A stretch of 64,000 nucleotides of DNA, taken from assembly GCA_963674755.2 (NCBI GenBank), contig CAXXVS010000003.1:224001-288000 (forward strand), in the 5' to 3' direction. Positions 1 to 64,000 of the stretch are shown one piece after another (position 1 is the first letter of the stretch; each line of letters begins with the position of its first letter). A program made the translations under genes and the position numbers. This DNA comes from Desulfobacterales bacterium. Its GTDB lineage: Bacteria; Desulfobacterota; Desulfobacteria; Desulfobacterales; UBA5852. The notes below the pieces were generated by a model, which did no database searches, had not been told where the DNA came from, and saw only the letters and a list, made by a program, of their open reading frames with translations.

Positions 1-770
1 TCCTGGACCGGATGACGGCGCTGGTGCCGGACAAGGAGGCCGCCATCGTGGTTTACGGTTCCCGTGCCGGAACCCTGGACGCCGAGTCCGCGGCCGGCAA
101 GCTGCTGCGGGCCGGCTACACCCGGGTAGCGGTCCTGGAGGGCGGCCTGGCGGCCTGGCACGCAGCCGGCTATCCCCTGGAGGGCACAGCGCCTGACGAC
201 CTTGCCGCGTCCCCTCATGCACCGGTTATCGACAAGCGGCGCTACACCGTGGATACGGCCAACAGCATCATCCATTGGGTGGGGCGCAACCCCAACACCC
301 AGCACACCGGCAGTCTGCGCCTCTTCGAGGGGTTCCTGGATACGCGGGCGGAGGGTGTCAGCGGCCGGTTCGTCATCGACCTGGCCTCCATCAGGAACAC
401 CAGCCTTGAGGGGGACCCGAATCAGCCCGTCCTGATCGCCCACCTGCTCTCGGACGACTTTTTCTGGATCGAGCGTTTCCCTACGGCCACCTTCAGGCTG
501 GAAGGCCTCACCCCTATTGCCGAAGGCCATCTCACCACCCCCAATTTCACGGTGAGCGGCTCACTGGAAATGATGGGCCTGCGCGCGCCGTTGCAGTTCC
601 CGGCCACGTTCACCACGTTGCCGGACCAGCGACTGGCCGCGGAAGCCCATTTCGACTTCGACCGCACCCGCTGGAACATTGTCTACGGTTCCAGCCGCTT
701 TTTCGACCACCTGGGGATGCACCTGGTGTTCGACCTCATCAGCGTGCAGCTCAAGCTGCTGAGCCTGTAA
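1..770 (+). CDS. Rhodanese-YceI fusion protein (5' end probably outside the window)
   Basis: Rhodanese C-terminal motif LLRAGY..V.VLEGGLAAW is followed by a YceI domain (YTVDTANS.IHW.G, HLLSDDFF..E.FPTATF, FDRTRWNIVYGS). Confidence 0.85.
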   Translation, partial: LDRMTALVPDKEAAIVVYGSRAGTLDAESAAGKLLRAGYTRVAVLEGGLAAWHAAGYPLEGTAPDDLAASPHAPVIDKRRYTVDTANSIIHWVGRNPNTQHTGSLRLFEGFLDTRAEGVSGRFVIDLASIRNTSLEGDPNQPVLIAHLLSDDFFWIERFPTATFRLEGLTPIAEGHLTTPNFTVSGSLEMMGLRAPLQFPATFTTLPDQRLAAEAHFDFDRTRWNIVYGSSRFFDHLGMHLVFDLISVQLKLLSL

Positions 771-857
771 AGGTTGCCAAGCCCCCTCTCGTGGCTATGT
801 TGCCATGAAGCAGGGACAAGGTCCCTATTAACCTCAACCCACAACAAGGATAACACC

Positions 858-992
858 ATGGAAAAACCATACGCACAGGACTACTTCAAAGACGACGACG
901 AAGGTCATGCCGATACCCGCGAACAAAACTTCCGCTGCGAAAGCCCCGACCCCCATCTGGGATGCGATCCGGGAATCGACGTGGCGGGATGA
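858..992 (+). CDS. Small acidic protein, 44 aa (MEKPYAQDYF...CESPDPHLGCDPGIDVAG)
   Basis: ATG at 858 preceded by AAGGA. It is followed by a second small ORF and an intrinsic terminator. Confidence 0.6.
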   Translation: MEKPYAQDYFKDDDEGHADTREQNFRCESPDPHLGCDPGIDVAG

Positions 993-1010
993 AACCCCAG
1001 GAGGTGCCTT

Positions 1011-1103
1011 ATGATAGGAATTTTGCTGACCATCGCGATCCTTGGGTATTATATCAACAGCTGCATCAGCAGCGTTCATTCATATGCCGCCTGCAAGATC
1101 TGA
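1011..1103 (+). CDS. Small hydrophobic protein, 30 aa (MIGILLTIAILGYYINSCISSVHSYAACKI)
   Basis: Strong AGGAGGT RBS just before the ATG at 1011, TGA at 1101-1103, and an N-terminal hydrophobic helix. Below the ORF-track cutoff. Confidence 0.55.
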   Translation: MIGILLTIAILGYYINSCISSVHSYAACKI

Positions 1104-1198
1104 GACAGCCGCGCGGCAATTCTGCACCTATTAAACGACGGCCCCGTTGACCAGAACGAAAGGGCCTCCCACAAGCTGACCCGGAAATGAAAAACAGC

Positions 1199-1228
1199 GG
1201 CAGAGCCTCAAAGAGGCTCTGCCTTTTT
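1199..1228 (+). terminator. Rho-independent terminator
   Basis: GGCAGAGCCTC-AAA-GAGGCTCTGCC is a perfect 11-bp stem followed by TTTTT. Confidence 0.8.
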
Positions 1229-1368
1229 AGTGTTTGCTTCTGTATTTCTTCCCATTTCTCGTTTTCGACCCCGGAGTTGACCTCACGGATCATCTGTCAT
1301 AGGATCGCCTCTTTTTCATTTTCCGGCGGTGCCGGAACAGACCGCGATCAAACATGAGGAGGTAGTTC

Positions 1369-1938
1369 ATGGTAGCATCCAAGGTGGGCCCGCGGATGGC
1401 GAAGTACATGGCCCAGAACGACATTTCCATGGAAACCCTGGCCGAACGCACCGGCCTGTCCATCACCCTACTGACATCCATCCGGGATGACGAGGTCTAC
1501 CCTTCGCTGGGCCCCCTGGTGAAAATCGCCCGGGCTTTGGGCGTGCGGCTGGGCACCTTTCTCGACGACCAGGGCAGCGTCGATCCCCTGATCGTGCGCC
1601 GCAGCGACCGCCGCAGCGCGCTCTCCACCCTGCGGGCCAAGGACAAACCCATTGAAACCAAATTCTACTCCCTCGGGCGAGGCAAGACCGACCGTCACAT
1701 GGAGCCTTTCTTCGTAGAGCTGCTGCCCGAATCCGCGCAAGAAAAAGAGCTCTCCAGCCATGAAGGCGAGGAATTCATCGTCGTAATGGAAGGCCAGGTG
1801 GAAGTGGTCTACGGCAAGGAAACCCATCGGCTCGATGTGGGCGACAGCATCTACTACAACTCCATCGTGCCCCATCATGTGGGCTGCATCGACGAAACCC
1901 CTGCTGCCATCTATGCCGTCCTGTACATCCCTGAATAA
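1369..1938 (+). CDS. XRE-family HTH + cupin transcriptional regulator
   Basis: N-terminal HTH (LAERTGLS...[15 protein letters not shown]), C-terminal cupin (SSHEGEEF...[12 protein letters not shown]), GAGGAGG RBS. Confidence 0.92.
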
Positions 1939-1954
1939 CAGCCAAGAGGATCCG

Positions 1955-3607
1955 ATGACTGAACACGATCTGAAACAGGCCACCCTGGGCCTACTGCTCG
2001 ACCAGGCCATTGCCGCCCATCCCGACAACGATGCCGTCATCTATGTGGACCGCAATTTCCGCCTCACCTATCGCGAGTTCGGCGAGCTGGTGGACCGCCT
2101 GGCCAAGGGACTCATGGCCCTGGGCGTGGTCCGGGGCGAGAAAGTGGCCGTGTGGGCCACCAACGTGCCCTACTGGGTGGCCCTGCAATTCGCCACAGCC
2201 AAGATCGGCGCCATCCTGCTGACCGTCAACACCAACTACAAGAGCGCCGAACTGGACTACCTGCTGCGCCAATCGGAAACCGAAACCCTTTTCATCATCG
2301 ACGGTTTCCGGGACACCGACTACGTCCAGACCCTCTACGAACTCGTGCCGGAGCTCAAGGCCCAGGAGCGCGGCTATCTCAAGAGCGAGACCTATCCGCA
2401 CTTGAAGCGGGTGGCCTTCCTGGGGCCGGAAAAGCACCGGGGCATGTATGCCATGCCCGAGATTATGGCCCTGGGCGTCATGGTGGACGACGCCGACTAT
2501 CTTGCGCGTCAGGAGAGCCTCGATCCCCACGAGGTGGTCAACATGCAGTACACCTCGGGCACCACCGGGTTTCCCAAGGGGGTCATGCTGACCCACTACA
2601 ATATCGGCAACAACGGGTTTTGGATCGGCGAGAACCAGCACTTCACCCATAATGACCGGGTCTGCATTCCGGTGCCGCTCTTCCACTGCTTCGGCTGCGT
2701 CCTGGGCGTGCTGGCCGCTGTCAGCCATGCGGCCACCATGGTGCTGCTGGAAACCTTCGATCCGGTGGAAGTCATGGCCTCGGTGGAGGAGGAGCGCTGC
2801 ACCGCCCTCTACGGCGTGCCCACCATGTTCATCGCGGCGCTCCAGCACAAACTCTTCAGGAAATTCGACTTCTCATCGCTGCGCACCGGCATCATGGCCG
2901 GCTCGCCCTGTCCCATCGAAGTCATGCGCCAGGTGATCGACCAGATGAACATGTCCGAAATCACCATCTGCTACGGCCTCACCGAAGCCTCGCCCGTGAT
3001 CACCCAGACCCGCCCGGACGACGACATCCGCCTGCGGGTGGAATCCGTGGGCCGCGCCATGCCGGGCATCGAGGTCAGGATCGTCGATCCCGATACCGGC
3101 GCAATCCTGGGACCGGGCGAACAGGGTGAAGTCTGCTGCCGGGGCTACAACGTGATGAAGGGCTACTACAACATGCCCGAAGCCACGGCCGAGGCCATCG
3201 ACGCCGACGGCTGGCTGCACTCGGGGGACCTGGGCGTCATGGACGAAGACGGCTACCTGGCCATCACCGGCCGCCACAAGGACATGATCATCCGGGGCGG
3301 GGAAAACATCTACCCCCGGGAGATCGAAGAGTTCTTATATCGTATGGAAGGCATCGCCGACGTTCAGGTGGCGGGCGTGCCCAGCGAAAAGTACGGCGAA
3401 GAGGTGGGGGCTTTCGTTATCCTAAAGGAAGGCCAGGAGGCCTACCAGCCCGAGGACATCAAGGACTTCTGCCGGGGTCAGATCAGCCACTACAAGATCC
3501 CCAAGTACGTGGCCTTCGTGAAGGACTATCCCATGACGGCCAGCGGGAAGATTCAGAAGTATAAGCTGCGGGAGATGGCGGAGACGCTGTTCCCCGACCG
3601 AATATAG
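1955..3607 (+). CDS. AMP-binding acyl-CoA synthetase
   Basis: Motifs [32 protein letters not shown] and TASGKIQK. Start moved to the ATG at 1955 after AGAGGA. Confidence 0.93.
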
Positions 3608-3613
3608 AAGCCG

Positions 3614-3743
3614 GGCGGTTTCGCAAAAAACCCGATATCGGCGTTACGCGAATCTTTCGTCATTGCAGCGTACCTGGCGTACGCTTCACTCCTCAAGATT
3701 CGCAAGCCTTGATCTGGAGCCAAAATCCAATTTTTGAGGCCGC
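3614..3743. repeat. Degenerate copy of a ~125-bp palindromic intergenic element (MITE/REP-like)
   Basis: Aligns by eye with the reverse complement of 3756-3879 (shared cggtttcg..aaa, tcggcgtt, gcgtacctg..gtacgc.tcac.cctca, gccttga). The right end is decayed. Confidence 0.65.
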
Positions 3744-3755
3744 TTCTGAAAGCAA

Positions 3756-3879
3756 GACGGTTTCGTCAAATGTTCAAGGTCAAGGCGTGCAAGTTCTGAG
3801 GCGTGAGGCGTACATCAGGTACGCCGCAACAACGAAGAAGGCCGCACAACGCCGAGATTGAGCATTTGACGAAACCGTC
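3756..3879. mobile_element. Miniature inverted-repeat element, 124 bp
   Basis: Terminal inverted repeats GACGGTTTCGTCAAATGTTCAA / TTGAGCATTTGACGAAACCGTC (21/22 match) and an internal hairpin GGCGTAC-atcag-GTACGCC. No coding capacity. Confidence 0.75.
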
Positions 3880-3883
3880 GGAT

Positions 3884-4051
3884 CTATCGATAGCGTTCCA
3901 CCAGCTTGTCACGCTCCTCGTCCGGCAAAGATCTCAAATATCCCTTCCAGCCGGGACACCAACCCGTGTGCCATTTCCAGAGGCGGCCCAGGATGGAGCG
4001 CGGGTTTTGGTCGTATTTGGCGCGGAATTGACATTTTTCGCATTTGGCCAT
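3884..4051 (-). CDS. Small Cys/His/Trp-rich protein, 55 aa (MAKCEKCQFRAKYDQNPRSILGRLWKWHTGWCPGWKGYLRSLPDEERDKLVERYR)
   Basis: ATG at 4051 with a GGGGAG RBS and TAG at 3884-3886. CxxC...HxxxC pattern. Missed by the ORF track. Confidence 0.75.
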   Translation of the reverse strand: MAKCEKCQFRAKYDQNPRSILGRLWKWHTGWCPGWKGYLRSLPDEERDKLVERYR

Positions 4052-4213
4052 GGTAACAAGACTCCCCGATATACGTTGGTTTTATGGCGAGACATCACCT
4101 TCCTGCCCCTGCCCCCTACCACCCCCATATTAGCTTTTTGATAGGAATGTCATCAACAGCCCAAAGTGGCGCCCGAATAGGACCCACCACCCCTTATGGT
4201 GCGGGGATGTCGA

Positions 4214-6718
4214 TCACCGCGGCCCGCTGCGGTTGATCTTCAGGATCACCAGCGTAATGTCGTCATCGGACTTGCGGCCGCGCGTGAAATTCATGACATC
4301 GCGGTAGACGGCATCGAGGATATCCCTGGCCGGGGCGCTGGCATGCCGGCGCAGCAGCTCCCGGAAACGCCTTTTGCCGTACATTTGCCCATCCTTGCTG
4401 AACGCCTCCCATATGCCGTCGGTTCCCACGGCCACCACCTGGCCATCTTTCAGCCCTTCTTTATGACTTTCCTCGAAAACATAGTTCGCATCAACACCCA
4501 GGACCATGCCTGGCCCGTCTAATTCCTCGAAGATATCCTGTTCCGGATCATACAGAAGCGCGGGGTCGTGGCCGGCCCGAACCCAGTGAAGGGCATCCCC
4601 GGCCGGATCGACCACCAGATAGAAAAGCGTCATGAAGCGGCCGCTGTCCAGTACGTCCTGGACCATCTGAACGTTCATGGCCGCTACGATTTCCGATACC
4701 GTGCCGGGTTGGGAAACCCGCATGTGTAAAAAGGCGCGGGCCGAGGACATGAGCAGGGCCGAGTCGACACCGTGTCCCGTAATGTCGCCGACCACGATGC
4801 CGAACGGCTCCTGGGGCGATTCACGACGCCAGAAGAAGTCAAAGTAATCGCCGCCGATCTCGTCGCAGGAGACATTCCGGCCGGCAACATCGAAGCCCGG
4901 GATGGCCGGGTCCTTCTGGGGCAGGAGGCTTTTCTGGACCTCGCCGGCCAGGGCCAGCGCCTTTTTGTGTTCGGTCATATCCGTTACAAGGGCCATATTG
5001 CCGATAACGGCCCCGGCATCGTCCTTCAGCCGGTTGCCGTGAATCAGGATGGGCACATGGCGGCCGTCCTTACGCACCAGTACGCTTTCGAGGCTGCGGT
5101 ATTCCGGTTCCAACAGCTTTTCCTGCCCCGCCAACAGGATCTGCCGGTATTCCTCCGTAGTGAAATCAAGCGGATTACGACCCAGCAGCTCCTCCCGCGT
5201 GTAACCCAGCAGACGGCAATAGGCCTCGTTGACGTCCACGATGGTGAGGTGCTCGTCCGTCAGGACAAAGCCCTCGCCGGCCGTTTCGACGATTCGGCGG
5301 TATTTTTCCTCGCTTTTGCGCAGGGCGGCGTCCTTTTGCAAAATTTCGAGCCGGGCTTCTTCCACCTCCCCGATGATGGTGCGGTGCATGGCGGCGTTGA
5401 GGTCCTTGAGCGCCTCGATCCGCTTACGGTAGGCCTCGGAGCGTTCCAATTTATGCTTCAGATAGGCATTCTCCGTGGCCAGCGCTTCCCGACCGGGCAA
5501 CGCCTGGGTTCCGACGGCAATAACGTCGGACGTGTCCGCGGCGGCCCCGGCTGAAAGGGGGGCGTCGTCCTTCTGACCCACCAGCAGCGTTACCAGGGTG
5601 GCACCGTGCAGCCGCGTGGGCTGGCGGCGTTCGAGGGGGGCGATTTCGCCAAAGCTGTAGAAACCGCCGATTGGCAGCCCCGGCGGGAGAACGTCGCGTA
5701 AAATCGCCAATTCCTCCGGGGTGCGCGTGCCCAGAATATCCTTGCGAAAGGCACACGAGAACGCCACGCCGAACCGTGGTTGAAAGGCAAGATCACGCGT
5801 CAGGGCTTCGGCGGTGCGACGGGTATCCTGTAATATGACGTCGCGGATCGCCTCTGTCAGTTGCACCACAGCGCCCTGGGGAACGGTTTCGGAGAAGGTA
5901 ATGCTGCCATCCGGATTGTAGGTGATGGGCGCCCGCAGGTAAGCCTGGGCCCCTTCGCCCTCGGACACCGCCAGGATGAACTCACGGGCCGGTTCGGTAT
6001 GTTCGCCCAGATAGTGCCGGTAGAAATCGACAGCCGTCATCGATCCGATGCGACCTACGGTGCGGCCTTGGGAGGCCGTGACGGTCGCCTTCTTCCCGAC
6101 CGGTTTCCAGCTGTTGGCAATGCCAAAAGCGTACTCGACGGGTCCGGCCCAGAGCAGCAGCGGCAACGCGTCTTCCAGGACTTCGTTGCGGTAAAACTGC
6201 TTGGCGTTCTGCTCTTCGGTCCACAGCATCCCGGCCGCCCCCCCGAAAACCGGGCAATCAAGTCCCAGCTCCTGGTTGAGGATCGTCAGGATGGGATCGA
6301 AATGCTTGTCGTAGCCGTCCGGAAAGGCCAGACCGAACTGCGGTTCGCCCGACAGCCTGTCGCGGGCCTGGGCCACGGCCGACCGGACTGCGTCCTCCGG
6401 CGCCTGCGTCAAATGGCGTCCGACACCGGCGCGGATCTCCACGTCATCGGATTGAAACAGCATCAGGGTGACGGCATCGTCGCTGAAGCCCAGGCGGGTG
6501 GCAAAATCGCCAGCGCTGGTGCAGCCCACCAGATCGAGATCCGGAAAGGCCTGCAGGATGCTGTCCAGCATCAACTGATGGTCAAAATGGACGGCCGCGA
6601 ACACGATCCCGGCGCCCGGCCTAACACCGCCAAGTTGGGCGCGGCATTGGGTCAGCACGTCCCGAACGACGTTCCGGGTGTCAATTCCTTCGGCCTGACC
6701 GATGGCAATCGTAATCAT
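4214..6718 (-). CDS. FIST(N+C)-PAS-SpoIIE (PP2C) serine phosphatase
   Basis: FIST motifs (LVGCTSAG, PVFGGAAG, FSCAFR, GFYSFGEI), a PAS domain, and SpoIIE motifs (IGGDYFDF, VGDITGHG, AGHDP, GTDGIWEA, DDITL). Start taken at MITIAIG. Confidence 0.9.
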   Translation of the reverse strand: MITIAIGQAEGIDTRNVVRDVLTQCRAQLGGVRPGAGIVFAAVHFDHQLMLDSILQAFPDLDLVGCTSAGDFATRLGFSDDAVTLMLFQSDDVEIRAGVGRHLTQAPEDAVRSAVAQARDRLSGEPQFGLAFPDGYDKHFDPILTILNQELGLDCPVFGGAAGMLWTEEQNAKQFYRNEVLEDALPLLLWAGPVEYAFGIANSWKPVGKKATVTASQGRTVGRIGSMTAVDFYRHYLGEHTEPAREFILAVSEGEGAQAYLRAPITYNPDGSITFSETVPQGAVVQLTEAIRDVILQDTRRTAEALTRDLAFQPRFGVAFSCAFRKDILGTRTPEELAILRDVLPPGLPIGGFYSFGEIAPLERRQPTRLHGATLVTLLVGQKDDAPLSAGAAADTSDVIAVGTQALPGREALATENAYLKHKLERSEAYRKRIEALKDLNAAMHRTIIGEVEEARLEILQKDAALRKSEEKYRRIVETAGEGFVLTDEHLTIVDVNEAYCRLLGYTREELLGRNPLDFTTEEYRQILLAGQEKLLEPEYRSLESVLVRKDGRHVPILIHGNRLKDDAGAVIGNMALVTDMTEHKKALALAGEVQKSLLPQKDPAIPGFDVAGRNVSCDEIGGDYFDFFWRRESPQEPFGIVVGDITGHGVDSALLMSSARAFLHMRVSQPGTVSEIVAAMNVQMVQDVLDSGRFMTLFYLVVDPAGDALHWVRAGHDPALLYDPEQDIFEELDGPGMVLGVDANYVFEESHKEGLKDGQVVAVGTDGIWEAFSKDGQMYGKRRFRELLRRHASAPARDILDAVYRDVMNFTRGRKSDDDITLVILKINRSGPR

Positions 6719-7014
6719 GGGACGGTTCCTTGGGATTGGGAGGGCCACACCTTCGGCGGCGGCCGTCTCGGCAACGGACAGCGGCCGCCGCATCGGATAC
6801 CGAGCTGCTGTTGCACCAGGCCCCCTAAAGGGCTTAAAAACCAAAAATATTACTCGAATAGGGTAAGTCGTAGCGTCCTGCAAGTAAAGAGGCAGCCATC
6901 ACCACACCCCCATACTGGCATTTCGATAGCGATGTCGCCAGGAGCCCAAAACGGCACCATATTCAGCAGAATGTGTGATTATTAATCTATAGCGTTTCAA
7001 CCGGAGGAAATCCT

Positions 7015-7407
7015 ATGAGTTCAGCCGTCAGCAGGCCTCCCGCGGCAGAGCCCGCGCGGGCATTAAAACATTTCACAAGCTTGCTCGAATTCGAAACCGA
7101 TTGCTGGGATGTTCACCACGCCATCACCAATGATCGAAAAGACTTTGTTCTGCTGGATGTCCGTGGTGAGGCGCTTTATGCGCGGGGCCACATCGAAGGC
7201 GCCATCATCCTGCCGCACCCACGGATCAATGCCGATACCCTCAAAGAATATCCACCCGATACGCTGTTTGTGGTCTATTGCGCCGGCCCCCACTGCAATG
7301 GTGCCGATAAGGCCGCCGTTCGCCTGGCCAAACTCGGGCGGCCGGTGAAAAAGATGATTGGCGGTGTAACGGGCTGGCTTGATGAAGGTTTCAGCCTGAC
7401 CCCATAG
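7015..7407 (+). CDS. Rhodanese-like sulfurtransferase
   Basis: LLDVR..Y.RGHIEGA, active-site loop YCAGPHC, MIGGVTGW, GGAGG RBS. Confidence 0.92.
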   Translation: MSSAVSRPPAAEPARALKHFTSLLEFETDCWDVHHAITNDRKDFVLLDVRGEALYARGHIEGAIILPHPRINADTLKEYPPDTLFVVYCAGPHCNGADKAAVRLAKLGRPVKKMIGGVTGWLDEGFSLTP

Positions 7408-7580
7408 AGTCCTTATCTATCCGAGGGACATATATCGCTTGTACACCAAAAGGGGGCGCCGGAAGACCTCTAAACCAGACTGGCCGGACGGGAAGCCCCG
7501 CGTAGCAGGAAAATCCCCGTCCCCGGCCGTCCTCCCATTTCCTTATTCCGATACCCATGACTTGGACCGGGAAAGGCCTT

Positions 7581-8894
7581 TCATGGGGTGCATTTATCGC
7601 CCGCAATATCCTTATTGAACACCTCCATCCCCTTTTTCATGGCGCAAAAATCCCCGCACATGGTGCATGTTTCGGCTTGCTCCGGCTGACGGCTGTCACG
7701 GATCGCCTGGGCCGCTTCCGGGAAGAGCAAAAGGTCCTGGAGATCGTCCCAGCGCATATCCCGGCGGGCCATGGCCGCCTGGCGGTCGCAATCCCGTCGC
7801 TGGGGATATTTGCTCAGGTCGCCGATATGCACGGCCAGCCGGGTGACCCGGACGCCTTCGCGCACATCGGCTTCGGTGGGCAGGGCCAGGTGCTCGGCCG
7901 GGGTGATGTAACAGATCAGATCGGCCCCGTGCCGCGCCGAGGCAGCCGCGCCGATGGCGGCTGTGACATGGTCGTAACCAGCCCCCAGGTCCGTCGGGAT
8001 CGGACCCAGCATATAGTAGGGAGCGCCCCCGCTCATGCGCTTTTCAAGCATGATGTTGCCGGCGATTTCGTCCAAGGGAACGTGTCCCGGGCCCTCGACC
8101 ATGGTCTGGCAGCCCATCTCGCGCCCGATCTCAGCCAGTTCGCAGTTGATGATCATCTCGGCCATCTGGGCGCGGTCGTGGCTGTCATGGATGGCGCCCG
8201 CCCGAATGCCGTTGCCCAGGGAAAGCACGGCGTCGTATTGCTTCATCAGGTTGCAGACCCGGTCGAACTGCTCGTAGAGGGGATTCTCTTTTTTGTTCAT
8301 GTCCATCCAGGCCACCATGAAGGTCCCGCCCTTGGAGGCGAGACCCCCATAGCGAAACCCCTGTTTGCGCAGTCGTCGGATGGTGTACTGGTTAATGCCG
8401 CAGTGGATGGCCATGAAACTCAGGCCGTCGGCCAATTGCTTTTCGATGAGGTCGAAGAGGTATTCGGGGTCCATCTTGGCGGGGTTGCGGGTTTTGCGGA
8501 TCGTTTCTTTGAAAGCCTGGTAGAGGGGGACGTTGCCCACCGGCCGGGATGTGGCGGCCAGCACCGCACGCCGCACGGTATCCAAATCACCTCCGGCGGA
8601 CAGTTCCATGAGGGTGTCGGCCCCCTCCTCCTCGGCAGCGAGGGCTTTGCGCACCTCCTGATCGATGTCGCAGATATCCGACGAGGTGCCGATCGACGCG
8701 TTGACCTTGGTCCGCAGGCCGCGGCCGATGCCGACCGCTTTCTGTCCCTTGCGAAAGGGGTTGTTGGGGATCACGATCCGGCCTTGGGCAACCCGCCTGC
8801 GGATGATGTCCGCATCGATCTTTTCATCATCCGCCACGGATTGCATCTGGGGGCTGATAACGCCTTCTTTAGCCAATTCGATCTGTGTCTTCAT
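7581..8894 (-). CDS. bzaF: ThiC-family radical SAM enzyme, BzaF type (5-hydroxybenzimidazole synthase)
   Basis: ThiC-family motifs (TKVNASIGTS, EGPGHVP, YITPAEHL, C-terminal CTMCGDFC). It lies behind a cobalamin riboswitch rather than a TPP riboswitch. AGGAGG RBS before MKTQ. Confidence 0.8.
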   Translation of the reverse strand: MKTQIELAKEGVISPQMQSVADDEKIDADIIRRRVAQGRIVIPNNPFRKGQKAVGIGRGLRTKVNASIGTSSDICDIDQEVRKALAAEEEGADTLMELSAGGDLDTVRRAVLAATSRPVGNVPLYQAFKETIRKTRNPAKMDPEYLFDLIEKQLADGLSFMAIHCGINQYTIRRLRKQGFRYGGLASKGGTFMVAWMDMNKKENPLYEQFDRVCNLMKQYDAVLSLGNGIRAGAIHDSHDRAQMAEMIINCELAEIGREMGCQTMVEGPGHVPLDEIAGNIMLEKRMSGGAPYYMLGPIPTDLGAGYDHVTAAIGAAASARHGADLICYITPAEHLALPTEADVREGVRVTRLAVHIGDLSKYPQRRDCDRQAAMARRDMRWDDLQDLLLFPEAAQAIRDSRQPEQAETCTMCGDFCAMKKGMEVFNKDIAGDKCTP

Positions 8895-8949
8895 GGGATG
8901 TCCTCCTTTTGGGCTCGGAACGGGGCGCCGGGCGGGTTTGCCGCCCCAC

Positions 8950-8992
8950 AAAAAAACCCCGGACCGAAAATGAATTTTCAGCCTGGGGTTTT
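8950..8992 (-). terminator. Riboswitch expression-platform terminator
   Basis: Minus strand reads AAAACCCCAGGCTGAAAA-TTCA-TTTTCGGTCCGGGG-TTTTTTT, between the aptamer and the start codon. Confidence 0.75.
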
Positions 8993-9014
8993 GCCATCAC
9001 CACCAAGACACATC

Positions 9015-9197
9015 GCTCCACGGCAGGTCTTCTGACTTGCGGATCGCTCTACCGGCTGCGCCTTCCCGCATCGTTTCGGACAATTTCACACGATGCAGTG
9101 GCTGCTGCAGCCCTCGTCCCCGCTCACAGCGACGGGTTCGTCCCGGACTTGCACCGGGTTCCCTATTATCCTTTAAACGTAAAAGGCACCGTGAAGC
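9015..9197 (-). ncRNA. Cobalamin (AdoCbl) riboswitch
   Basis: Minus strand has AATAGGGAA-CCCGGTGCAAGTCCGGG, CCC..CGCTGT, GCCACTG, GGGAAGGC and the B12 box AGTCAGAAGACCTGCC. P1 is GCTTCACGG/CCGTGGAGC. Confidence 0.95.
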
Positions 9198-9616
9198 ATC
9201 ATTGAATTTGGACGCCAAACTGTGATGAAAGACGGGGGCTTGTCAATGGTTTTTTTGACCGCCTGGTGTGGAGCGATTATCTGAAAAGGCAGAATTGAAA
9301 AGTGAATCAGACCTTTTGCGAAAGGCTGCTACGCGGGGAGCGTCTACGTGGCCTTGGCAGCAAGGTACTCTATGATCTTACTTTCAATAGCAAAATCGCA
9401 GTAATAAGAGCCACTATGCAATTTTAAGGCTAATTGCAACTACTATCAGTAGATTGGCTTGGGGCGACCTGTCTCCCAGGTCGAAGATCTAACGGACAAC
9501 CAAATAGGCCTTCCAATTAGATTGCACCCTAAAAAACAGCTCGGACGGATCCGGCCGTCAAAAGCAACAAACCTTCATAGGTCATTTTGAGGGTTATCGG
9601 GATGCAGTCAGTCCGA

Positions 9617-12136
9617 TTAAAAGCCGACCGGGACTTCCACCGCAATACCTAATTCCGTGGCTACGGGTGTATAAAGGTCCACGGTTTCCTCTGGGGTGGT
9701 GATGGACACCACCAAGCTGTACCGGGTACGGCTGGCCCACTTTCCCAAATGCGCACGCTCCCGCCACCAGCCGATGACGGGATAGATTCCAATCACATTG
9801 GATTCTGCCAGATCAGCAGCGGACCCCTCCCAAATGTCGGAGTGGATCGAACCTCTGTTTCTACCGGTCGGTCCGATGACCCAATTTTTCGAAGTGGCAT
9901 GGGAAGATCCATCCTCATCGCTTTCCTGCTGTGCAGCTGCGTTGATACTCCGGAGGAATTCACCGCTGGTTTCGGTCGGAGCTTTAACCCTGAACCGCAG
10001 CCCGTAAGATGCATACCGGTACCGATCTTTCCAGCCGATCTCACCAGGGCCTGGTTCGATGAAATAGGAAAGCGTGACGCGCATCGACACCGGGGTTGTT
10101 GGATCAAGAGCAAGAAGCGCATCCTTTGGCCATGGCAGGTCGTAGAGGTGCATGTCCCTAGTCCGATAGCCGCTGCCCTTTTCCTTCCTATCAAACGGCT
10201 GCAGCTCGACCTCGGAGATGAGTGTGAGAGAGTTGGACGCGCTGAACAGGGCGGCGTTCAGGTCCGGGACCCCGTACCCGCAGATCCGCAACAGTTTGGC
10301 ATAGTCGGTCCTTCCAGTGCTGCCTTGGAGGAACTGCTCTTTCATGGTGTCCGTCCAGTTTGCCGAATGAACCATGAGCGCCCGAATCGTTTCCGGCCAT
10401 AGATTGGGATACCCGCTTTGCAGCTGGGCCGCGAACCATGCAGCCTGTGCAGCTGCTGCGCTTGTCATGTAGAATGGCCAGAAGTGGCTTTCTACTGGCC
10501 GGTAATACGTAGACAGAACAGAAAGGTCTTCTATCTCAGATGGAAAGTCACCCGGACCGCGGCCCAAATTCCCGCCTTCCATCACGATGTCGGGCTTATT
10601 CGGCCACTTGTTCTCCCAGATATTGGATGTCGTACTGTAAGGTGAGAGGCCTTCCCGTGGAGCAACCGGGGAATAGCCTGCGTATTCCTTAGATACGATT
10701 TGATCGTATTCTGTATAGGCACCGACCGTAAGAGCATTCCAGGATTGCCCAGGATCATGAATCGAGTCTGTCACCTGGGCTTCGGGATAGGTAATCGCAT
10801 CCGACAGGCTGGAAATGTTCCCCGCACTAAGAATGAACAACCTTCGCTTACTGTCATCATCATCAGAACCGGAAGCCAGTTGATCAATCTTGCCGGACCA
10901 GGAAGTGGGACGACCACGGTCTCGGTTGTCGGCTGCAGTAACCGGCATGCACAATGCCCGGCGTCTTTCGGGTCGAGAAATCTCCACGAGGTAGACTCCC
11001 TGGGCTGTGATGAAACCCCAAAGATCCGGATGATTCTCATTTGGCGGTGGTGGGAGGATCTTCGACGATTCAAGCCTATGCTGAACAATGACAGGTTCCC
11101 TTCCGGTCACACACGATTTCAGATTGCCATAGCACGCTACCCCGGCCATAAGTGTCCCGTGCTTGTCGTGATCTTCAACACCCCACGCGGGATCCACGGA
11201 ATGACAATCTTCATCTGCAAGCGCCGGCGCCAGAAGGGGGTGCCCGTTGTTTACCCCGGTATCCAGAAGGCAAACGGAAGTTTGAGCGTCCGGTTGAACA
11301 TACAGACGGCTCAAAAGATCCTCAACCCATTCGGCCTGGCCCGCGTTGTCCATTTCGGTTAGGAATGATGCTGTCGTTTTTGCAAGCCGGTATTCTGCGA
11401 TGTCATCCGACCGGGCGGAGAGTCTTTCCAGTTGTATTCTGGTGGCCCGAACCACTTTCACCGCACGCTCCGGGAACGATATGGTTCCTTTTCGGGATTC
11501 AATTCCTTCCTCTTCCAACAGCTTTTCGAATCGGGAAACAACCTCCTTGCTGTCGCTGCTCAGCCAAATCTCACACCACTCCGGTTCCTCTTTTGGGATG
11601 AGAGCCTTGTCATCGGTCCAGAATGATTCGACACGGAGCGCCTTCCGGATATCCCCGATGCTTTGAACCAGTTCCCACTGCGAGGGTTTTCCCGTTGGAG
11701 TCTCCTTCTCCGCGAAAGCCTCCAGCCGATCCAAAAAATAGTTTCTCATGTCGTTCGCAACAAATACAGTTGCAAAAGTGGTGACCTTGCCAACGGTCTC
11801 GCCAGTTACAGGATCTTCCGATTCCGAAACCTCGGTCCGCACGTTTAAAAGCCGCACTCTTCTGGTTCGAAACTCTTCGAGTTTACGAATCGAAAGGTCG
11901 AAATCGGGATCGCTCTGGAATTCGACATAAACACCGTGACGATCAGCATGAAACACGGCGCGTTCAGAGTTGGCCTTCTGCCATGCTTCTTCAAATTTTT
12001 TTATAAGGAATTGACTGTGATGCTGACGGTCTCTTGGAGGGATGCGGGGTTTGGCTCCCCGGGTTGGTCTTGTGGTGTAGGCTATTGCGGCAGGTGGACG
12101 CTCCAGGACGATGTGACGCCACTGTTCATGTGCCAT
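9617..12136 (-). CDS. S8 (subtilisin-like) peptidase, IetS type
   Basis: Catalytic triad LLDTG, HGTLMAG, MTSAA. Also WPETIRALMVHSA, GYGVP, VTLSYFIEP, YPVIGWW. No signal peptide, directly downstream of an AAA ATPase. Confidence 0.9.
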   Translation of the reverse strand: MAHEQWRHIVLERPPAAIAYTTRPTRGAKPRIPPRDRQHHSQFLIKKFEEAWQKANSERAVFHADRHGVYVEFQSDPDFDLSIRKLEEFRTRRVRLLNVRTEVSESEDPVTGETVGKVTTFATVFVANDMRNYFLDRLEAFAEKETPTGKPSQWELVQSIGDIRKALRVESFWTDDKALIPKEEPEWCEIWLSSDSKEVVSRFEKLLEEEGIESRKGTISFPERAVKVVRATRIQLERLSARSDDIAEYRLAKTTASFLTEMDNAGQAEWVEDLLSRLYVQPDAQTSVCLLDTGVNNGHPLLAPALADEDCHSVDPAWGVEDHDKHGTLMAGVACYGNLKSCVTGREPVIVQHRLESSKILPPPPNENHPDLWGFITAQGVYLVEISRPERRRALCMPVTAADNRDRGRPTSWSGKIDQLASGSDDDDSKRRLFILSAGNISSLSDAITYPEAQVTDSIHDPGQSWNALTVGAYTEYDQIVSKEYAGYSPVAPREGLSPYSTTSNIWENKWPNKPDIVMEGGNLGRGPGDFPSEIEDLSVLSTYYRPVESHFWPFYMTSAAAAQAAWFAAQLQSGYPNLWPETIRALMVHSANWTDTMKEQFLQGSTGRTDYAKLLRICGYGVPDLNAALFSASNSLTLISEVELQPFDRKEKGSGYRTRDMHLYDLPWPKDALLALDPTTPVSMRVTLSYFIEPGPGEIGWKDRYRYASYGLRFRVKAPTETSGEFLRSINAAAQQESDEDGSSHATSKNWVIGPTGRNRGSIHSDIWEGSAADLAESNVIGIYPVIGWWRERAHLGKWASRTRYSLVVSITTPEETVDLYTPVATELGIAVEVPVGF

Positions 12137-12151
12137 CGATTCCTCTCTCGG

Positions 12152-13117
12152 TTATCTGATGCGGTATGCTGCATGTCGTTCCTGCAAGAGCGTGTGGAAT
12201 GCTGTGAATGAGACGCTGCTTTTGTTGCCAAGGATGCACAGCTTGATCGCATCCCTGCAAGTGGTGTCGATCTCAGAATGGCTTAGTCCCTCCCCCTGCT
12301 GGGCAGCTTTCTCCAAGGGGAATCGCTTGCCGAGGAAAGTTCCCAATAGATTCGCTATTAGCCGCTTTCGCTGGTCTATATCCGGCATTTGGTAGTGGAG
12401 GATGTCATCGAAACGCCGGAAAAGAGCCCGGTCCAGTAACCGTGGATTGTTTGTGGCAGCGATGATGAGGTTGTCGGAGGGGTCGTTTTCGATGAATTGT
12501 AGAAAGGCGTTGAGCACTCGGCGCATCTCTCCAACGTCGTTGCCGAGATCACGCTCTCCTCCGATGGCGTCAAATTCATCAAAAAAATACACGCCCGGGG
12601 CGATTCGGATCCGGTCAAAGATCTGTCGGAGCTTGGCACCGGTTTCCCCCATGAACTTCGTCACCAGCCGATCCATCTGGATGATGTGCAGGGGCTGCTT
12701 GAGCTCGGAGGCCAGCACCTGGGCGGTCATAGTCTTGCCGGTTCCCGGAGGGCCGGACAACATCACCTTCCTGCGATGGGATAGGCCGTGCTTTTTCAAC
12801 CGGCCTTGCTGCCGGAACTCGGTAATAATCCGATCGATACGCTGTTTCAGATCGTCATGCACCACCAGGGACGCCAGCGGTCGGGAGGGCTCCTCCGATA
12901 GGATCAGTCCCGCCATGTCCTGGGGAAAGGCCAAAACCTTGGGGGATGTCGACCGACTCCGGGCCTTGTCCACCAGGTCCCGGATCTCGTACGCCAATCC
13001 ACTGTGGCCCTGTCTCGCTTCATGGGCCGCAATCTGCAATGCGGAAGCGTAGAACTGCTCAGTGTTATCATTCAGGTGTGACCGAATCAGGGACTTGATC
13101 TGTTCCGCTGTGGCCAT
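12152..13117 (-). CDS. AAA+ ATPase, IetA type
   Basis: Walker A GPPGTGKT, Walker B FFDEFDAIG, DVGEMRRVLN, AATN, LDRALFRRFD. Start at MATAEQIKSL. Confidence 0.92.
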   Translation of the reverse strand: MATAEQIKSLIRSHLNDNTEQFYASALQIAAHEARQGHSGLAYEIRDLVDKARSRSTSPKVLAFPQDMAGLILSEEPSRPLASLVVHDDLKQRIDRIITEFRQQGRLKKHGLSHRRKVMLSGPPGTGKTMTAQVLASELKQPLHIIQMDRLVTKFMGETGAKLRQIFDRIRIAPGVYFFDEFDAIGGERDLGNDVGEMRRVLNAFLQFIENDPSDNLIIAATNNPRLLDRALFRRFDDILHYQMPDIDQRKRLIANLLGTFLGKRFPLEKAAQQGEGLSHSEIDTTCRDAIKLCILGNKSSVSFTAFHTLLQERHAAYRIR

Positions 13118-13385
13118 GACGATACCTCGGATGTGCTGTTTCCCTTGCCGGTTCAGTAAGGGCAGATGAGTAGCTCTGATCTTACACAGAGCCCCTCTCC
13201 TTGTCAAAACCTCCAAGAGGTCTTCACCGTATCAGCCTCCCGCTTCCCACAACTAAAAGTGAAAGGCAAGGTAGGGAACGTCTATGTTATCATGTTTTTT
13301 AACCGAGGGTGAATTTCTCGTCGGTCATATACCCACTATGTCAGCATCTGGAGGGATAGAGGTGACATTCCATATTCCCCTGAGT

Positions 13386-15683
13386 TTATCTACGCTCGTC
13401 TGCGCTATCGTTCCCCCAGGCCCAATCCTTCCTCACTTCCTCGACTTGCGCGAGGGTAGATGCCGCCAGCATCTGCCGGGCATACGCTTCCGCCCGGGTT
13501 ACCGACATGGCGCGGATGGTTTTTTGCAGGACGGGCAGAAATTGGGGATCCACGCTTAGCCGCCGGATGCCGATGCCGATCAAGAACGGAACGAAATCCT
13601 TCTGGTGGGCTACTTCACCGCATACGGAGACCGGGACCTGGCTGTCCGTCGCCCTTTGAATGATGCGGGCCAAGGCGCGCAGGACGGAGGGATGGTAGGG
13701 TTGGTAATAGGCCGCAACATGTTTGTTCGTGCGGTCGGCCGCCAGCATGTACTGGGTGAAATCATTGGTGCCGATGGAGAGGAAATCGGCTTCCCGGGCC
13801 AGCTCGTCGATGATCTCGACCAGGGCAGGCAATTCGATCATGGCGCCCAGCTGTGGTTCGCCATGGTGCGGCAGTTTTTCTTCGTTCAGCGCTGCCATGG
13901 CTTGCCGGACGGTCTGTCGCGCGGTCCTGAATTCATCGATGGAGGAAATCATGGGAAACATGATGCCCAATGACGGGGAGCGCGCCCCGGCCCGCAAAAT
14001 GGCCCGGATCTGCTGATCGAAGATGTCGCGGTAGCGCAGGGAGAATCGGATGGAGCGCAATCCCAGTTCCGGGTTGTCTTCCTGGAGCGTATCGAGATAG
14101 GGAAGCACTTTGTCGCCGCCCACATCCAACGTTCTGATCCAGACCGGGCGCTTGTCCATCTTATTGAACAGCTGCTCATAGACCAGCCGCTGTTCTTCTT
14201 CCGAGGGCAAACCGGCGCGAACGATAAACGGAAATTCCGACCGATAAAGTCCGATGCCCTCGGCTTTGAGCTCCCGGGCCAGGTCCAGCTCGCTCAACAA
14301 ATTGATATTGGCCATCAGGTGGATGCGCACCTTGTCCCGGGTCAGGGTTTCGGGGGCCATTTTTACCCCGGGGCCGGAGGTTTTGCGGAGGGCCCGGTTG
14401 CGCTGGTCATACTGTCGGCAGACATCCCGGGAGGGATCGACATAGAATGTTCCGACATCGGCATCCATGAGCACAGGGGTATCATAGGGGATCTTCAATA
14501 AATCAGGATACAGGGCGATGATGGTGGGTATCTTCAGGGACCGGGCAATGATGGTGACATGGGAGGTGACGCCGCCGCCGGCCAGAATGATGCCGGCCAC
14601 CGACTCGGAGGCCAGTTTAAGGATGTCCGAGGGATAAAGCTGATTGGCGATGACAATGCGGCCCTCCATGGGGCTCTGCCCGGTCATCGTGTGCTTGCGC
14701 AGGTTGAACAGCAGCCGCCGCACCAGATCTTCGATATCTTTTGATTTCTCCCGGATATAGGCGTTGGGACTTCTTTCGAACAGGTCGATAAAATGGCGGG
14801 CCACACGGCGAATCGCCGCCGGTGCGGACAGCCCGTCGCTTATGAGCTGCGCTATTTGTTGAACGAACCGGGGATCTTTCAGAATCATGTGGTGGGCTTC
14901 GAAGATCAACACCGCGCTTTCCGGCAGCCGGCGGACCATTTCCTCCTGGAGCTGGGTGAGTTGATCGACGGTTTTGGCCATGGCGTCCTGAAAATGCCCT
15001 AGCCCGGCATTGAATTGATCGTCGGCAACATCCTCCATCAGGGGATCGGACGAATGCATGGTCATCGCCGGTGCCAGGGCAAACCCATTGACCGCGGCTT
15101 CGCCCTTAAACATTTGCATGCCGACTGGCATGGCTGGCGCGTCGGCCATGGTGGCCGAAGGGGTGAGGGACATCATCAGGCGCGCGTGGGCAATGGTGCC
15201 GGCCAATTGGGCGGCGATGGCTTTGAGCGCCATCACATCCGCCGGGGTGAAAAAATCGGCGTCGGTGTGCTGGACAACCAGAACGCCTGTTTTTTCAGCG
15301 CCGTAACTGATGGGAACCGACAGGAATGATTTGAAGCGTTCCTCCATCGAGCTTTCAAAATATTTGAAGCGCGGATTATGGCAGGCGTCGCCGTCGCAAA
15401 CCGGGGCCATCTGTTCGAGGGTCCAGCCGACCAATCCCTCGCCGATTTCCATCCGCACCCGCTCCACAGAATCGGGGTGCAGCCCCACCGTGGCTTTGAG
15501 TACCAGGATGCCCGAGTCGGCTTCCAAAAGGTAGATCGATCCCACATCGGCGTGCAAGTGCAAGGCCACGAGGTGGACGGCCTGTTGCAGGAAGTTGTCG
15601 ATGTCTTTGCTTTCCGACATCAGGTTGGACAATTCGCCGATGTCGCAAATCAAGCTCAGGTGCTCCGTTTTGGCTTTCTCCAT
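13386..15683 (-). CDS. ptsP: Phosphoenolpyruvate-protein phosphotransferase with N-terminal GAF (EI-Ntr)
   Basis: GAF domain, phospho-His motif GGVTSH, EGIGLYRSEF, RTLDVGGDK, NPELGLRSIR, SIGTNDFTQY. Confidence 0.93.
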   Translation of the reverse strand: MEKAKTEHLSLICDIGELSNLMSESKDIDNFLQQAVHLVALHLHADVGSIYLLEADSGILVLKATVGLHPDSVERVRMEIGEGLVGWTLEQMAPVCDGDACHNPRFKYFESSMEERFKSFLSVPISYGAEKTGVLVVQHTDADFFTPADVMALKAIAAQLAGTIAHARLMMSLTPSATMADAPAMPVGMQMFKGEAAVNGFALAPAMTMHSSDPLMEDVADDQFNAGLGHFQDAMAKTVDQLTQLQEEMVRRLPESAVLIFEAHHMILKDPRFVQQIAQLISDGLSAPAAIRRVARHFIDLFERSPNAYIREKSKDIEDLVRRLLFNLRKHTMTGQSPMEGRIVIANQLYPSDILKLASESVAGIILAGGGVTSHVTIIARSLKIPTIIALYPDLLKIPYDTPVLMDADVGTFYVDPSRDVCRQYDQRNRALRKTSGPGVKMAPETLTRDKVRIHLMANINLLSELDLARELKAEGIGLYRSEFPFIVRAGLPSEEEQRLVYEQLFNKMDKRPVWIRTLDVGGDKVLPYLDTLQEDNPELGLRSIRFSLRYRDIFDQQIRAILRAGARSPSLGIMFPMISSIDEFRTARQTVRQAMAALNEEKLPHHGEPQLGAMIELPALVEIIDELAREADFLSIGTNDFTQYMLAADRTNKHVAAYYQPYHPSVLRALARIIQRATDSQVPVSVCGEVAHQKDFVPFLIGIGIRRLSVDPQFLPVLQKTIRAMSVTRAEAYARQMLAASTLAQVEEVRKDWAWGNDSADERR

Positions 15684-16016
15684 GAAACAGCTCTTTCTAT
15701 GGATAACCGCCCTTGAGGACGGCAATCAAGGAACGGCTTAGGGACGTCTTTGTCGGGTTTTCCGGTCTGACCAAGCTAAAATGAACTCCATGACTAATCG
15801 ACTTGAAAATTTCCGTCAAGGTACTCCGATAACCCTCTTTTAGGGTCCAAAATCACGGTGGATGCAGCCCCCGCCGCGGCCCGGGCGAAAGATAAGCATC
15901 AAGCCACGGCGGGCGGTGGCCCAATTCCCAAAGGCCAACCCTAAAATCTTTCCGATCGCGAACGGGCCAAAACGGCACCCGCTTGTCAGATGAACCATTA
16001 GGTGTAAAATAAACGC

Positions 16017-16130
16017 ATGCCAAAATGGTTTCTTTTACCCGGTATGGGCGCAACACCGGCCATGTACGATGCGTTGCGCTCCGTGATTGATTTTGAGGTC
16101 AACTTCCCCGATTGGCCGGTGACCCCATGA
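16017..16130 (+). pseudogene. N-terminal fragment of an alpha/beta hydrolase (37 aa)
   Basis: MPKWFLLPGMGATPAMYDALRSVIDFEVNFPDWP resembles the first strand and oxyanion loop of an alpha/beta hydrolase, then stops. Confidence 0.5.
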
Positions 16131-16204
16131 TTTTATGCCTATCTGGAATCAGTAAATACCAGTGAAAAAAACACGCAGGCACCTTAAACGAAGGGAGCAT
16201 CCGA

Positions 16205-17971
16205 ATGGTTCGGCAATTTGCGAAAACGATGATAGGATTTTTGCTGCTTGTGCTGGTTTTTCCCGTCGCAGGGGGTGCGGATGTTCTTGAATACGAATTG
16301 TCCTGGACAGGGAAGAACGGATACCAGGTAAGGGGCTCCTTCGCTTTCGACAACGCCAAAAACTATGGGTATATCATTGACGAGACGGAACTGAAGGCCT
16401 TTCAGGTCACGGCTTACACCCCCGAGGGCAAAGCGTTAAAAACCTATACGCTCAAAAACCAGAACCGGTTTAACTTCAATTTCGACATTCGCACCGAGAC
16501 CATTCTTCAGGAGCGCAAAGCATCGCGATCCGCGGAGAGCGGCATCAGCATCGGCGAAATCGCAAAGGGAGATTCGGGACAGCTCATAATCGAAGATCCT
16601 GGAATGTATGTGTTCACCGGTTTCGTCGGCTGCGGAGGCGCTTTTCCCCGATCGGAAGGCCCCGAGCTGCTGGTGACAAACGGATCCTGCAAGGGGTATG
16701 CGCTTGATTACGGGGGCACCAAAATCACTGCGAAACTGATCAACATCTTGTCCTGGCAAGCTCCGGAACTTTCGTCCTTGCCTCCGGCCGAACTTCAGGA
16801 AAAGACCATGGCGATCGACCAAAAAATGAACAACCAATACACGGCACTGGAATCACAACTGAATAAAGATCTCTTTGCCCAACTCCAAAAAGCGCAGCGG
16901 CAGTGGATCGCCTACCGGGATCAGGTGTGCGGATTCGAAAAACAACTCTCGGTGAAAAACCCAAACTGGGTGGTGCAACAGACCGAAGGGGATCAAAGCC
17001 TGGCCTGTCTCTACCGGCTAACGCAGCAGCGGCTGCAGGATTTCGAACACTATCGGCGGACAATCAAAAACAAGCCTGAGCGTGTTCCTGAGACAGTCGG
17101 CGACATCCGGTTAGAAAATTGTAGATTCATTAATGTACCGGACGATGTGAAAGTCTATGGCATCGGCACTTACAGCGGCCTTGTCCCGTCGGATTACCAG
17201 CTAGGCGACAGCGGGCACACGGTAAAAGAGATCGAAGTCATCGTAAACAAGCCGAATGAAGCGCTGATCCTGGTGTTAATGGCCTATGATCCGGTCATCT
17301 GGAAGGTGAAACAGACGCCCCAAAGCCATATTCTCGGCGTGATCGTCGCTGGATACCATTCCCAGGCCCTTCTGGGCGTCACGAAAAAAACGCCGCGGTT
17401 GTTCGCGGTTAACGAAGAAAAAACCGCATGCAAATACTTTTACGCCTACAAGGCAGGCAATAAACTCGACAAGGCGATCCAACGAATCCGGGAAATCACG
17501 GGCGCTGAGCTGACCGAGCTGGTCACATCGCCTCACAATCAAAAATTTTATATCGGCGCCTATGAAACGATCGACCCGGCTTCTCTGCGTTACGGGACAG
17601 AGTTGACCATGGAGGACTATTCGGTAACCGGCCGCTTTCCTCCCGGTGAGAAAGGGCTCGACCTTCTGGTCAAACAGAACAAGATCCGGCCGGCCAACCA
17701 GGAGGACATTTTCCGCTGGGTCGAAAAGGCAAGCGCAAAATATCAAAAATATAACCCGGGCCTGAAGGTCGAACATCACATGTATCCGGAGAGAACATAC
17801 GTGGTGCTGGCGGATTTTGAGCTGCCCACCGGCCTCTACGGCGCAAATTCGCGATCCTTCATTATCCCCGAGGGCCGAAACATGCCTACGGGTCCCAGGG
17901 GCCACAATACCTTTTACTTTGTCGAAGACGGCCGATGCGTCGGCGCCGCACCGGAGTGCCGGAATCGCTGA
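16205..17971 (+). CDS. Secreted multidomain protein with a central LprI (DUF1311) lysozyme-inhibitor-like domain
   Basis: Signal peptide. DQKMNNQY...LQKAQRQWIAYRDQVC...CLYRLTQQR matches the LprI pattern. GGGAG RBS. Confidence 0.75.
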   Translation: MVRQFAKTMIGFLLLVLVFPVAGGADVLEYELSWTGKNGYQVRGSFAFDNAKNYGYIIDETELKAFQVTAYTPEGKALKTYTLKNQNRFNFNFDIRTETILQERKASRSAESGISIGEIAKGDSGQLIIEDPGMYVFTGFVGCGGAFPRSEGPELLVTNGSCKGYALDYGGTKITAKLINILSWQAPELSSLPPAELQEKTMAIDQKMNNQYTALESQLNKDLFAQLQKAQRQWIAYRDQVCGFEKQLSVKNPNWVVQQTEGDQSLACLYRLTQQRLQDFEHYRRTIKNKPERVPETVGDIRLENCRFINVPDDVKVYGIGTYSGLVPSDYQLGDSGHTVKEIEVIVNKPNEALILVLMAYDPVIWKVKQTPQSHILGVIVAGYHSQALLGVTKKTPRLFAVNEEKTACKYFYAYKAGNKLDKAIQRIREITGAELTELVTSPHNQKFYIGAYETIDPASLRYGTELTMEDYSVTGRFPPGEKGLDLLVKQNKIRPANQEDIFRWVEKASAKYQKYNPGLKVEHHMYPERTYVVLADFELPTGLYGANSRSFIIPEGRNMPTGPRGHNTFYFVEDGRCVGAAPECRNR

Positions 17972-17993
17972 AAATCCCGGAAAGGACCCTGCC

Positions 17994-20156
17994 ATGGTCG
18001 AGCGAAAGGCCAGCAAAGGCACCGGCAAATCCACCCGCACCCTGCTGGTCGTTTTGCTGATCATCACGACCTTGAGTGCCGCCGTCTACGCGGTTTTGGA
18101 CCGTAAGCGCATCACGGCACAGCTTTCCAACACGGCCCTGGAAAACGGAAGGTTTGATCTGGCCGAGGCGCTATCGCGGTTGGGAGGCCATTCGGTCCGG
18201 ACGCGGCGGTTTCTGGAGAAAGCCATTGAGATTGACGATGCCGAACGGGTAATTCGTTATCTGGAGGCCGGCGCCGACCCGGATGGAATTGCCGCTGCCG
18301 GAAAGCCTATGGTCTACCTCGCAGCGGAAAACGGGGCCGAGGCAGCGCTGGAGGTCTTGGCCGCCCGGGGTGCGAATTTGGACTACCACCCCGAGAAACG
18401 GAACCTGCCCTTGCTGTTGATGGCCAATAGAGCAAAAAGCCGGCAGGCGTTTCGACTTTTGCTCAAGCATGGCAGCGACCCGAACGTGATCAGCGACTAC
18501 GGCTATCCCTTGGTGTACATCTGCCTGCGGCAGAAGCAGTACGCCTGGTTCGATCTTCTGGTCGCCCGAGGCGCTGATCTTTCCTATATCAGTCCGACAC
18601 GGCGCTCGCTGGCGGACGATGCGCTATGGACCGGTCATGAGGAGAGCATTGCGCTGCTGCTTGATAAGGGCATACCGGTGATGAAAACGAGGGGCGAAAG
18701 CAACGAATTGAACGAGGCCGCCAGGGTCGGAGACGTCAGGACATTTATCGAGCGGCTCGAAGCCGGCGACAGTCCCTATCTGAGAGATGGATACGACCTG
18801 AATGCCCTGGAGACGGCCATCTGGTCGCAATCCCCATCCTGTGTAAACGCCTTGCTTGAAGCCGGCGTGGATCCCAACGTGCCGTTCGGTGCGCCCCTCA
18901 GGGCGGCCGTAAAAAAAGGAAACCTGGCTTTGGTAAACCTGCTGCTGGAAAACGGCGCGCAGCCGGATGCCCGGGAAAAGACCGTCTACCGGACCGCCCT
19001 CCATGAAGCGGTGTGCCGGTCGCTTCCCATCGTGCAGACCCTGGTAGCGCATGGCGCCGATGTGAACGCTACGCATGCTTCGGATCACAAAACCCCGCTG
19101 TGGTGGGCGATCAACTGCGGAGAGGCGGAAACAAAAGCATTTTTGGAAACGCATGGCGGCCAATACAAGGTATATAAGGCCTGGTATCGAATGGGAACGC
19201 CTTTTGAAAGGGCGGCCGCCGACGGGGACATCAAAGAGATGGCCCGCATGCTGGCCGCCGGGCATTACATCAACGAGCGGGATGCCTTCGGGGATACGGC
19301 CTTTCACTATGCCGCCGCCGGAGGGAGCGTCGCCGCGATGCAGTTTCTGAAAGAACACGGAGGACTGCCGATGTTCCGGGGAGCCCTGACCCGTACGCCT
19401 CTTTTCTGGGCGGCTTTTCACGGCCGGATCGAGGCCTGCCGCTATCTGCTGAAAAACGGCTGCCGGTTGGTAGACCGGGACGCCTTCGGCGAAACGCCGC
19501 TGCATTTTGCGGCAAAGGGCAATCAGGTGGAAGCGGTGAAGCTCTTTATCGCGCTAGACGCGGATGTCGACGCCAATGTCGAAAAGGACTCGCCCCTCGC
19601 GGAAGCTGCCGGCGACAATGCCGCCGAAGCGGTGCGGCTGCTCATCGAGCACGGTGCGGCGGTAAACGCCCACGGCGGTTTCGGTCGAACAGCACTTCAT
19701 CGTGCCGTATTGCGAGGCGGCGCAGATGCGGTGGCGGTGTTGCTCGAGCTCGGTGGCGATATCCATGCCGGCGACAAGCAGGGCATCTCACCGCTGGATT
19801 TCGTGTCGGCGTATAGGGACCAGCAGGGAAACAGCGCGGTGTATGTTCAGATGATGGCGGCTTCCGGCAAGCCGGTGCGGCCCGGATTTGACTGCACAAG
19901 GGCCGCCACCACAGCGCAGCAGTTGATCTGCGCGGATATGGAGCTTGCCGAAATGAGTGCGGCTGCACACCGCGCCACGGCAGCGCTGGAAAACTCCGGC
20001 CGCCGGGCCGCAGAGCAGTATTTGGAGGCAGAGCGACAAAAGTGCGTCTTTTCCCCGTACCACTATCCAGAAGATAAGGCCTTTTACAAGGCTCTCGATT
20101 GCCTGAAAACGGTCTATCGGGACCACCTTCAGGAACTGAAACGGGTCGCCCCCTAG
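17994..20156 (+). CDS. Membrane-anchored ankyrin-repeat protein with C-terminal LprI-like domain
   Basis: N-terminal TM helix, many ankyrin repeats (GETPLHFAA, GRTALHRAV, LLENGAQPD), and C-terminal PGFDCTRA...QLICAD.EL. Confidence 0.88.
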   Translation: MVERKASKGTGKSTRTLLVVLLIITTLSAAVYAVLDRKRITAQLSNTALENGRFDLAEALSRLGGHSVRTRRFLEKAIEIDDAERVIRYLEAGADPDGIAAAGKPMVYLAAENGAEAALEVLAARGANLDYHPEKRNLPLLLMANRAKSRQAFRLLLKHGSDPNVISDYGYPLVYICLRQKQYAWFDLLVARGADLSYISPTRRSLADDALWTGHEESIALLLDKGIPVMKTRGESNELNEAARVGDVRTFIERLEAGDSPYLRDGYDLNALETAIWSQSPSCVNALLEAGVDPNVPFGAPLRAAVKKGNLALVNLLLENGAQPDAREKTVYRTALHEAVCRSLPIVQTLVAHGADVNATHASDHKTPLWWAINCGEAETKAFLETHGGQYKVYKAWYRMGTPFERAAADGDIKEMARMLAAGHYINERDAFGDTAFHYAAAGGSVAAMQFLKEHGGLPMFRGALTRTPLFWAAFHGRIEACRYLLKNGCRLVDRDAFGETPLHFAAKGNQVEAVKLFIALDADVDANVEKDSPLAEAAGDNAAEAVRLLIEHGAAVNAHGGFGRTALHRAVLRGGADAVAVLLELGGDIHAGDKQGISPLDFVSAYRDQQGNSAVYVQMMAASGKPVRPGFDCTRAATTAQQLICADMELAEMSAAAHRATAALENSGRRAAEQYLEAERQKCVFSPYHYPEDKAFYKALDCLKTVYRDHLQELKRVAP

Positions 20157-20246
20157 CCGATCTGTCATGGCGACCCCCTTGACACCGTTAAGAATCAAGG
20201 TTGGCGTATTCATCTTTTCTCCAGATAATTTTGTTGAGGAATTAAG

Positions 20247-21116
20247 ATGAAGAAAAACGAAACCCCCCTGGATATAAACTGGCTAAACAGCAGGGCAAAA
20301 TATGACCGACAAGCCAGGAGCCCGGAAGTGCTTGATGCTTTTCTTGCGGAGGTGGAGAAAGCCCATATAACCTTGGCCGATTTAGGATGTGGGACGGGAA
20401 GCAATGCCCTGTTCTTATCGGAGAATTTGACTTCCCGCCACGCGGAATTTCATTTGGTGGAACGCGAAACATACCTTCTGGAAGAAGCCCGGCGACGCAT
20501 CAGGGAGAAAAATGCAGGATGTTGTGAGGAACACAATAATGCCGTTTATCTGAAAAATGGCGAATATCAGCATGCCTTTTATTTTTACAACGAACTGACA
20601 AGTGAATTTATGCGTCGCAAGGTAGACTTGCAGGTCGTATGTGCCAGTGCGCTCTTCGATTTGTTCACGGAGGATGAATTCCATGATCTGCTCAAGGGTT
20701 TGAAGCGGAGACATATGTCACTCTATGGCGTACTGAATTATTGCGGAACGGAATTTTCCCCATCGTGCGGAAGGGATGAAAAATTTGTAGGCTTATATGA
20801 AAACCATATGTCCCGCTTGCTGCGTAAAGGGCGCCCTATGGGTAAACGAACGATGACCTGTATTCAGGATGTGCTGAATCCGGAAAACGGTTGGAATTTA
20901 ACCGTTTCAGATAGCCCGTGGCTATTGGGTGCCAAAGAATCCGCTTTTATTTCCCAGAATCTGGCTTTTTATAAAAATGCGGTGCCGGAGTTGATATTGA
21001 ATCAGGAAGAGCAAACTGAATTCAATGAATGGATGGTGGAAAAGAAGAGAATGATTGCGGAACGAACGCTTGCAATGCGCGTTTATCATCAGGATTTTTT
21101 CGCAAGGTGTCTATGA
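20247..21116 (+). CDS. Class I SAM-dependent methyltransferase
   Basis: Motif I LADLGCGTGSN, VCASALFDL, GAGGA RBS, AT-rich codon usage. Confidence 0.85.
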   Translation: MKKNETPLDINWLNSRAKYDRQARSPEVLDAFLAEVEKAHITLADLGCGTGSNALFLSENLTSRHAEFHLVERETYLLEEARRRIREKNAGCCEEHNNAVYLKNGEYQHAFYFYNELTSEFMRRKVDLQVVCASALFDLFTEDEFHDLLKGLKRRHMSLYGVLNYCGTEFSPSCGRDEKFVGLYENHMSRLLRKGRPMGKRTMTCIQDVLNPENGWNLTVSDSPWLLGAKESAFISQNLAFYKNAVPELILNQEEQTEFNEWMVEKKRMIAERTLAMRVYHQDFFARCL

Positions 21117-21952
21117 TCGTGTCTCACAATATACGCCGCTACTACGAGCATAACGAAAAAAAGTTCCGAAGACTTGGTATTGATACCAGAGATCACAATA
21201 TTCACCAGCCACTGTGGGACCGCAACACCAAAACAAAACGGCAGGCAGCCAATTACGCGAATCATTTGATGTTAAGGATCATCAAAGATACCTTAACGGG
21301 AGGAAAAAACCGAATTAACGTCCTGGATCTCGGCTCAGGATATGGCGCAACAATCAAGTATATTTTATCCAATGCCGATGCGGCTGCGCTGGAATTCTCC
21401 GGCATCACGATCAGTAGAGCACAAGCCGGTTTTGCCAGAGAGAAACTGGGTGAGCGTGTACGCATTGTTTGCAAAGATTATCATGACCTTTCCCGCTATT
21501 TCAGGGGCATGGATATCGTATATGCGATTGAAAGCGTTGTTCAAGCCCGGAATCTATCCGTTTTGTTGCGTGAAGTTTCCAGGGCTTTAAAGCCAAATGG
21601 CCTCTTTGTGGTTATCGATGATTTTATTGATGATCAAAGGGATCCCGAAATTGCCGATAGGCGGATAATTCATGACTATCAGGCCAACTGGTTTGCGGAC
21701 GGTTTGATGGATTCTAAATGTTTTCAGGCACTAGCCCTGAAAAACGGGCTGCGGCTGAAAAGAGCTGACAATTTAAACCCATACGTGAAGTGGTCTATGA
21801 GGTCGCGGGTGACGGCGTTATTGTATCTAGCGGGTTTGCGGCACGCTGACAATCTTTACTTGAAGTCATTGATCGGCGGCGGGGCGCGACAAGTGGCGAT
21901 CAAGAGGGGGATCCTGAATTATCGAATGGCCCTGTTTACCAAATCCCCGTGA
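21113..21952 (+). CDS. Class I SAM-dependent methyltransferase (sterol/tocopherol-MT-like)
   Basis: VLDLGSGYG, GITIS..Q, YAIES, LKPNG. ATGA overlap with the upstream gene. Confidence 0.85.
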   Translation: MIVSHNIRRYYEHNEKKFRRLGIDTRDHNIHQPLWDRNTKTKRQAANYANHLMLRIIKDTLTGGKNRINVLDLGSGYGATIKYILSNADAAALEFSGITISRAQAGFAREKLGERVRIVCKDYHDLSRYFRGMDIVYAIESVVQARNLSVLLREVSRALKPNGLFVVIDDFIDDQRDPEIADRRIIHDYQANWFADGLMDSKCFQALALKNGLRLKRADNLNPYVKWSMRSRVTALLYLAGLRHADNLYLKSLIGGGARQVAIKRGILNYRMALFTKSP

Positions 21953-22133
21953 CGGGGAGCGCGGTCGATCATCAACAAAGATCTCCCATTATCGCTCCCG
22001 ACCGCGCTGGCATACAAAAACCCCGGCAGGCTCCTTTTGGGCCTGAAGACATGGAATAATGGGAGCGGTCCATTCTTCCCCCTTCGTGGCCACACATTTG
22101 ACCTTCCACCACAAATCCGATAATGCCAAATTT

Positions 22134-22246
22134 TGGCAAAACAATTGCCGAAAATTGGCATTCTATTATATGGGCTACCCCACAACATCTCGAAAACATA
22201 GGAATTACATGTAAAATCGAATTGTTTCACATGGCATTGATCTTGC
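22134..22246 (+). promoter_or_regulatory. Two candidate sigma-54 (-24/-12) promoters
   Basis: TGGC-N7-TTGC occurs at 22134-22148 and again at 22232-22246, upstream of the 22316 gene. Confidence 0.5.
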
Positions 22247-22315
22247 TCTGACTTCCCTGCTATCGTGTAAAGCGCGTCCCTTAACAACAGATCCCAATCG
22301 CATCAATCCGACATC

Positions 22316-23755
22316 ATGAAACAATTCTGTCATTATCACCCTGCCAAGCCGGCCTACTGGTCCTGCCAAAGATGCGGCAAGACCATGTGCCAGGAGTGTG
22401 TCGAAGCCCGGGATATGGGGGGCCACCGCCAGGGACAAAAGCTCCACGTCTGCCCCAACTGCAACCTGCCGCTCCATTGGCTGGGCGTCGGCAACATCAT
22501 CGATCCCTTCTGGAAACGTATCCCCAGGTTTTTCCTTTATCCTCTCTCCCTCCGGCCGCTGACCTTGATGCTGGGATTGTCGGTGGTTGCGGCCCTGCTG
22601 CCCAAGGCAGGAATCCTGGCCATCGTGGGGGCCGTCGGGATTTGGGGGATGGCGTTCAAGTACGCCTATGCGATCCTCAAAAACACGGTGGGCGGCGACC
22701 TCACCGCGCCGCCTCTGAATGCAACGAACCTCTATAAGGATTTCGGACCGGTCGCCAAGCAGGTCGGCATCTATGCGGCGTTCTATTTTGCGGTGGGGTT
22801 TGTGTTCATAGAAATCGGCCGGGGCGTCGGAATCCCCTTCCTGATGCTGGCCACGCTGTTTTTGCCCGCCATGATCATGCTGCTGGTCTGCACCGAATCC
22901 CTGCTGGCCGCGCTCAATCCGCTTATGTTCGTAAGGCTGGCCGTGAAGATCGGGTGGGGCTATCTGTTGATGTACTTCTTCTACAGCACCCTTGCCGGAG
23001 CGCCGGCCTTGCTCGGCCATCAGGTGCTGCCCCTTTTGCCGCCGCTGCTGCACGTTTTTCTCTTCACGCTCCTTCAAATCTACTACACCTTCATATCCTA
23101 CCACCTTATGGGATATGTTATCCTGCAATACCACGAGGCCCTTGGCTACCAGGTTGATTTCGAGGATTTCAAAACCCCGGATGCGGGCCAGGGGGGCGAC
23201 GCCGCTGCGGCCGATTCCCCCGAGGCCCACTTGCTCAAGCGGATCAATCAACAAATCAAGGACGGCGACCACGATGGTGCGCTGCGAACCATTGAGAGGG
23301 AAACCGGCGGAAAGAGGATTTCCGATCCGCTCCTTTCCGAGCGCTATTTTACCCTGCTGAAGATGACCGGCGCGGAAGAGCTGCCGTCACACGGGCGCCA
23401 CCACCTGGAGCTTCTGGTACGCGGACAGAAAAAAAGCGCGGCGCTCAGCGTCTATATGGACTGCCGGTCCGCAGACCCCGCCTTTGCGCCTTCGGCCGGA
23501 AGCCTGTTCAAGCTTGGCGGGTGGCTCGATGAAGCCGGTCAATCCAAGGAAGCCGTGGCCGCCTTCAGCACATTGACCAAGGCCTATCCCCAGGATCCGC
23601 TGGTGCCCAAGTCCTATTTCCGGGCGGCGCAGATCATCCACGCCCGGCTCTTGAACCCGAACAAAGCCCGGACGATCCTGGCGGGTTTGATCAAAAAGTA
23701 TCCCCAACACGACATCATCCCGTTTGTGGAGCGCTACCTGGCCCAGATGGGCTAA
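22316..23755 (+). CDS. Membrane protein: N-terminal B-box-like Zn finger, multi-TM (DUF4013-like) region, C-terminal TPR
   Basis: CHYHP...CQRCGKTMCQEC...CPNC, about 6 TM helices, and TPR-like helices ending in LIKKYP. Confidence 0.8.
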   Translation: MKQFCHYHPAKPAYWSCQRCGKTMCQECVEARDMGGHRQGQKLHVCPNCNLPLHWLGVGNIIDPFWKRIPRFFLYPLSLRPLTLMLGLSVVAALLPKAGILAIVGAVGIWGMAFKYAYAILKNTVGGDLTAPPLNATNLYKDFGPVAKQVGIYAAFYFAVGFVFIEIGRGVGIPFLMLATLFLPAMIMLLVCTESLLAALNPLMFVRLAVKIGWGYLLMYFFYSTLAGAPALLGHQVLPLLPPLLHVFLFTLLQIYYTFISYHLMGYVILQYHEALGYQVDFEDFKTPDAGQGGDAAAADSPEAHLLKRINQQIKDGDHDGALRTIERETGGKRISDPLLSERYFTLLKMTGAEELPSHGRHHLELLVRGQKKSAALSVYMDCRSADPAFAPSAGSLFKLGGWLDEAGQSKEAVAAFSTLTKAYPQDPLVPKSYFRAAQIIHARLLNPNKARTILAGLIKKYPQHDIIPFVERYLAQMG

Positions 23756-23779
23756 CACGGACAAGACCGGGCAGGCTTC

Positions 23780-25249
23780 TCAGCGGGCGCCGTCCGCTTT
23801 ATGGATGATGGCCGCCTCCGCGGAATCCGGATACCGTTTGCGGATCAGGCGTCGGTAGTCTTCCCAGCGGTCATGCCGGCCTTTTTGCCGAAAGGCCTGG
23901 GAAAGCTTGACCAGGCTCGACGGCAGACCCGGCGTCTGGGGCTGCTGCTTCATGATGGCCAGGATGATTTTCTCGGCCCCGTCGATATGGCCGGCCGTTA
24001 CCATGGCCCCGGCCACCTGCAGGTACAGCGGAATCGCGAGACGTGGACGGCGGGCCAGGTCGGCATACGCCCCATAGCATTCAACGGCGGCGGCATGATC
24101 GGCCCGATTGCGCAGCAGGACGTGCAGCCGCCGGCGGGCCGTGTCGTGGAAAACCTCGGATTGGGGATTGAGTTTATGGATATTGAAGAGATGTTTGAGG
24201 GCCTCCGGGTCTTCGGGTGACAACACGAGCACCTGTTCCAGCAGGCGCCGGGCCTCGGTCATCTCCAGTTGACCCATGTGTTCCAGGGCCTGATGCATCA
24301 AGCGCTGGGCTTGTTCTTGCGGCGACGCCTTGAAACTGTCCCGGTCAACACGGCTTAACCATCGTTTTGCGGCCACGGCCAGCAGCGCGCCGGTGACAAT
24401 GCCGCCGATATGCGCCACGTAGGCCACCTGGGTGGCATCGCTGAAATAGAGCTGATAAACTTCATTGGCCAGCCAGAGCGGAAGGAGCAGGATGGCCGGA
24501 ATTGCAACCGTGTCGAAGAAGAACCCGAGGGAATAGAAGACATTCACCCTTGTCCTGCCATACAGCACCGTGTAAGCCCCCATCAACCCCGCAATCGCCC
24601 CGGAAGCCCCCACCAGCGGCGTGGTACTGGAAGGATAGACCGCGCAAAATGCGGCTGCCGCCGCCAAGCCGCTCGCCAGATAAATGACGAGAAACAGAAC
24701 GCGGCCGGCACCGATCTCCAACATGCATCCCAGGATCCATAAAAAAATCATATTGCCCACAAGGTGCCCGACATCGCCGTGCAGAAACATGTGGGTAAAG
24801 AAGGTGGCGGGTCGTGGATAGGCCGGCCGGAGCCCGAAAGAAAACGCCGTGCTCTGGTTGCGATGCCGCTCGTAGGTGTGACGGGATGATTGCCATAGCG
24901 CAAACTGGGAATCTTCGCGCGGAATAACGCCGCCGTCCCTAAGGCGGTCAAGAAAAGCCGCATCTTCTTCCATCGCCATATGGACCGCCATGGCGGCTTC
25001 CACATCCATGGCTTCGATATCCTGCTGCTCGGGGGTGGTCTTGCCCTCTGCCTTCAGATAGTCGACATAGAGGGGTATTTCGATCTCGGCCAGGCCCGAG
25101 TCAAAATAGTACTGCTCGGCGGCAATCCTGTTCTCGCCGTCGTTTAATTGAAACACGAAGAAAACAAGACAATTGACCACCAGAAGTGTCAATGTGGCCA
25201 GCGGCGGGTTTTTCCATCCGATTTTCCCGGATACAGGTATAATGAGCAT
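23780..25249 (-). CDS. Rhomboid intramembrane serine protease with C-terminal TPR region
   Basis: HMFLHG..HLVGNM, catalytic GASGA and AHIGG, TPR-like C-terminus. Confidence 0.92.
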   Translation of the reverse strand: MLIIPVSGKIGWKNPPLATLTLLVVNCLVFFVFQLNDGENRIAAEQYYFDSGLAEIEIPLYVDYLKAEGKTTPEQQDIEAMDVEAAMAVHMAMEEDAAFLDRLRDGGVIPREDSQFALWQSSRHTYERHRNQSTAFSFGLRPAYPRPATFFTHMFLHGDVGHLVGNMIFLWILGCMLEIGAGRVLFLVIYLASGLAAAAAFCAVYPSSTTPLVGASGAIAGLMGAYTVLYGRTRVNVFYSLGFFFDTVAIPAILLLPLWLANEVYQLYFSDATQVAYVAHIGGIVTGALLAVAAKRWLSRVDRDSFKASPQEQAQRLMHQALEHMGQLEMTEARRLLEQVLVLSPEDPEALKHLFNIHKLNPQSEVFHDTARRRLHVLLRNRADHAAAVECYGAYADLARRPRLAIPLYLQVAGAMVTAGHIDGAEKIILAIMKQQPQTPGLPSSLVKLSQAFRQKGRHDRWEDYRRLIRKRYPDSAEAAIIHKADGAR

Positions 25250-25500
25250 GACGTTCTTCCCTGGAAGCCAGAATGATGCCGTTTCAAAATGTAAAACGCT
25301 CACGCTTGAGGGAAATTAAAAAGGCAATCATCCCATATGTCAAATGCTAATACCGGCTCCCCTGCGATCAGCAGGTTCTCCCGCCAGTCGTAGCGGCCGG
25401 TTAGGGAGGGCGGGGATAGGTCTGTTCGGTGGGAATTTCGGTGCATCAATCCACTCCCGTTTGAGTTTGCCAATTTGCCGGATGACCACCCGGCTTTCGC

Positions 25501-26001
25501 CTACCAGCCGTAGATGCGCACCACAGCGCGTTGCAGCAATAGGCGCAGGGTGGCCGCGTCGGTGTCGCTGAGGGGACAGCGGGCCTTTTTAGCGCCCCTG
25601 CTCAGGGACATAAAATAGCCGAAGCGCTCACCCCGTTGCAGCTGCAGACAACTCTTCGGCAGGGTGCCGTCGCTGCCGCCGCCCCGGACCTTGTTCGGAT
25701 CGTGAACAATTTGGCAGGTCCGGCCCTCCAAGCCCGCCAGAATATGCTGGATATCCGTGTCGGAAAGCTTCATCACGACCTTGCCGGCCCAGTCGTAGAC
25801 GAGGTTGCCGTGTCGGTCGGCTTGGTCGACGGCATTGGCCATCTCGACCATTAGGTGGCCCTTTTTCAGGACATGGACGTCGCCGTCGCGGGCGGCAAAG
25901 ATCTCGCCGTCAAAATGGGCCGGCTTCAGGGTAAACTGCACCGCTCCGGTGCGATTGTGGATCTTGAATGACGGGCACTGCATCTGGGGTTGATCACTCA
26001 T
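25501..26001 (-). CDS. Whirly-domain protein (putative ssDNA-binding)
   Basis: Colinear matches to plant Whirly motifs: KKGHLMVEMA, YDWAGK...LSDTDI, CQIVHDPNK, GYFMSLS, PLS, and terminal YGW. AGGAG RBS. Confidence 0.8.
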   Translation of the reverse strand: MSDQPQMQCPSFKIHNRTGAVQFTLKPAHFDGEIFAARDGDVHVLKKGHLMVEMANAVDQADRHGNLVYDWAGKVVMKLSDTDIQHILAGLEGRTCQIVHDPNKVRGGGSDGTLPKSCLQLQRGERFGYFMSLSRGAKKARCPLSDTDAATLRLLLQRAVVRIYGW

Positions 26002-26259
26002 GGGTCGCTTCTCCTGGTTGGGATTTTAATAGCGACCGAATATTAGCAATTTTCGTACCCGCATACCGCTTGCCCGGTCCCCCACATTCGTGGCCGCCGG
26101 ATGGCCATCGGCCACGCCTTGCGGCTACGGGCTTTTTCCCACGCGCCGGCGATGGTCTTTATGGTATCCTTATACGTGGTTTGGTATGGGTACCCCCATG
26201 CATTGCCCGGTTTTCAGTGCAGCACCGCCCATTTTTAAGCGCGTCCTTGCAGGGGAGAA

Positions 26260-26922
26260 ATGAAAAGCGCTATCGGAATTTTGCTTTGGTCCGCCATCGC
26301 TCTGGCGGCGCTGTTGGGTATCGCCGGAACCGCGGCGTGGTGGAATGTTTGGGTGTTCCTTGCGTTCATGGGCGTGACCGGTGCCGCAACGCATCGTCTC
26401 ATTCAAAACGCCCCGGGCCTGGCCGAAGAGCGCCGCACCGCGGCGGCCCGAGCGCCACATTGGGATGTAAACGTGGTTCGCATGGTTAACCTGGCATTGC
26501 CAGTCATGCTGGTTGTCGCGGCGCTCGACATGCGGTTTCGATGGTTTCCTCCGGTGTCGGCGGCTGTTTCGATGGCGGCGTTGGCCGCCATGATCCCGGC
26601 GGCCATGCTCACCTACCGCGCCATGGCCGCCAACCTCTTTTTCTCCAGCCACGTACGCATCCAACAGGACCGTGGGCATGCTGTGGTGTCAACCGGACCG
26701 TATCGCCTGATTCGCCATCCCGGATACGCTGGAGCGGCGCTTTTCAATCTGTTGGCGCCTTTGGCCCTAGGCGCTTGGGCGGCATGGGTGCCGGGAATCG
26801 GCACAGCGTTGCTTCTCATATTTCGCACCGCCAGGGAAGACCGCTTCCTCATGGCGGAGCTTCCAGGATACAGCGCGTATGCGGCCAAGGTGCCGCACCG
26901 GCTGGCCCCTGGTATATGGTAG
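26260..26922 (+). CDS. Isoprenylcysteine carboxylmethyltransferase (ICMT/PEMT) family membrane protein
   Basis: N.FFS..VRIQ.DRGH.VVSTGPY.LIRHPGY, EDR.L..ELPGY. Confidence 0.9.
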   Translation: MKSAIGILLWSAIALAALLGIAGTAAWWNVWVFLAFMGVTGAATHRLIQNAPGLAEERRTAAARAPHWDVNVVRMVNLALPVMLVVAALDMRFRWFPPVSAAVSMAALAAMIPAAMLTYRAMAANLFFSSHVRIQQDRGHAVVSTGPYRLIRHPGYAGAALFNLLAPLALGAWAAWVPGIGTALLLIFRTAREDRFLMAELPGYSAYAAKVPHRLAPGIW

Positions 26923-26971
26923 AAGAGGGGGATATTGTTGACCGAAAGCATACGCGTTCAAGCTGATACTT

Positions 26972-27226
26972 TCAATCAAGGGAAACCATCGCAGGCGCGG
27001 TTTGCAAGGCCGTGACAACTTCGCCCCAACGTGCGGCTTGCGTCTTGGTGGGCTCACTTCGCGGATCAATCGGCGCCTGGCCGCCTTGGAGGCTTGCAGG
27101 GGCCACCTCGAAGCCATGGGCCCTGAATTCCAAATAGGGTGCCGCCGCTTCTTCCAACCACAATCCTGCAGGGTGACTGTCATCGATATGGTAGTGACTG
27201 GTGACCACCATTAATATCGTTTTTGT
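26972..27226 (-). pseudogene. Truncated DJ-1/PfpI (type 1 GATase-like) gene
   Basis: TKTILMVVTSH...GLWLEE..PY..F...ASLQGG.APIDPRS then an early stop. The catalytic Cys half is missing. Confidence 0.75.
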
Positions 27227-28348
27227 CTATCGGCCGGGGAATAACTTTAAAAGACGACCATCGGAACCGTCTTCCAGTACGTACAAGGCCCCTTCCGGTC
27301 CCTGCTCCACCTCGCGGATGCGCTCTCCCCATTCAAAGCGTTCGGCTTCTTGGGCCGTGTCCCCCTTCAAGTCGACACGAATTAGAGCTCTCGATACAAG
27401 CCCGCCGATCAGCGCATCGCCTTTCCAATCGGCAAACAGCTCGCCGTCATAAATAACGAGGCCGGACGGGGCTATGGAGGGCACCCAATACGCTTTGGGG
27501 GCTTCGAATTCAGGGCGGGTGTCATGGTCGGGGATGGGCTTGCCCGAGTAGTGGTCGCCGTTCGATACGATGGGCCAGCCGTAATTCCTGCCGGCCATGA
27601 TCAGGTTCAACTCGTCGCCGTGGCGCGGCCCCATCTCGTGGACCCACAACCGTCCATCGGCATCGAAAGCGATGCCCAACATGTTGCGGTGTCCCATGGT
27701 CCAGAATTGTTTGGCGATCTCACCTTGATTTTGCCACGGATTGTCCTCGGGCAGGGTGCCGTCGTCGTTCAGGCGAATCACCTTGCCCAGATTACCGTCA
27801 AAGACCTGGGCCGGTTCGAATTTCTGGCGCTCGCCGGAGGTGATGAACAGCTTGCCGTCTGGGCCGAAAGCGATGCGATGGCTGTAATGCCCTTTGCCGG
27901 TGACTTTGGGCTCCTGAACCCACAGTCTTTCCACACCTTCCAGCTTGAGCGGGTTGTTCTTAAGATCGAGCCTGGCGCGAACCACCACCGCACCCCGTGC
28001 AGCGTCATCCATCCCGTATTCGGCATAGGACAAATAGACCCAGGCATTGTGTTCAAAATCCGGATGCAGCACCACATCGCCCAAACCGCCCTGACCGCCA
28101 TAGGCAACCTCCCACAGGCCCTGCACTTCGCTTTTCGATCCGTCCTGGGCCACATGCCACAACACGCCTTTCTTCTCGGTAACCAAAAGGGTGCCGTCAG
28201 GCAGGAAGGTCATGGCCCAGGGCTCGTCGAAGGTCGCGATCCGCGCGGCCGCCAGTTCGGTGCCCCGGGTACCCTCGATGGGGAAAGCGCCGCATGCCAC
28301 CGGGGCCGCAAGTGTCATGATAGCTAAAAAGAGGATAAATATGCGCAT
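27227..28348 (-). CDS. PQQ-dependent soluble aldose sugar dehydrogenase (YliI family)
   Basis: Signal peptide, [46 protein letters not shown]. Confidence 0.92.
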
Positions 28349-28601
28349 AGGAATGAATCCTTTTCCGCTTTGGATAAATTAACGCCCTCTGGACCGTGAC
28401 GTTAAAAAAAGTTAGCAGGGGCGTCGCTCCCGTGCCGACGGAAGTCCGGAATGATATGCGATGACGGAATCTCCGCACGAGGATGACGATCCCTGCGGCC
28501 AGCGACTTTTTACCGCTTTGGAAATGAGGTATCAGCGACAAGCTAGGCGGCCCAATGCACGCTGTCAAACCGTCCACTTATTATAACCAAGCGGATCTCG
28601 A

Positions 28602-29240
28602 TCAGCTCTCGAGTTCGACAGCCTCCACCAGGACACGGGCCGTGCCCTTCTCGTAAAAGCCGAGCTTCCTGGCCGCGCCGGCGCTCAAATCGATGATCCG
28701 ACCCTCGACGAAGGGGCCGCGATCGTTGACCCGCACGATGATTTCCCGATGGTTCTCAAGATTGACGACGCGTACGAAGGTGGGCAGGGGCAGATGTTTG
28801 TGGGCCGCGCTCAGGCCGCGGGGGTCGAAGGCTTCGCCGTTGGCGGTCATGTGACCGCCTTCTTGATGGTAGGTTTCGTAGCCGTACCAGGAGGCGATGC
28901 CGGTCTCGCGATAGGTTTGGGCCTCCTCGACGCTCATGGGCACGTAGCGCTTGCCGTTGACCACGTAAGGCGAGGTTTTGACCCGTCCCAGGCGAATGGC
29001 TTCTTTGGGCGGCAATCCGTCGATGGTTTCGAGGTCGTCGTTCGTCAGGGGCCAGCTCAGGGGGGCCATGACTACGGTAAAGGTGAATTTGCCCACGTAG
29101 TAGACGGTCTTGCCGGCGAATTTGGTGACCTGATAGCCCAGCTTCAGAGTGCCGACTGTAACATCGTACGTGGTTTCGATGATGCTGCAGGCCAGCAGGC
29201 CCAGGCAGGCGGCGATCAGGATAAGTCGGGGCAGCGACAA
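28602..29240 (-). CDS. rlpA: RlpA-family lytic transglycosylase lipoprotein
   Basis: Lipobox LLAC, GIASWYG, TANGE, AAHK.LPLP, VRVNDRGPF..RIIDLS. Confidence 0.9.
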   Translation of the reverse strand: MSLPRLILIAACLGLLACSIIETTYDVTVGTLKLGYQVTKFAGKTVYYVGKFTFTVVMAPLSWPLTNDDLETIDGLPPKEAIRLGRVKTSPYVVNGKRYVPMSVEEAQTYRETGIASWYGYETYHQEGGHMTANGEAFDPRGLSAAHKHLPLPTFVRVVNLENHREIIVRVNDRGPFVEGRIIDLSAGAARKLGFYEKGTARVLVEAVELES

Positions 29241-29537
29241 GGTGGTGGTTCCCGGTTTTCGACGATCAACGGCATTGAAAGCTCTGCGCCGGTCAAGAAA
29301 GAGGACGGCGGTTTATATATCATAGTTTTTCCGTCGGCGCATGACCGGCTGCAACGGCCGTGATAGGTGCAGCGCTTCGGGTACCCTTCCTCAAAGCGGC
29401 AATGCCCTTCTATCGAAGAGATACTCTTATCTCCCGATGGCCAAAGGACATCCTTTCGCACCCGCGTCCCCTTGACCTACCGGGATTTCAGTCCAAGGTT
29501 CTTATCCCATAGGACAATTCGAGATGCAGGGGGAGTT

Positions 29538-31019
29538 ATGACGCCCGACAATATACCAAGCCGCCCGGAGGCGGGCTGGAACTTCGATAACAGCTATGCA
29601 CGCTTGCCGGAGGCCTTTTATGTCCGGCAGAATCCGGTACCGGTGCGCACGCCGGAACTCGTGGTATTCAATGTACCGCTGGCCCAGGCTTTGGGACTCG
29701 AACCCGAGGCCCTGCAAGGCGGGGAGGGCGCCGCCGTTTTGGCAGGCAACCGGATTCCCCCGGGGGCCGAACCGCTGGCCCAGGCTTATGCAGGCCATCA
29801 ATTCGGTTATTTCACCATGCTGGGCGACGGGCGGGCCATCCTGCTGGGCGAACAGGTCACACCCACGGCCGAGCGCTTCGACATCCAGTTCAAAGGGTCC
29901 GGCCGGACGCCGTTTTCGCGGCAGGGCGACGGGCGGGCGGCCCTCGGGCCCATGCTGCGGGAATACATCATCAGCGAAGCCCTGCACGCCCTGGGGGTCC
30001 CCACCACCCGCAGCCTGGCGGTGGTGACCACGGGGGAGCCGGTCTTCCGGGAAACCGTCCTCCAGGGGGCGATTCTCACCCGCACGGCCGCCAGCCACAT
30101 CCGTGTGGGCACGTTCGAGTTTGCGGCCACGCGGGGCAAGCCCGACGAACTCCGGGCCCTGGCCGACTACACCATCCGCCGCCACTTTCCCGACCTGGCC
30201 ACGGCCGAAAATCCCTATCTGGCCCTGCTGGAAGCCGTCATGGAGCGGCAGGCTTCCCTGGTGGCCCGCTGGCTGCTGGTGGGCTTCATCCACGGCGTCA
30301 TGAACACGGACAACATGGCCCTGGGCGGAGAGACCATCGACTACGGCCCCTGCGCCTTCATGGACACCTACGATCCGCAAACCGTCTTCAGTTCCATCGA
30401 CCACCAGGGCCGCTACGCCTACGGCCGACAGCCGCAAATCGCCCAATGGAATCTGGCCCGGTTGGCCGAGACCCTCCTGCCGCTCATGCACGCGGATCAC
30501 CAAGAGGCCCTATCCATGGCCAGCGCGGCCGTCTCCGGATTTCCCGATCTTTTCCGCCGGCACTGGCTGGCGGGCATGCGGGCCAAGCTGGGTCTGTCGA
30601 ACCAGGAAACCGAGGACGGCACCTTGGTGGAAGACCTGCTCGACGGCATGCACCGCCGCGGCGCGGATTTTACCAACACCTTCCGCGCGCTGGCTTCCGG
30701 CGCCCGGCCGGAGACCTCCCTTTTCCAGACCCCGGAATTGAAGCCCTGGTTCACGCGCTGGCAGGCCCGGCTGAAACGGCAGCCCGCTGCGTGGGAGGAC
30801 TCCCGCCGTCTCATGAACAGCCACAACCCGGCCGTCATTCCCCGCAACCACAAGGTGGAAGAAGCGCTGGCGGCGGCCGTGGAACGGTCCGACTACACTG
30901 TCATGGAAAAGCTGCTGGAGGTTCTGTCCCATCCCTATCAGGAGCCGCCGGAAGAGGGCGGCTATCACCTGCCCGCACCCCCTTCGGCGCAGCCCTACCG
31001 CACCTTCTGCGGGACCTGA
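29538..31019 (+). CDS. selO: Protein adenylyltransferase SelO (YdiU)
   Basis: [45 protein letters not shown]-terminal TFCGT. Confidence 0.95.
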
Positions 31020-31201
31020 ACCGCTGTCGTGACATTGTCGATGCTGTAGGCCAAACACGGATAGCAAGAAGCGCGAATGGCCTACAAAAAAATCGGAAGA
31101 AACCGGATGGCGGTTCTGCGGCAATGACCCTAGTGTTTCGGGTATACTTCGAATCGTTGCCGGAAGGCCGAGACCATCGGGCGCAGAAAGGGGAATTAGG
31201 G

Positions 31202-34018
31202 ATGTCTGAAACAGCCGTTCAACCAAGACCAGGCAAGCGGGCGCCAGACCGCCTGTCCAAAACCACGAACCAAGGAGACGCGTCGAATCGCGACGGCCGT
31301 CTTCATAGCCGCAAAACACTATCCGGCTTCCTGTGGCCCAGGAGCGGACCAGGGATTCTCTGGATCACGGTCGTCCTGGTGCTCCTGTTAACGGCCGGCT
31401 TGGGAGCGCCGGCTTTCGGTGGGCGTACCGGCCCCGGCAATGACGTCCTGCGCACCACCCTGCCCAACGGATTGCGGGTGGTGATCGTGCACAACCCCAT
31501 CGCACCGGTCGTCACGACGGTGATGAACTACCTGGTGGGTTCCAACGAAGCGCCCCCTGGGTTTCCCGGCACCGCCCATGCCCAGGAACACATGATGTTC
31601 CGCGGAAGCCCCGGACTTTCCGCCGACCAGCTGGCCGACATCGCGGCCGCCATGGGCGGGATGTTCGATGCCGACACCCAGCAGGCGGTCACCCAGTATT
31701 TCTTTACCGTTCCGGCCGAAGACCTGGATGTCGCCCTCCATATCGAAGCCATCCGGATGCACGGCGTCCTTGACAGTGAAGCACTGTGGCAGCAGGAGCG
31801 CGGCGCCATCGAGCAGGAAGTGGCCCGGGATCTTTCCAGCCCGACCTACGTGTTCTACACAAGGCTGTTGGCGGCCATGTTCAAGGGGACATCTTACGCG
31901 CACGATGCCCTGGGCACCCGGGCCTCCTTCGACAAAACCACCGGTGCCATGCTGCAACGGTTCCACGAGCAGTGGTATGTGCCCAACAACGCCATTCTCG
32001 TGATCGCCGGGGATGTCCAGCCGCAAGCCGCCCTGGCCGAAGTAAAAAAGCAATTCGGCGGCATCGCCCGTCAGGCCGTTCCCGCCAAGCCCCCTATTCA
32101 CCTGCAGCCGGTCAAGCCAGAGACTATGGAACTCAATACGGACCTGCCCTACGGATTGGTGGCGATCGCTTATCGCATGCCGGGCTATGACAGCCCGGAT
32201 TATGCCGCCGCCCAGGTACTTTCCGATATCCTGAACAGCCCCCGCGGGGCCCTGTACGGGCTGAGTGCCAGCGGCCGGGCCTTGAGCACCGGGTTCAGCC
32301 TGAGGCCCTTTCAGCAGTCCGGCCTGGGGTTTGTCGCCGCCGCCTTCCCCAGCGGGGGCGATCCCCACGCATTGCTGAAAGCCGTCCGCAAGGTGCTGGC
32401 CGACGACCTGTCCCAGGGGTTTCCCGCCGATCTGGTTGAGACCGCCAAGCAGCATGCCGCTCTGGACGCCCAGCTCGACAAGAATTCGATCCCCGGACTG
32501 GCCATGGCCTGGTCCCAGGCCCTGGCCATTGAGCAGCGCCGGTCGCCGGAAACGGATGTGGCGGCGATCCGGCAGGTCAACGCCGCGGATGTCAACCGTG
32601 TGGCCCGCCAATACCTCGATCCGGACCGAACCATTGTCGCCATTCTGACACCCCAGCCGTCGGGCGGGCCCACGGCGTCCTCCGGCTTCGGCGGCAAGGA
32701 ATCCTTTGCGCCCGAAAAAGCAAAGAGCGTCAAGCTCCCCGCCTGGGCCTCCGCTGCCCTAGAGCGCCTCACGATGCCCACGCCGTCCACCCATCCGGTG
32801 ACCACCATCCTGCCCAATGGCCTGCGCCTGATCGTGCAGCCCTCATCGGCCAGCAACACGGTGAGCATCTACGGACACGTCCGCAACAACCCCTACCTGC
32901 AAATCCCGGCCGGCCGGGAGGGGGTGGACGATGTGCTGGACCAGTTGTTCTCCTACGGTACCCGCACTCTGGATCGATTGGCCTATCAAAAAGCCCTGGA
33001 CGACATCGGCGCGTACGCCTCGGCCGGTGCCGACTTTTCCCTGCAAGTGGCCGCCGACCGGTTCGAACACGGCGTTCAACTGCTGGCCGACAATGAACTC
33101 GATCCCGCCCTGCCGGAGGCGGCCTTTCGGATCGTCCGCCGGCAGGTGGCGGATACGGTCGCCGGTCAGCTCCAGAGCCCTGACTATCTGACCGCCAGGG
33201 CCCTCCAAATAGCACTCTTTCCCAAGGGCGACCCCGCGCTGCGGCGGGCCACGCCGTCCACGGTGTCTTCCCTGACGCTGGAGGATGTCACGTCCTACTA
33301 TCACCATGTTTTTCGCCCGGACCAGACCACCTTGGTGGTCATCGGCAACATCACCCCGGAAAGCGCCCGGCGCGCGGTCGAACACTATTTCGGCCCCTGG
33401 ACGGCGACCGGACCGAGGCCGAACACGGTCCTGCCGCCGGTGCCGCCCAACGCGCCGACAACCACCCGGGTGCCCGATGCGAGCCGGGTGCAGGACAAGG
33501 TGATCCTGGCCGAAACCCTCGGCCTGACCCGGCACGATCCGGATTATTATGCCCTGGAACTCGGCAACCATGTGCTGGGCGGCGGGTTTTACGCCACCCG
33601 CCTCTACCAGGATCTGCGGGAGAAGACCGGACTGGTCTACAATGTCTCTTCGTCTTTCCAGGTGGGCCGGTCCCGGGGCCTCTACATGGTGGCCTATGCC
33701 TGCGATCCCGCCAACGTGGCCAAGGCGCGGGGTATCGTGGCGCGCGATCTTGAGGAGATGCAATCGACCCGGATCGACGAGGACGCACTGCGGCAGGCCA
33801 AGGCCATGCTGCTGCGCGAAACTACCCTGGCCGAATCGAGTCTGGGCGCCATTGCGAATGGCTTTCTCTCCCGGGTGGATTTGGATCTGCCCCTCGACGA
33901 GCCGACCCGGGCGGCCCACCGCTATGTGAATCTGAACGCCGCACAGGTTCAGGCGGCCTTTGCCAAGTGGCTACGCCCCGCGGACCTGGTTCAGGTGACC
34001 GAAGGGCCACCGCGCTGA
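31202..34018 (+). CDS. M16 family (pitrilysin-like) zinc peptidase, start uncertain
   Basis: LPNGLRV occurs twice, inverted zinc motif HAQEH, two M16 halves, hydrophobic signal segment. Confidence 0.9.
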   Translation: MSETAVQPRPGKRAPDRLSKTTNQGDASNRDGRLHSRKTLSGFLWPRSGPGILWITVVLVLLLTAGLGAPAFGGRTGPGNDVLRTTLPNGLRVVIVHNPIAPVVTTVMNYLVGSNEAPPGFPGTAHAQEHMMFRGSPGLSADQLADIAAAMGGMFDADTQQAVTQYFFTVPAEDLDVALHIEAIRMHGVLDSEALWQQERGAIEQEVARDLSSPTYVFYTRLLAAMFKGTSYAHDALGTRASFDKTTGAMLQRFHEQWYVPNNAILVIAGDVQPQAALAEVKKQFGGIARQAVPAKPPIHLQPVKPETMELNTDLPYGLVAIAYRMPGYDSPDYAAAQVLSDILNSPRGALYGLSASGRALSTGFSLRPFQQSGLGFVAAAFPSGGDPHALLKAVRKVLADDLSQGFPADLVETAKQHAALDAQLDKNSIPGLAMAWSQALAIEQRRSPETDVAAIRQVNAADVNRVARQYLDPDRTIVAILTPQPSGGPTASSGFGGKESFAPEKAKSVKLPAWASAALERLTMPTPSTHPVTTILPNGLRLIVQPSSASNTVSIYGHVRNNPYLQIPAGREGVDDVLDQLFSYGTRTLDRLAYQKALDDIGAYASAGADFSLQVAADRFEHGVQLLADNELDPALPEAAFRIVRRQVADTVAGQLQSPDYLTARALQIALFPKGDPALRRATPSTVSSLTLEDVTSYYHHVFRPDQTTLVVIGNITPESARRAVEHYFGPWTATGPRPNTVLPPVPPNAPTTTRVPDASRVQDKVILAETLGLTRHDPDYYALELGNHVLGGGFYATRLYQDLREKTGLVYNVSSSFQVGRSRGLYMVAYACDPANVAKARGIVARDLEEMQSTRIDEDALRQAKAMLLRETTLAESSLGAIANGFLSRVDLDLPLDEPTRAAHRYVNLNAAQVQAAFAKWLRPADLVQVTEGPPR

Positions 34019-34217
34019 ACGCTGAAGATCAGAAAAGCGTCCCTCGCAAATAAAGGATCCATGGCCGGACGGCATGCGGCATCCATTGACGGTTTGGCCC
34101 GTGGAACCCAAGCGTTGTCACGCTCGTATGATTAACGATGAAAACCGGCGGAGATCGCACCCATTCCAACCTCCGCCGGTTCCTTTGATCTCAAGTGCTT
34201 TCTGCCTTAGGTTTGCT

Positions 34218-35315
34218 TCACTTCTTGTTCATGGTCTTGATTTTCAAGGCGATCTCTTTCCAGCGCTCCTTTTCGACACGGTTCGCACTTTTGTGTTGGC
34301 GCTGGGCCAGATAATCCAGTTCCCGTTTCATCTTGCGATAGTTTTCCAGCCGGTCCGTTGGGATTTCGCCGTCATCGACGGCCTCCCGGACCCGACAACC
34401 GGGCTCGTGGGTATGACTGCAGTCCGAAAAGCGGCATCCTCGGCCAAGCCTTTCAATTTCGGGAAAGGCCGTTTCAATTCCGCTGTCGGTTTCCCAGAAA
34501 GCGATTTCCCGGATGCCCGGGTTGTCGATCACCATTCCCCCCTGGGGCATCCGGATCAGATCCCGGGAAGTAGTTGTGTGTTTACCCTTGCCCACATGGG
34601 TGCTGATGGAACCGGTAAGCTGTATGGATTTACCGTAGAGCCGGTTTACCAGAGTGGATTTGCCCGCCCCGGAAGACCCCACCAGGGTCGTGGTCCGGCC
34701 GCCGGACAAATAGGGTTCCAAAGCTGTCAGGCCGTCGTTATCCGTTGCGGAAACCAGGTGGATGGGAACACCGAAAGCGACCGCCTCCACTTCACTGACA
34801 AAATGGGCCGGATCTTCGTGCAGATCGGCTTTGGTCAGGATGATCGCCGGCGTTAGGCCGCAATTGTAGACCAGGGTCAGGTAGCGCTCGATGCGGCGTA
34901 GATTGAAATCCCGGTCCAGCCCGCAAACAATAAGGACGGTATCGAGGTTGGCGGCAATGACCTGTTCCCTTTGGGGCTGGGCCGCCTGCTTGTTATGCGT
35001 ACCGGAAGCACCCCGGGACAAGGCATTCCGGCGCACCAGCACCCTGGCAATCACGGCCTCTTTCATGAGGACCCAATCGCCGGTAACCGGAAAAAGCCCG
35101 CCGGCCCCATGTTGGAGTTTCCCGGCCAGTGTGGCCCGCCATTCGCGCCTGCCGTCGCTGGTGCGAAAGCTGTTTTTGCCTACCCCTACCACGCGGGCCG
35201 GGATAAGACCGTCGCCGGAACCGTGCTCCCATTGGGTTTGAAAATGGGATGTCCATCCCATCTGGGAAAGGTGATGACGGTTATCGTTTCTATTCATATC
35301 GTGTTCGATGTTCAT
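34218..35315 (-). CDS. rsgA: Ribosome small subunit-dependent GTPase A (long form)
   Basis: VTGDWV, AAN.D, LTKAD, GSSGAGKSTLVN, GKHTT, IDNPG, Zn finger CRFSDCSH..EPGC. Confidence 0.93.
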   Translation of the reverse strand: MNIEHDMNRNDNRHHLSQMGWTSHFQTQWEHGSGDGLIPARVVGVGKNSFRTSDGRREWRATLAGKLQHGAGGLFPVTGDWVLMKEAVIARVLVRRNALSRGASGTHNKQAAQPQREQVIAANLDTVLIVCGLDRDFNLRRIERYLTLVYNCGLTPAIILTKADLHEDPAHFVSEVEAVAFGVPIHLVSATDNDGLTALEPYLSGGRTTTLVGSSGAGKSTLVNRLYGKSIQLTGSISTHVGKGKHTTTSRDLIRMPQGGMVIDNPGIREIAFWETDSGIETAFPEIERLGRGCRFSDCSHTHEPGCRVREAVDDGEIPTDRLENYRKMKRELDYLAQRQHKSANRVEKERWKEIALKIKTMNKK

Positions 35316-35630
35316 GGTTAAGTCCACCCTATCTTTTTCGTTGATGATGCTGCAAAACGCCTCCTACCCGCCACATTAGCAAAGACGGGATTCCGGGCTT
35401 CGAAGGATGAATGGGCAACGCTTCGCCAGCGCATGAAAACGCTCGCGCTCACACGTGCCGGCGCTTGTGACGATGTTTATCGATCGGGATATGAGGGGTG
35501 TTGCTGACAGGGGCGGCAGGTATAGCGCCAGATGCTCAATCAGAGACCTGCTGAGGAGGGATTGGGAAAACGCGATCTGGAATTAAAGAAAACCGCTCTT
35601 TAAGGATACCGCAAAACGATGCTCAATCCG

Positions 35631-35693
35631 CTACCGGCAATTGGTCCCCATGTCGGCAACGATTGGCACAAGATCCATTAACTTCTTGAACAT
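35631..35693 (-). CDS. Putative leader peptide MFKKLMDLVPIVADMGTNCR upstream of rsgA
   Basis: AGAGGG RBS, about 35 nt after a -10 box, at the start of a ~400-nt leader. Confidence 0.5.
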   Translation of the reverse strand: MFKKLMDLVPIVADMGTNCR

Positions 35694-35729
35694 AAAGCCC
35701 TCTTTCATCTGTGTTGGATAACGGCGTTT

Positions 35730-35757
35730 ACTATACGATAACCTCAGGGGCCGTCAA
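35730..35757 (-). promoter_or_regulatory. Sigma-70 promoter of the rsgA leader
   Basis: TTGACG-N16-TATAGT on the minus strand. Confidence 0.6.
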
Positions 35758-35905
35758 GGATAACCCGCACCAGACACCATCGCTATAAGCACTTTGTCTC
35801 GAGGCTTCTTGCGCAATAAGTACGCCCACCAAAGCAGAGAAAAGAAATCGGGCCAGGCTTGGGGCCCGGCCTTGAGGATGGATCACATTTTTAAGGGCCT
35901 GGGAC

Positions 35906-37078
35906 CTATGCCTCTTGTCCGCTGCGCAGCCGCGGCGGCAGAATGAAGACTTTGCGCAAGCCTTCCTTGAGCGAAATGGCCGCTTCCGGGCAGAAGCGGG
36001 CGCAAACGCCGCATCCCAGGCAGGCGCTTTCGTCCCGCACGGCCAGTCCCTCTTCACTAAGCGCAATCGCATCGGTGGGGCACCAGTCCACGCAAGTGCC
36101 GCAGCCGGTGCAGGCCCCGTGATCGATCACGGCCAGGTGATAGGTAGAGTTCACCATGGGCAGCGTGCCGTCGCGCCAGAGCCGCAGGGTGTCGCAGCAA
36201 TCCTTGCAGCAGTTGCAGATGCTGGTTTCTTCGGCGGACTCCCGTGCGCCCGGGTGAAAGGCCTTGTGGATCAGGCCGGCCTGTTCGGCCTCTTTGAGAA
36301 TCGCGAGGGCTTCCTCCCGGGTGACGGCTTTGGCGAAGCCCTGGGCCACGGTGTGGCGGGCCGACTTGCCAAACGTAAAGCAGTTGACCACCGGCGCCTG
36401 GGTGCGGCAGGGCTCCCCCAGCAGACTGCGTCGCTGGCGGCAGAAGCAGTGCCCTACGGCGATGTCGTCGAATTTTTCAATGATCTCCTCCACCGTCTGG
36501 CTCGGAAGGACGAACTCTTCGTTGGCGTCGATGGGTTTGTCGACCGGGATGACCCGGATCGGCCCTCCTTCGGTGGTACGGCCGCCCGGCACGGTGCGGT
36601 CGATGGCCGGGGCGGCTTTAAAGAAGGGCAGCAGGGCATCGTAATTGCCCTGGGTCTGCTCCCGGAGGTCGGCCATCATCTTTTCGAACAGCCGGGCCAG
36701 CGCCTTTTCCGCGTCGCTGCCATTCAGTTTTCCCATGAACTTGTATTCCATCAACCCGATCATCATGAGGGGCAGGAGACGATAGACCATCACTCCACGG
36801 GAATTGGGCTGATTGAAGACCAGTCCCTTTTGCGCCAGGCTGTCCGCCAGGGCGCCGGCCTTTTCCGCGGGAAATCCGCTGGCTTCGGTCAACTGTGCCA
36901 GCGTCTGGGAGGGCTTGTCGCGAAAGGCATGGATCAGGTCCAGCTCGTCTTCCGCTTCTCCCACCACACGCTGGATAATGGCCACCGCCGTGGGGGAGAC
37001 CGGAAACGGAACCATTCCCTGCCGGCAGATGACGCCGGCGGCGCGTTCGAACTTTTCCTGCAAGGGCGTCTCGGTCAT
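35906..37078 (-). CDS. 4Fe-4S dicluster-containing protein
   Basis: CFCR..C..C, ICNCCKDCC, and C-terminal CTGCGTC..WCP and CLGCGVC..FCP. Confidence 0.9.
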   Translation of the reverse strand: MTETPLQEKFERAAGVICRQGMVPFPVSPTAVAIIQRVVGEAEDELDLIHAFRDKPSQTLAQLTEASGFPAEKAGALADSLAQKGLVFNQPNSRGVMVYRLLPLMMIGLMEYKFMGKLNGSDAEKALARLFEKMMADLREQTQGNYDALLPFFKAAPAIDRTVPGGRTTEGGPIRVIPVDKPIDANEEFVLPSQTVEEIIEKFDDIAVGHCFCRQRRSLLGEPCRTQAPVVNCFTFGKSARHTVAQGFAKAVTREEALAILKEAEQAGLIHKAFHPGARESAEETSICNCCKDCCDTLRLWRDGTLPMVNSTYHLAVIDHGACTGCGTCVDWCPTDAIALSEEGLAVRDESACLGCGVCARFCPEAAISLKEGLRKVFILPPRLRSGQEA

Positions 37079-37455
37079 GGCATATCGCTCCTCGGTTGTG
37101 TGTATCATAAAAAAAAGCCGATCAAAGCAGGCAAGGGATCGGATTGTCAAGCATCTCTTGATCGCGATCGTATCATGCCAATTATTTTTGACGGTTAAAG
37201 TAGTTTTCTGCTAAGGTTCAGGTTCTGCATTTTCTAGCCTGAATCTGATTCTCGAAATTTTCCCCTTTGATTGGCAGCCCGATAGCATTTAAGCGGTGTC
37301 GGCAGGCTTAACCGCCTCTTCAAAACCCCATCCGCTTATAGGGCGGCAGCTCCCAACCCGCCTGCTATCGATGCGGCTGACAACCCCGATCCAGGGGGAG
37401 CCCTTCGGGAGTCCCGTATCTGAATTCGTGTACGGACTTCAATTTGAAAGGACGC

Positions 37456-38292
37456 ATGATGGCGTTAACTTCCTGGCACTACATATGGCTTGTGGCCATG
37501 GGGGTCGGTGTGGGATGCTACGGAACCCTGATCGGGGCGGGGGGCGGGTTTGTCTTGATGCCGGTTCTGTTGCTGCTTTATCCCCACCAAAATCCCAACT
37601 TGTTGACGTCCATCTCCCTGGCCGTCGTCTTCTTCAACGCCTTATCGGGTTCCGAAGCCTATGCGATGATGAAACGTATCGATTATCGCTCGGGCTTTTT
37701 CTTTTCCATGGCGACGATTCCGGGGGCCGTCATCGGCGCCTTGAACACGAACTACGTGCCCCGTCGCATGTTTGATATGATTTTTTCGGTCTTGTTATTG
37801 GTAGCCGCTGTTTTTTTGGTATGGCGCCCCTCCCGGACCAAACACGTAGCCAAGACGGCACGCGCCGGATCCCGTAAAACCACACGCCGGCTGGTCGATG
37901 CCCATGGTGACCATTATGAGTATTCGTTCAGTTTCCGTTTAGGCATGACGATAAGCGTCTTTGTCGGCTACATCTCAAGCTTTCTGGGCATCGGCGGCGG
38001 GATTATCCATGTTCCCGCGCTCAGCTATTTTCTGAATTTCCCGGTGCATGTCGCCACGGCAACCTCCCATTTCATCTTGGCCATCATGGCGTTGACCGGC
38101 ACCATCGTTCACATCATGACAGGAACGTTTGCCCACGGTGTCCACCGGACGATCGCCTTGGCCATCGGCGTTGTATTGGGGGCTCAAATCGGCGCCCATC
38201 TGTCCGAAAAGGTGAAGGGCGGCTGGATTATTCGTGGCCTGGCAATTGCTCTGGGGGTTGTGGGGCTGCGGATATTTTTCCTGTCCTGGTAA
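37456..38292 (+). CDS. TauE/SafE-family (TSUP) sulfite exporter
   Basis: Duplicated G.GGG motifs (IGAGGG, LGIGGG), A.ATS, about 8 TM helices. Confidence 0.9.
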   Translation: MMALTSWHYIWLVAMGVGVGCYGTLIGAGGGFVLMPVLLLLYPHQNPNLLTSISLAVVFFNALSGSEAYAMMKRIDYRSGFFFSMATIPGAVIGALNTNYVPRRMFDMIFSVLLLVAAVFLVWRPSRTKHVAKTARAGSRKTTRRLVDAHGDHYEYSFSFRLGMTISVFVGYISSFLGIGGGIIHVPALSYFLNFPVHVATATSHFILAIMALTGTIVHIMTGTFAHGVHRTIALAIGVVLGAQIGAHLSEKVKGGWIIRGLAIALGVVGLRIFFLSW

Positions 38293-38369
38293 CGGTTGCC
38301 AGACTGATCGGAACCAGCGAGGGTTGCCGAGGCAATATCAACCACAAAATCGATACGGGCGAGGGTCAC

Positions 38370-38717
38370 ATGGTAAATCAAGTTCCCCCGGATCAGGACA
38401 AACTCATCGTGGACGAAATTCTTCTTTTTTTTCAGGAGAAGCGAACCATATTAATGACGATCCGGATGGCGATAGGGACCATCATGGTGCAGGTATCCAT
38501 CCTGAGCTTTCTGATTGCGACCTCCCGATTCTACCAATTGGTCGAGGTGATGCACCTGGTGGTGCCCTTTATCGTGCTGAATGCCATCGTGTTGGGTGTG
38601 GCCGGCTATTTTCTGGTCGGATCGCTCATTCAACTGCATCGCTTGGAGCGCCAAATCGTAAGATACAAGCGGGGCCATTCCCGCATTGCCGCATGCATGG
38701 ATAAAGGTGCCCGTTAG
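38370..38717 (+). CDS. Small two-TM membrane protein
   Basis: EKRT.L..IR motif (DUF202-like) followed by two hydrophobic helices. Confidence 0.65.
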   Translation: MVNQVPPDQDKLIVDEILLFFQEKRTILMTIRMAIGTIMVQVSILSFLIATSRFYQLVEVMHLVVPFIVLNAIVLGVAGYFLVGSLIQLHRLERQIVRYKRGHSRIAACMDKGAR

Positions 38718-38890
38718 AAAACGCTTTTACCGATTTCCGTTTTATTCATCCGCCGCATGCCTTCAGACAAAACGCCTTCCCGATCCACCGCGCACCTATC
38801 CCTTCCCCAACATTGAAAAAAAGGAAGTCATGATTATGCTCAATGGCATGGCAGACCTTCTCGTTCAAACAACTCAAAGAGGAGCGTAGC

Positions 38891-39388
38891 ATGGCGACTT
38901 CGACCGGCAAACAATTGGCTCAAGATATCCGACAAAAAATCGGGGAGCTGAAAACCGTATGCGACGGGATTGATGAGAAAACGGCCTCCCGGGCCCCCGA
39001 AGGGCGCTGGTCCCCCAAGGAAATCCTTTCCCACCTGGCCGGGCCTGAAGGGTCGGGCCATATGGCGATCCTGCAGGCCTTTCTCGACCAGGACACCCCC
39101 CGGATCGACCTCGAGGCCGAGGACCCCTTCTTTTCCGAAAAGCGTGACCGGATGACCTTTGCCGAACTCGTCACGCAGGTCCAAGAGGAATACGAAGGCG
39201 TCGCCGCGTTTGCCGACGGCCTTTCAGGGGAACAACTCGATCGCAAGGCCCATATCCCCATGCTCAAAGACTCGCCCCTGGGGGACTATCCGACCCTCGA
39301 GGGACTCATCGGAGGGCTGGGGTCGTATCATGTTCAGTTTCATGCGGACCATCTGCGCGAAATCCTGCAAGCGCTTGGACGGGGCTAG
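38891..39388 (+). CDS. DinB-family protein
   Basis: [10 protein letters not shown] and H..FH..HL motifs, GAGGAG RBS. Confidence 0.85.
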
Positions 39389-39571
39389 AATCGACCTCAA
39401 AATGACGTTTCTCTTCACCGCCTGATACGCGGCGCACCTGCCCAGGCCCGGGTAGTCGAGCCTGGGCGGTACAGTCTCTTCACCGGTGTCAGGGGCCATC
39501 ACGGTTACACGGCTTCATAGTGCTTCACCTATGCAGATTGTCTTCCTGACCTCAGCGCCTGAAAGATTGCC

Positions 39572-40366
39572 ATGTGGTTAAACGCATCCTGCCTGCTTGA
39601 ATTCCAGATTCCGGTTCCAACGCCGTTTTTGCTCACGCTGCGCCCTCGGAGTGGACGGCAGCAGTGGATCGCACGCGAAGAATACGTTTTGTCGCCCAGC
39701 GTACCGGTGGTCGAGTTCACGGACGCCTTTGGCAACCTGTGTCAGCGGCTGGTTGCACCCGCCGGCTATTTTTCGGTGCGCACTTCCGTTGATGTCGAAA
39801 CCGCGGACGCGTCCGACACGGCCCCCGGGGCGCCCTTTGTCGAAGTACAGCATCTGCCCGATGAAACCCTGCCGTTTCTTTATCCCAGCCGGTATTGCGA
39901 GTCGGATCGTTTTACCGACATGGCGGCCTCGATCACGGCGGGCCGGCCCTCCGGCTACGATCAATGTCATGCCATCGTTGAGTATATCCGCCACGCGATA
40001 CGGTACACGCCCGGCGCCGGACAGCAGATCATCAGCGCCGCCGAGCTCAACCAGCTGGGCAGCGGCGTTTGCCGGGACATGGCCCATTTGGGTATCGCTT
40101 GTTGCCGAGCGCTGTCAATACCGGCACGTATGGTGGTGGGCTACCTCGAGGCGCTGGCACCGATGGATTTACACGCCTGGTTCGAGGCCTATGTTGGAAA
40201 TCGATGGTACACATTCGACCCGACGCAAGCCGATCTGCGGGGAGGACGCGTCGCAATCGCTTTTGGCCGCGATGCGTCCGACGTTGCCATTTACACCCAA
40301 TTCGGCGACCCGGTGGACCTGCTCAATATGAACGTCAACGTTGAACGGATGCCCGGACCGACCTGA
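39572..40366 (+). CDS. Transglutaminase-like protein
   Basis: [28 protein letters not shown]. Confidence 0.92.
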
Positions 40367-40615
40367 CTGAGGCAGGACATGGCGGCGCATTAAACCCGGA
40401 GCGTATCGCAACCTGCTCGGTGGCAAACGGGTCTTTCACGTCTGGCCCTTGACGGAACGCCCGTGGAACGATGGTCTAACCGGCGTCGTCCATGCCCGCC
40501 CCATCACGCCGACTTCCGCAAAGTTTGCACACTAATCAGGGCACCATGGCGCCCGTTTAGGGCAATTTCTCAACCTCCCCCCAACGAACACCCCGTAATC
40601 ACAAGATTGTTTTCT

Positions 40616-40630
40616 TGGTATGCATATTGC
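40616..40630 (+). promoter_or_regulatory. Candidate sigma-54 promoter
   Basis: TGGT-N7-TTGC (TTGGTATGCATATTGC) upstream of the Sel1 gene. Confidence 0.4.
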
Positions 40631-40749
40631 GGTTATCATCGCTCATGGCGTCCTTCGGATAGGATCCAATAGAGGCCGCGCTGTCCGCCAATTACCGCTG
40701 CGCTTGGCCGATCGTTGCAAAAAACCGTGGAGAAAGGAATCGAATTCCG

Positions 40750-41454
40750 ATGAAATACCAAGCTTGGGTTGGCTTTATCGCGCTGGTCGTCACCTGCACG
40801 CCGGTGGCGGGTCTATGCGCCGGAAATACACTTATTGACGCGGCGAACTTGATGGATCAGGGGCAAACGGCGGAAGCCCTTCAGCTATTCGAGAAGCTGG
40901 CGGCCGAAGGGGACGACCGGGCCATGGTGCTGTTGGGCGTCTATTACTACCAGGGGGACAAGGTGCAACAGGACTATGACAAGGCCATGGACTGGTTTCT
41001 GCGCGCCTTCGCACGCCAAAATGCCGCGGCCTTCGTCTATCTTGGCGCCATGCACTACGAGGGGCATGGTGTACCGCAGAACAAAAAAATCGCCTACTGC
41101 GTCTTCCTGACAACCCATATGGGCGGATTGGGTTCACAAACGACACAGCTTCGTTCAAATCGCTATTTAAGACGAATTTTAAACGAGCTGTCCCAGGAAG
41201 ATGTCAAGGATTGCCTTTCGCACTATACCCGGGGCTGCATTAGGGCCTATCTCGATCAAAAGGAAACGCTGGTCTTCAGCCTCGACCATCCGGTCAACCC
41301 GGTGTCCTGCGACTGGAACGAATGGCAGCAACCGGCCTACGCCCTGAAAAACAAAATGGAGAGTTTTGCGCTTCTTCATGGCAAAGAGCCACGCAGCAAG
41401 ACGACTGATCTGCCGGCGAATTCACCGGAACTGCGGTTCAGGGTTGAAAAGTAA
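40750..41454 (+). CDS. Secreted Sel1-repeat protein (C-terminus possibly chimeric)
   Basis: Signal peptide, LGVYYYQG..V.QDY.KA..W and LGAMHYEGHGVPQN repeats. Confidence 0.75.
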   Translation: MKYQAWVGFIALVVTCTPVAGLCAGNTLIDAANLMDQGQTAEALQLFEKLAAEGDDRAMVLLGVYYYQGDKVQQDYDKAMDWFLRAFARQNAAAFVYLGAMHYEGHGVPQNKKIAYCVFLTTHMGGLGSQTTQLRSNRYLRRILNELSQEDVKDCLSHYTRGCIRAYLDQKETLVFSLDHPVNPVSCDWNEWQQPAYALKNKMESFALLHGKEPRSKTTDLPANSPELRFRVEK

Positions 41455-41885
41455 TAACGGCGGTGGACAACTCATGATCTTCAGGTACAGGCGGCAGGAC
41501 GATCAACTTGAACTGACGCCCATCACCTGGAAAGGCCCTCAGCCCGAGGGCGCGACCACCTGGATGCTGTCATTGGCAAACAAGGGCACCGATACCAGCC
41601 CTTGATCGACTGAAAAATCCGATCAGCCCATCGGGGGCGCCAAAACCTCACGTCGCCTCCGATGCCGCCCTATGGACAATCGGCCGAATTAGCCCCTAAA
41701 ACACAATTTTTTTAAAAATATTTGCGATATTGCTTGCTTTGTTGACCAAGAAGGCCTATGTTGGACGCCTCAACAAGGCCCGTCAGGTGTTGGCGGGCTG
41801 ACAGCATTCTGAAGGACAGTACCATTGACAAGATGGCATCCTCCAGCAGGCGACGTTGAAAACTCTAAGAAAGGAGAATGGTATC

Positions 41886-42086
41886 ATGGCTAATGGCACT
41901 GTTAAGTGGTTCAACGATCAAAAAGGATTCGGTTTCATTGAGCAGGAAGACGGACCGGATGTATTCGTTCATCATTCCGCCATCAATGCGACCGGTTTCA
42001 AATCCCTCAGCGAGGGCGACCGTGTGACGTTTGACGTTCAGCAGGGACCGAAGGGTCCGGCTGCCGCCAACGTGACCCGGGTCTAG
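41886..42086 (+). CDS. Cold-shock protein (CspA family)
   Basis: GTVKWFN.KGFGFI, DVFVH.SAI, GPKGPAA.NV, AAGGAG RBS. Confidence 0.97.
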
Positions 42087-42103
42087 TTACCCGCCTGATT
42101 CGT

Positions 42104-42149
42104 AAAAGAGGCATTTCTTCGCTGGTTGAAGAAATGCCTCTTTTTTTTT
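42104..42149 (+). terminator. Intrinsic terminator after the csp gene
   Basis: AAAAGAGGCATTTCTTC...GAAGAAATGCCTCTTTT followed by a T run. Confidence 0.8.
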
Positions 42150-42185
42150 CCTTCCCCCCCATTCCTGCATCAAGGAGGCTGCCCA

Positions 42186-42383
42186 TTGGCAAGAACAAAC
42201 TTTTCCTTTAAAAAACGACAGAAAGAACTTGAACGTCAGAAAAAACAGGAAGAAAAACGACAGCGGCGACTGGCCAAGAAAGAGGCCAAACTTGACGATG
42301 AATCCGTTCAACCCGATGGAGCGGAGCCACTTGCCGCGGAAGAAGAAAGGCCTCAAGATGAGAATGCCCCTGACACACCATAA
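42186..42383 (+). CDS. Small basic coiled-coil protein, 65 aa, TTG start
   Basis: AAGGAGG RBS, then ARTNFSFKKRQKELERQKKQEEKRQRR and an acidic tail. Confidence 0.7.
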   Translation: MARTNFSFKKRQKELERQKKQEEKRQRRLAKKEAKLDDESVQPDGAEPLAAEEERPQDENAPDTP

Positions 42384-42819
42384 ACCTTCCTAATGCCACC
42401 ATCGTCCCCTCTGCCCGGCGGGATGTCGCTTATCCGCCATGAACATCTGGTAGGACGTGTTACCGCCGCTGCCCATTATCCTGCCTGAAAAGCCCAATTC
42501 GACCCGGGTGCTTACTTCGATCCACATCCCCCTTCGGGACTGACAAGGGCTTCGCCCTTGTCGGCCAGGGTATCTTTCATAGCGATTTCCTTGGCCAAGT
42601 CCAGTATCCCTCCGATGATAGCTTTTGGTTCCTGGCCCCGCCGCACAATGCGGAATTTCACATCTGATCTGTAACCCATCGATGTTCAACAAGCCGTCGC
42701 CGACTGGCGCCCACAGGCGTAGGCCGGCTTGTCCGCCAAAGGTGGATTGATCCTTTTTCGGGAACCCGGTCCACCGGCGGCGGGCCAAGGGCCAAAAGAT
42801 ACCGCCTCTGGACGGACAC

Positions 42820-45800
42820 TCAGGCAAACTGCTGCAGGGTCTTCAGATAATCCGGATAGCAGGACAGGTAAAAGGACAGGGCGCGGGCGAAATCATGGCC
42901 GAGAACGCCATCGATGAACATCTGGCTGATTTCCTTTTGGCGCAGGAGGGTACTCTGGGAGGTGATCAGGATATGGCGCTCCTCTTCGGTGAGGGTTCCC
43001 AGGAGCTGCTTGAAGGCGCTGCGCGACCGGGGCTGATAGAGCCAGAAATACAGGAAATCCAGGGCGTGGATCATGAGGATGCGCTCCAGGTCCTGGGCCT
43101 CGGCATTGATCCGTTCCTGATGCTGGGCCGGTTTTTCAAGTAGCTCCACGGTGCGCGCCTCCGGAAAGAGCAGCTCCATCTGCGCGTAAATTCCTAGCAG
43201 GGCCGAGAGCTTCTTGCGGTATTCCCGCGAGCGTAGCTGGATGTTCTTGAAGCGGTCGGCCGTACCTTCGATGATGCCGGCCACCATGTCGGAAGCGGTT
43301 TTGCTGATTACGGCGGCCCATTTCTGGAGCACCAGATCCACGGCGGCGATACCCCCGTAAGTCAGCAGGTTTCCCAGCAAAAGGTTGAACAGGATCGCGA
43401 TGGGAATGGAAAGCACACTCCGGAAAAAGTTGCCCAGCACCGCTCCCCGGGGCAGGCCCCGGAAGGCATTGTGGCTGGACAGATAGACCCCGTTGGTCAG
43501 GGCCATGACCGTATAGAGGGCCACCGGTTGCGTCGTGGTGTTAATACCGAAAAGATGATCCAGAACCACGGTCTTGGTCAGGTAATCGAGCAGCGGCACC
43601 GAAAACCCGGTAAACAGCAGGGAATCGGCGATGCGGTCCCAGCTCACATAGGCGTTCCAGCGCAGCAGGGGGGAGCGGCGCAGACCGCCGCCCCCCAGTA
43701 CGGACTGGAGGATATTGCGCAACCCGGTGATGCCGAACCAGATGAAGGCCCCCAAATAGGCCAGCAGCCACCAGTCTTTGGTCAGGGCAAAGGTGGCGAA
43801 GGCCGGAATGAACCCGATCAGCACTTTGATGCAGTTGCGAAGATCGGAATTGAGATAGGTCCAGGACAGGCCCGGCTTTCCGGAATCCTGGTGCGGAGGC
43901 TTGAGGTGCAGCTGATTGTCGACTTTCGTTTGTACCCCGCCCAGGGTGACGATATTGCCCTGGGGCGTCATGCGGGCGGCATCCCCCTGCACCGCCCAAT
44001 CCACGATGCGGTCATGGCCGAGGTGGCGCAGACCGGGCAGCCAGGCGCTCAGACGGTGGGCTGAACGATGACGGCTGTTGGCCTCCCTGCGGGGCACCAG
44101 AGTGATGCGCTTGTGGACGGGAAGGCGCATGGGAATCATGGCGCGCCCCTCCCCGATATCGTGCTTGATCCTTCCCAGCGCCCTGCGGGTCAGGCTGTCG
44201 ACCACCGCCAGCCCCATCCCATGCACGCGCAGGGTCTGTCCGGTGGAATCGCTGCCAATGCGCGCCTTGAGCGGCCTGTCTTTGTAGTAAGACAAAAGGC
44301 CGATGATGTCGTGCAGAATATACGTCAGCTTCTCCACCCGGTCGGACGTCAGGAGACGGTTTTTTTCACGGTGCTCGGCATTGGCGATGTACTCGAGGAT
44401 GATCCGTTTCAGAGCAATGGGGTTCTGGTCGTTGATGGCCTCCTGGAGATGACTGATGGCCTCGATATGGTCAGTTTTGGACGAGGCCCAGTCCTTGAGA
44501 TTGAAGATTTCCAGCCGGGAAATCATCCCATCGCAATCATAGAGCAGCTCAAGAACATCTTCCGGGCGCAGGCGGGTCAGGTTGAGGGTTACCCGGTAGC
44601 CTGACTGGAGTCCGGCCAGACGGTCCAGCAGCGCTTTGGGTGCCAGAATCAGTTCGGCCAGGGTTTTATCGGACTGGCCGGGCACCATGGGACTGGGAAT
44701 GCGCGGGTTGTTGGACGGTTTCAGATACCGCCCCACCAGGGCTTCCAGGTCGATCCCGTTCCACTTTTGGAACCACTCCTCGATGGATTCCCGCGCCTGC
44801 GCGTCCGCCGTCGGATAGCGTTCCCGCAGCTGATCGGCTTTGATGTGCAGGGCGGCGTAAATCTTCTTCTCAATAAACTTTTTCAGATGCAGGATCGAAC
44901 GCTGTCCGGCCCCGACGAAATCTTGAAAATCCTGGATGTCCACGGGTTCCAGGCCGATGTCGTATTCCCGGCGCAGGCGCTCCCGATGGGTCTCGTTGAA
45001 GGCCTCCAGCAAGGCGGTGACGTAGGCCTGCTGGTAGCGTGACAACAGCCGGCCCTCCCGCATCAGCCGGCTGACCCCCGGTTCCTCGAGAAAGCACAAA
45101 AACGCCTGGGCGTCCGCAAACCCCCGGGGTGTCCAGATCATCTGGATCAGGCGGTTGCGAAAGCGGGCCGGGAATTCGATGCCGATGCGCACATGGATGC
45201 CCAGAATCTCCGCCGCTTCCAGGAGTTCGGCGGCAAAGCGGGGCTCGATGTAGTTGTAGTAGACCACCCGCAGCCGCCGGATGCCCTTGATCCAGGCGTC
45301 CATGATCAGATGGGTGGACGACTTGCGCCCTTTGGTGTTGACGTCGTGCACGTGATCGTCGAAGGTGACCTGGTTCCACTCCTCCGGCATTTCCAGCAGG
45401 TGGTAGCGTCGCAATTGTTTTCGTACGGAACGGGGCCGCCCGGAGGCCGTAATCCGGAAATCGTGGGCCAGCTTGAGCTGGCGATACTGGTCGCCCCGGG
45501 CCCGCACCAGTTCCTTCATGATCTGCAGCAGGACGCGGGCCGTATTCTTCGGCAGGGAGCCTTCGGCCGTATCCAGCAGCTCGTCTTTGAGAGCCCGCAG
45601 GGCGCTGAGCCGATCGTCCATCCGGCCCATTTCCAGGGACGTCAGAAGGTGCACCATGGCGTAGGCGATGCGCAGGCTGCGGGACTCGGCCATCTCCTTG
45701 ATACCGTGGGGATGAAAATAGCCGTAGTACTGCTTGCGGGCATAACTCAGGTCACGGGCCTGCTGGATAACGGCGTTGATAATATTGATCAGCTCGGTGT

Positions 45801-45909
45801 CGCGCCGGTCGAAGAGCAGCCGGGATATCCGGGGCGGCGGCGAATCGGCCGGGCCTGTGGGGGGGCCAATGGGCAGACTGTTTTTGGGCGATGGTATCTG
45901 ATGGAGCAT
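42820..45909 (-). CDS. Large membrane protein with a PHP-like metallophosphoesterase domain
   Basis: 1029-aa ORF with DDHVHD..TKG, RIGIEF and IGSDS motifs and several C-terminal TM helices. Confidence 0.7.
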   Translation of the reverse strand: MLHQIPSPKNSLPIGPPTGPADSPPPRISRLLFDRRDTELINIINAVIQQARDLSYARKQYYGYFHPHGIKEMAESRSLRIAYAMVHLLTSLEMGRMDDRLSALRALKDELLDTAEGSLPKNTARVLLQIMKELVRARGDQYRQLKLAHDFRITASGRPRSVRKQLRRYHLLEMPEEWNQVTFDDHVHDVNTKGRKSSTHLIMDAWIKGIRRLRVVYYNYIEPRFAAELLEAAEILGIHVRIGIEFPARFRNRLIQMIWTPRGFADAQAFLCFLEEPGVSRLMREGRLLSRYQQAYVTALLEAFNETHRERLRREYDIGLEPVDIQDFQDFVGAGQRSILHLKKFIEKKIYAALHIKADQLRERYPTADAQARESIEEWFQKWNGIDLEALVGRYLKPSNNPRIPSPMVPGQSDKTLAELILAPKALLDRLAGLQSGYRVTLNLTRLRPEDVLELLYDCDGMISRLEIFNLKDWASSKTDHIEAISHLQEAINDQNPIALKRIILEYIANAEHREKNRLLTSDRVEKLTYILHDIIGLLSYYKDRPLKARIGSDSTGQTLRVHGMGLAVVDSLTRRALGRIKHDIGEGRAMIPMRLPVHKRITLVPRREANSRHRSAHRLSAWLPGLRHLGHDRIVDWAVQGDAARMTPQGNIVTLGGVQTKVDNQLHLKPPHQDSGKPGLSWTYLNSDLRNCIKVLIGFIPAFATFALTKDWWLLAYLGAFIWFGITGLRNILQSVLGGGGLRRSPLLRWNAYVSWDRIADSLLFTGFSVPLLDYLTKTVVLDHLFGINTTTQPVALYTVMALTNGVYLSSHNAFRGLPRGAVLGNFFRSVLSIPIAILFNLLLGNLLTYGGIAAVDLVLQKWAAVISKTASDMVAGIIEGTADRFKNIQLRSREYRKKLSALLGIYAQMELLFPEARTVELLEKPAQHQERINAEAQDLERILMIHALDFLYFWLYQPRSRSAFKQLLGTLTEEERHILITSQSTLLRQKEISQMFIDGVLGHDFARALSFYLSCYPDYLKTLQQFA

Positions 45910-46216
45910 GGCAACTATCTTTAGGGCGTTGAAAACCGCATCGGACGCACTTGCTGACTTCCTTACAATGCCCTATACGCTAACATTTTTCTAACATTTC
46001 GCCAAGGTATCTCCCCATAAATGTCCCTGCCCAGCCGCCTTCAGAACCACGGCAGGTCGCGATTCGCTTGACGCTCCGGCTCAAAGTGGCCATATTGCCA
46101 AGGAATTTCATCCGCGGCCGGGCACGTTTCGATTGAGGCGCAAAGCAGCAGACCCGGCCGCCGATTCGCTTTCCCATAGGGATTCTCTCCCCCCAACTTT
46201 CAAACGGAGCGTCACT

Positions 46217-47482
46217 GTGACCAACCCGAAGCCACACGGCCGTTTTATCCCGTTCCGGAAATCGGATCTCGTCACCATGTGCCGGGACGCCGGACTGGTG
46301 CCCCGCCCGTATACAGACGATTTCGAGGATTTCCGCGCCATTCTGGAAGCCCTGCTTCATTTTGAATACCACCGACTGCTGGAATCCCTTAAAAACGCCT
46401 ATGCGCCCTTCAACCCGGATGCGGACACCCGGAGCATCCGGTCCGCTGATCCGGGACAGCACCGACAGGAGCAGAAGGAATTTGTCCGGGCCATGCACAC
46501 TTTGTTGAATGCCGCCAATTTCGAACCCATAACCGAGACCGATCTGAAGGAAGCTCTGGCCGAGGAGTCCTTGTTTAAAATCCGGCTGGAGGTGGATTTC
46601 GACGATTTCGAAGAAGTGCTTTTTTTTCGGCGGGGGGCCCATCAGCGCCGGGAAACGCTGGTATCCTTGGCCGGCCTGAGAAAAACGCCCGTGACCTTTA
46701 CGAATTACGACCGGGTGGTGGTCTACATCCAATTCAAGAAGGCCCCCTATTTCGAAGCGGCCGGCCGGCGCCGCCTGCCGTTCAGGCCCGGGGCGACCGT
46801 GATCAAACTCTTCCAGAACGTGCCCAAGGCCGACCTGGAAATGCTCTTCCCCAACAGCGAAATCCGCATGAAGACCATCGACAAGCTGATCATCGGGATC
46901 CCGGCCGCCGTAAGTGGGACGGTCGTCGTGGTCACCAAGCTGGGCGCCTCCCTGGCGCTGGTGGGCTCGCTGGTGGCATTCTGGCTGGGGCTGCGCCCGA
47001 CCGCCGTGGACATCCAGCAGGGCCACCTGGTGGCTCTGGGCCTGGGACTGGCCACTCTGGGCGGGTTTTTGTTCAAGCAGTTCAATAAATTTAAAAACCG
47101 CAAACTACGCTTCATGAAGGCTCTGGCGGAAAATCTCTACTTCAAGAACCTGGACAACAATGCCGGGGTCTTCCATCACTTGATCGATGCGGCCGAAGAG
47201 GAAGAGTTCAAGGAAGCCCTGCTGGCCTACCTCTTTTTAGCGCAGAATGAAACAGGACTCACCCGCGCGCAACTGGACGCCGCTGTCGAGGATTGGCTGG
47301 CAAAGGATTGGGATTGTACCATCGACTTCGAGGTGGATGATGCCCTGGCCAAGCTGGAGCGCTGGGGTCTCGTGCAAAAGCGCAACGGCCATCTGGCAGC
47401 ACTTCCCCTGCCGGAGGCCAAAGCCTGCCTGGATAAGCGGTGGGACAATTTCTTCGCTTTCCAGGAATCCAAATCGCCTTGA
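46217..47482 (+). CDS. TMEM143/DUF3754-family membrane protein
   Basis: RFIPF.K, Y.PFNPD.D, KLFQNVPKADLEMLFPN, LYFKNLDNNAGV, AEEEEFKE.LLAY, DFEVDDAL.KL. Confidence 0.85.
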   Translation: MTNPKPHGRFIPFRKSDLVTMCRDAGLVPRPYTDDFEDFRAILEALLHFEYHRLLESLKNAYAPFNPDADTRSIRSADPGQHRQEQKEFVRAMHTLLNAANFEPITETDLKEALAEESLFKIRLEVDFDDFEEVLFFRRGAHQRRETLVSLAGLRKTPVTFTNYDRVVVYIQFKKAPYFEAAGRRRLPFRPGATVIKLFQNVPKADLEMLFPNSEIRMKTIDKLIIGIPAAVSGTVVVVTKLGASLALVGSLVAFWLGLRPTAVDIQQGHLVALGLGLATLGGFLFKQFNKFKNRKLRFMKALAENLYFKNLDNNAGVFHHLIDAAEEEEFKEALLAYLFLAQNETGLTRAQLDAAVEDWLAKDWDCTIDFEVDDALAKLERWGLVQKRNGHLAALPLPEAKACLDKRWDNFFAFQESKSP

Positions 47483-47503
47483 CGACGGAACCCTTCTTCC
47501 AGC

Positions 47504-48943
47504 CTACAGCCAGCGCATCTTCAATAGCGCCTTGAATATCCACCCAAACACGTTGCCGTAAGGCGGGTAGAGAAAGGCCGCCCCCAGCGGCCGGGCCGCC
47601 TGGCGGAAGACCGGCCGCAGCTTGGAGAATTCGGCAAAGCCTTCATAGCCGTGATACTGGCCCATGCCGCTGTTGCCGATGCCGCCGAAAGGCATATCGT
47701 GCTGGGCCACGTGCATGGCGCAGTCGTTGATGCCGACCCCGCCGGACATGGTGCCGGCCACAACGGTCTCCTGGGCCTTCTCGTCGTTGGTGAAAAGGTA
47801 GAGCGCCAGGGGCCGCTCGCCGGCATTGATATAGGCGATAGCCTCGTCCAGGGTCCGGTAGGTTTTAATGGGCAGCACAGGGCCAAAGATTTCGTGCTGC
47901 ATGACCTCCATGGCATCGGTTACATGGGTCAGTATCGTCGGCGGAATCTTTCTTGATTGGGGATCCGGGTCCGTCCCTTCCAGCAGGTTAATGACCGTCG
48001 CCCCTTTGGCGCGGGCGTCATCAAGCACTCCGGTCAGCCGCTGGTAGCTGCGTTCATTGATGATGCTGGTGTAGTCCGGCGTCTCCAAACGGGGATAGCG
48101 GCGCTGAACGATGGGTCCGGCCGCGGCCACGAAGGCGTCGACTTTATCTTCCGGAATCAGGAGGTAGTCCGGCGCCACGCAGGTCTGGCCGGCATTCATG
48201 TATTTGGTGTGCAGGATCCGCTCGGCCGCCGTACGGATGTCGAAATCATCGGCAATCAGGGTGGGCGACTTACCCCCCAGCTCCAGGGTCACCGGCGTCA
48301 GGTTGTCGCCGGCGGTCTTCATGACGGTCCGGCCCGAAGTCGGGGAACCCGTGAACACGAGGTGATCGAAGGGCAGGGGCGTAAACGTCTGGGCCGAAAC
48401 CCCGGGCAGCACCGCCACCAGCTCTTCCGGGAAAACAGGGGCCAGGAGGTCGTGCAGCAGGCGGCAAAGCCGCTGGGAATGGGCGGCCATTTTGATCATG
48501 CAGCGGTTGCCGGCGGCCAGGGCGCTGGTCAGGGGACTGATCACCAGGAAAAGGGGATAGTTCCAGGGCGCGATAATGCCCACCACCCCTTTGGGCTGGG
48601 GGATGACCCGGTTGCGGGCCCCGAAAAACAGCAGCGAAACATGGCGCCGCTTGGGTTTCATCCATTTTTTAAGGTGCCGGCGAGTGAAACGCAAGCCGTC
48701 GATGGCCGGGAAAAGTTCCAGAATTTTGGTTTCATGGATCGAACGATTGCCGAAATCCCTGGAAATGGCCTCGGCAATGGCGTCCTGATTGGCGATCAGA
48801 ACGGCCTCGAGCTTTTCCAGAATGGCGCGCCGCGCCTCAAGGGACAGGGGTGGCTCCGACAAGTAAGCAGCTTTCTGGCGCTTAAAAACAGCGCGGGCGC
48901 GGTTGTCTTCAGTTATGGGCAGCACCTTGGCAGCTTCCGCCAT
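47504..48943 (-). CDS. Coniferyl-aldehyde-dehydrogenase-like NAD(P)-dependent ALDH
   Basis: PWNYP, FTGS, LELGGKSP, NAGQTCVAPDY, EIFGP, PFGGIGNSGMG.YHG. Confidence 0.92.
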   Translation of the reverse strand: MAEAAKVLPITEDNRARAVFKRQKAAYLSEPPLSLEARRAILEKLEAVLIANQDAIAEAISRDFGNRSIHETKILELFPAIDGLRFTRRHLKKWMKPKRRHVSLLFFGARNRVIPQPKGVVGIIAPWNYPLFLVISPLTSALAAGNRCMIKMAAHSQRLCRLLHDLLAPVFPEELVAVLPGVSAQTFTPLPFDHLVFTGSPTSGRTVMKTAGDNLTPVTLELGGKSPTLIADDFDIRTAAERILHTKYMNAGQTCVAPDYLLIPEDKVDAFVAAAGPIVQRRYPRLETPDYTSIINERSYQRLTGVLDDARAKGATVINLLEGTDPDPQSRKIPPTILTHVTDAMEVMQHEIFGPVLPIKTYRTLDEAIAYINAGERPLALYLFTNDEKAQETVVAGTMSGGVGINDCAMHVAQHDMPFGGIGNSGMGQYHGYEGFAEFSKLRPVFRQAARPLGAAFLYPPYGNVFGWIFKALLKMRWL

Positions 48944-49059
48944 GGCATCATCCTCCGTCGATATGATCGTTGACGTTTATGATTAAGGCTACTTCCCGGT
49001 CCCATCTAGGGAGGCGCAACCAGGTCTGTTGCCAGCACCCGCCCGCCCCCACGGGGCCC

Positions 49060-50487
49060 TCAATTCTGGTTGATCACGACCATTTTAAGGGTTGTCATGT
49101 CCTCGATGGCAAACCGCACACCTTCCCGCCCCAGACCGCTGCGCTTGTTGCCGCCATAGGGGAAATGATCCACCCGGAAAGTGGGGGTGTCGTTGATCAT
49201 AACGCCCCCCACGTCCAGGGCCTGCACGGCCCGCATGGCTTTGCGGATGTCATTGGTGTAGACCCCCGCCTGGAGCCCGTAGTCCGAGGCATTGATGCGC
49301 TCAAGGGCCGCATCGAAATCGTCGTAGGCCACGATGGAGACCACCGGGGCGAAGGTTTCCCGGCACATGACCTTCATGTCCTCGGTGACGTCCGTCAGCA
49401 CGGTGGGCTGGTACATGCGACCCTCCCCTCGGCCGCCCACGGCCACCGTCGCTCCCTGGGCCACGGCCTCCTGCACCCAGGCATCGATGCGCTCGACCTC
49501 CCGGGAGTCGATCATGGGGCCCACGTCGCAGTCCGGATCTAAGGGATCGCCCACCTTGAGGCCTTTTACCTTCGCCACGAAAAGGTCGCTAAAGGCCGCA
49601 GCGCAGGCCTGGTGGACATAGATGCGCTGCAGGGAAATGCAAACCTGGCCGGAATTGGCAAAGGCGCTCACCACACAGCGTTCGGCGGCCTTGGCCAGAT
49701 CCGCATCCGGTTCGATCAGGGTGGCGGAATTGTTGCCCAGTTCCAGGGTCACCTTTTTGATGCCGGCCTTGGCGATGATCTTCTCGCCCACATCGGCCGA
49801 ACCGGTGAAGGTAACCTTGCGGCAGGCCGGATGGGTAACCAGGGCGTCCCCCACCGCAGCGCCGGCTCCCACCACAATGTTGAGAACTCCCGGCGGCAAT
49901 CCGGCCGCCATGAGCAGCTCGCCCAGCTTCAGGGCCGAGAGGGGCGTTGCGGAGGCCGGCTTGAGAACCACCGTATTCCCGGCCGCCAGGGCCGGAGCTA
50001 CCTTGTGAGCCACCAGGTTCAGGGGGAAATTGAAGGGCGTGATGGCCACTACCACGCCCACGGGTTCCCGGAGGTAGTAGCCGATGCGGTTTTCACCGAA
50101 CCGGCTGGCATCCATGGGAATGGTCTCGCCGTGGATGCGTTTGGCCTCCTCGGCCGCAAACTTGAAGGTTTCCGAGCTGCGCTGCACTTCATTGAGGGCA
50201 AACTTGAAGGCTTTGCCGGTCTCCCGGCTGATGATCCCGGCCAGTTCTTCGGCCTGCTGCCAGAGCCCGGCGGCGACCGCTTCCAGAAGCGCGGCGCGGA
50301 CGTGGGCCGGCGTCTTCTTAAAGGAACCAAAGGCGCGCTCGGCCGCCGCGACCGCCCGTCGGGCCTCGGCGGCGTCCGCCCGGGCCACGGTGGCGATCAC
50401 CTCACCCGAATATTTATTGAACACTTCCAGACGGTGCCCGGTGTCAATCCATTGTCCGTCGATCAGGGTCTTGTAAAGCTGCGGCAT
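49060..50487 (-). CDS. Aldehyde dehydrogenase family protein
   Basis: PFNFP, FTGS, LELGNN, GQVCIS, ETFAP, YGLQAG. Confidence 0.93.
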   Translation of the reverse strand: MPQLYKTLIDGQWIDTGHRLEVFNKYSGEVIATVARADAAEARRAVAAAERAFGSFKKTPAHVRAALLEAVAAGLWQQAEELAGIISRETGKAFKFALNEVQRSSETFKFAAEEAKRIHGETIPMDASRFGENRIGYYLREPVGVVVAITPFNFPLNLVAHKVAPALAAGNTVVLKPASATPLSALKLGELLMAAGLPPGVLNIVVGAGAAVGDALVTHPACRKVTFTGSADVGEKIIAKAGIKKVTLELGNNSATLIEPDADLAKAAERCVVSAFANSGQVCISLQRIYVHQACAAAFSDLFVAKVKGLKVGDPLDPDCDVGPMIDSREVERIDAWVQEAVAQGATVAVGGRGEGRMYQPTVLTDVTEDMKVMCRETFAPVVSIVAYDDFDAALERINASDYGLQAGVYTNDIRKAMRAVQALDVGGVMINDTPTFRVDHFPYGGNKRSGLGREGVRFAIEDMTTLKMVVINQN

Positions 50488-50743
50488 GACGTTCCGTTCA
50501 TTGCGTAAGCGCCCCCGTTAAAATCGCGCTGCGTCCCGGCGCTGCCGGGGCTTGTGCACCGCCGTAAAGCGCGATTTTAACATGGGGCCTAATTTAAAGA
50601 TGGCAAGGGGAGAGCCTTCGGCAGGACGGGCGGGAACCGACGAAGCGGTCCGGTTCGTTCAAATGGTGACCTCACGAGGCCGCCCCGGCTGGCCGACCGG
50701 ATGCATCGGCCAGCGAACGGCATCGCAGTTGCGAACAGGACCG

Positions 50744-53527
50744 CTAGGCCTGCGCTTCGAGCTTTTTCACACGCACCGCGCAGGCCTTGTATTCCGCCGT
50801 CAGGGTGACCGGGTCGAAGGCCGCATTGGTCAGCCAGTTGGCATTGGCCTCCCGGAAGTGAAAGGCCATCCAGACCATCCCCCGGGGGACGCGCTCCGTA
50901 ACATGGGCTTTGACCTGCACTTCGCCGCGCCGCGATTTGACGCAAACGGTTTCTCCCTGACCGATTCCAAGGGCCGACGCATCCAGGGGTGACATGTCCA
51001 CCGTCTCCTCCCCCAAGATGTCGTTCATACCCTCGCAGCGCCCGGTTTGGGTACGGGTGTGGTAATGGGCCAGCCGGCGCCCGGTGCTGAGCACCAGGGG
51101 ATAGTCCTCGCAGACCACTTCGGCCGGAGGGGTCCACTCCGCAGGGTTGAATACGCCCAATCCGCAGGTGAAATCCCCATCCTTGTGCAGAAAGCAGGTG
51201 CCCGGGTGGTTTTCGTCCGGGCAGGGCCACTGTAAACCATCGCCTTCCAGTCGCGCGTATTTGATCCCGCACAATTGGGGTGCCAGGACCGCAATCTCAT
51301 TGTCCCAGAGTTCCTGGGCGCTGTCCGAGGCCCAAGCATGTCCCAGCCGTTTGGCAACCTCCTTGAAAATCCACCAGTTGGGTCTGGACAGGCCGGGGGC
51401 CGCACTGGCCGTGCGCACCCGGCTGACCCGGCGTTCGCTGTTGGTGAAGGTGCCCTCGTTCTCGCTCCAGGCCGCGGCCGGCAGGATCACGTGAGCGAAC
51501 CGTGTGGTCTCGTTGGGGAAGATATCCTGGCAGACCAGGAATTCGGCCGAGGCCAGCTCGTGCTCCACCTTGTGGATGTCGGGCTCGGTATTGGCCATGT
51601 TCTCACCGAAAATGTAAAAGGCCCGCACGGATTTATCCACCAGCCCTTCCATCATCTGGGGAATCATCAGTCCATTTTGGTCGGGCAGCCGTTCCACACC
51701 CCAGGCGGCGGCAAACTTCTCCCGGGCCTCGGGTTTGGTGACCGGCTGATAACCGGGATAGACGTTGGGCAGGGCCCCCATGTCGCAGGCCCCCTGGACG
51801 TTGTTCTGGCCGCGCAGGGGGTTCACCCCGCCGCATTCCACCCCCATGTTGCCCAGCAGCATCTGAAGATTGGCTACGGACAGAACGTTGTTGCGACCGC
51901 AGGTATGCTCGGTGATCCCCAGAGTATAACAGAGCATCATGGGCTGGACCGAGCTGATGCGCCGGGCCGTCTCCCGAATCAGATCCGCCCCGATGCCGCA
52001 GATGGGAGCCGCCTTTTCCGGCGGGTAGGCCTGCACCTTTTCCTTGAGCTCTTCAAAGCCCACGGTGCAGGAGTTAACGAACTTCAGATCATAAAGCTCT
52101 TCCTCGATCAGCACTTGCATGACGCTGTTCAAGAACGCAATGTCCGACCCCACCCGCAGGGGCACGTGCAGTTCGGCGTGGTCCACCAGGGCGTGCCGCC
52201 GGGGATCCACCACAATCAGCCGCGCGCCGTCGGCCACCGCGTTCTTGACGAAGGTGGACGCCACGGGATGGGCTTCCGTCATGTTGGAGCCGATCACCAT
52301 AATCATCTTGGCCCGGGCGAATTCGTTGAACGAATTCGTCATGGCCCCGCTACCAAATGCTGCCGCCAGACCGGCGACGGTGGGCGCATGTCAGGTACGC
52401 GCGCAATGATCGATATTGTTCGTACCGATCGCTGCGCGAAACAATTTCTGCATCTGGTAGGAGTCTTCGTTGATGCTGCGGGCACAGCTGACCCCGGCGA
52501 TGGCGTCGGGGCCGCTTTCCGCGATAATGGTTTTGAAACGATCCGCCACGAGGTCCAGGGCTTCCTCCCAGGAGGCCTCGCGAAAGTCGTCCCCCTCACG
52601 GATGAGCGGGGTCTTCAGGCGGTCTTCGGAATAGATGAAATCATAGCCGAAACGCCCCTTGACACACAGCCGGCCTTGGTTGGGCTCGGCATCCTCCACC
52701 CCGGTGACCTTAACGATGCGCCCGTCCTGGACGTGCAGCCACTGCTGACAGCCCACCCCGCAATAGGGGCAGGTGGAACGGACCTTCTCGTCTTTCCAGG
52801 GCCGCCAGGTGTAACGGGCCTTCTTCTCCACCAGAGCCCCCACCGGGCAGGCCTGGACGCACTCCCCGCAGAAAACGCAGTCCGATGCCGCCAGGGGGCG
52901 GTCGCCGGCCGCCACGATCTTGCTCTCCGATCCCCTGTAGCCGTAGCTGATGGCCCGGTTGACCTGCACCTCGTTGCAGGCCTGAACGCACCGGCCGCAG
53001 AGGATGCAGCGCGAAAAATCACGCACGATCATGGGATTGGCCAACTCGGGCGGCTCCCCGGTCTTGGCGGTGCGGGGGTAGCGGTCGCTGCGGGCCTGGT
53101 AAGCGTAGGCCAGCTCCTGGAGCTTGCAGTCACCCCAGACCGGACAGAGCTCGTCGGTCTGGTCGGCCTTCTGGACCTTCAGCTGGAACGCGGTCCAGTC
53201 ACCGTCGTCATCCGCGGGAACGGCACAATTGTGATTCCCGGAGGCCAGCAGCAGCTCCAAGATGGTGCGCCGGGCGGCAACCACCACCGGGGATTCCGTT
53301 TTCACCACCATTCCGGGCCCGGCCGGCGTGCTGCAGGCCGGCAGCAGTGTCCGGGCGCCCGTCACTTCCACCACGCAAACCCGGCAGGCGCCTGTCGGGG
53401 TGGTGCCTTTGAGATGGCACAGGGTCGGGATGGTAATGCCATGCTCTTCGGCCACTTCCAACAGGGTCTGCCCCCGCCTGAATGACAGGGATTGGCCGTT
53501 CATGATGAGGGTTTCCATTTCCGACAT
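50744..53527 (-). CDS. fdhA: Selenocysteine-containing formate dehydrogenase alpha subunit (927 aa, cytoplasmic, N-terminal 2Fe-2S/4Fe-4S)
   Basis: ORFs 52391-53527 and 50744-52342 are in frame across the TGA at 52391-52393, giving DHCART-U-HAPTVAGL..FGSGAMTNS. RGQNNVQG motif present. Confidence 0.93.
52362..52378 (-). promoter_or_regulatory. Bacterial SECIS hairpin
   Basis: GTCGCC-GGTCT-GGCGGC stem-loop begins 12 nt 3' of the in-frame UGA, as in fdhF-type SECIS elements. Confidence 0.8.
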
Positions 53528-53563
53528 GGCGTTCTCCTTGAAGAGGTACGCGCTGCGCCGCCG

Positions 53564-55651
53564 TCAGGCCGCTGCTTTGCGTACCGTTACGTAGTGCTCC
53601 TGCATGGCCATGGCGCCGCCGGCCTTGTCCCATTTGTCCAACCCGCCGCCCATGAGCCGCTGTTCAGCCAGCCCTTTGCCGAAAGCCCGGCTTTCCACCG
53701 GCAGGGTGTGACCGAAGCCATGCAGCACGAAAACGGCTTCGGGATGAATCATCTCCGTCACTTTGACCGCAATGGTGCCGCTGGCACCATTGGCCGACAC
53801 CTGGGCCTGGTCGCCGTCGGCGAGCCCCAGCCCGACGGCGGCGGACGTATGCATCCAAAGCGTGTTTTCCGACACCTGTTCGGAAAGCAGCGGATTGTTG
53901 GCGGTATGGCCCTGGGTGTGGACCCCGCAACGGCCGAAGGTGATCCGGAATTGCCCTTCCGGCGGATGGGAGCCTTCATAGGGTTTGAGGGACGGCAGCC
54001 CCTGGGCCTCCCACTTGGGCGCGATGATCTCGACCTTGCCCGATTCGGTCTTCAGCCCCAGATCGCCGGGCTGCCGGTAGCGGGGGCCGTCGGCCAGGGA
54101 AACATAGCCCTTGGCATCGAAGTCTTCCCGGGTCACGCCGGTGCCCTTCAGTTGGTAGTCCCAGATGTCTTCAATGGAATCGAAGCCCAGGGCATCGAGC
54201 CCCAGACGCTTGGCCAGACCGCAAAAGATTTCCCAGTCGGCCCGGGTGTCGTAACGCGGGGTGACGGCCCGGCGACGCATGAAGAAATAGGGATTTAGCC
54301 CGTTTTTGCAGGCGATGATCGATTCCCGCTCCAGGTAGGGCGACAGGGGCAGCACCACGTCCGAGTACCAGGCCGTATCCGACCAGGTGAAGGTGACCGA
54401 CACCAGGAAGTCCAGCTTGTCCCAGATTTTTTTCAGGGCCTCCGGATCGGGGAAGCCCATCAGGGGATCGTGGCGGTAGGCGATATAGGCTTTCACCGGG
54501 TAAGGATCTTCCGTGCGGATGGCCTCGAAACCCAGGTGCAGCAAACCCGGGCCCTTGTCGAACTGGGGATGGCGCCAGCCCACGCCGTCGGCCCGCTTCT
54601 CATCAGGCGCCGGAAAGAGATCCACCAGCGCCTGCAGCCCTTTGCCCCCCACATCGGCCGGGGTGTTGGCCCGGGGCAAACCGCCCTTAGCGCCGACGGA
54701 GCCCAGCAGAGCGTTGATGATATAAATGGTGCGGGACATGTAAAAGGAGTCGTTGTAGCGGGCCGTCATCCAGCCCGGATGCCAGAGAACGGCGGGCTTG
54801 GCCGTAGCCAGCTCCCGAACGAAATTCACCAGTTCCTCAGCGGGCACCCCGGTTTCCTTCTGGGCCCAGTCCGGTGTGTAGGGTCCCACAAAGGCCCGCA
54901 GGGTATCGAGATCCTTGATATGGCGGGTAGCGAAGTCCGTATCGTACAGACCATGACTGAGCAAAACGTGAATCACGGCCAGGTTGAAGGCATAGTCCGA
55001 ACCGGGCCGGATCATGAAAAAGCGGGTGGCCTTGGTGGCCGAAACCGTGGCCCGGATGTCGATCACGGTCAATTTGCAGCCCTTCTCCAGCGCGCTCATG
55101 AGGTCATTGACCTCTTTGACGTTGATGGCCTCGAATAGGTTGCGGGTCTGGAGCACCACATGCCTGGCGTTTTTCAGGTCGTAGACCACGCCCTTGCGGC
55201 CAAAACCGAAAACAGACTGGGCCGCATGGTGGACGTTACGGGCACAGGAGGCGTCGTGGTTGGTCCAGTTGGGGGATCCCACGCCCCGCATGAAGGCCCG
55301 ATGCAGATCCCGAAACGGTCCGCCCCGGTCCGAGAACAGGATACTGCGGCCGCCGTGGGCATCGATCACCTTCTGCAATTTCTCGGCCGTGTAATCCAGC
55401 GCTTCATCCCAGCTGACTTCCTTCCACTTGCCTTCCCCCCGGGCCCCTTGACGAATCATGGGCGCCCGGGGACGTTCGGCATCTTCGATGAGGGCCTTGC
55501 CGGCCGCACCGCGTCCGCACAAAGCGCCTTCGACCCCCTTGACATGGGGGTTGCCCTGAATGAAGCACACCTGACCGTTTTCGGTCTCCACCTGAATCGG
55601 GCAGCGTACGGTGCACATGCCGCACACGCTGAACACTTTTTCTGTCGCCAT
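53564..55651 (-). CDS. Molybdopterin oxidoreductase, PsrA/PhsA-like, no Tat signal
   Basis: CGMCTVRC...C 4Fe-4S motif near the N-terminus, HDASC putative Mo ligand, SDTAWYSDVVLP, HGFGH. GGAGG RBS. Confidence 0.88.
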   Translation of the reverse strand: MATEKVFSVCGMCTVRCPIQVETENGQVCFIQGNPHVKGVEGALCGRGAAGKALIEDAERPRAPMIRQGARGEGKWKEVSWDEALDYTAEKLQKVIDAHGGRSILFSDRGGPFRDLHRAFMRGVGSPNWTNHDASCARNVHHAAQSVFGFGRKGVVYDLKNARHVVLQTRNLFEAINVKEVNDLMSALEKGCKLTVIDIRATVSATKATRFFMIRPGSDYAFNLAVIHVLLSHGLYDTDFATRHIKDLDTLRAFVGPYTPDWAQKETGVPAEELVNFVRELATAKPAVLWHPGWMTARYNDSFYMSRTIYIINALLGSVGAKGGLPRANTPADVGGKGLQALVDLFPAPDEKRADGVGWRHPQFDKGPGLLHLGFEAIRTEDPYPVKAYIAYRHDPLMGFPDPEALKKIWDKLDFLVSVTFTWSDTAWYSDVVLPLSPYLERESIIACKNGLNPYFFMRRRAVTPRYDTRADWEIFCGLAKRLGLDALGFDSIEDIWDYQLKGTGVTREDFDAKGYVSLADGPRYRQPGDLGLKTESGKVEIIAPKWEAQGLPSLKPYEGSHPPEGQFRITFGRCGVHTQGHTANNPLLSEQVSENTLWMHTSAAVGLGLADGDQAQVSANGASGTIAVKVTEMIHPEAVFVLHGFGHTLPVESRAFGKGLAEQRLMGGGLDKWDKAGGAMAMQEHYVTVRKAAA

Positions 55652-55724
55652 ATCGACCTCCTCCGTTCTGGGCCCGTGCCGCTGCAATACGGCCGCTGCC
55701 CTGATAGTTGATGATAGCGGAAAC

Positions 55725-57359
55725 CTATTTGCCAAAGCCGCACTTGGGAAACGTGCAGGTTTTGCACCCCAGGCAAAATCCGCCTTCGGCCAGCCGGGCC
55801 AAATCGCGGCGCGTTATATCGATACCGGCCAGCAGCCGGGGAAGCACCAGATCGAAGCTGGTGGCCTTGTGGTAGAGGGCGCAGGCCGGCACGCCGATGA
55901 CCTGAACGGCACCGATCTGTGCCAGCAGAAGCATGGCCCCGGGCAGGACCGGCGCGCCGTAACGCAGACGCGTGGCCCCGGCATCGAGCAGCCCCTGGCG
56001 GGTCACGTCATCCGGATCCACCGAAAGCCCTGCTGTCGTGACCAGCAAATCGATCTGGGACTGCTGCGCGGCAGCGACGGCGTCGGCAATGGCCGCCCGA
56101 TCGTCGGGAACAACGTCCTGCCACACCACCTGGCAATCCAGGCGCGCCACTTTGTTGCGGATGATGGGCGCAAACCCGTCGACAATCCGCTTTTCAAAAA
56201 CCTCGGTGCCGGTTACCAGGATACCCACCCGGGCCCGGCGCAGGGGCTTCACCCTGAACAGCGGACCGCCGCTCAACACCGCCATGGCCCGCGCAAACTG
56301 CCCTCTAGACAGATACAGGGGGATCGCCCGTGTGGCCGCCAGGGCGCGACCGGCCTGCACCACCGAAAAGCCCTGACGGGCGGCGCACATCACGCCTTCG
56401 ACCATATTGAAGGCTTCCAGCAGGACGCTGTCCACTACCAGCAGTCCGTCCTCACGAGCGGTAAAGGTGATCTTGCCCTCCCGGGGCGCGCCGTCGCAAG
56501 CAACCCCCTCGCCGGCCATGGCCGCTGCAAAAGCGCGCGCCGCATCGTCTTCATGGATCCAGTCCGATTCCGGCGGCGAATTCTCTTCCACATAGAGGTG
56601 GCGTTTTCCCATGCGCTGCAGCCGGCAAATGTCGCCGACTTCGATGACCTGGCCGCGGCGGAAGACCGGCCCTTTGGAGCGTCCCGGTTCCACTTGGGTT
56701 AAGTCATGCAGCAACGGCAGCCCCACGGCATGGTTCAGGGCCACTGTGTTCACCACCGGCGCCGACAGGCAAACGGCGTCTTCCTGGACGCAGGGCGTCT
56801 CATAGGGCGCTTCCCCCTGGCAGCCCCGGCAAATCGCCCCGTGCAAAGCAGGATAGCCTTCGCCGCAAATGGGGCAGGGTGTCATGGCCCCGCGGGAGGC
56901 TTTGCCCCGCAAGCGGGCTGGCACCGTTACGTGCTGGTAGCTGCAGACCGCGGCCCCGGCCGACTTCATTTCCGCCAGCAGACGCTCCTTGTCCTGGGCC
57001 TTTTTGGGTTTGCGCTTGTAATACCATTCCTCGACGGCGGGATAGGCGGCCAGTTTGGCTGTATCGACAAAGGCTCGCAGGCCCTGCCCGTTCTCCTTGT
57101 CGTAAAGGGTAACGGCATAACGGCCCAGATTGATGACCCGCAGCCATCCATTGCCCGCCGTGCAGGGGGTCAGCAGCTGAACCGCATCCGGCAGGCAGGC
57201 CGACGTTTCGCACAGGGCGTCGTGGAGCCGGTCCTTGGGGAGCTGCTTCTGGAGGGAGGCCACCATATAGCCCCCCAGCAGGATGCCGGGGGCAACGCTG
57301 CCGTGAAACGATTTCACCAGATCGAGAAAATCATCCAGTGTATAAGGTCCGATAACCAT
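55725..57359 (-). CDS. FmdE + Zn finger + molybdopterin-binding (MoeA/CinA-like) fusion
   Basis: FHG..PG..LG, C.PDAVQ.LTPCT.GN, CPICGE...C.GC, G.SVDPDD.T, YGAPVLPG. Confidence 0.88.
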   Translation of the reverse strand: MVIGPYTLDDFLDLVKSFHGSVAPGILLGGYMVASLQKQLPKDRLHDALCETSACLPDAVQLLTPCTAGNGWLRVINLGRYAVTLYDKENGQGLRAFVDTAKLAAYPAVEEWYYKRKPKKAQDKERLLAEMKSAGAAVCSYQHVTVPARLRGKASRGAMTPCPICGEGYPALHGAICRGCQGEAPYETPCVQEDAVCLSAPVVNTVALNHAVGLPLLHDLTQVEPGRSKGPVFRRGQVIEVGDICRLQRMGKRHLYVEENSPPESDWIHEDDAARAFAAAMAGEGVACDGAPREGKITFTAREDGLLVVDSVLLEAFNMVEGVMCAARQGFSVVQAGRALAATRAIPLYLSRGQFARAMAVLSGGPLFRVKPLRRARVGILVTGTEVFEKRIVDGFAPIIRNKVARLDCQVVWQDVVPDDRAAIADAVAAAQQSQIDLLVTTAGLSVDPDDVTRQGLLDAGATRLRYGAPVLPGAMLLLAQIGAVQVIGVPACALYHKATSFDLVLPRLLAGIDITRRDLARLAEGGFCLGCKTCTFPKCGFGK

Positions 57360-57394
57360 TCGGGGTTCTTCCTTTCCAATAACCGACGGCGAAT

Positions 57395-58141
57395 TCAAAC
57401 AGCGACCTGTGCGGGAAGGACCGAGGACTTGTCCGCGGCGGTCGGCGCAGCTGGGTGGCCCCTCCTCCGATGTGCCACCAGAAAGGCGCTGTGATAGCCC
57501 GGATCACGGCAGGTCCGCGCGATATGGCGTCCCAGCAGACGGTAGGTCGCATCATTGAAACGGCATTGCCAGGTTGGCCGGGGGGCACCGCCGGTCGAGC
57601 CAAGCCGCATGGCATCGGCCACTTGGGACAGGCGATCTTGCAAAGCGCCCAGAAATGTCTCCGACAACCATCCGGAACCTTTCAGACGGTCCATAAAATC
57701 GGGCAGCAGGGCCGGTTCGACAATGCGGCTGATGGCATTGCGACGGAACCAGTCGGTGAACGCGGCAAACGATAAGTCGCCGGGGTTGAGCTGCTCGGAA
57801 AGCCCCCGGTGGCGGTCTTTCACGATCGGGCGATCGACTCCCCGCACATGGATCTCGATCCGCCGCGGATTGACCAGCAAATCCCCGGCGGCACCAATCT
57901 CGCCGCAATCGGCGTAATAACCGGCGCACAGCAGCGCCAGCTCGGCCAAACGAGCCATCATCAGCCAGTAACAAGCCGAATGGGGCGGCCCCAGGCGGCC
58001 CACCTTTTCGCGCCAGGCCGCAATCTGGTTTTCGTTGACCGTGTATGGCACCACCTGCTGATCGAGCAGGCGATTGAGGTCGCCGAAGGGCCGCACAGCG
58101 GGGCGAGCATCCATTTGGGGCGAAGCGAGCGATCCGTTCAT
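57395..58141 (-). CDS. Hypothetical protein
   Basis: 248-aa ORF co-oriented with the Mo/W cluster. No motif recognised. Confidence 0.6.
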   Translation of the reverse strand: MNGSLASPQMDARPAVRPFGDLNRLLDQQVVPYTVNENQIAAWREKVGRLGPPHSACYWLMMARLAELALLCAGYYADCGEIGAAGDLLVNPRRIEIHVRGVDRPIVKDRHRGLSEQLNPGDLSFAAFTDWFRRNAISRIVEPALLPDFMDRLKGSGWLSETFLGALQDRLSQVADAMRLGSTGGAPRPTWQCRFNDATYRLLGRHIARTCRDPGYHSAFLVAHRRRGHPAAPTAADKSSVLPAQVAV

Positions 58142-58304
58142 CTGGCCCTGATCCCGGGCGGGTTTTTCCGATGCGTTTCTGATATCAAGGAATACACAGG
58201 TTCATCCTTCGATCGGCCATGCGGCACACCGGCTTGGACGGACGCATAAGCATACCAAAAGCGATTTCCGTATTCGAAAATGTGATTAGCGCATTGCGCC
58301 ATAT

Positions 58305-58320
58305 ATGTCAATTTTGATAT
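58305..58320. promoter_or_regulatory. Palindrome, candidate operator for the ModE-family regulator
   Basis: ATGTCAA-TT-TTGATAT in the AT-rich divergent intergenic region. Confidence 0.35.
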
Positions 58321-58455
58321 CGTTATAAAAGGTCGTTGGGGGTCCGTTGCGGTTCGTTTTTTCCAAGATCGTAATTGGATTCGACCAGGACGAACCTATA
58401 AGACGATTGTCTGAAAGAGGGGCTTTTGATAGAGGGAATTAAGATTGGAGGCGGT

Positions 58456-58812
58456 ATGACGGCCACGGATAAAACGATCGATTATTGCATTCGCTCCAAA
58501 CTCTGGATTGAAGATGCCGCGGGCCAGGTGGTCTTCGGCTTGGGGCGCTATCGCATCCTGGATGCCATCGACCGCCTGGGATCGCTGCAGGCGGCCGCTA
58601 AAGATCTGCACATGAGCTACCGGGCGGTCTGGTGCCGCATTAAGGCCTCCGAGGACCGCATCGGCAGGCCTCTCGTGATGCGCGCGGGTCGCGGGTCGCG
58701 CTTGACGCCCCTGGCCTTAAAACTGATGAAACAGTATCGGCGCATCCAAACGGTGGTGGAGAAGGAATCGGATGACGTCTACGACGATCTGATGTCCGAC
58801 CATCTCACCTGA
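58456..58812 (+). CDS. ModE-family winged-helix regulator (DNA-binding domain only)
   Basis: SKLWIE...FG.GR..IL.AI...GSL.AAAK.L.MSYR.W, LTP. No Mop domains. Confidence 0.9.
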   Translation: MTATDKTIDYCIRSKLWIEDAAGQVVFGLGRYRILDAIDRLGSLQAAAKDLHMSYRAVWCRIKASEDRIGRPLVMRAGRGSRLTPLALKLMKQYRRIQTVVEKESDDVYDDLMSDHLT

Positions 58813-58840
58813 CACCGGAGGGCTCAGGCGCCCCGTCCCA

Positions 58841-61804
58841 TCACCTTCCGCCGGTCCGGCCTAAGGTCCTCCGGATGGCGTGGGCCAGGGTTTCCACGCT
58901 GTAAGGTTTGCGAATAAACCCGGTCGCCCCCAGCCGCAGCGTTTCCTGGACACGTTCCGTCTCCGCAAAACCACTGACCACCAGGGCTTTCTGGCCGGGG
59001 TGCCGGTTCAGGACCGCCCGATAGGTATCCAGCCCATCCATGCCCGGGGACATGATCATGTCGAGCAACACAAGATCCACCCCTCGGGTTTGCAGGTAAT
59101 CCAGCGCCGCCTCCCCGCTGGCCACGGCGGATCCTTGATAATTGAGGGATTCCAGAATCTCCAGGGCGATGGCCTGCTGCTCCGGGTCGTCGTCCACCAC
59201 CAGTACCGTTTGTCGGTCGCCCTCGAGGGCGGCCAATTCCGGCGCGGATGGGGTCTGCCGCACCGCCCGCCGCGTGACCGGAAAATACAGATCGAAACGC
59301 GTCCCCTGGCCCGGGGCGCTGTTGACGTGAATATAGCCCTGGTGATCCTGAATCGTCCCCCACACCACGGCCATCCCCAGCCCGGTGCCGCTGCGGCCCA
59401 TTGTTTTGCGGGTATAGAAAGGCTCAAAAATCCGCTCCACTTCATCGGGCGCCATGCCCGGACCTTTGTCCGTCACCCGCAGCACCACGAACTCCCCCTT
59501 TTCGATGTCCTGGTACCCCTTCAACGGCTTGTCGATATAGCGGTTGCGCGTCAGGATGGTAATCGATCCGCCTCCGGGCTGGGCTTCAAAGGCATTCGAG
59601 ATGAGATTCATGAGGGCTTTTTTCAGGTGCAGGGGCGAGCCTTCGATGGGCAGCAGGTCCGGCGCCAATTCCGAAATCACCCGGACGCCGGGATTCGCGG
59701 CGCGCATGTGAAGATATTCGGCGGATTTGAGATGCTCGCGAACCACCTGGTTGATGTCCAGCACTTCCCTGTTCTTGACCCCCCGCCGGGCCAGGGTCAG
59801 AAGATCCTGAACAATCTCGGCCGCTTTTTCGCCCGAAGCCTTCATTTTCTCCAGATGGTTGCGAATGGGGCTGTCCGGAGGGAGCTTCATCAGTATCAGG
59901 CTGGGATAACTGACGATGCCGGCCAGGATATTGTTGAGATCGTGGGCCACGCCTCCCGCCAGGAGTCCCAGGGCCTCCATTTTGCGCGCCCGCTCCAGTT
60001 TCTGCTGGAGTTCGGCCTTCTCCATCAATGCCTGCCGCCGTTGGGTGATGTCCCGGGTTACCCCCAAAAGGCCGTAGGGCTGTCCGTCCTGATCGCATAG
60101 AAAGCTGACGGTCATTTCGACCCATACCCCGCGGCCTGCTTTATGTAAAAGAATATGCTCAAGGGTCACGGCGCGGGAAAAATCGTTCCGGGCAGCGCTG
60201 TCGGCATATCCTCTGACGAACATCCGGTGAAATTTCTCCCACGTACCGGTGGGCATGATATCTGCCAGCTCCCCGCTTTGGATATCTTCCACACTCCACC
60301 CCAGGATCTTCTTGACCGCTGGGTTGATGTACGTAAAGCGGAGATCGAGATCCATGATCCAGATAATATCTTCGATGTTATCCGCCAGAAAGCGGTATTT
60401 CTTTTCACTTTCCGTCAGGGTCGTTTCCACCTTTTGGCGTTCGGTGATATCGACCCCCATGCCGACCAGGTAGCGCTGCCCGTCCATAACAAGCGCCGAA
60501 CCGGTAAACAGATAAGGCACCATGCTTCCGTCTTTGGATACGAGATGCGCCTCCGCATGGCTGCCGCCCTGGGCCATGGCTTCCCGGAGGCCTTCGCTGA
60601 TGGTGTTCTGCTCCTGATGGGTAAAGAAGTCCAGAATATGGCGGTCCCGTAATTCATCCGCTGCATATCCGGTGACCTCTTCCAGATTGCGATTCCAGCT
60701 CACGAGATGGCCGGCTTCCGAGAAGAGATAGAACACCCCGGGCAGACTGTTAATGATCGTCTCCGATAAAATCTTCTCCCTGAGCAGCTCCCGGTACATA
60801 AATTTATATTCCGTAATATCCCGGGCCACGCCCTGGGTGCCCCGGTAACGGTCCGGGTGCACCTGGCCGGCCTCGTACAAACCTTCCGCACTCACCAAAA
60901 AAACCGGCGGCCCGAAGCTTTCGCCGCCCACCGGGGGGGACGGCGGAATAGAGGCCGGTCGGTCGAACAGGCGCACTTCCATATTATGGGTACGGCGCCG
61001 TCCCGTGCGGCGCTCTTGCAGGCGGTGGGCGACCGTCGAACGTTCCTGCGGATGGACAAAATCCATCAGGGAACGGCTTCGCAGTTCATCGGGGTCGTAG
61101 CCGTAGCGTCGGACCGCGTCGCTGATATAGGTGATCCGGTTGCGGACATCGAGACGGTAGATAATATCCGGTGTGAAGCGCAGAATCGAAGCATATTCTT
61201 CTTCCTGGTCCCGGAGAATCTTCATGATACCCAGCCAAGATGATTTCAGGCGTCCCAGACTCCAGACCGCCCCCAGCATGACCACCGCCGCCGTGGAAAT
61301 TCCGGTGGCCCAGCCTAGCAGAGAACGGTTGTAGTCCGCGGATGGGACGCCGGCCCCCATCCAGCCCGTTACGAAGCCCGCCCCGGCAAGCCCCCCGACG
61401 ACCAGTGCGGCCAGCGTGGCGGCCAGGCCGGCTTTAGGACCATCGACCATGGTGGCGATCACCACTCCGGCAAACAGGAGTAAAAATCCCTGTCCGTTCA
61501 ATCCCCATGCCATCACGCCCGTGCCCGCATACACCATCAAGGCGGCCAGAAAACCATAGGTTCGCCCACGAAACGACAGCCGACGCCGGAACATCAGCAA
61601 AACAACAACGACGCCCCAGGCGGCCGCCTGGACACTGGCCCCCCACTGCCACCCGAACTCGGCGGCACGCGCCATGGAGACCAGAACCACCGGTATACCG
61701 ATCACGGTCATGACCGCGACGAGCCGGTCCAGGAGATCCTGGAAGGCCGTCAGAGGATCGGGCTCCGACGATGGTGAAGCATCATGGTGAATATCCTGCT
61801 GCAT
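58841..61804 (-). CDS. Membrane-bound multi-PAS hybrid histidine kinase with receiver domain
   Basis: TM region, three PAS domains, H-box AHDLNN, N/G boxes (NL.SNA, D.GPG, GTGLG), receiver (VVDDD, LLDMIM, KP). Confidence 0.93.
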   Translation of the reverse strand: MQQDIHHDASPSSEPDPLTAFQDLLDRLVAVMTVIGIPVVLVSMARAAEFGWQWGASVQAAAWGVVVVLLMFRRRLSFRGRTYGFLAALMVYAGTGVMAWGLNGQGFLLLFAGVVIATMVDGPKAGLAATLAALVVGGLAGAGFVTGWMGAGVPSADYNRSLLGWATGISTAAVVMLGAVWSLGRLKSSWLGIMKILRDQEEEYASILRFTPDIIYRLDVRNRITYISDAVRRYGYDPDELRSRSLMDFVHPQERSTVAHRLQERRTGRRRTHNMEVRLFDRPASIPPSPPVGGESFGPPVFLVSAEGLYEAGQVHPDRYRGTQGVARDITEYKFMYRELLREKILSETIINSLPGVFYLFSEAGHLVSWNRNLEEVTGYAADELRDRHILDFFTHQEQNTISEGLREAMAQGGSHAEAHLVSKDGSMVPYLFTGSALVMDGQRYLVGMGVDITERQKVETTLTESEKKYRFLADNIEDIIWIMDLDLRFTYINPAVKKILGWSVEDIQSGELADIMPTGTWEKFHRMFVRGYADSAARNDFSRAVTLEHILLHKAGRGVWVEMTVSFLCDQDGQPYGLLGVTRDITQRRQALMEKAELQQKLERARKMEALGLLAGGVAHDLNNILAGIVSYPSLILMKLPPDSPIRNHLEKMKASGEKAAEIVQDLLTLARRGVKNREVLDINQVVREHLKSAEYLHMRAANPGVRVISELAPDLLPIEGSPLHLKKALMNLISNAFEAQPGGGSITILTRNRYIDKPLKGYQDIEKGEFVVLRVTDKGPGMAPDEVERIFEPFYTRKTMGRSGTGLGMAVVWGTIQDHQGYIHVNSAPGQGTRFDLYFPVTRRAVRQTPSAPELAALEGDRQTVLVVDDDPEQQAIALEILESLNYQGSAVASGEAALDYLQTRGVDLVLLDMIMSPGMDGLDTYRAVLNRHPGQKALVVSGFAETERVQETLRLGATGFIRKPYSVETLAHAIRRTLGRTGGR

Positions 61805-61912
61805 GGAAAACCTCCTGCAATTCGATCCGGAGCGGTCCGGTAACCGCAAATTCACGAAGGTTACACTTTTGTCCGAAAAAAGAAAAGCGTCTTAAAATCA
61901 GACGTTCGCCTC

Positions 61913-61940
61913 TTGACCCGCATATTTAATCTGGTATGGT
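61913..61940 (+). promoter_or_regulatory. Sigma-70 promoter of pabA-pabB
   Basis: TTGACC-N16-TATGGT. Confidence 0.5.
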
Positions 61941-61984
61941 GACCTTCATCATAGAACAGCTTAAATTGAGTTATGCCATAGGTC

Positions 61985-62019
61985 GACGCCACCCAGACTC
62001 AAAGGGGTGGCGTTTTTTT
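61985..62019 (+). terminator. Terminator-like hairpin inside the 5' leader
   Basis: ACGCCACCC-AGACTCAAAG-GGGTGGCGT followed by a T run, just before the GGAGG RBS. Confidence 0.7.
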
Positions 62020-62035
62020 ATGGAATGGAGGGGCG

Positions 62036-62671
62036 ATGCCGTTTCGTCTGCTCGTCATCGATAACTACGATTCGTTCACTTACAATCTGGTCCAGATGTT
62101 TCTGCAATACCCGCTGGACATCAGCGTTTACCGTAGCGACCGGATCGCGCTGGATCAGATTCCGGAACTGATACCGGATTATCTGCTGGTGAGCCCGGGG
62201 CCGCGGGACCCAGCCCATGCCGGTATCTCCATCCCCCTTATCCGCCATTGGTATCGCCACCTGCCAATCCTGGGGGTCTGCCTGGGCATGCAATGCCTCA
62301 ACGAAGCCTTCGGGGGACGGACGGTGCGTGCCCCGCTGCCCCGCCACGGCAAGGTGAGCCCGGTCCATCACGAGGGCCGCGCCCTCTTCCAAGGCCTGCC
62401 GTGTCCCTTCGCGGCGGCACGTTACCACTCCCTGATGGTAGACGTCCGTTCGCCGGTTCTCGAAGTGACGGCCCGCAGCGACGATGGCGTGATCATGGGG
62501 CTCTCCCATCCGGCATTTCCCCTACACGGTGTTCAATTTCATCCGGAAAGTTTCATGACGGAAGCCGGGTTCGACCTTGTGGAAAACTTCCTGCGGTTGG
62601 GACCGCTGAGCGCGCCGCAGCGCTGCGCCCCCCATGACGAGGCTCGGCTGACCATTCACCAGAAGATATAG
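62036..62671 (+). CDS. pabA: Aminodeoxychorismate/anthranilate synthase component II (glutamine amidotransferase)
   Basis: IDNYDSFTYNL, SPGP, LGVCLG.Q, RYHSL, QFHPES. Confidence 0.9.
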   Translation: MPFRLLVIDNYDSFTYNLVQMFLQYPLDISVYRSDRIALDQIPELIPDYLLVSPGPRDPAHAGISIPLIRHWYRHLPILGVCLGMQCLNEAFGGRTVRAPLPRHGKVSPVHHEGRALFQGLPCPFAAARYHSLMVDVRSPVLEVTARSDDGVIMGLSHPAFPLHGVQFHPESFMTEAGFDLVENFLRLGPLSAPQRCAPHDEARLTIHQKI

Positions 62672-64000
62672 ATGATGACGGAATCCTGCCAGGCGTTGCA
62701 TTTAAGCAGTGCGATCGAAACGATCCGCACCGAGGAGACAACCCTGTCCCGGCCCATGATCGATATGGCCGCCCGCCTGGCCGATCAGGAGGGGACCGTA
62801 CTGCTCCTGAGCGGCGGGGGGCTGGCAAGCGCCCGCTATCACATCCTGGGCTTCGACCCCTGGCTCTGTCTGAAGGGAAGGGGCACCGATCTGACCTTAA
62901 CCATCGATGGGCAGGTTTCCAGACTGGAAATGAATCCCCTGGAAGCCCTGGGGGCCATCGTGCACCAGTATGGCTGTCCCCCGGGCCGTACGGTCGAAAC
63001 CCCCCTGACAGCCGGCTTGATGGGTTATCTGGCCTACGACCTGAAGGATGTACTGGAGACGCTGCCCCGTACCTCGCTGGAGCGCTGGCTTCTGCCGCAC
63101 CTGTGTTTCTATGCACCTTCCATCATCCTGGTGCACGACCGGCAGCGAGGACGGACCGTACGGCATGAAATTGTACGCCGGGGGCAGCCGGCACCGGATG
63201 GCCACGCGCGTCTAACAGGTATCGAAAAAGCGCCGCCGCCGGATGAAAGCTTTGCCGTTGACCGCGACAACCTGCAATCCAATTTCAGCCGCCGGGCCTA
63301 TGAAGACGCGGTCCGGCGCATCCGCGCCTACATCGCCGCCGGCGACGTCTATCAGGTCAATCTGTCCCAACGCTTCGAAACCAGTTTCCAGGGCAGTCCC
63401 TTCGGGTTTTTCCGGGCCCTCTACGAACGCAATCCAGCCCCTTTTTTCGCCTTTTTGAACGCCGGCGATCATCAGCTGGTGTCCACTTCCCCGGAGCGGT
63501 TTCTATGGCTGCAGGATAGCAAGGTGGAAACACGCCCCATCAAGGGCACGCGGCCCCGCGGCCAGGTCCCTGATGAGGACCGCGCCATGCGTGCGGCCCT
63601 GGAAACCAGCGCCAAGGACGATGCCGAGCTGTCCATGATCGTCGATCTCCTGCGCAACGACATCGGGCGGGTCTGCCGGGGCGGCTCGGTCCGGGTGGCG
63701 GCCCACAAAACCGTCGAGGCCTATGAAAACGTCTATCACCTGGTCTCCATCGTGGAAGGGGAGTTGGCGCCAGGGCGGGACGGCATCGATCTGGTCCGGG
63801 CGGCTTTCCCGGGCGGCTCCATCACAGGCTGTCCTAAAATACGATCCATGGAAATCATCGACGAGCTCGAACCCGACCGCCGCCACGTCTACACCGGCTC
63901 CCTGGGCTATATCAGCTTTCACGGCACCCTGGACCTGTCCATCGCCATCCGCACGGCGGTCATTCACCGGGACCGCATGGCTTTTTCCGTGGGCGGGGGC
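62672..64000 (+). CDS. pabB: Aminodeoxychorismate synthase component I (runs off the window)
   Basis: Open frame from the ATG at 62672 with GYLAYDL, GDVYQVNLSQRF, SPERFL, TRPIKGT, MIVDLLRND and FPGGSITGCPK. PIKGT is the PabB-type signature. Confidence 0.88.
   Translation, partial: MMTESCQALHLSSAIETIRTEETTLSRPMIDMAARLADQEGTVLLLSGGGLASARYHILGFDPWLCLKGRGTDLTLTIDGQVSRLEMNPLEALGAIVHQYGCPPGRTVETPLTAGLMGYLAYDLKDVLETLPRTSLERWLLPHLCFYAPSIILVHDRQRGRTVRHEIVRRGQPAPDGHARLTGIEKAPPPDESFAVDRDNLQSNFSRRAYEDAVRRIRAYIAAGDVYQVNLSQRFETSFQGSPFGFFRALYERNPAPFFAFLNAGDHQLVSTSPERFLWLQDSKVETRPIKGTRPRGQVPDEDRAMRAALETSAKDDAELSMIVDLLRNDIGRVCRGGSVRVAAHKTVEAYENVYHLVSIVEGELAPGRDGIDLVRAAFPGGSITGCPKIRSMEIIDELEPDRRHVYTGSLGYISFHGTLDLSIAIRTAVIHRDRMAFSVGGG

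Follow-up and report, generated by a model that had tools for sequence, protein, structure and literature searches.

A Whirly-family gene with a predicted sigma-54 enhancer promoter on the chromosome of a Desulfobacterales bacterium

The 64-kb stretch of DNA analysed here (the window), part of the 2.8-Mb contig C3 of a Desulfobacterales genome, carries a Whirly-family gene (Table 1) flanked by a rhomboid-TPR gene downstream and by a divergent ICMT-family gene. An earlier note, made from the letters alone, had described a standalone 166-residue reading frame with a ribosome-binding site, and this description holds: the frame opens with ATG behind a Shine-Dalgarno sequence, and GGAG/GGAGG-type sites occupy the equivalent position in most Whirly orthologues. 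The protein has neither a transit peptide nor an acidic tail, ends in IYGW, and has a pI of about 9.3. That the gene is chromosomal, as the note also proposed, is supported by the length of the contig, by a GC3 of 0.79 compared with 0.70-0.77 in four flanking genes, and by the absence of tRNA genes from the window. Downstream of Whirly, the rhomboid protease-TPR gene converges with a zinc-finger/membrane/TPR gene, a pair not seen at other Whirly loci; a ThiJ/PfpI-like fragment, possibly a truncated gene, lies on the other side; and two SAM methyltransferase genes of low GC, which in a congener (L001) directly adjoin Whirly, were probably acquired recently.

Table 1. Positions of the features discussed, counted from the first letter of the window
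Feature	Position	Strand	Remarks
SAM methyltransferase genes (two)	20247..21952	+	GC 47%, GC3 about 0.5
Zinc-finger/membrane/TPR gene (+) and rhomboid protease-TPR gene (-), convergent	22316..25303	+/-	downstream of Whirly
Whirly-family gene	25501..26001	-	166 aa, ATG start, single Whirly domain
Segment from Shine-Dalgarno to start	26002..26017		15/16 bases alike with the recA 5′ region of G000 C2
Shine-Dalgarno AGGAG	26011..26015	-	9 nt ahead of Whirly ATG
Predicted sigma-54 promoter GG-N10-GC (-24/-12)	26046..26059	-	promoter scan
Predicted activator site 1, 18-bp palindrome of TGCMCTG-N4-CAGKGCA type	26204..26221		160 bp upstream of promoter
Predicted activator site 2, degenerate	26226..26243		22 bp further up; weak here, strong in several orthologues
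ThiJ/PfpI-like fragment	26972..27211	-	79 aa, E 0.033
Strong palindrome copy	40526..40543	+	89 bp upstream of the next feature
Sigma-54-like promoter	40617..40630	+	precedes the next feature
Secreted Sel1/TPR-like gene	40750..41454		234 aa

Both the sequence and the fold identify the protein as a true Whirly (PF08536), as the earlier note had recognized. Specifically, i) Whirly is the sole Pfam match at E<=1 (E 1.6e-12, 47.9 bits against a gathering cut-off of 23, aligned over profile positions 2-113 of 136), and none of 14 control genomes contains a match; ii) the single chain folds as (beta x4, alpha) x2, is nearest to solved Whirly structures, and superposes on plant Whirly with an rmsd of 2.1 A over 147 residues; and iii) the seven peptide motifs quoted in the note are all present in the order given there and pair with the plant motifs in HMMER alignments to 4koq, 1l3a, 4koo, and 4kop as well as in a MAFFT alignment that includes named WHY1 and WHY2 proteins of plants, the YDW, HDP, and terminal GW motifs being common to both sides. 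Two residues of StWhy2, W110 and H139, presumably contact DNA. By count from F138 (PMC3245945) and by alignment they correspond to W71 and H100 of the present protein, which are invariant in 57 of 57 sequences.

The note was also right that the KGKAAL motif has diverged. The equivalent NRTGAV retains 1 of the 6 letters, and the second lysine of the motif (K67 in plants) is T18; among 37 close homologues at least 90% keep this threonine, and R17 and G19 are invariant. The divergence at the lysine of the 24-mer is real. According to PMC3245945, that lysine is required for cooperative 24-mer assembly on long DNA, plant K67A loses 24-mers and cooperativity while keeping short-ssDNA binding, and a swap of the whole KGKAAL motif abolishes ssDNA binding. 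Since the K67 position is occupied by threonine, the present protein would exist as tetramers and probably forms no plant-type 24-mer.

The close clade comprises 39 of 102 candidates at 55-93% identity, and its 13 genome loci are titled Desulfobacterales or Desulfobacteraceae (10), deltaproteobacteria (2), and Pseudomonadota (1), two of the 13 being identical in DNA to congeners of the genome that contains the window, which would place the host in that group as well. The distribution is patchy: a single copy occurs in 15/401 genomes of the order (12/278 high-quality ones), including 5/5 genomes of one family and 2/9 congeners, and a separate congener search found it in 2/12. No neighbour family is common to more than 5 of 18 Whirly loci, shadow frames set aside, and genes for DNA repair or recombination are not found repeatedly beside Whirly in the Desulfobacterales. 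The gene is nevertheless under purifying selection, with dN/dS of 0.13-0.29 in comparisons with all 17 locus copies (13 of them distinct, over 160 codons counted from Met7).

Upstream of the gene lies a predicted sigma-54 promoter that fits the tGGcacg/tTGCt consensus given for Desulfovibrio (PMC4641369). By a promoter score that is ad hoc, and among loci that are kin, a score of 12.5 is reached within 400 bp at 12/15 distinct orthologous loci compared with 14.3% of random windows, and a score of 13.5 at 10/15 compared with 1.8%. The three loci that lack such a promoter within 800 bp (L006, L011, L012) have an upstream MFS gene in common, and Whirly may there be read from that gene. A Gibbs search of the upstream regions returned an 18-bp palindrome (information 15.8, compared with 9.8 at width 17) situated 156-161 bp upstream, often with a second copy at 179-183 bp. 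When kin groups were left out in turn, 0/100 shuffles reached the score in 9/12 loci and 2-5/100 in the rest, a test that is not fully independent because the palindrome seed pattern came from all loci, the window included; with a matrix built without the window and two congeners, the window promoter ranks first of 5185 sigma-54-like sites. The palindromes belong to Whirly rather than to the divergent ICMT gene, because their spacing is fixed to the Whirly promoter while the flanks vary. The host genome has rpoN and about 69 activators, and among the Whirly clades checked the enhancer promoter is limited to the present clade, 0/11 upstream regions of mobile or phage Whirlys scoring 12. Judged from sequence, a conserved sigma-54 promoter with a palindromic enhancer for Whirly would be new here; the earlier note had overlooked it.

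No sigma-70 promoter was found for Whirly, and terminator-like matches are at chance level. SOS (LexA) control was not found, Whirly having no operator in common with lexA or recA; nor does the palindrome occur upstream of recA, lexA, or ssb (best score 4.6), and patterns for uvrA and recN located neither gene. The best 16-mers shared with the Whirly upstream region are a 13/16 match at lexA and, at recA, the Shine-Dalgarno region, where the likeness (Table 1) may reflect chance or shared translational control. As for a cognate activator, 3/13 loci have an OrpR-like PAS activator at a distance of 2-4 kb, but the site published for it is a different one; two loci encoding activators (C3:499666 and C3:468246) have a weak palindrome upstream, neither of them convincing; and the D. 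vulgaris tables hold no matching site. Intergenic palindromes scoring at least 13 have a sigma-54 promoter nearby in 6 of 21 cases, and a wider regulon was set aside, as only Whirly joins the 160-bp spacing, a strong promoter, and an adjacent gene. Elsewhere in the window, a strong palindrome copy stands upstream of a sigma-54-like promoter and a secreted Sel1/TPR-like gene (Table 1), a possible second target of the same activator. At L003 and L004, the 5′ leader reaches 320-360 nt because short tandem repeats of 7-8 bp separate the promoter from the start codon.

The Whirly family extends well beyond this clade. A full scan gave 69 representatives; further members come from 12 distinct IMG/VR contigs (45-229 kb) and one Micrarchaeota MAG, and two proteins already bear the label, one from an uncultured archaeon ("Whirly transcription factor") and one from an uncultured Caudovirales phage (A0A6J5NR37), the best viral structural match to the present protein (E 1.8e-8). 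The ESM Atlas clusters nearest to it are 43-100% viral. All 7 of the viral Whirly ORFs tested together exceed the Pfam cut-off; the L024 viral ORF has no Pfam match. Coverage by other resources is thin: 50,697 GenBank phage records gave no match for four queries, IMG/VR gave no locus for the Desulfobacterales clade, for P0121, or for the P0129 KGKAAL clade, PHROGs gave 1 weak match among 57 members and none for the present protein, and no NCBIfam model matched 5 Whirlys.

This wide family often adjoins DNA-metabolism genes. Among neighbours picked by hand, 6/8 viral loci have RNase H, Pol A/UDG, a 3′-5′ exonuclease, ribonucleotide reductase, or thymidylate kinase nearby, and L024 has none of these among the neighbours checked. 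In a conjugative element (L025-L026, G099 C1 940000-980000) an SbcCD-to-DnaB module precedes F-type tra genes, in the order SbcD, SbcC, RNase H, RepA, DnaG, Whirly, UvsW-type helicase, ParB, DnaB, TraL/E/K/B/C; similar SbcC/DnaB settings surround Whirly in G309 and G428, and in the nearest outgroup of known context the gene follows TraU, TrbC, and TraF and has an integrase or RecD2 close by. The G099 Whirly ends in DDIPF, resembling what we take to be the tail of bacterial SSB; such a tail is rare (1 clear case in 86 Whirly sequences) and absent from the present protein, as are an acidic ...PF tail and any match to the OB-fold SSB family (PF00436). We also considered whether Whirly replaces ordinary SSB and rejected this, an ordinary ssb being present elsewhere in the host genome, in the L032 virus, and, in two copies, in G099 (a 116-kb fragment, L035, has no ssb, but is 61% complete). 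Because Whirly-bearing elements can carry their own SSB, Whirly would be an accessory rather than a substitute. The large viral contigs L031, L033-L037, and L040 have in common an AAA ATPase encoded a few genes further downstream than Whirly, in many cases with a DUF1257 (Ycf35-like) gene behind it (Pfam match in L040 only). In L038, L039, L040, and L051, SpoVG genes are found no more than about 4 kb from the viral Whirly, their proteins having an acidic or PF tail in 3/4.

The relation of these lineages to plants was examined in a tree of 113 of 150 rows and 173 columns (LG+G4, unrooted, bootstrap not settled), from which 37 near-duplicates, fragments, and one long branch were excluded, five fragmentary or repeat scan matches having been removed earlier. 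Twenty-five eukaryote-type rows, of which only 10 carry a eukaryotic source name and 15 are so labelled by similarity, are set apart from all other rows by one branch (100/99). Next to them stands a group of six rows that includes the IMG/VR virus L032, which has KGKAAM (92/42, weak); this grouping is present in the best tree at 78, and the AU test neither shows nor rejects it. The present clade (100/97 with P0043) lies within a 13-row group with conjugative-element proteins (98/92), and the AU test rejects a constraint that unites it with the eukaryotic rows (p-AU 0.0016; 52 rows, LG+G4). On these alignments the Desulfobacterales Whirly is a branch other than the one nearest to plants. The earlier note's "bacterial homolog" of plant Whirly therefore stands as to homology but not as a lone counterpart: it belongs, as a single branch, to a wide family spread over phages, conjugative elements, and archaea. 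Exact KGKAAL occurs in ten short proteins that lack a transit peptide; since eight of these belong to a clade not adjoining the eukaryotes, the motif is not a plant invention. Because the tree is unrooted, short in columns, and unsettled in bootstrap, we can only infer a direction of transfer. Five eukaryote-type Whirlys (P0139, P0170, P0181-P0183) have signal-peptide-like N-termini, which suggests an origin in secondary-plastid algae outside the green lineage, and P0124, a Whirly with KGKAAL that shares 79% identity with the protein of the L032 virus and comes from a 10-kb contig assigned to a Thorarchaeota MAG, represents either an Asgard-associated virus or misbinning.

We favor, with moderate confidence, a role for this Whirly as an accessory ssDNA-binding tetramer that came from a conjugative element, has been kept under selection, is induced by a sigma-54 activator, and protects ssDNA or aids recombination. 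The protein would form a homotetramer, most likely the whirligig, and bind ssDNA without sequence preference; working beside the ordinary SSB of the cell, it would bind and hold strands that recombination, repair, or DNA transfer leaves single, keep them from mis-annealing, and assist RecA-type exchange, a reaction that plant Whirlys stimulate in vitro (bioRxiv 10.64898/2026.10.24.761589). The gene would have been recruited from among the Whirlys that conjugative elements and phages carry, retained on the chromosome in some Desulfobacterales lineages, and placed behind a host sigma-54 promoter that has an enhancer of its own; because of that arrangement it would be expressed only when one enhancer-binding protein is activated. 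We infer ssDNA binding from family membership and, equally conditionally, the tetramer, promoter activity, transfer direction, and physiological role. A role in repair is without regulatory support, since no repair neighbour recurs and the enhancer is absent at recA, lexA, and ssb.

Several points weigh against the favored reading: an SSB-type tail is rare in the family and absent here, 3/15 loci lack the promoter, the KGKAAL swap that abolished plant binding (PMC3245945) affects a motif of which the present protein keeps a single letter, and Whirly-fold proteins such as ChmC and MRP1/2 can prefer RNA, which plant WHY1 also binds. With the same fold and regulation the protein might instead act on RNA, as a chaperone or annealer induced by a signal and comparable to jumbo-phage ChmC or trypanosome MRP1/2; we think this unlikely, as the sequence kinship is to ssDNA-binding plant Whirly rather than to ChmC or MRP and the relatives on mobile elements are surrounded by genes for primase, helicase, and nuclease. 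Less probable still is a nucleoid-compacting or DNA-shielding protein (Dps/HU-like) for one stress or growth state instead of a recombination factor: the gene is monocistronic with its own enhancer promoter, and overexpressed plant Whirly compacts E. coli nucleoids (PMC4758235), but the lysine needed for the cooperative 24-mer on long DNA (PMC3245945) is threonine here, and only 15/401 genomes of the order have the gene. The earlier note's suggestion that the protein senses foreign ssDNA found no support; an anti-phage or anti-plasmid sensor or inhibitor of incoming ssDNA would suit the patchy distribution and the proposed sensing by sPC4/Whirly-fold domains in Shedu and Menshen (bioRxiv 10.1101/2023.08.10.552793; PMC12065111), but is very improbable for a protein with no effector domain, no PADLOC match, and no conserved partner, PADLOC giving among 8 neighbours only generic methyltransferase and ankyrin matches 3.5-8 kb away. 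A mobile-element passenger with no host function, compatible with absence from most congeners searched (2/12 positive) and with variable flanks, is largely refuted and the least credible of all, given the dN/dS, the host-like GC3, presence in 5/5 genomes of one family, and a promoter and enhancer kept at fixed spacing while flanking genes differ.

A broader extension of the accessory ssDNA-binding reading is tentative and, in our judgment, rather doubtful: Whirly may at root be a phage and conjugative-element ssDNA-binding family that cells have acquired on several occasions. Eukaryotic algae would have taken it up once, for use in the organelles, from a lineage of large phages that still bears KGKAAL/KGKAAM. 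Desulfobacterales would have captured it separately and put it under a dedicated sigma-54 enhancer circuit, which would give these anaerobes a module for ssDNA protection or recombination that is switched by a signal and independent of LexA; the protein would then be a natural Whirly confined to tetramers.

Whirlys have been called plant-specific or plant-unique (PMC9070903, PMC6963530, bioRxiv 10.64898/2026.10.24.761589), traced to the Chloroplastida ancestor (PMC11135702), and proposed as a eukaryotic component evolved in green algae (PMC4758235). The sequence-level Whirlys in bacteria, conjugative elements, phages, and archaea contradict the plant-specific view. Other reports hold that a Whirly/Pur-alpha family spans all three domains (PMC13392464), name bacterial "Whirly-related proteins" (the ChmC preprint), or describe the Whirly fold in prokaryotes and phages (PMC7549692 and the Shedu and Menshen papers); these concern the fold, not PF08536. 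In literature outside subscription journals we found no study of prokaryotic PF08536 members, which agrees with the earlier note's "uncharacterised" (bioRxiv supplements could list some), and as far as we have searched the non-plant family is auto-annotated in databases and unpublished. Non-plant Whirlys make the origin of the family testable: the phage clade, not the bacterium studied here, is the current best sister of eukaryotic Whirlys, weakly supported, and on that view Whirly would join the components of organelle DNA metabolism that derive from phages. Two traits are specific to the present clade, its conserved enhancer promoter and its loss of the 24-mer lysine, and through them function can be tested directly; the activator and its signal would reveal how a bacterium uses a Whirly, and the protein is a natural K67-less variant for probing what the 24-mer contributes.

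Among known systems, the predicted regulation resembles sigma-54 single-target regulons such as OrpR/orp of Desulfovibrio vulgaris, which combine a -24/-12 promoter, palindromes 100 bp or more upstream, and a small regulon (PMC4641369, PMC8359166); the palindrome itself differs from the OrpR motif (PMC8359166). The PC4-like/Whirly-fold proteins (MRP1/2 of T. brucei, Pur-alpha, ChmC, and the sPC4 of Shedu and Menshen) share the superfold and bind single-stranded nucleic acid, but have no sequence match to the present protein, and the two compared directly, MRP and Pur-alpha, have lower structural scores; nor does our single-domain Whirly show the fusion or linkage to a nuclease or ATPase effector of the Shedu/Menshen type. 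A0A6J5NR37 and the archaeal "Whirly transcription factor" belong to the same PF08536 under automatic labels only. The closest characterized counterparts are the plant and algal Whirlys (StWhy1/PBF-2 p24, 1l3a; StWhy2, 3n1h; AtWHY1-3, 4koo/4kop/4koq), which share PF08536, the two beta-sheet/helix repeats per chain, and the motifs described above; the Desulfobacterales protein differs from them in its 18-24% identity, in having NRTGAV for KGKAAL, in lacking both the transit peptide and the acidic/aromatic C-terminal tail, in occupying a separate branch of the tree, and in being encoded on a bacterial chromosome behind a predicted sigma-54 promoter.
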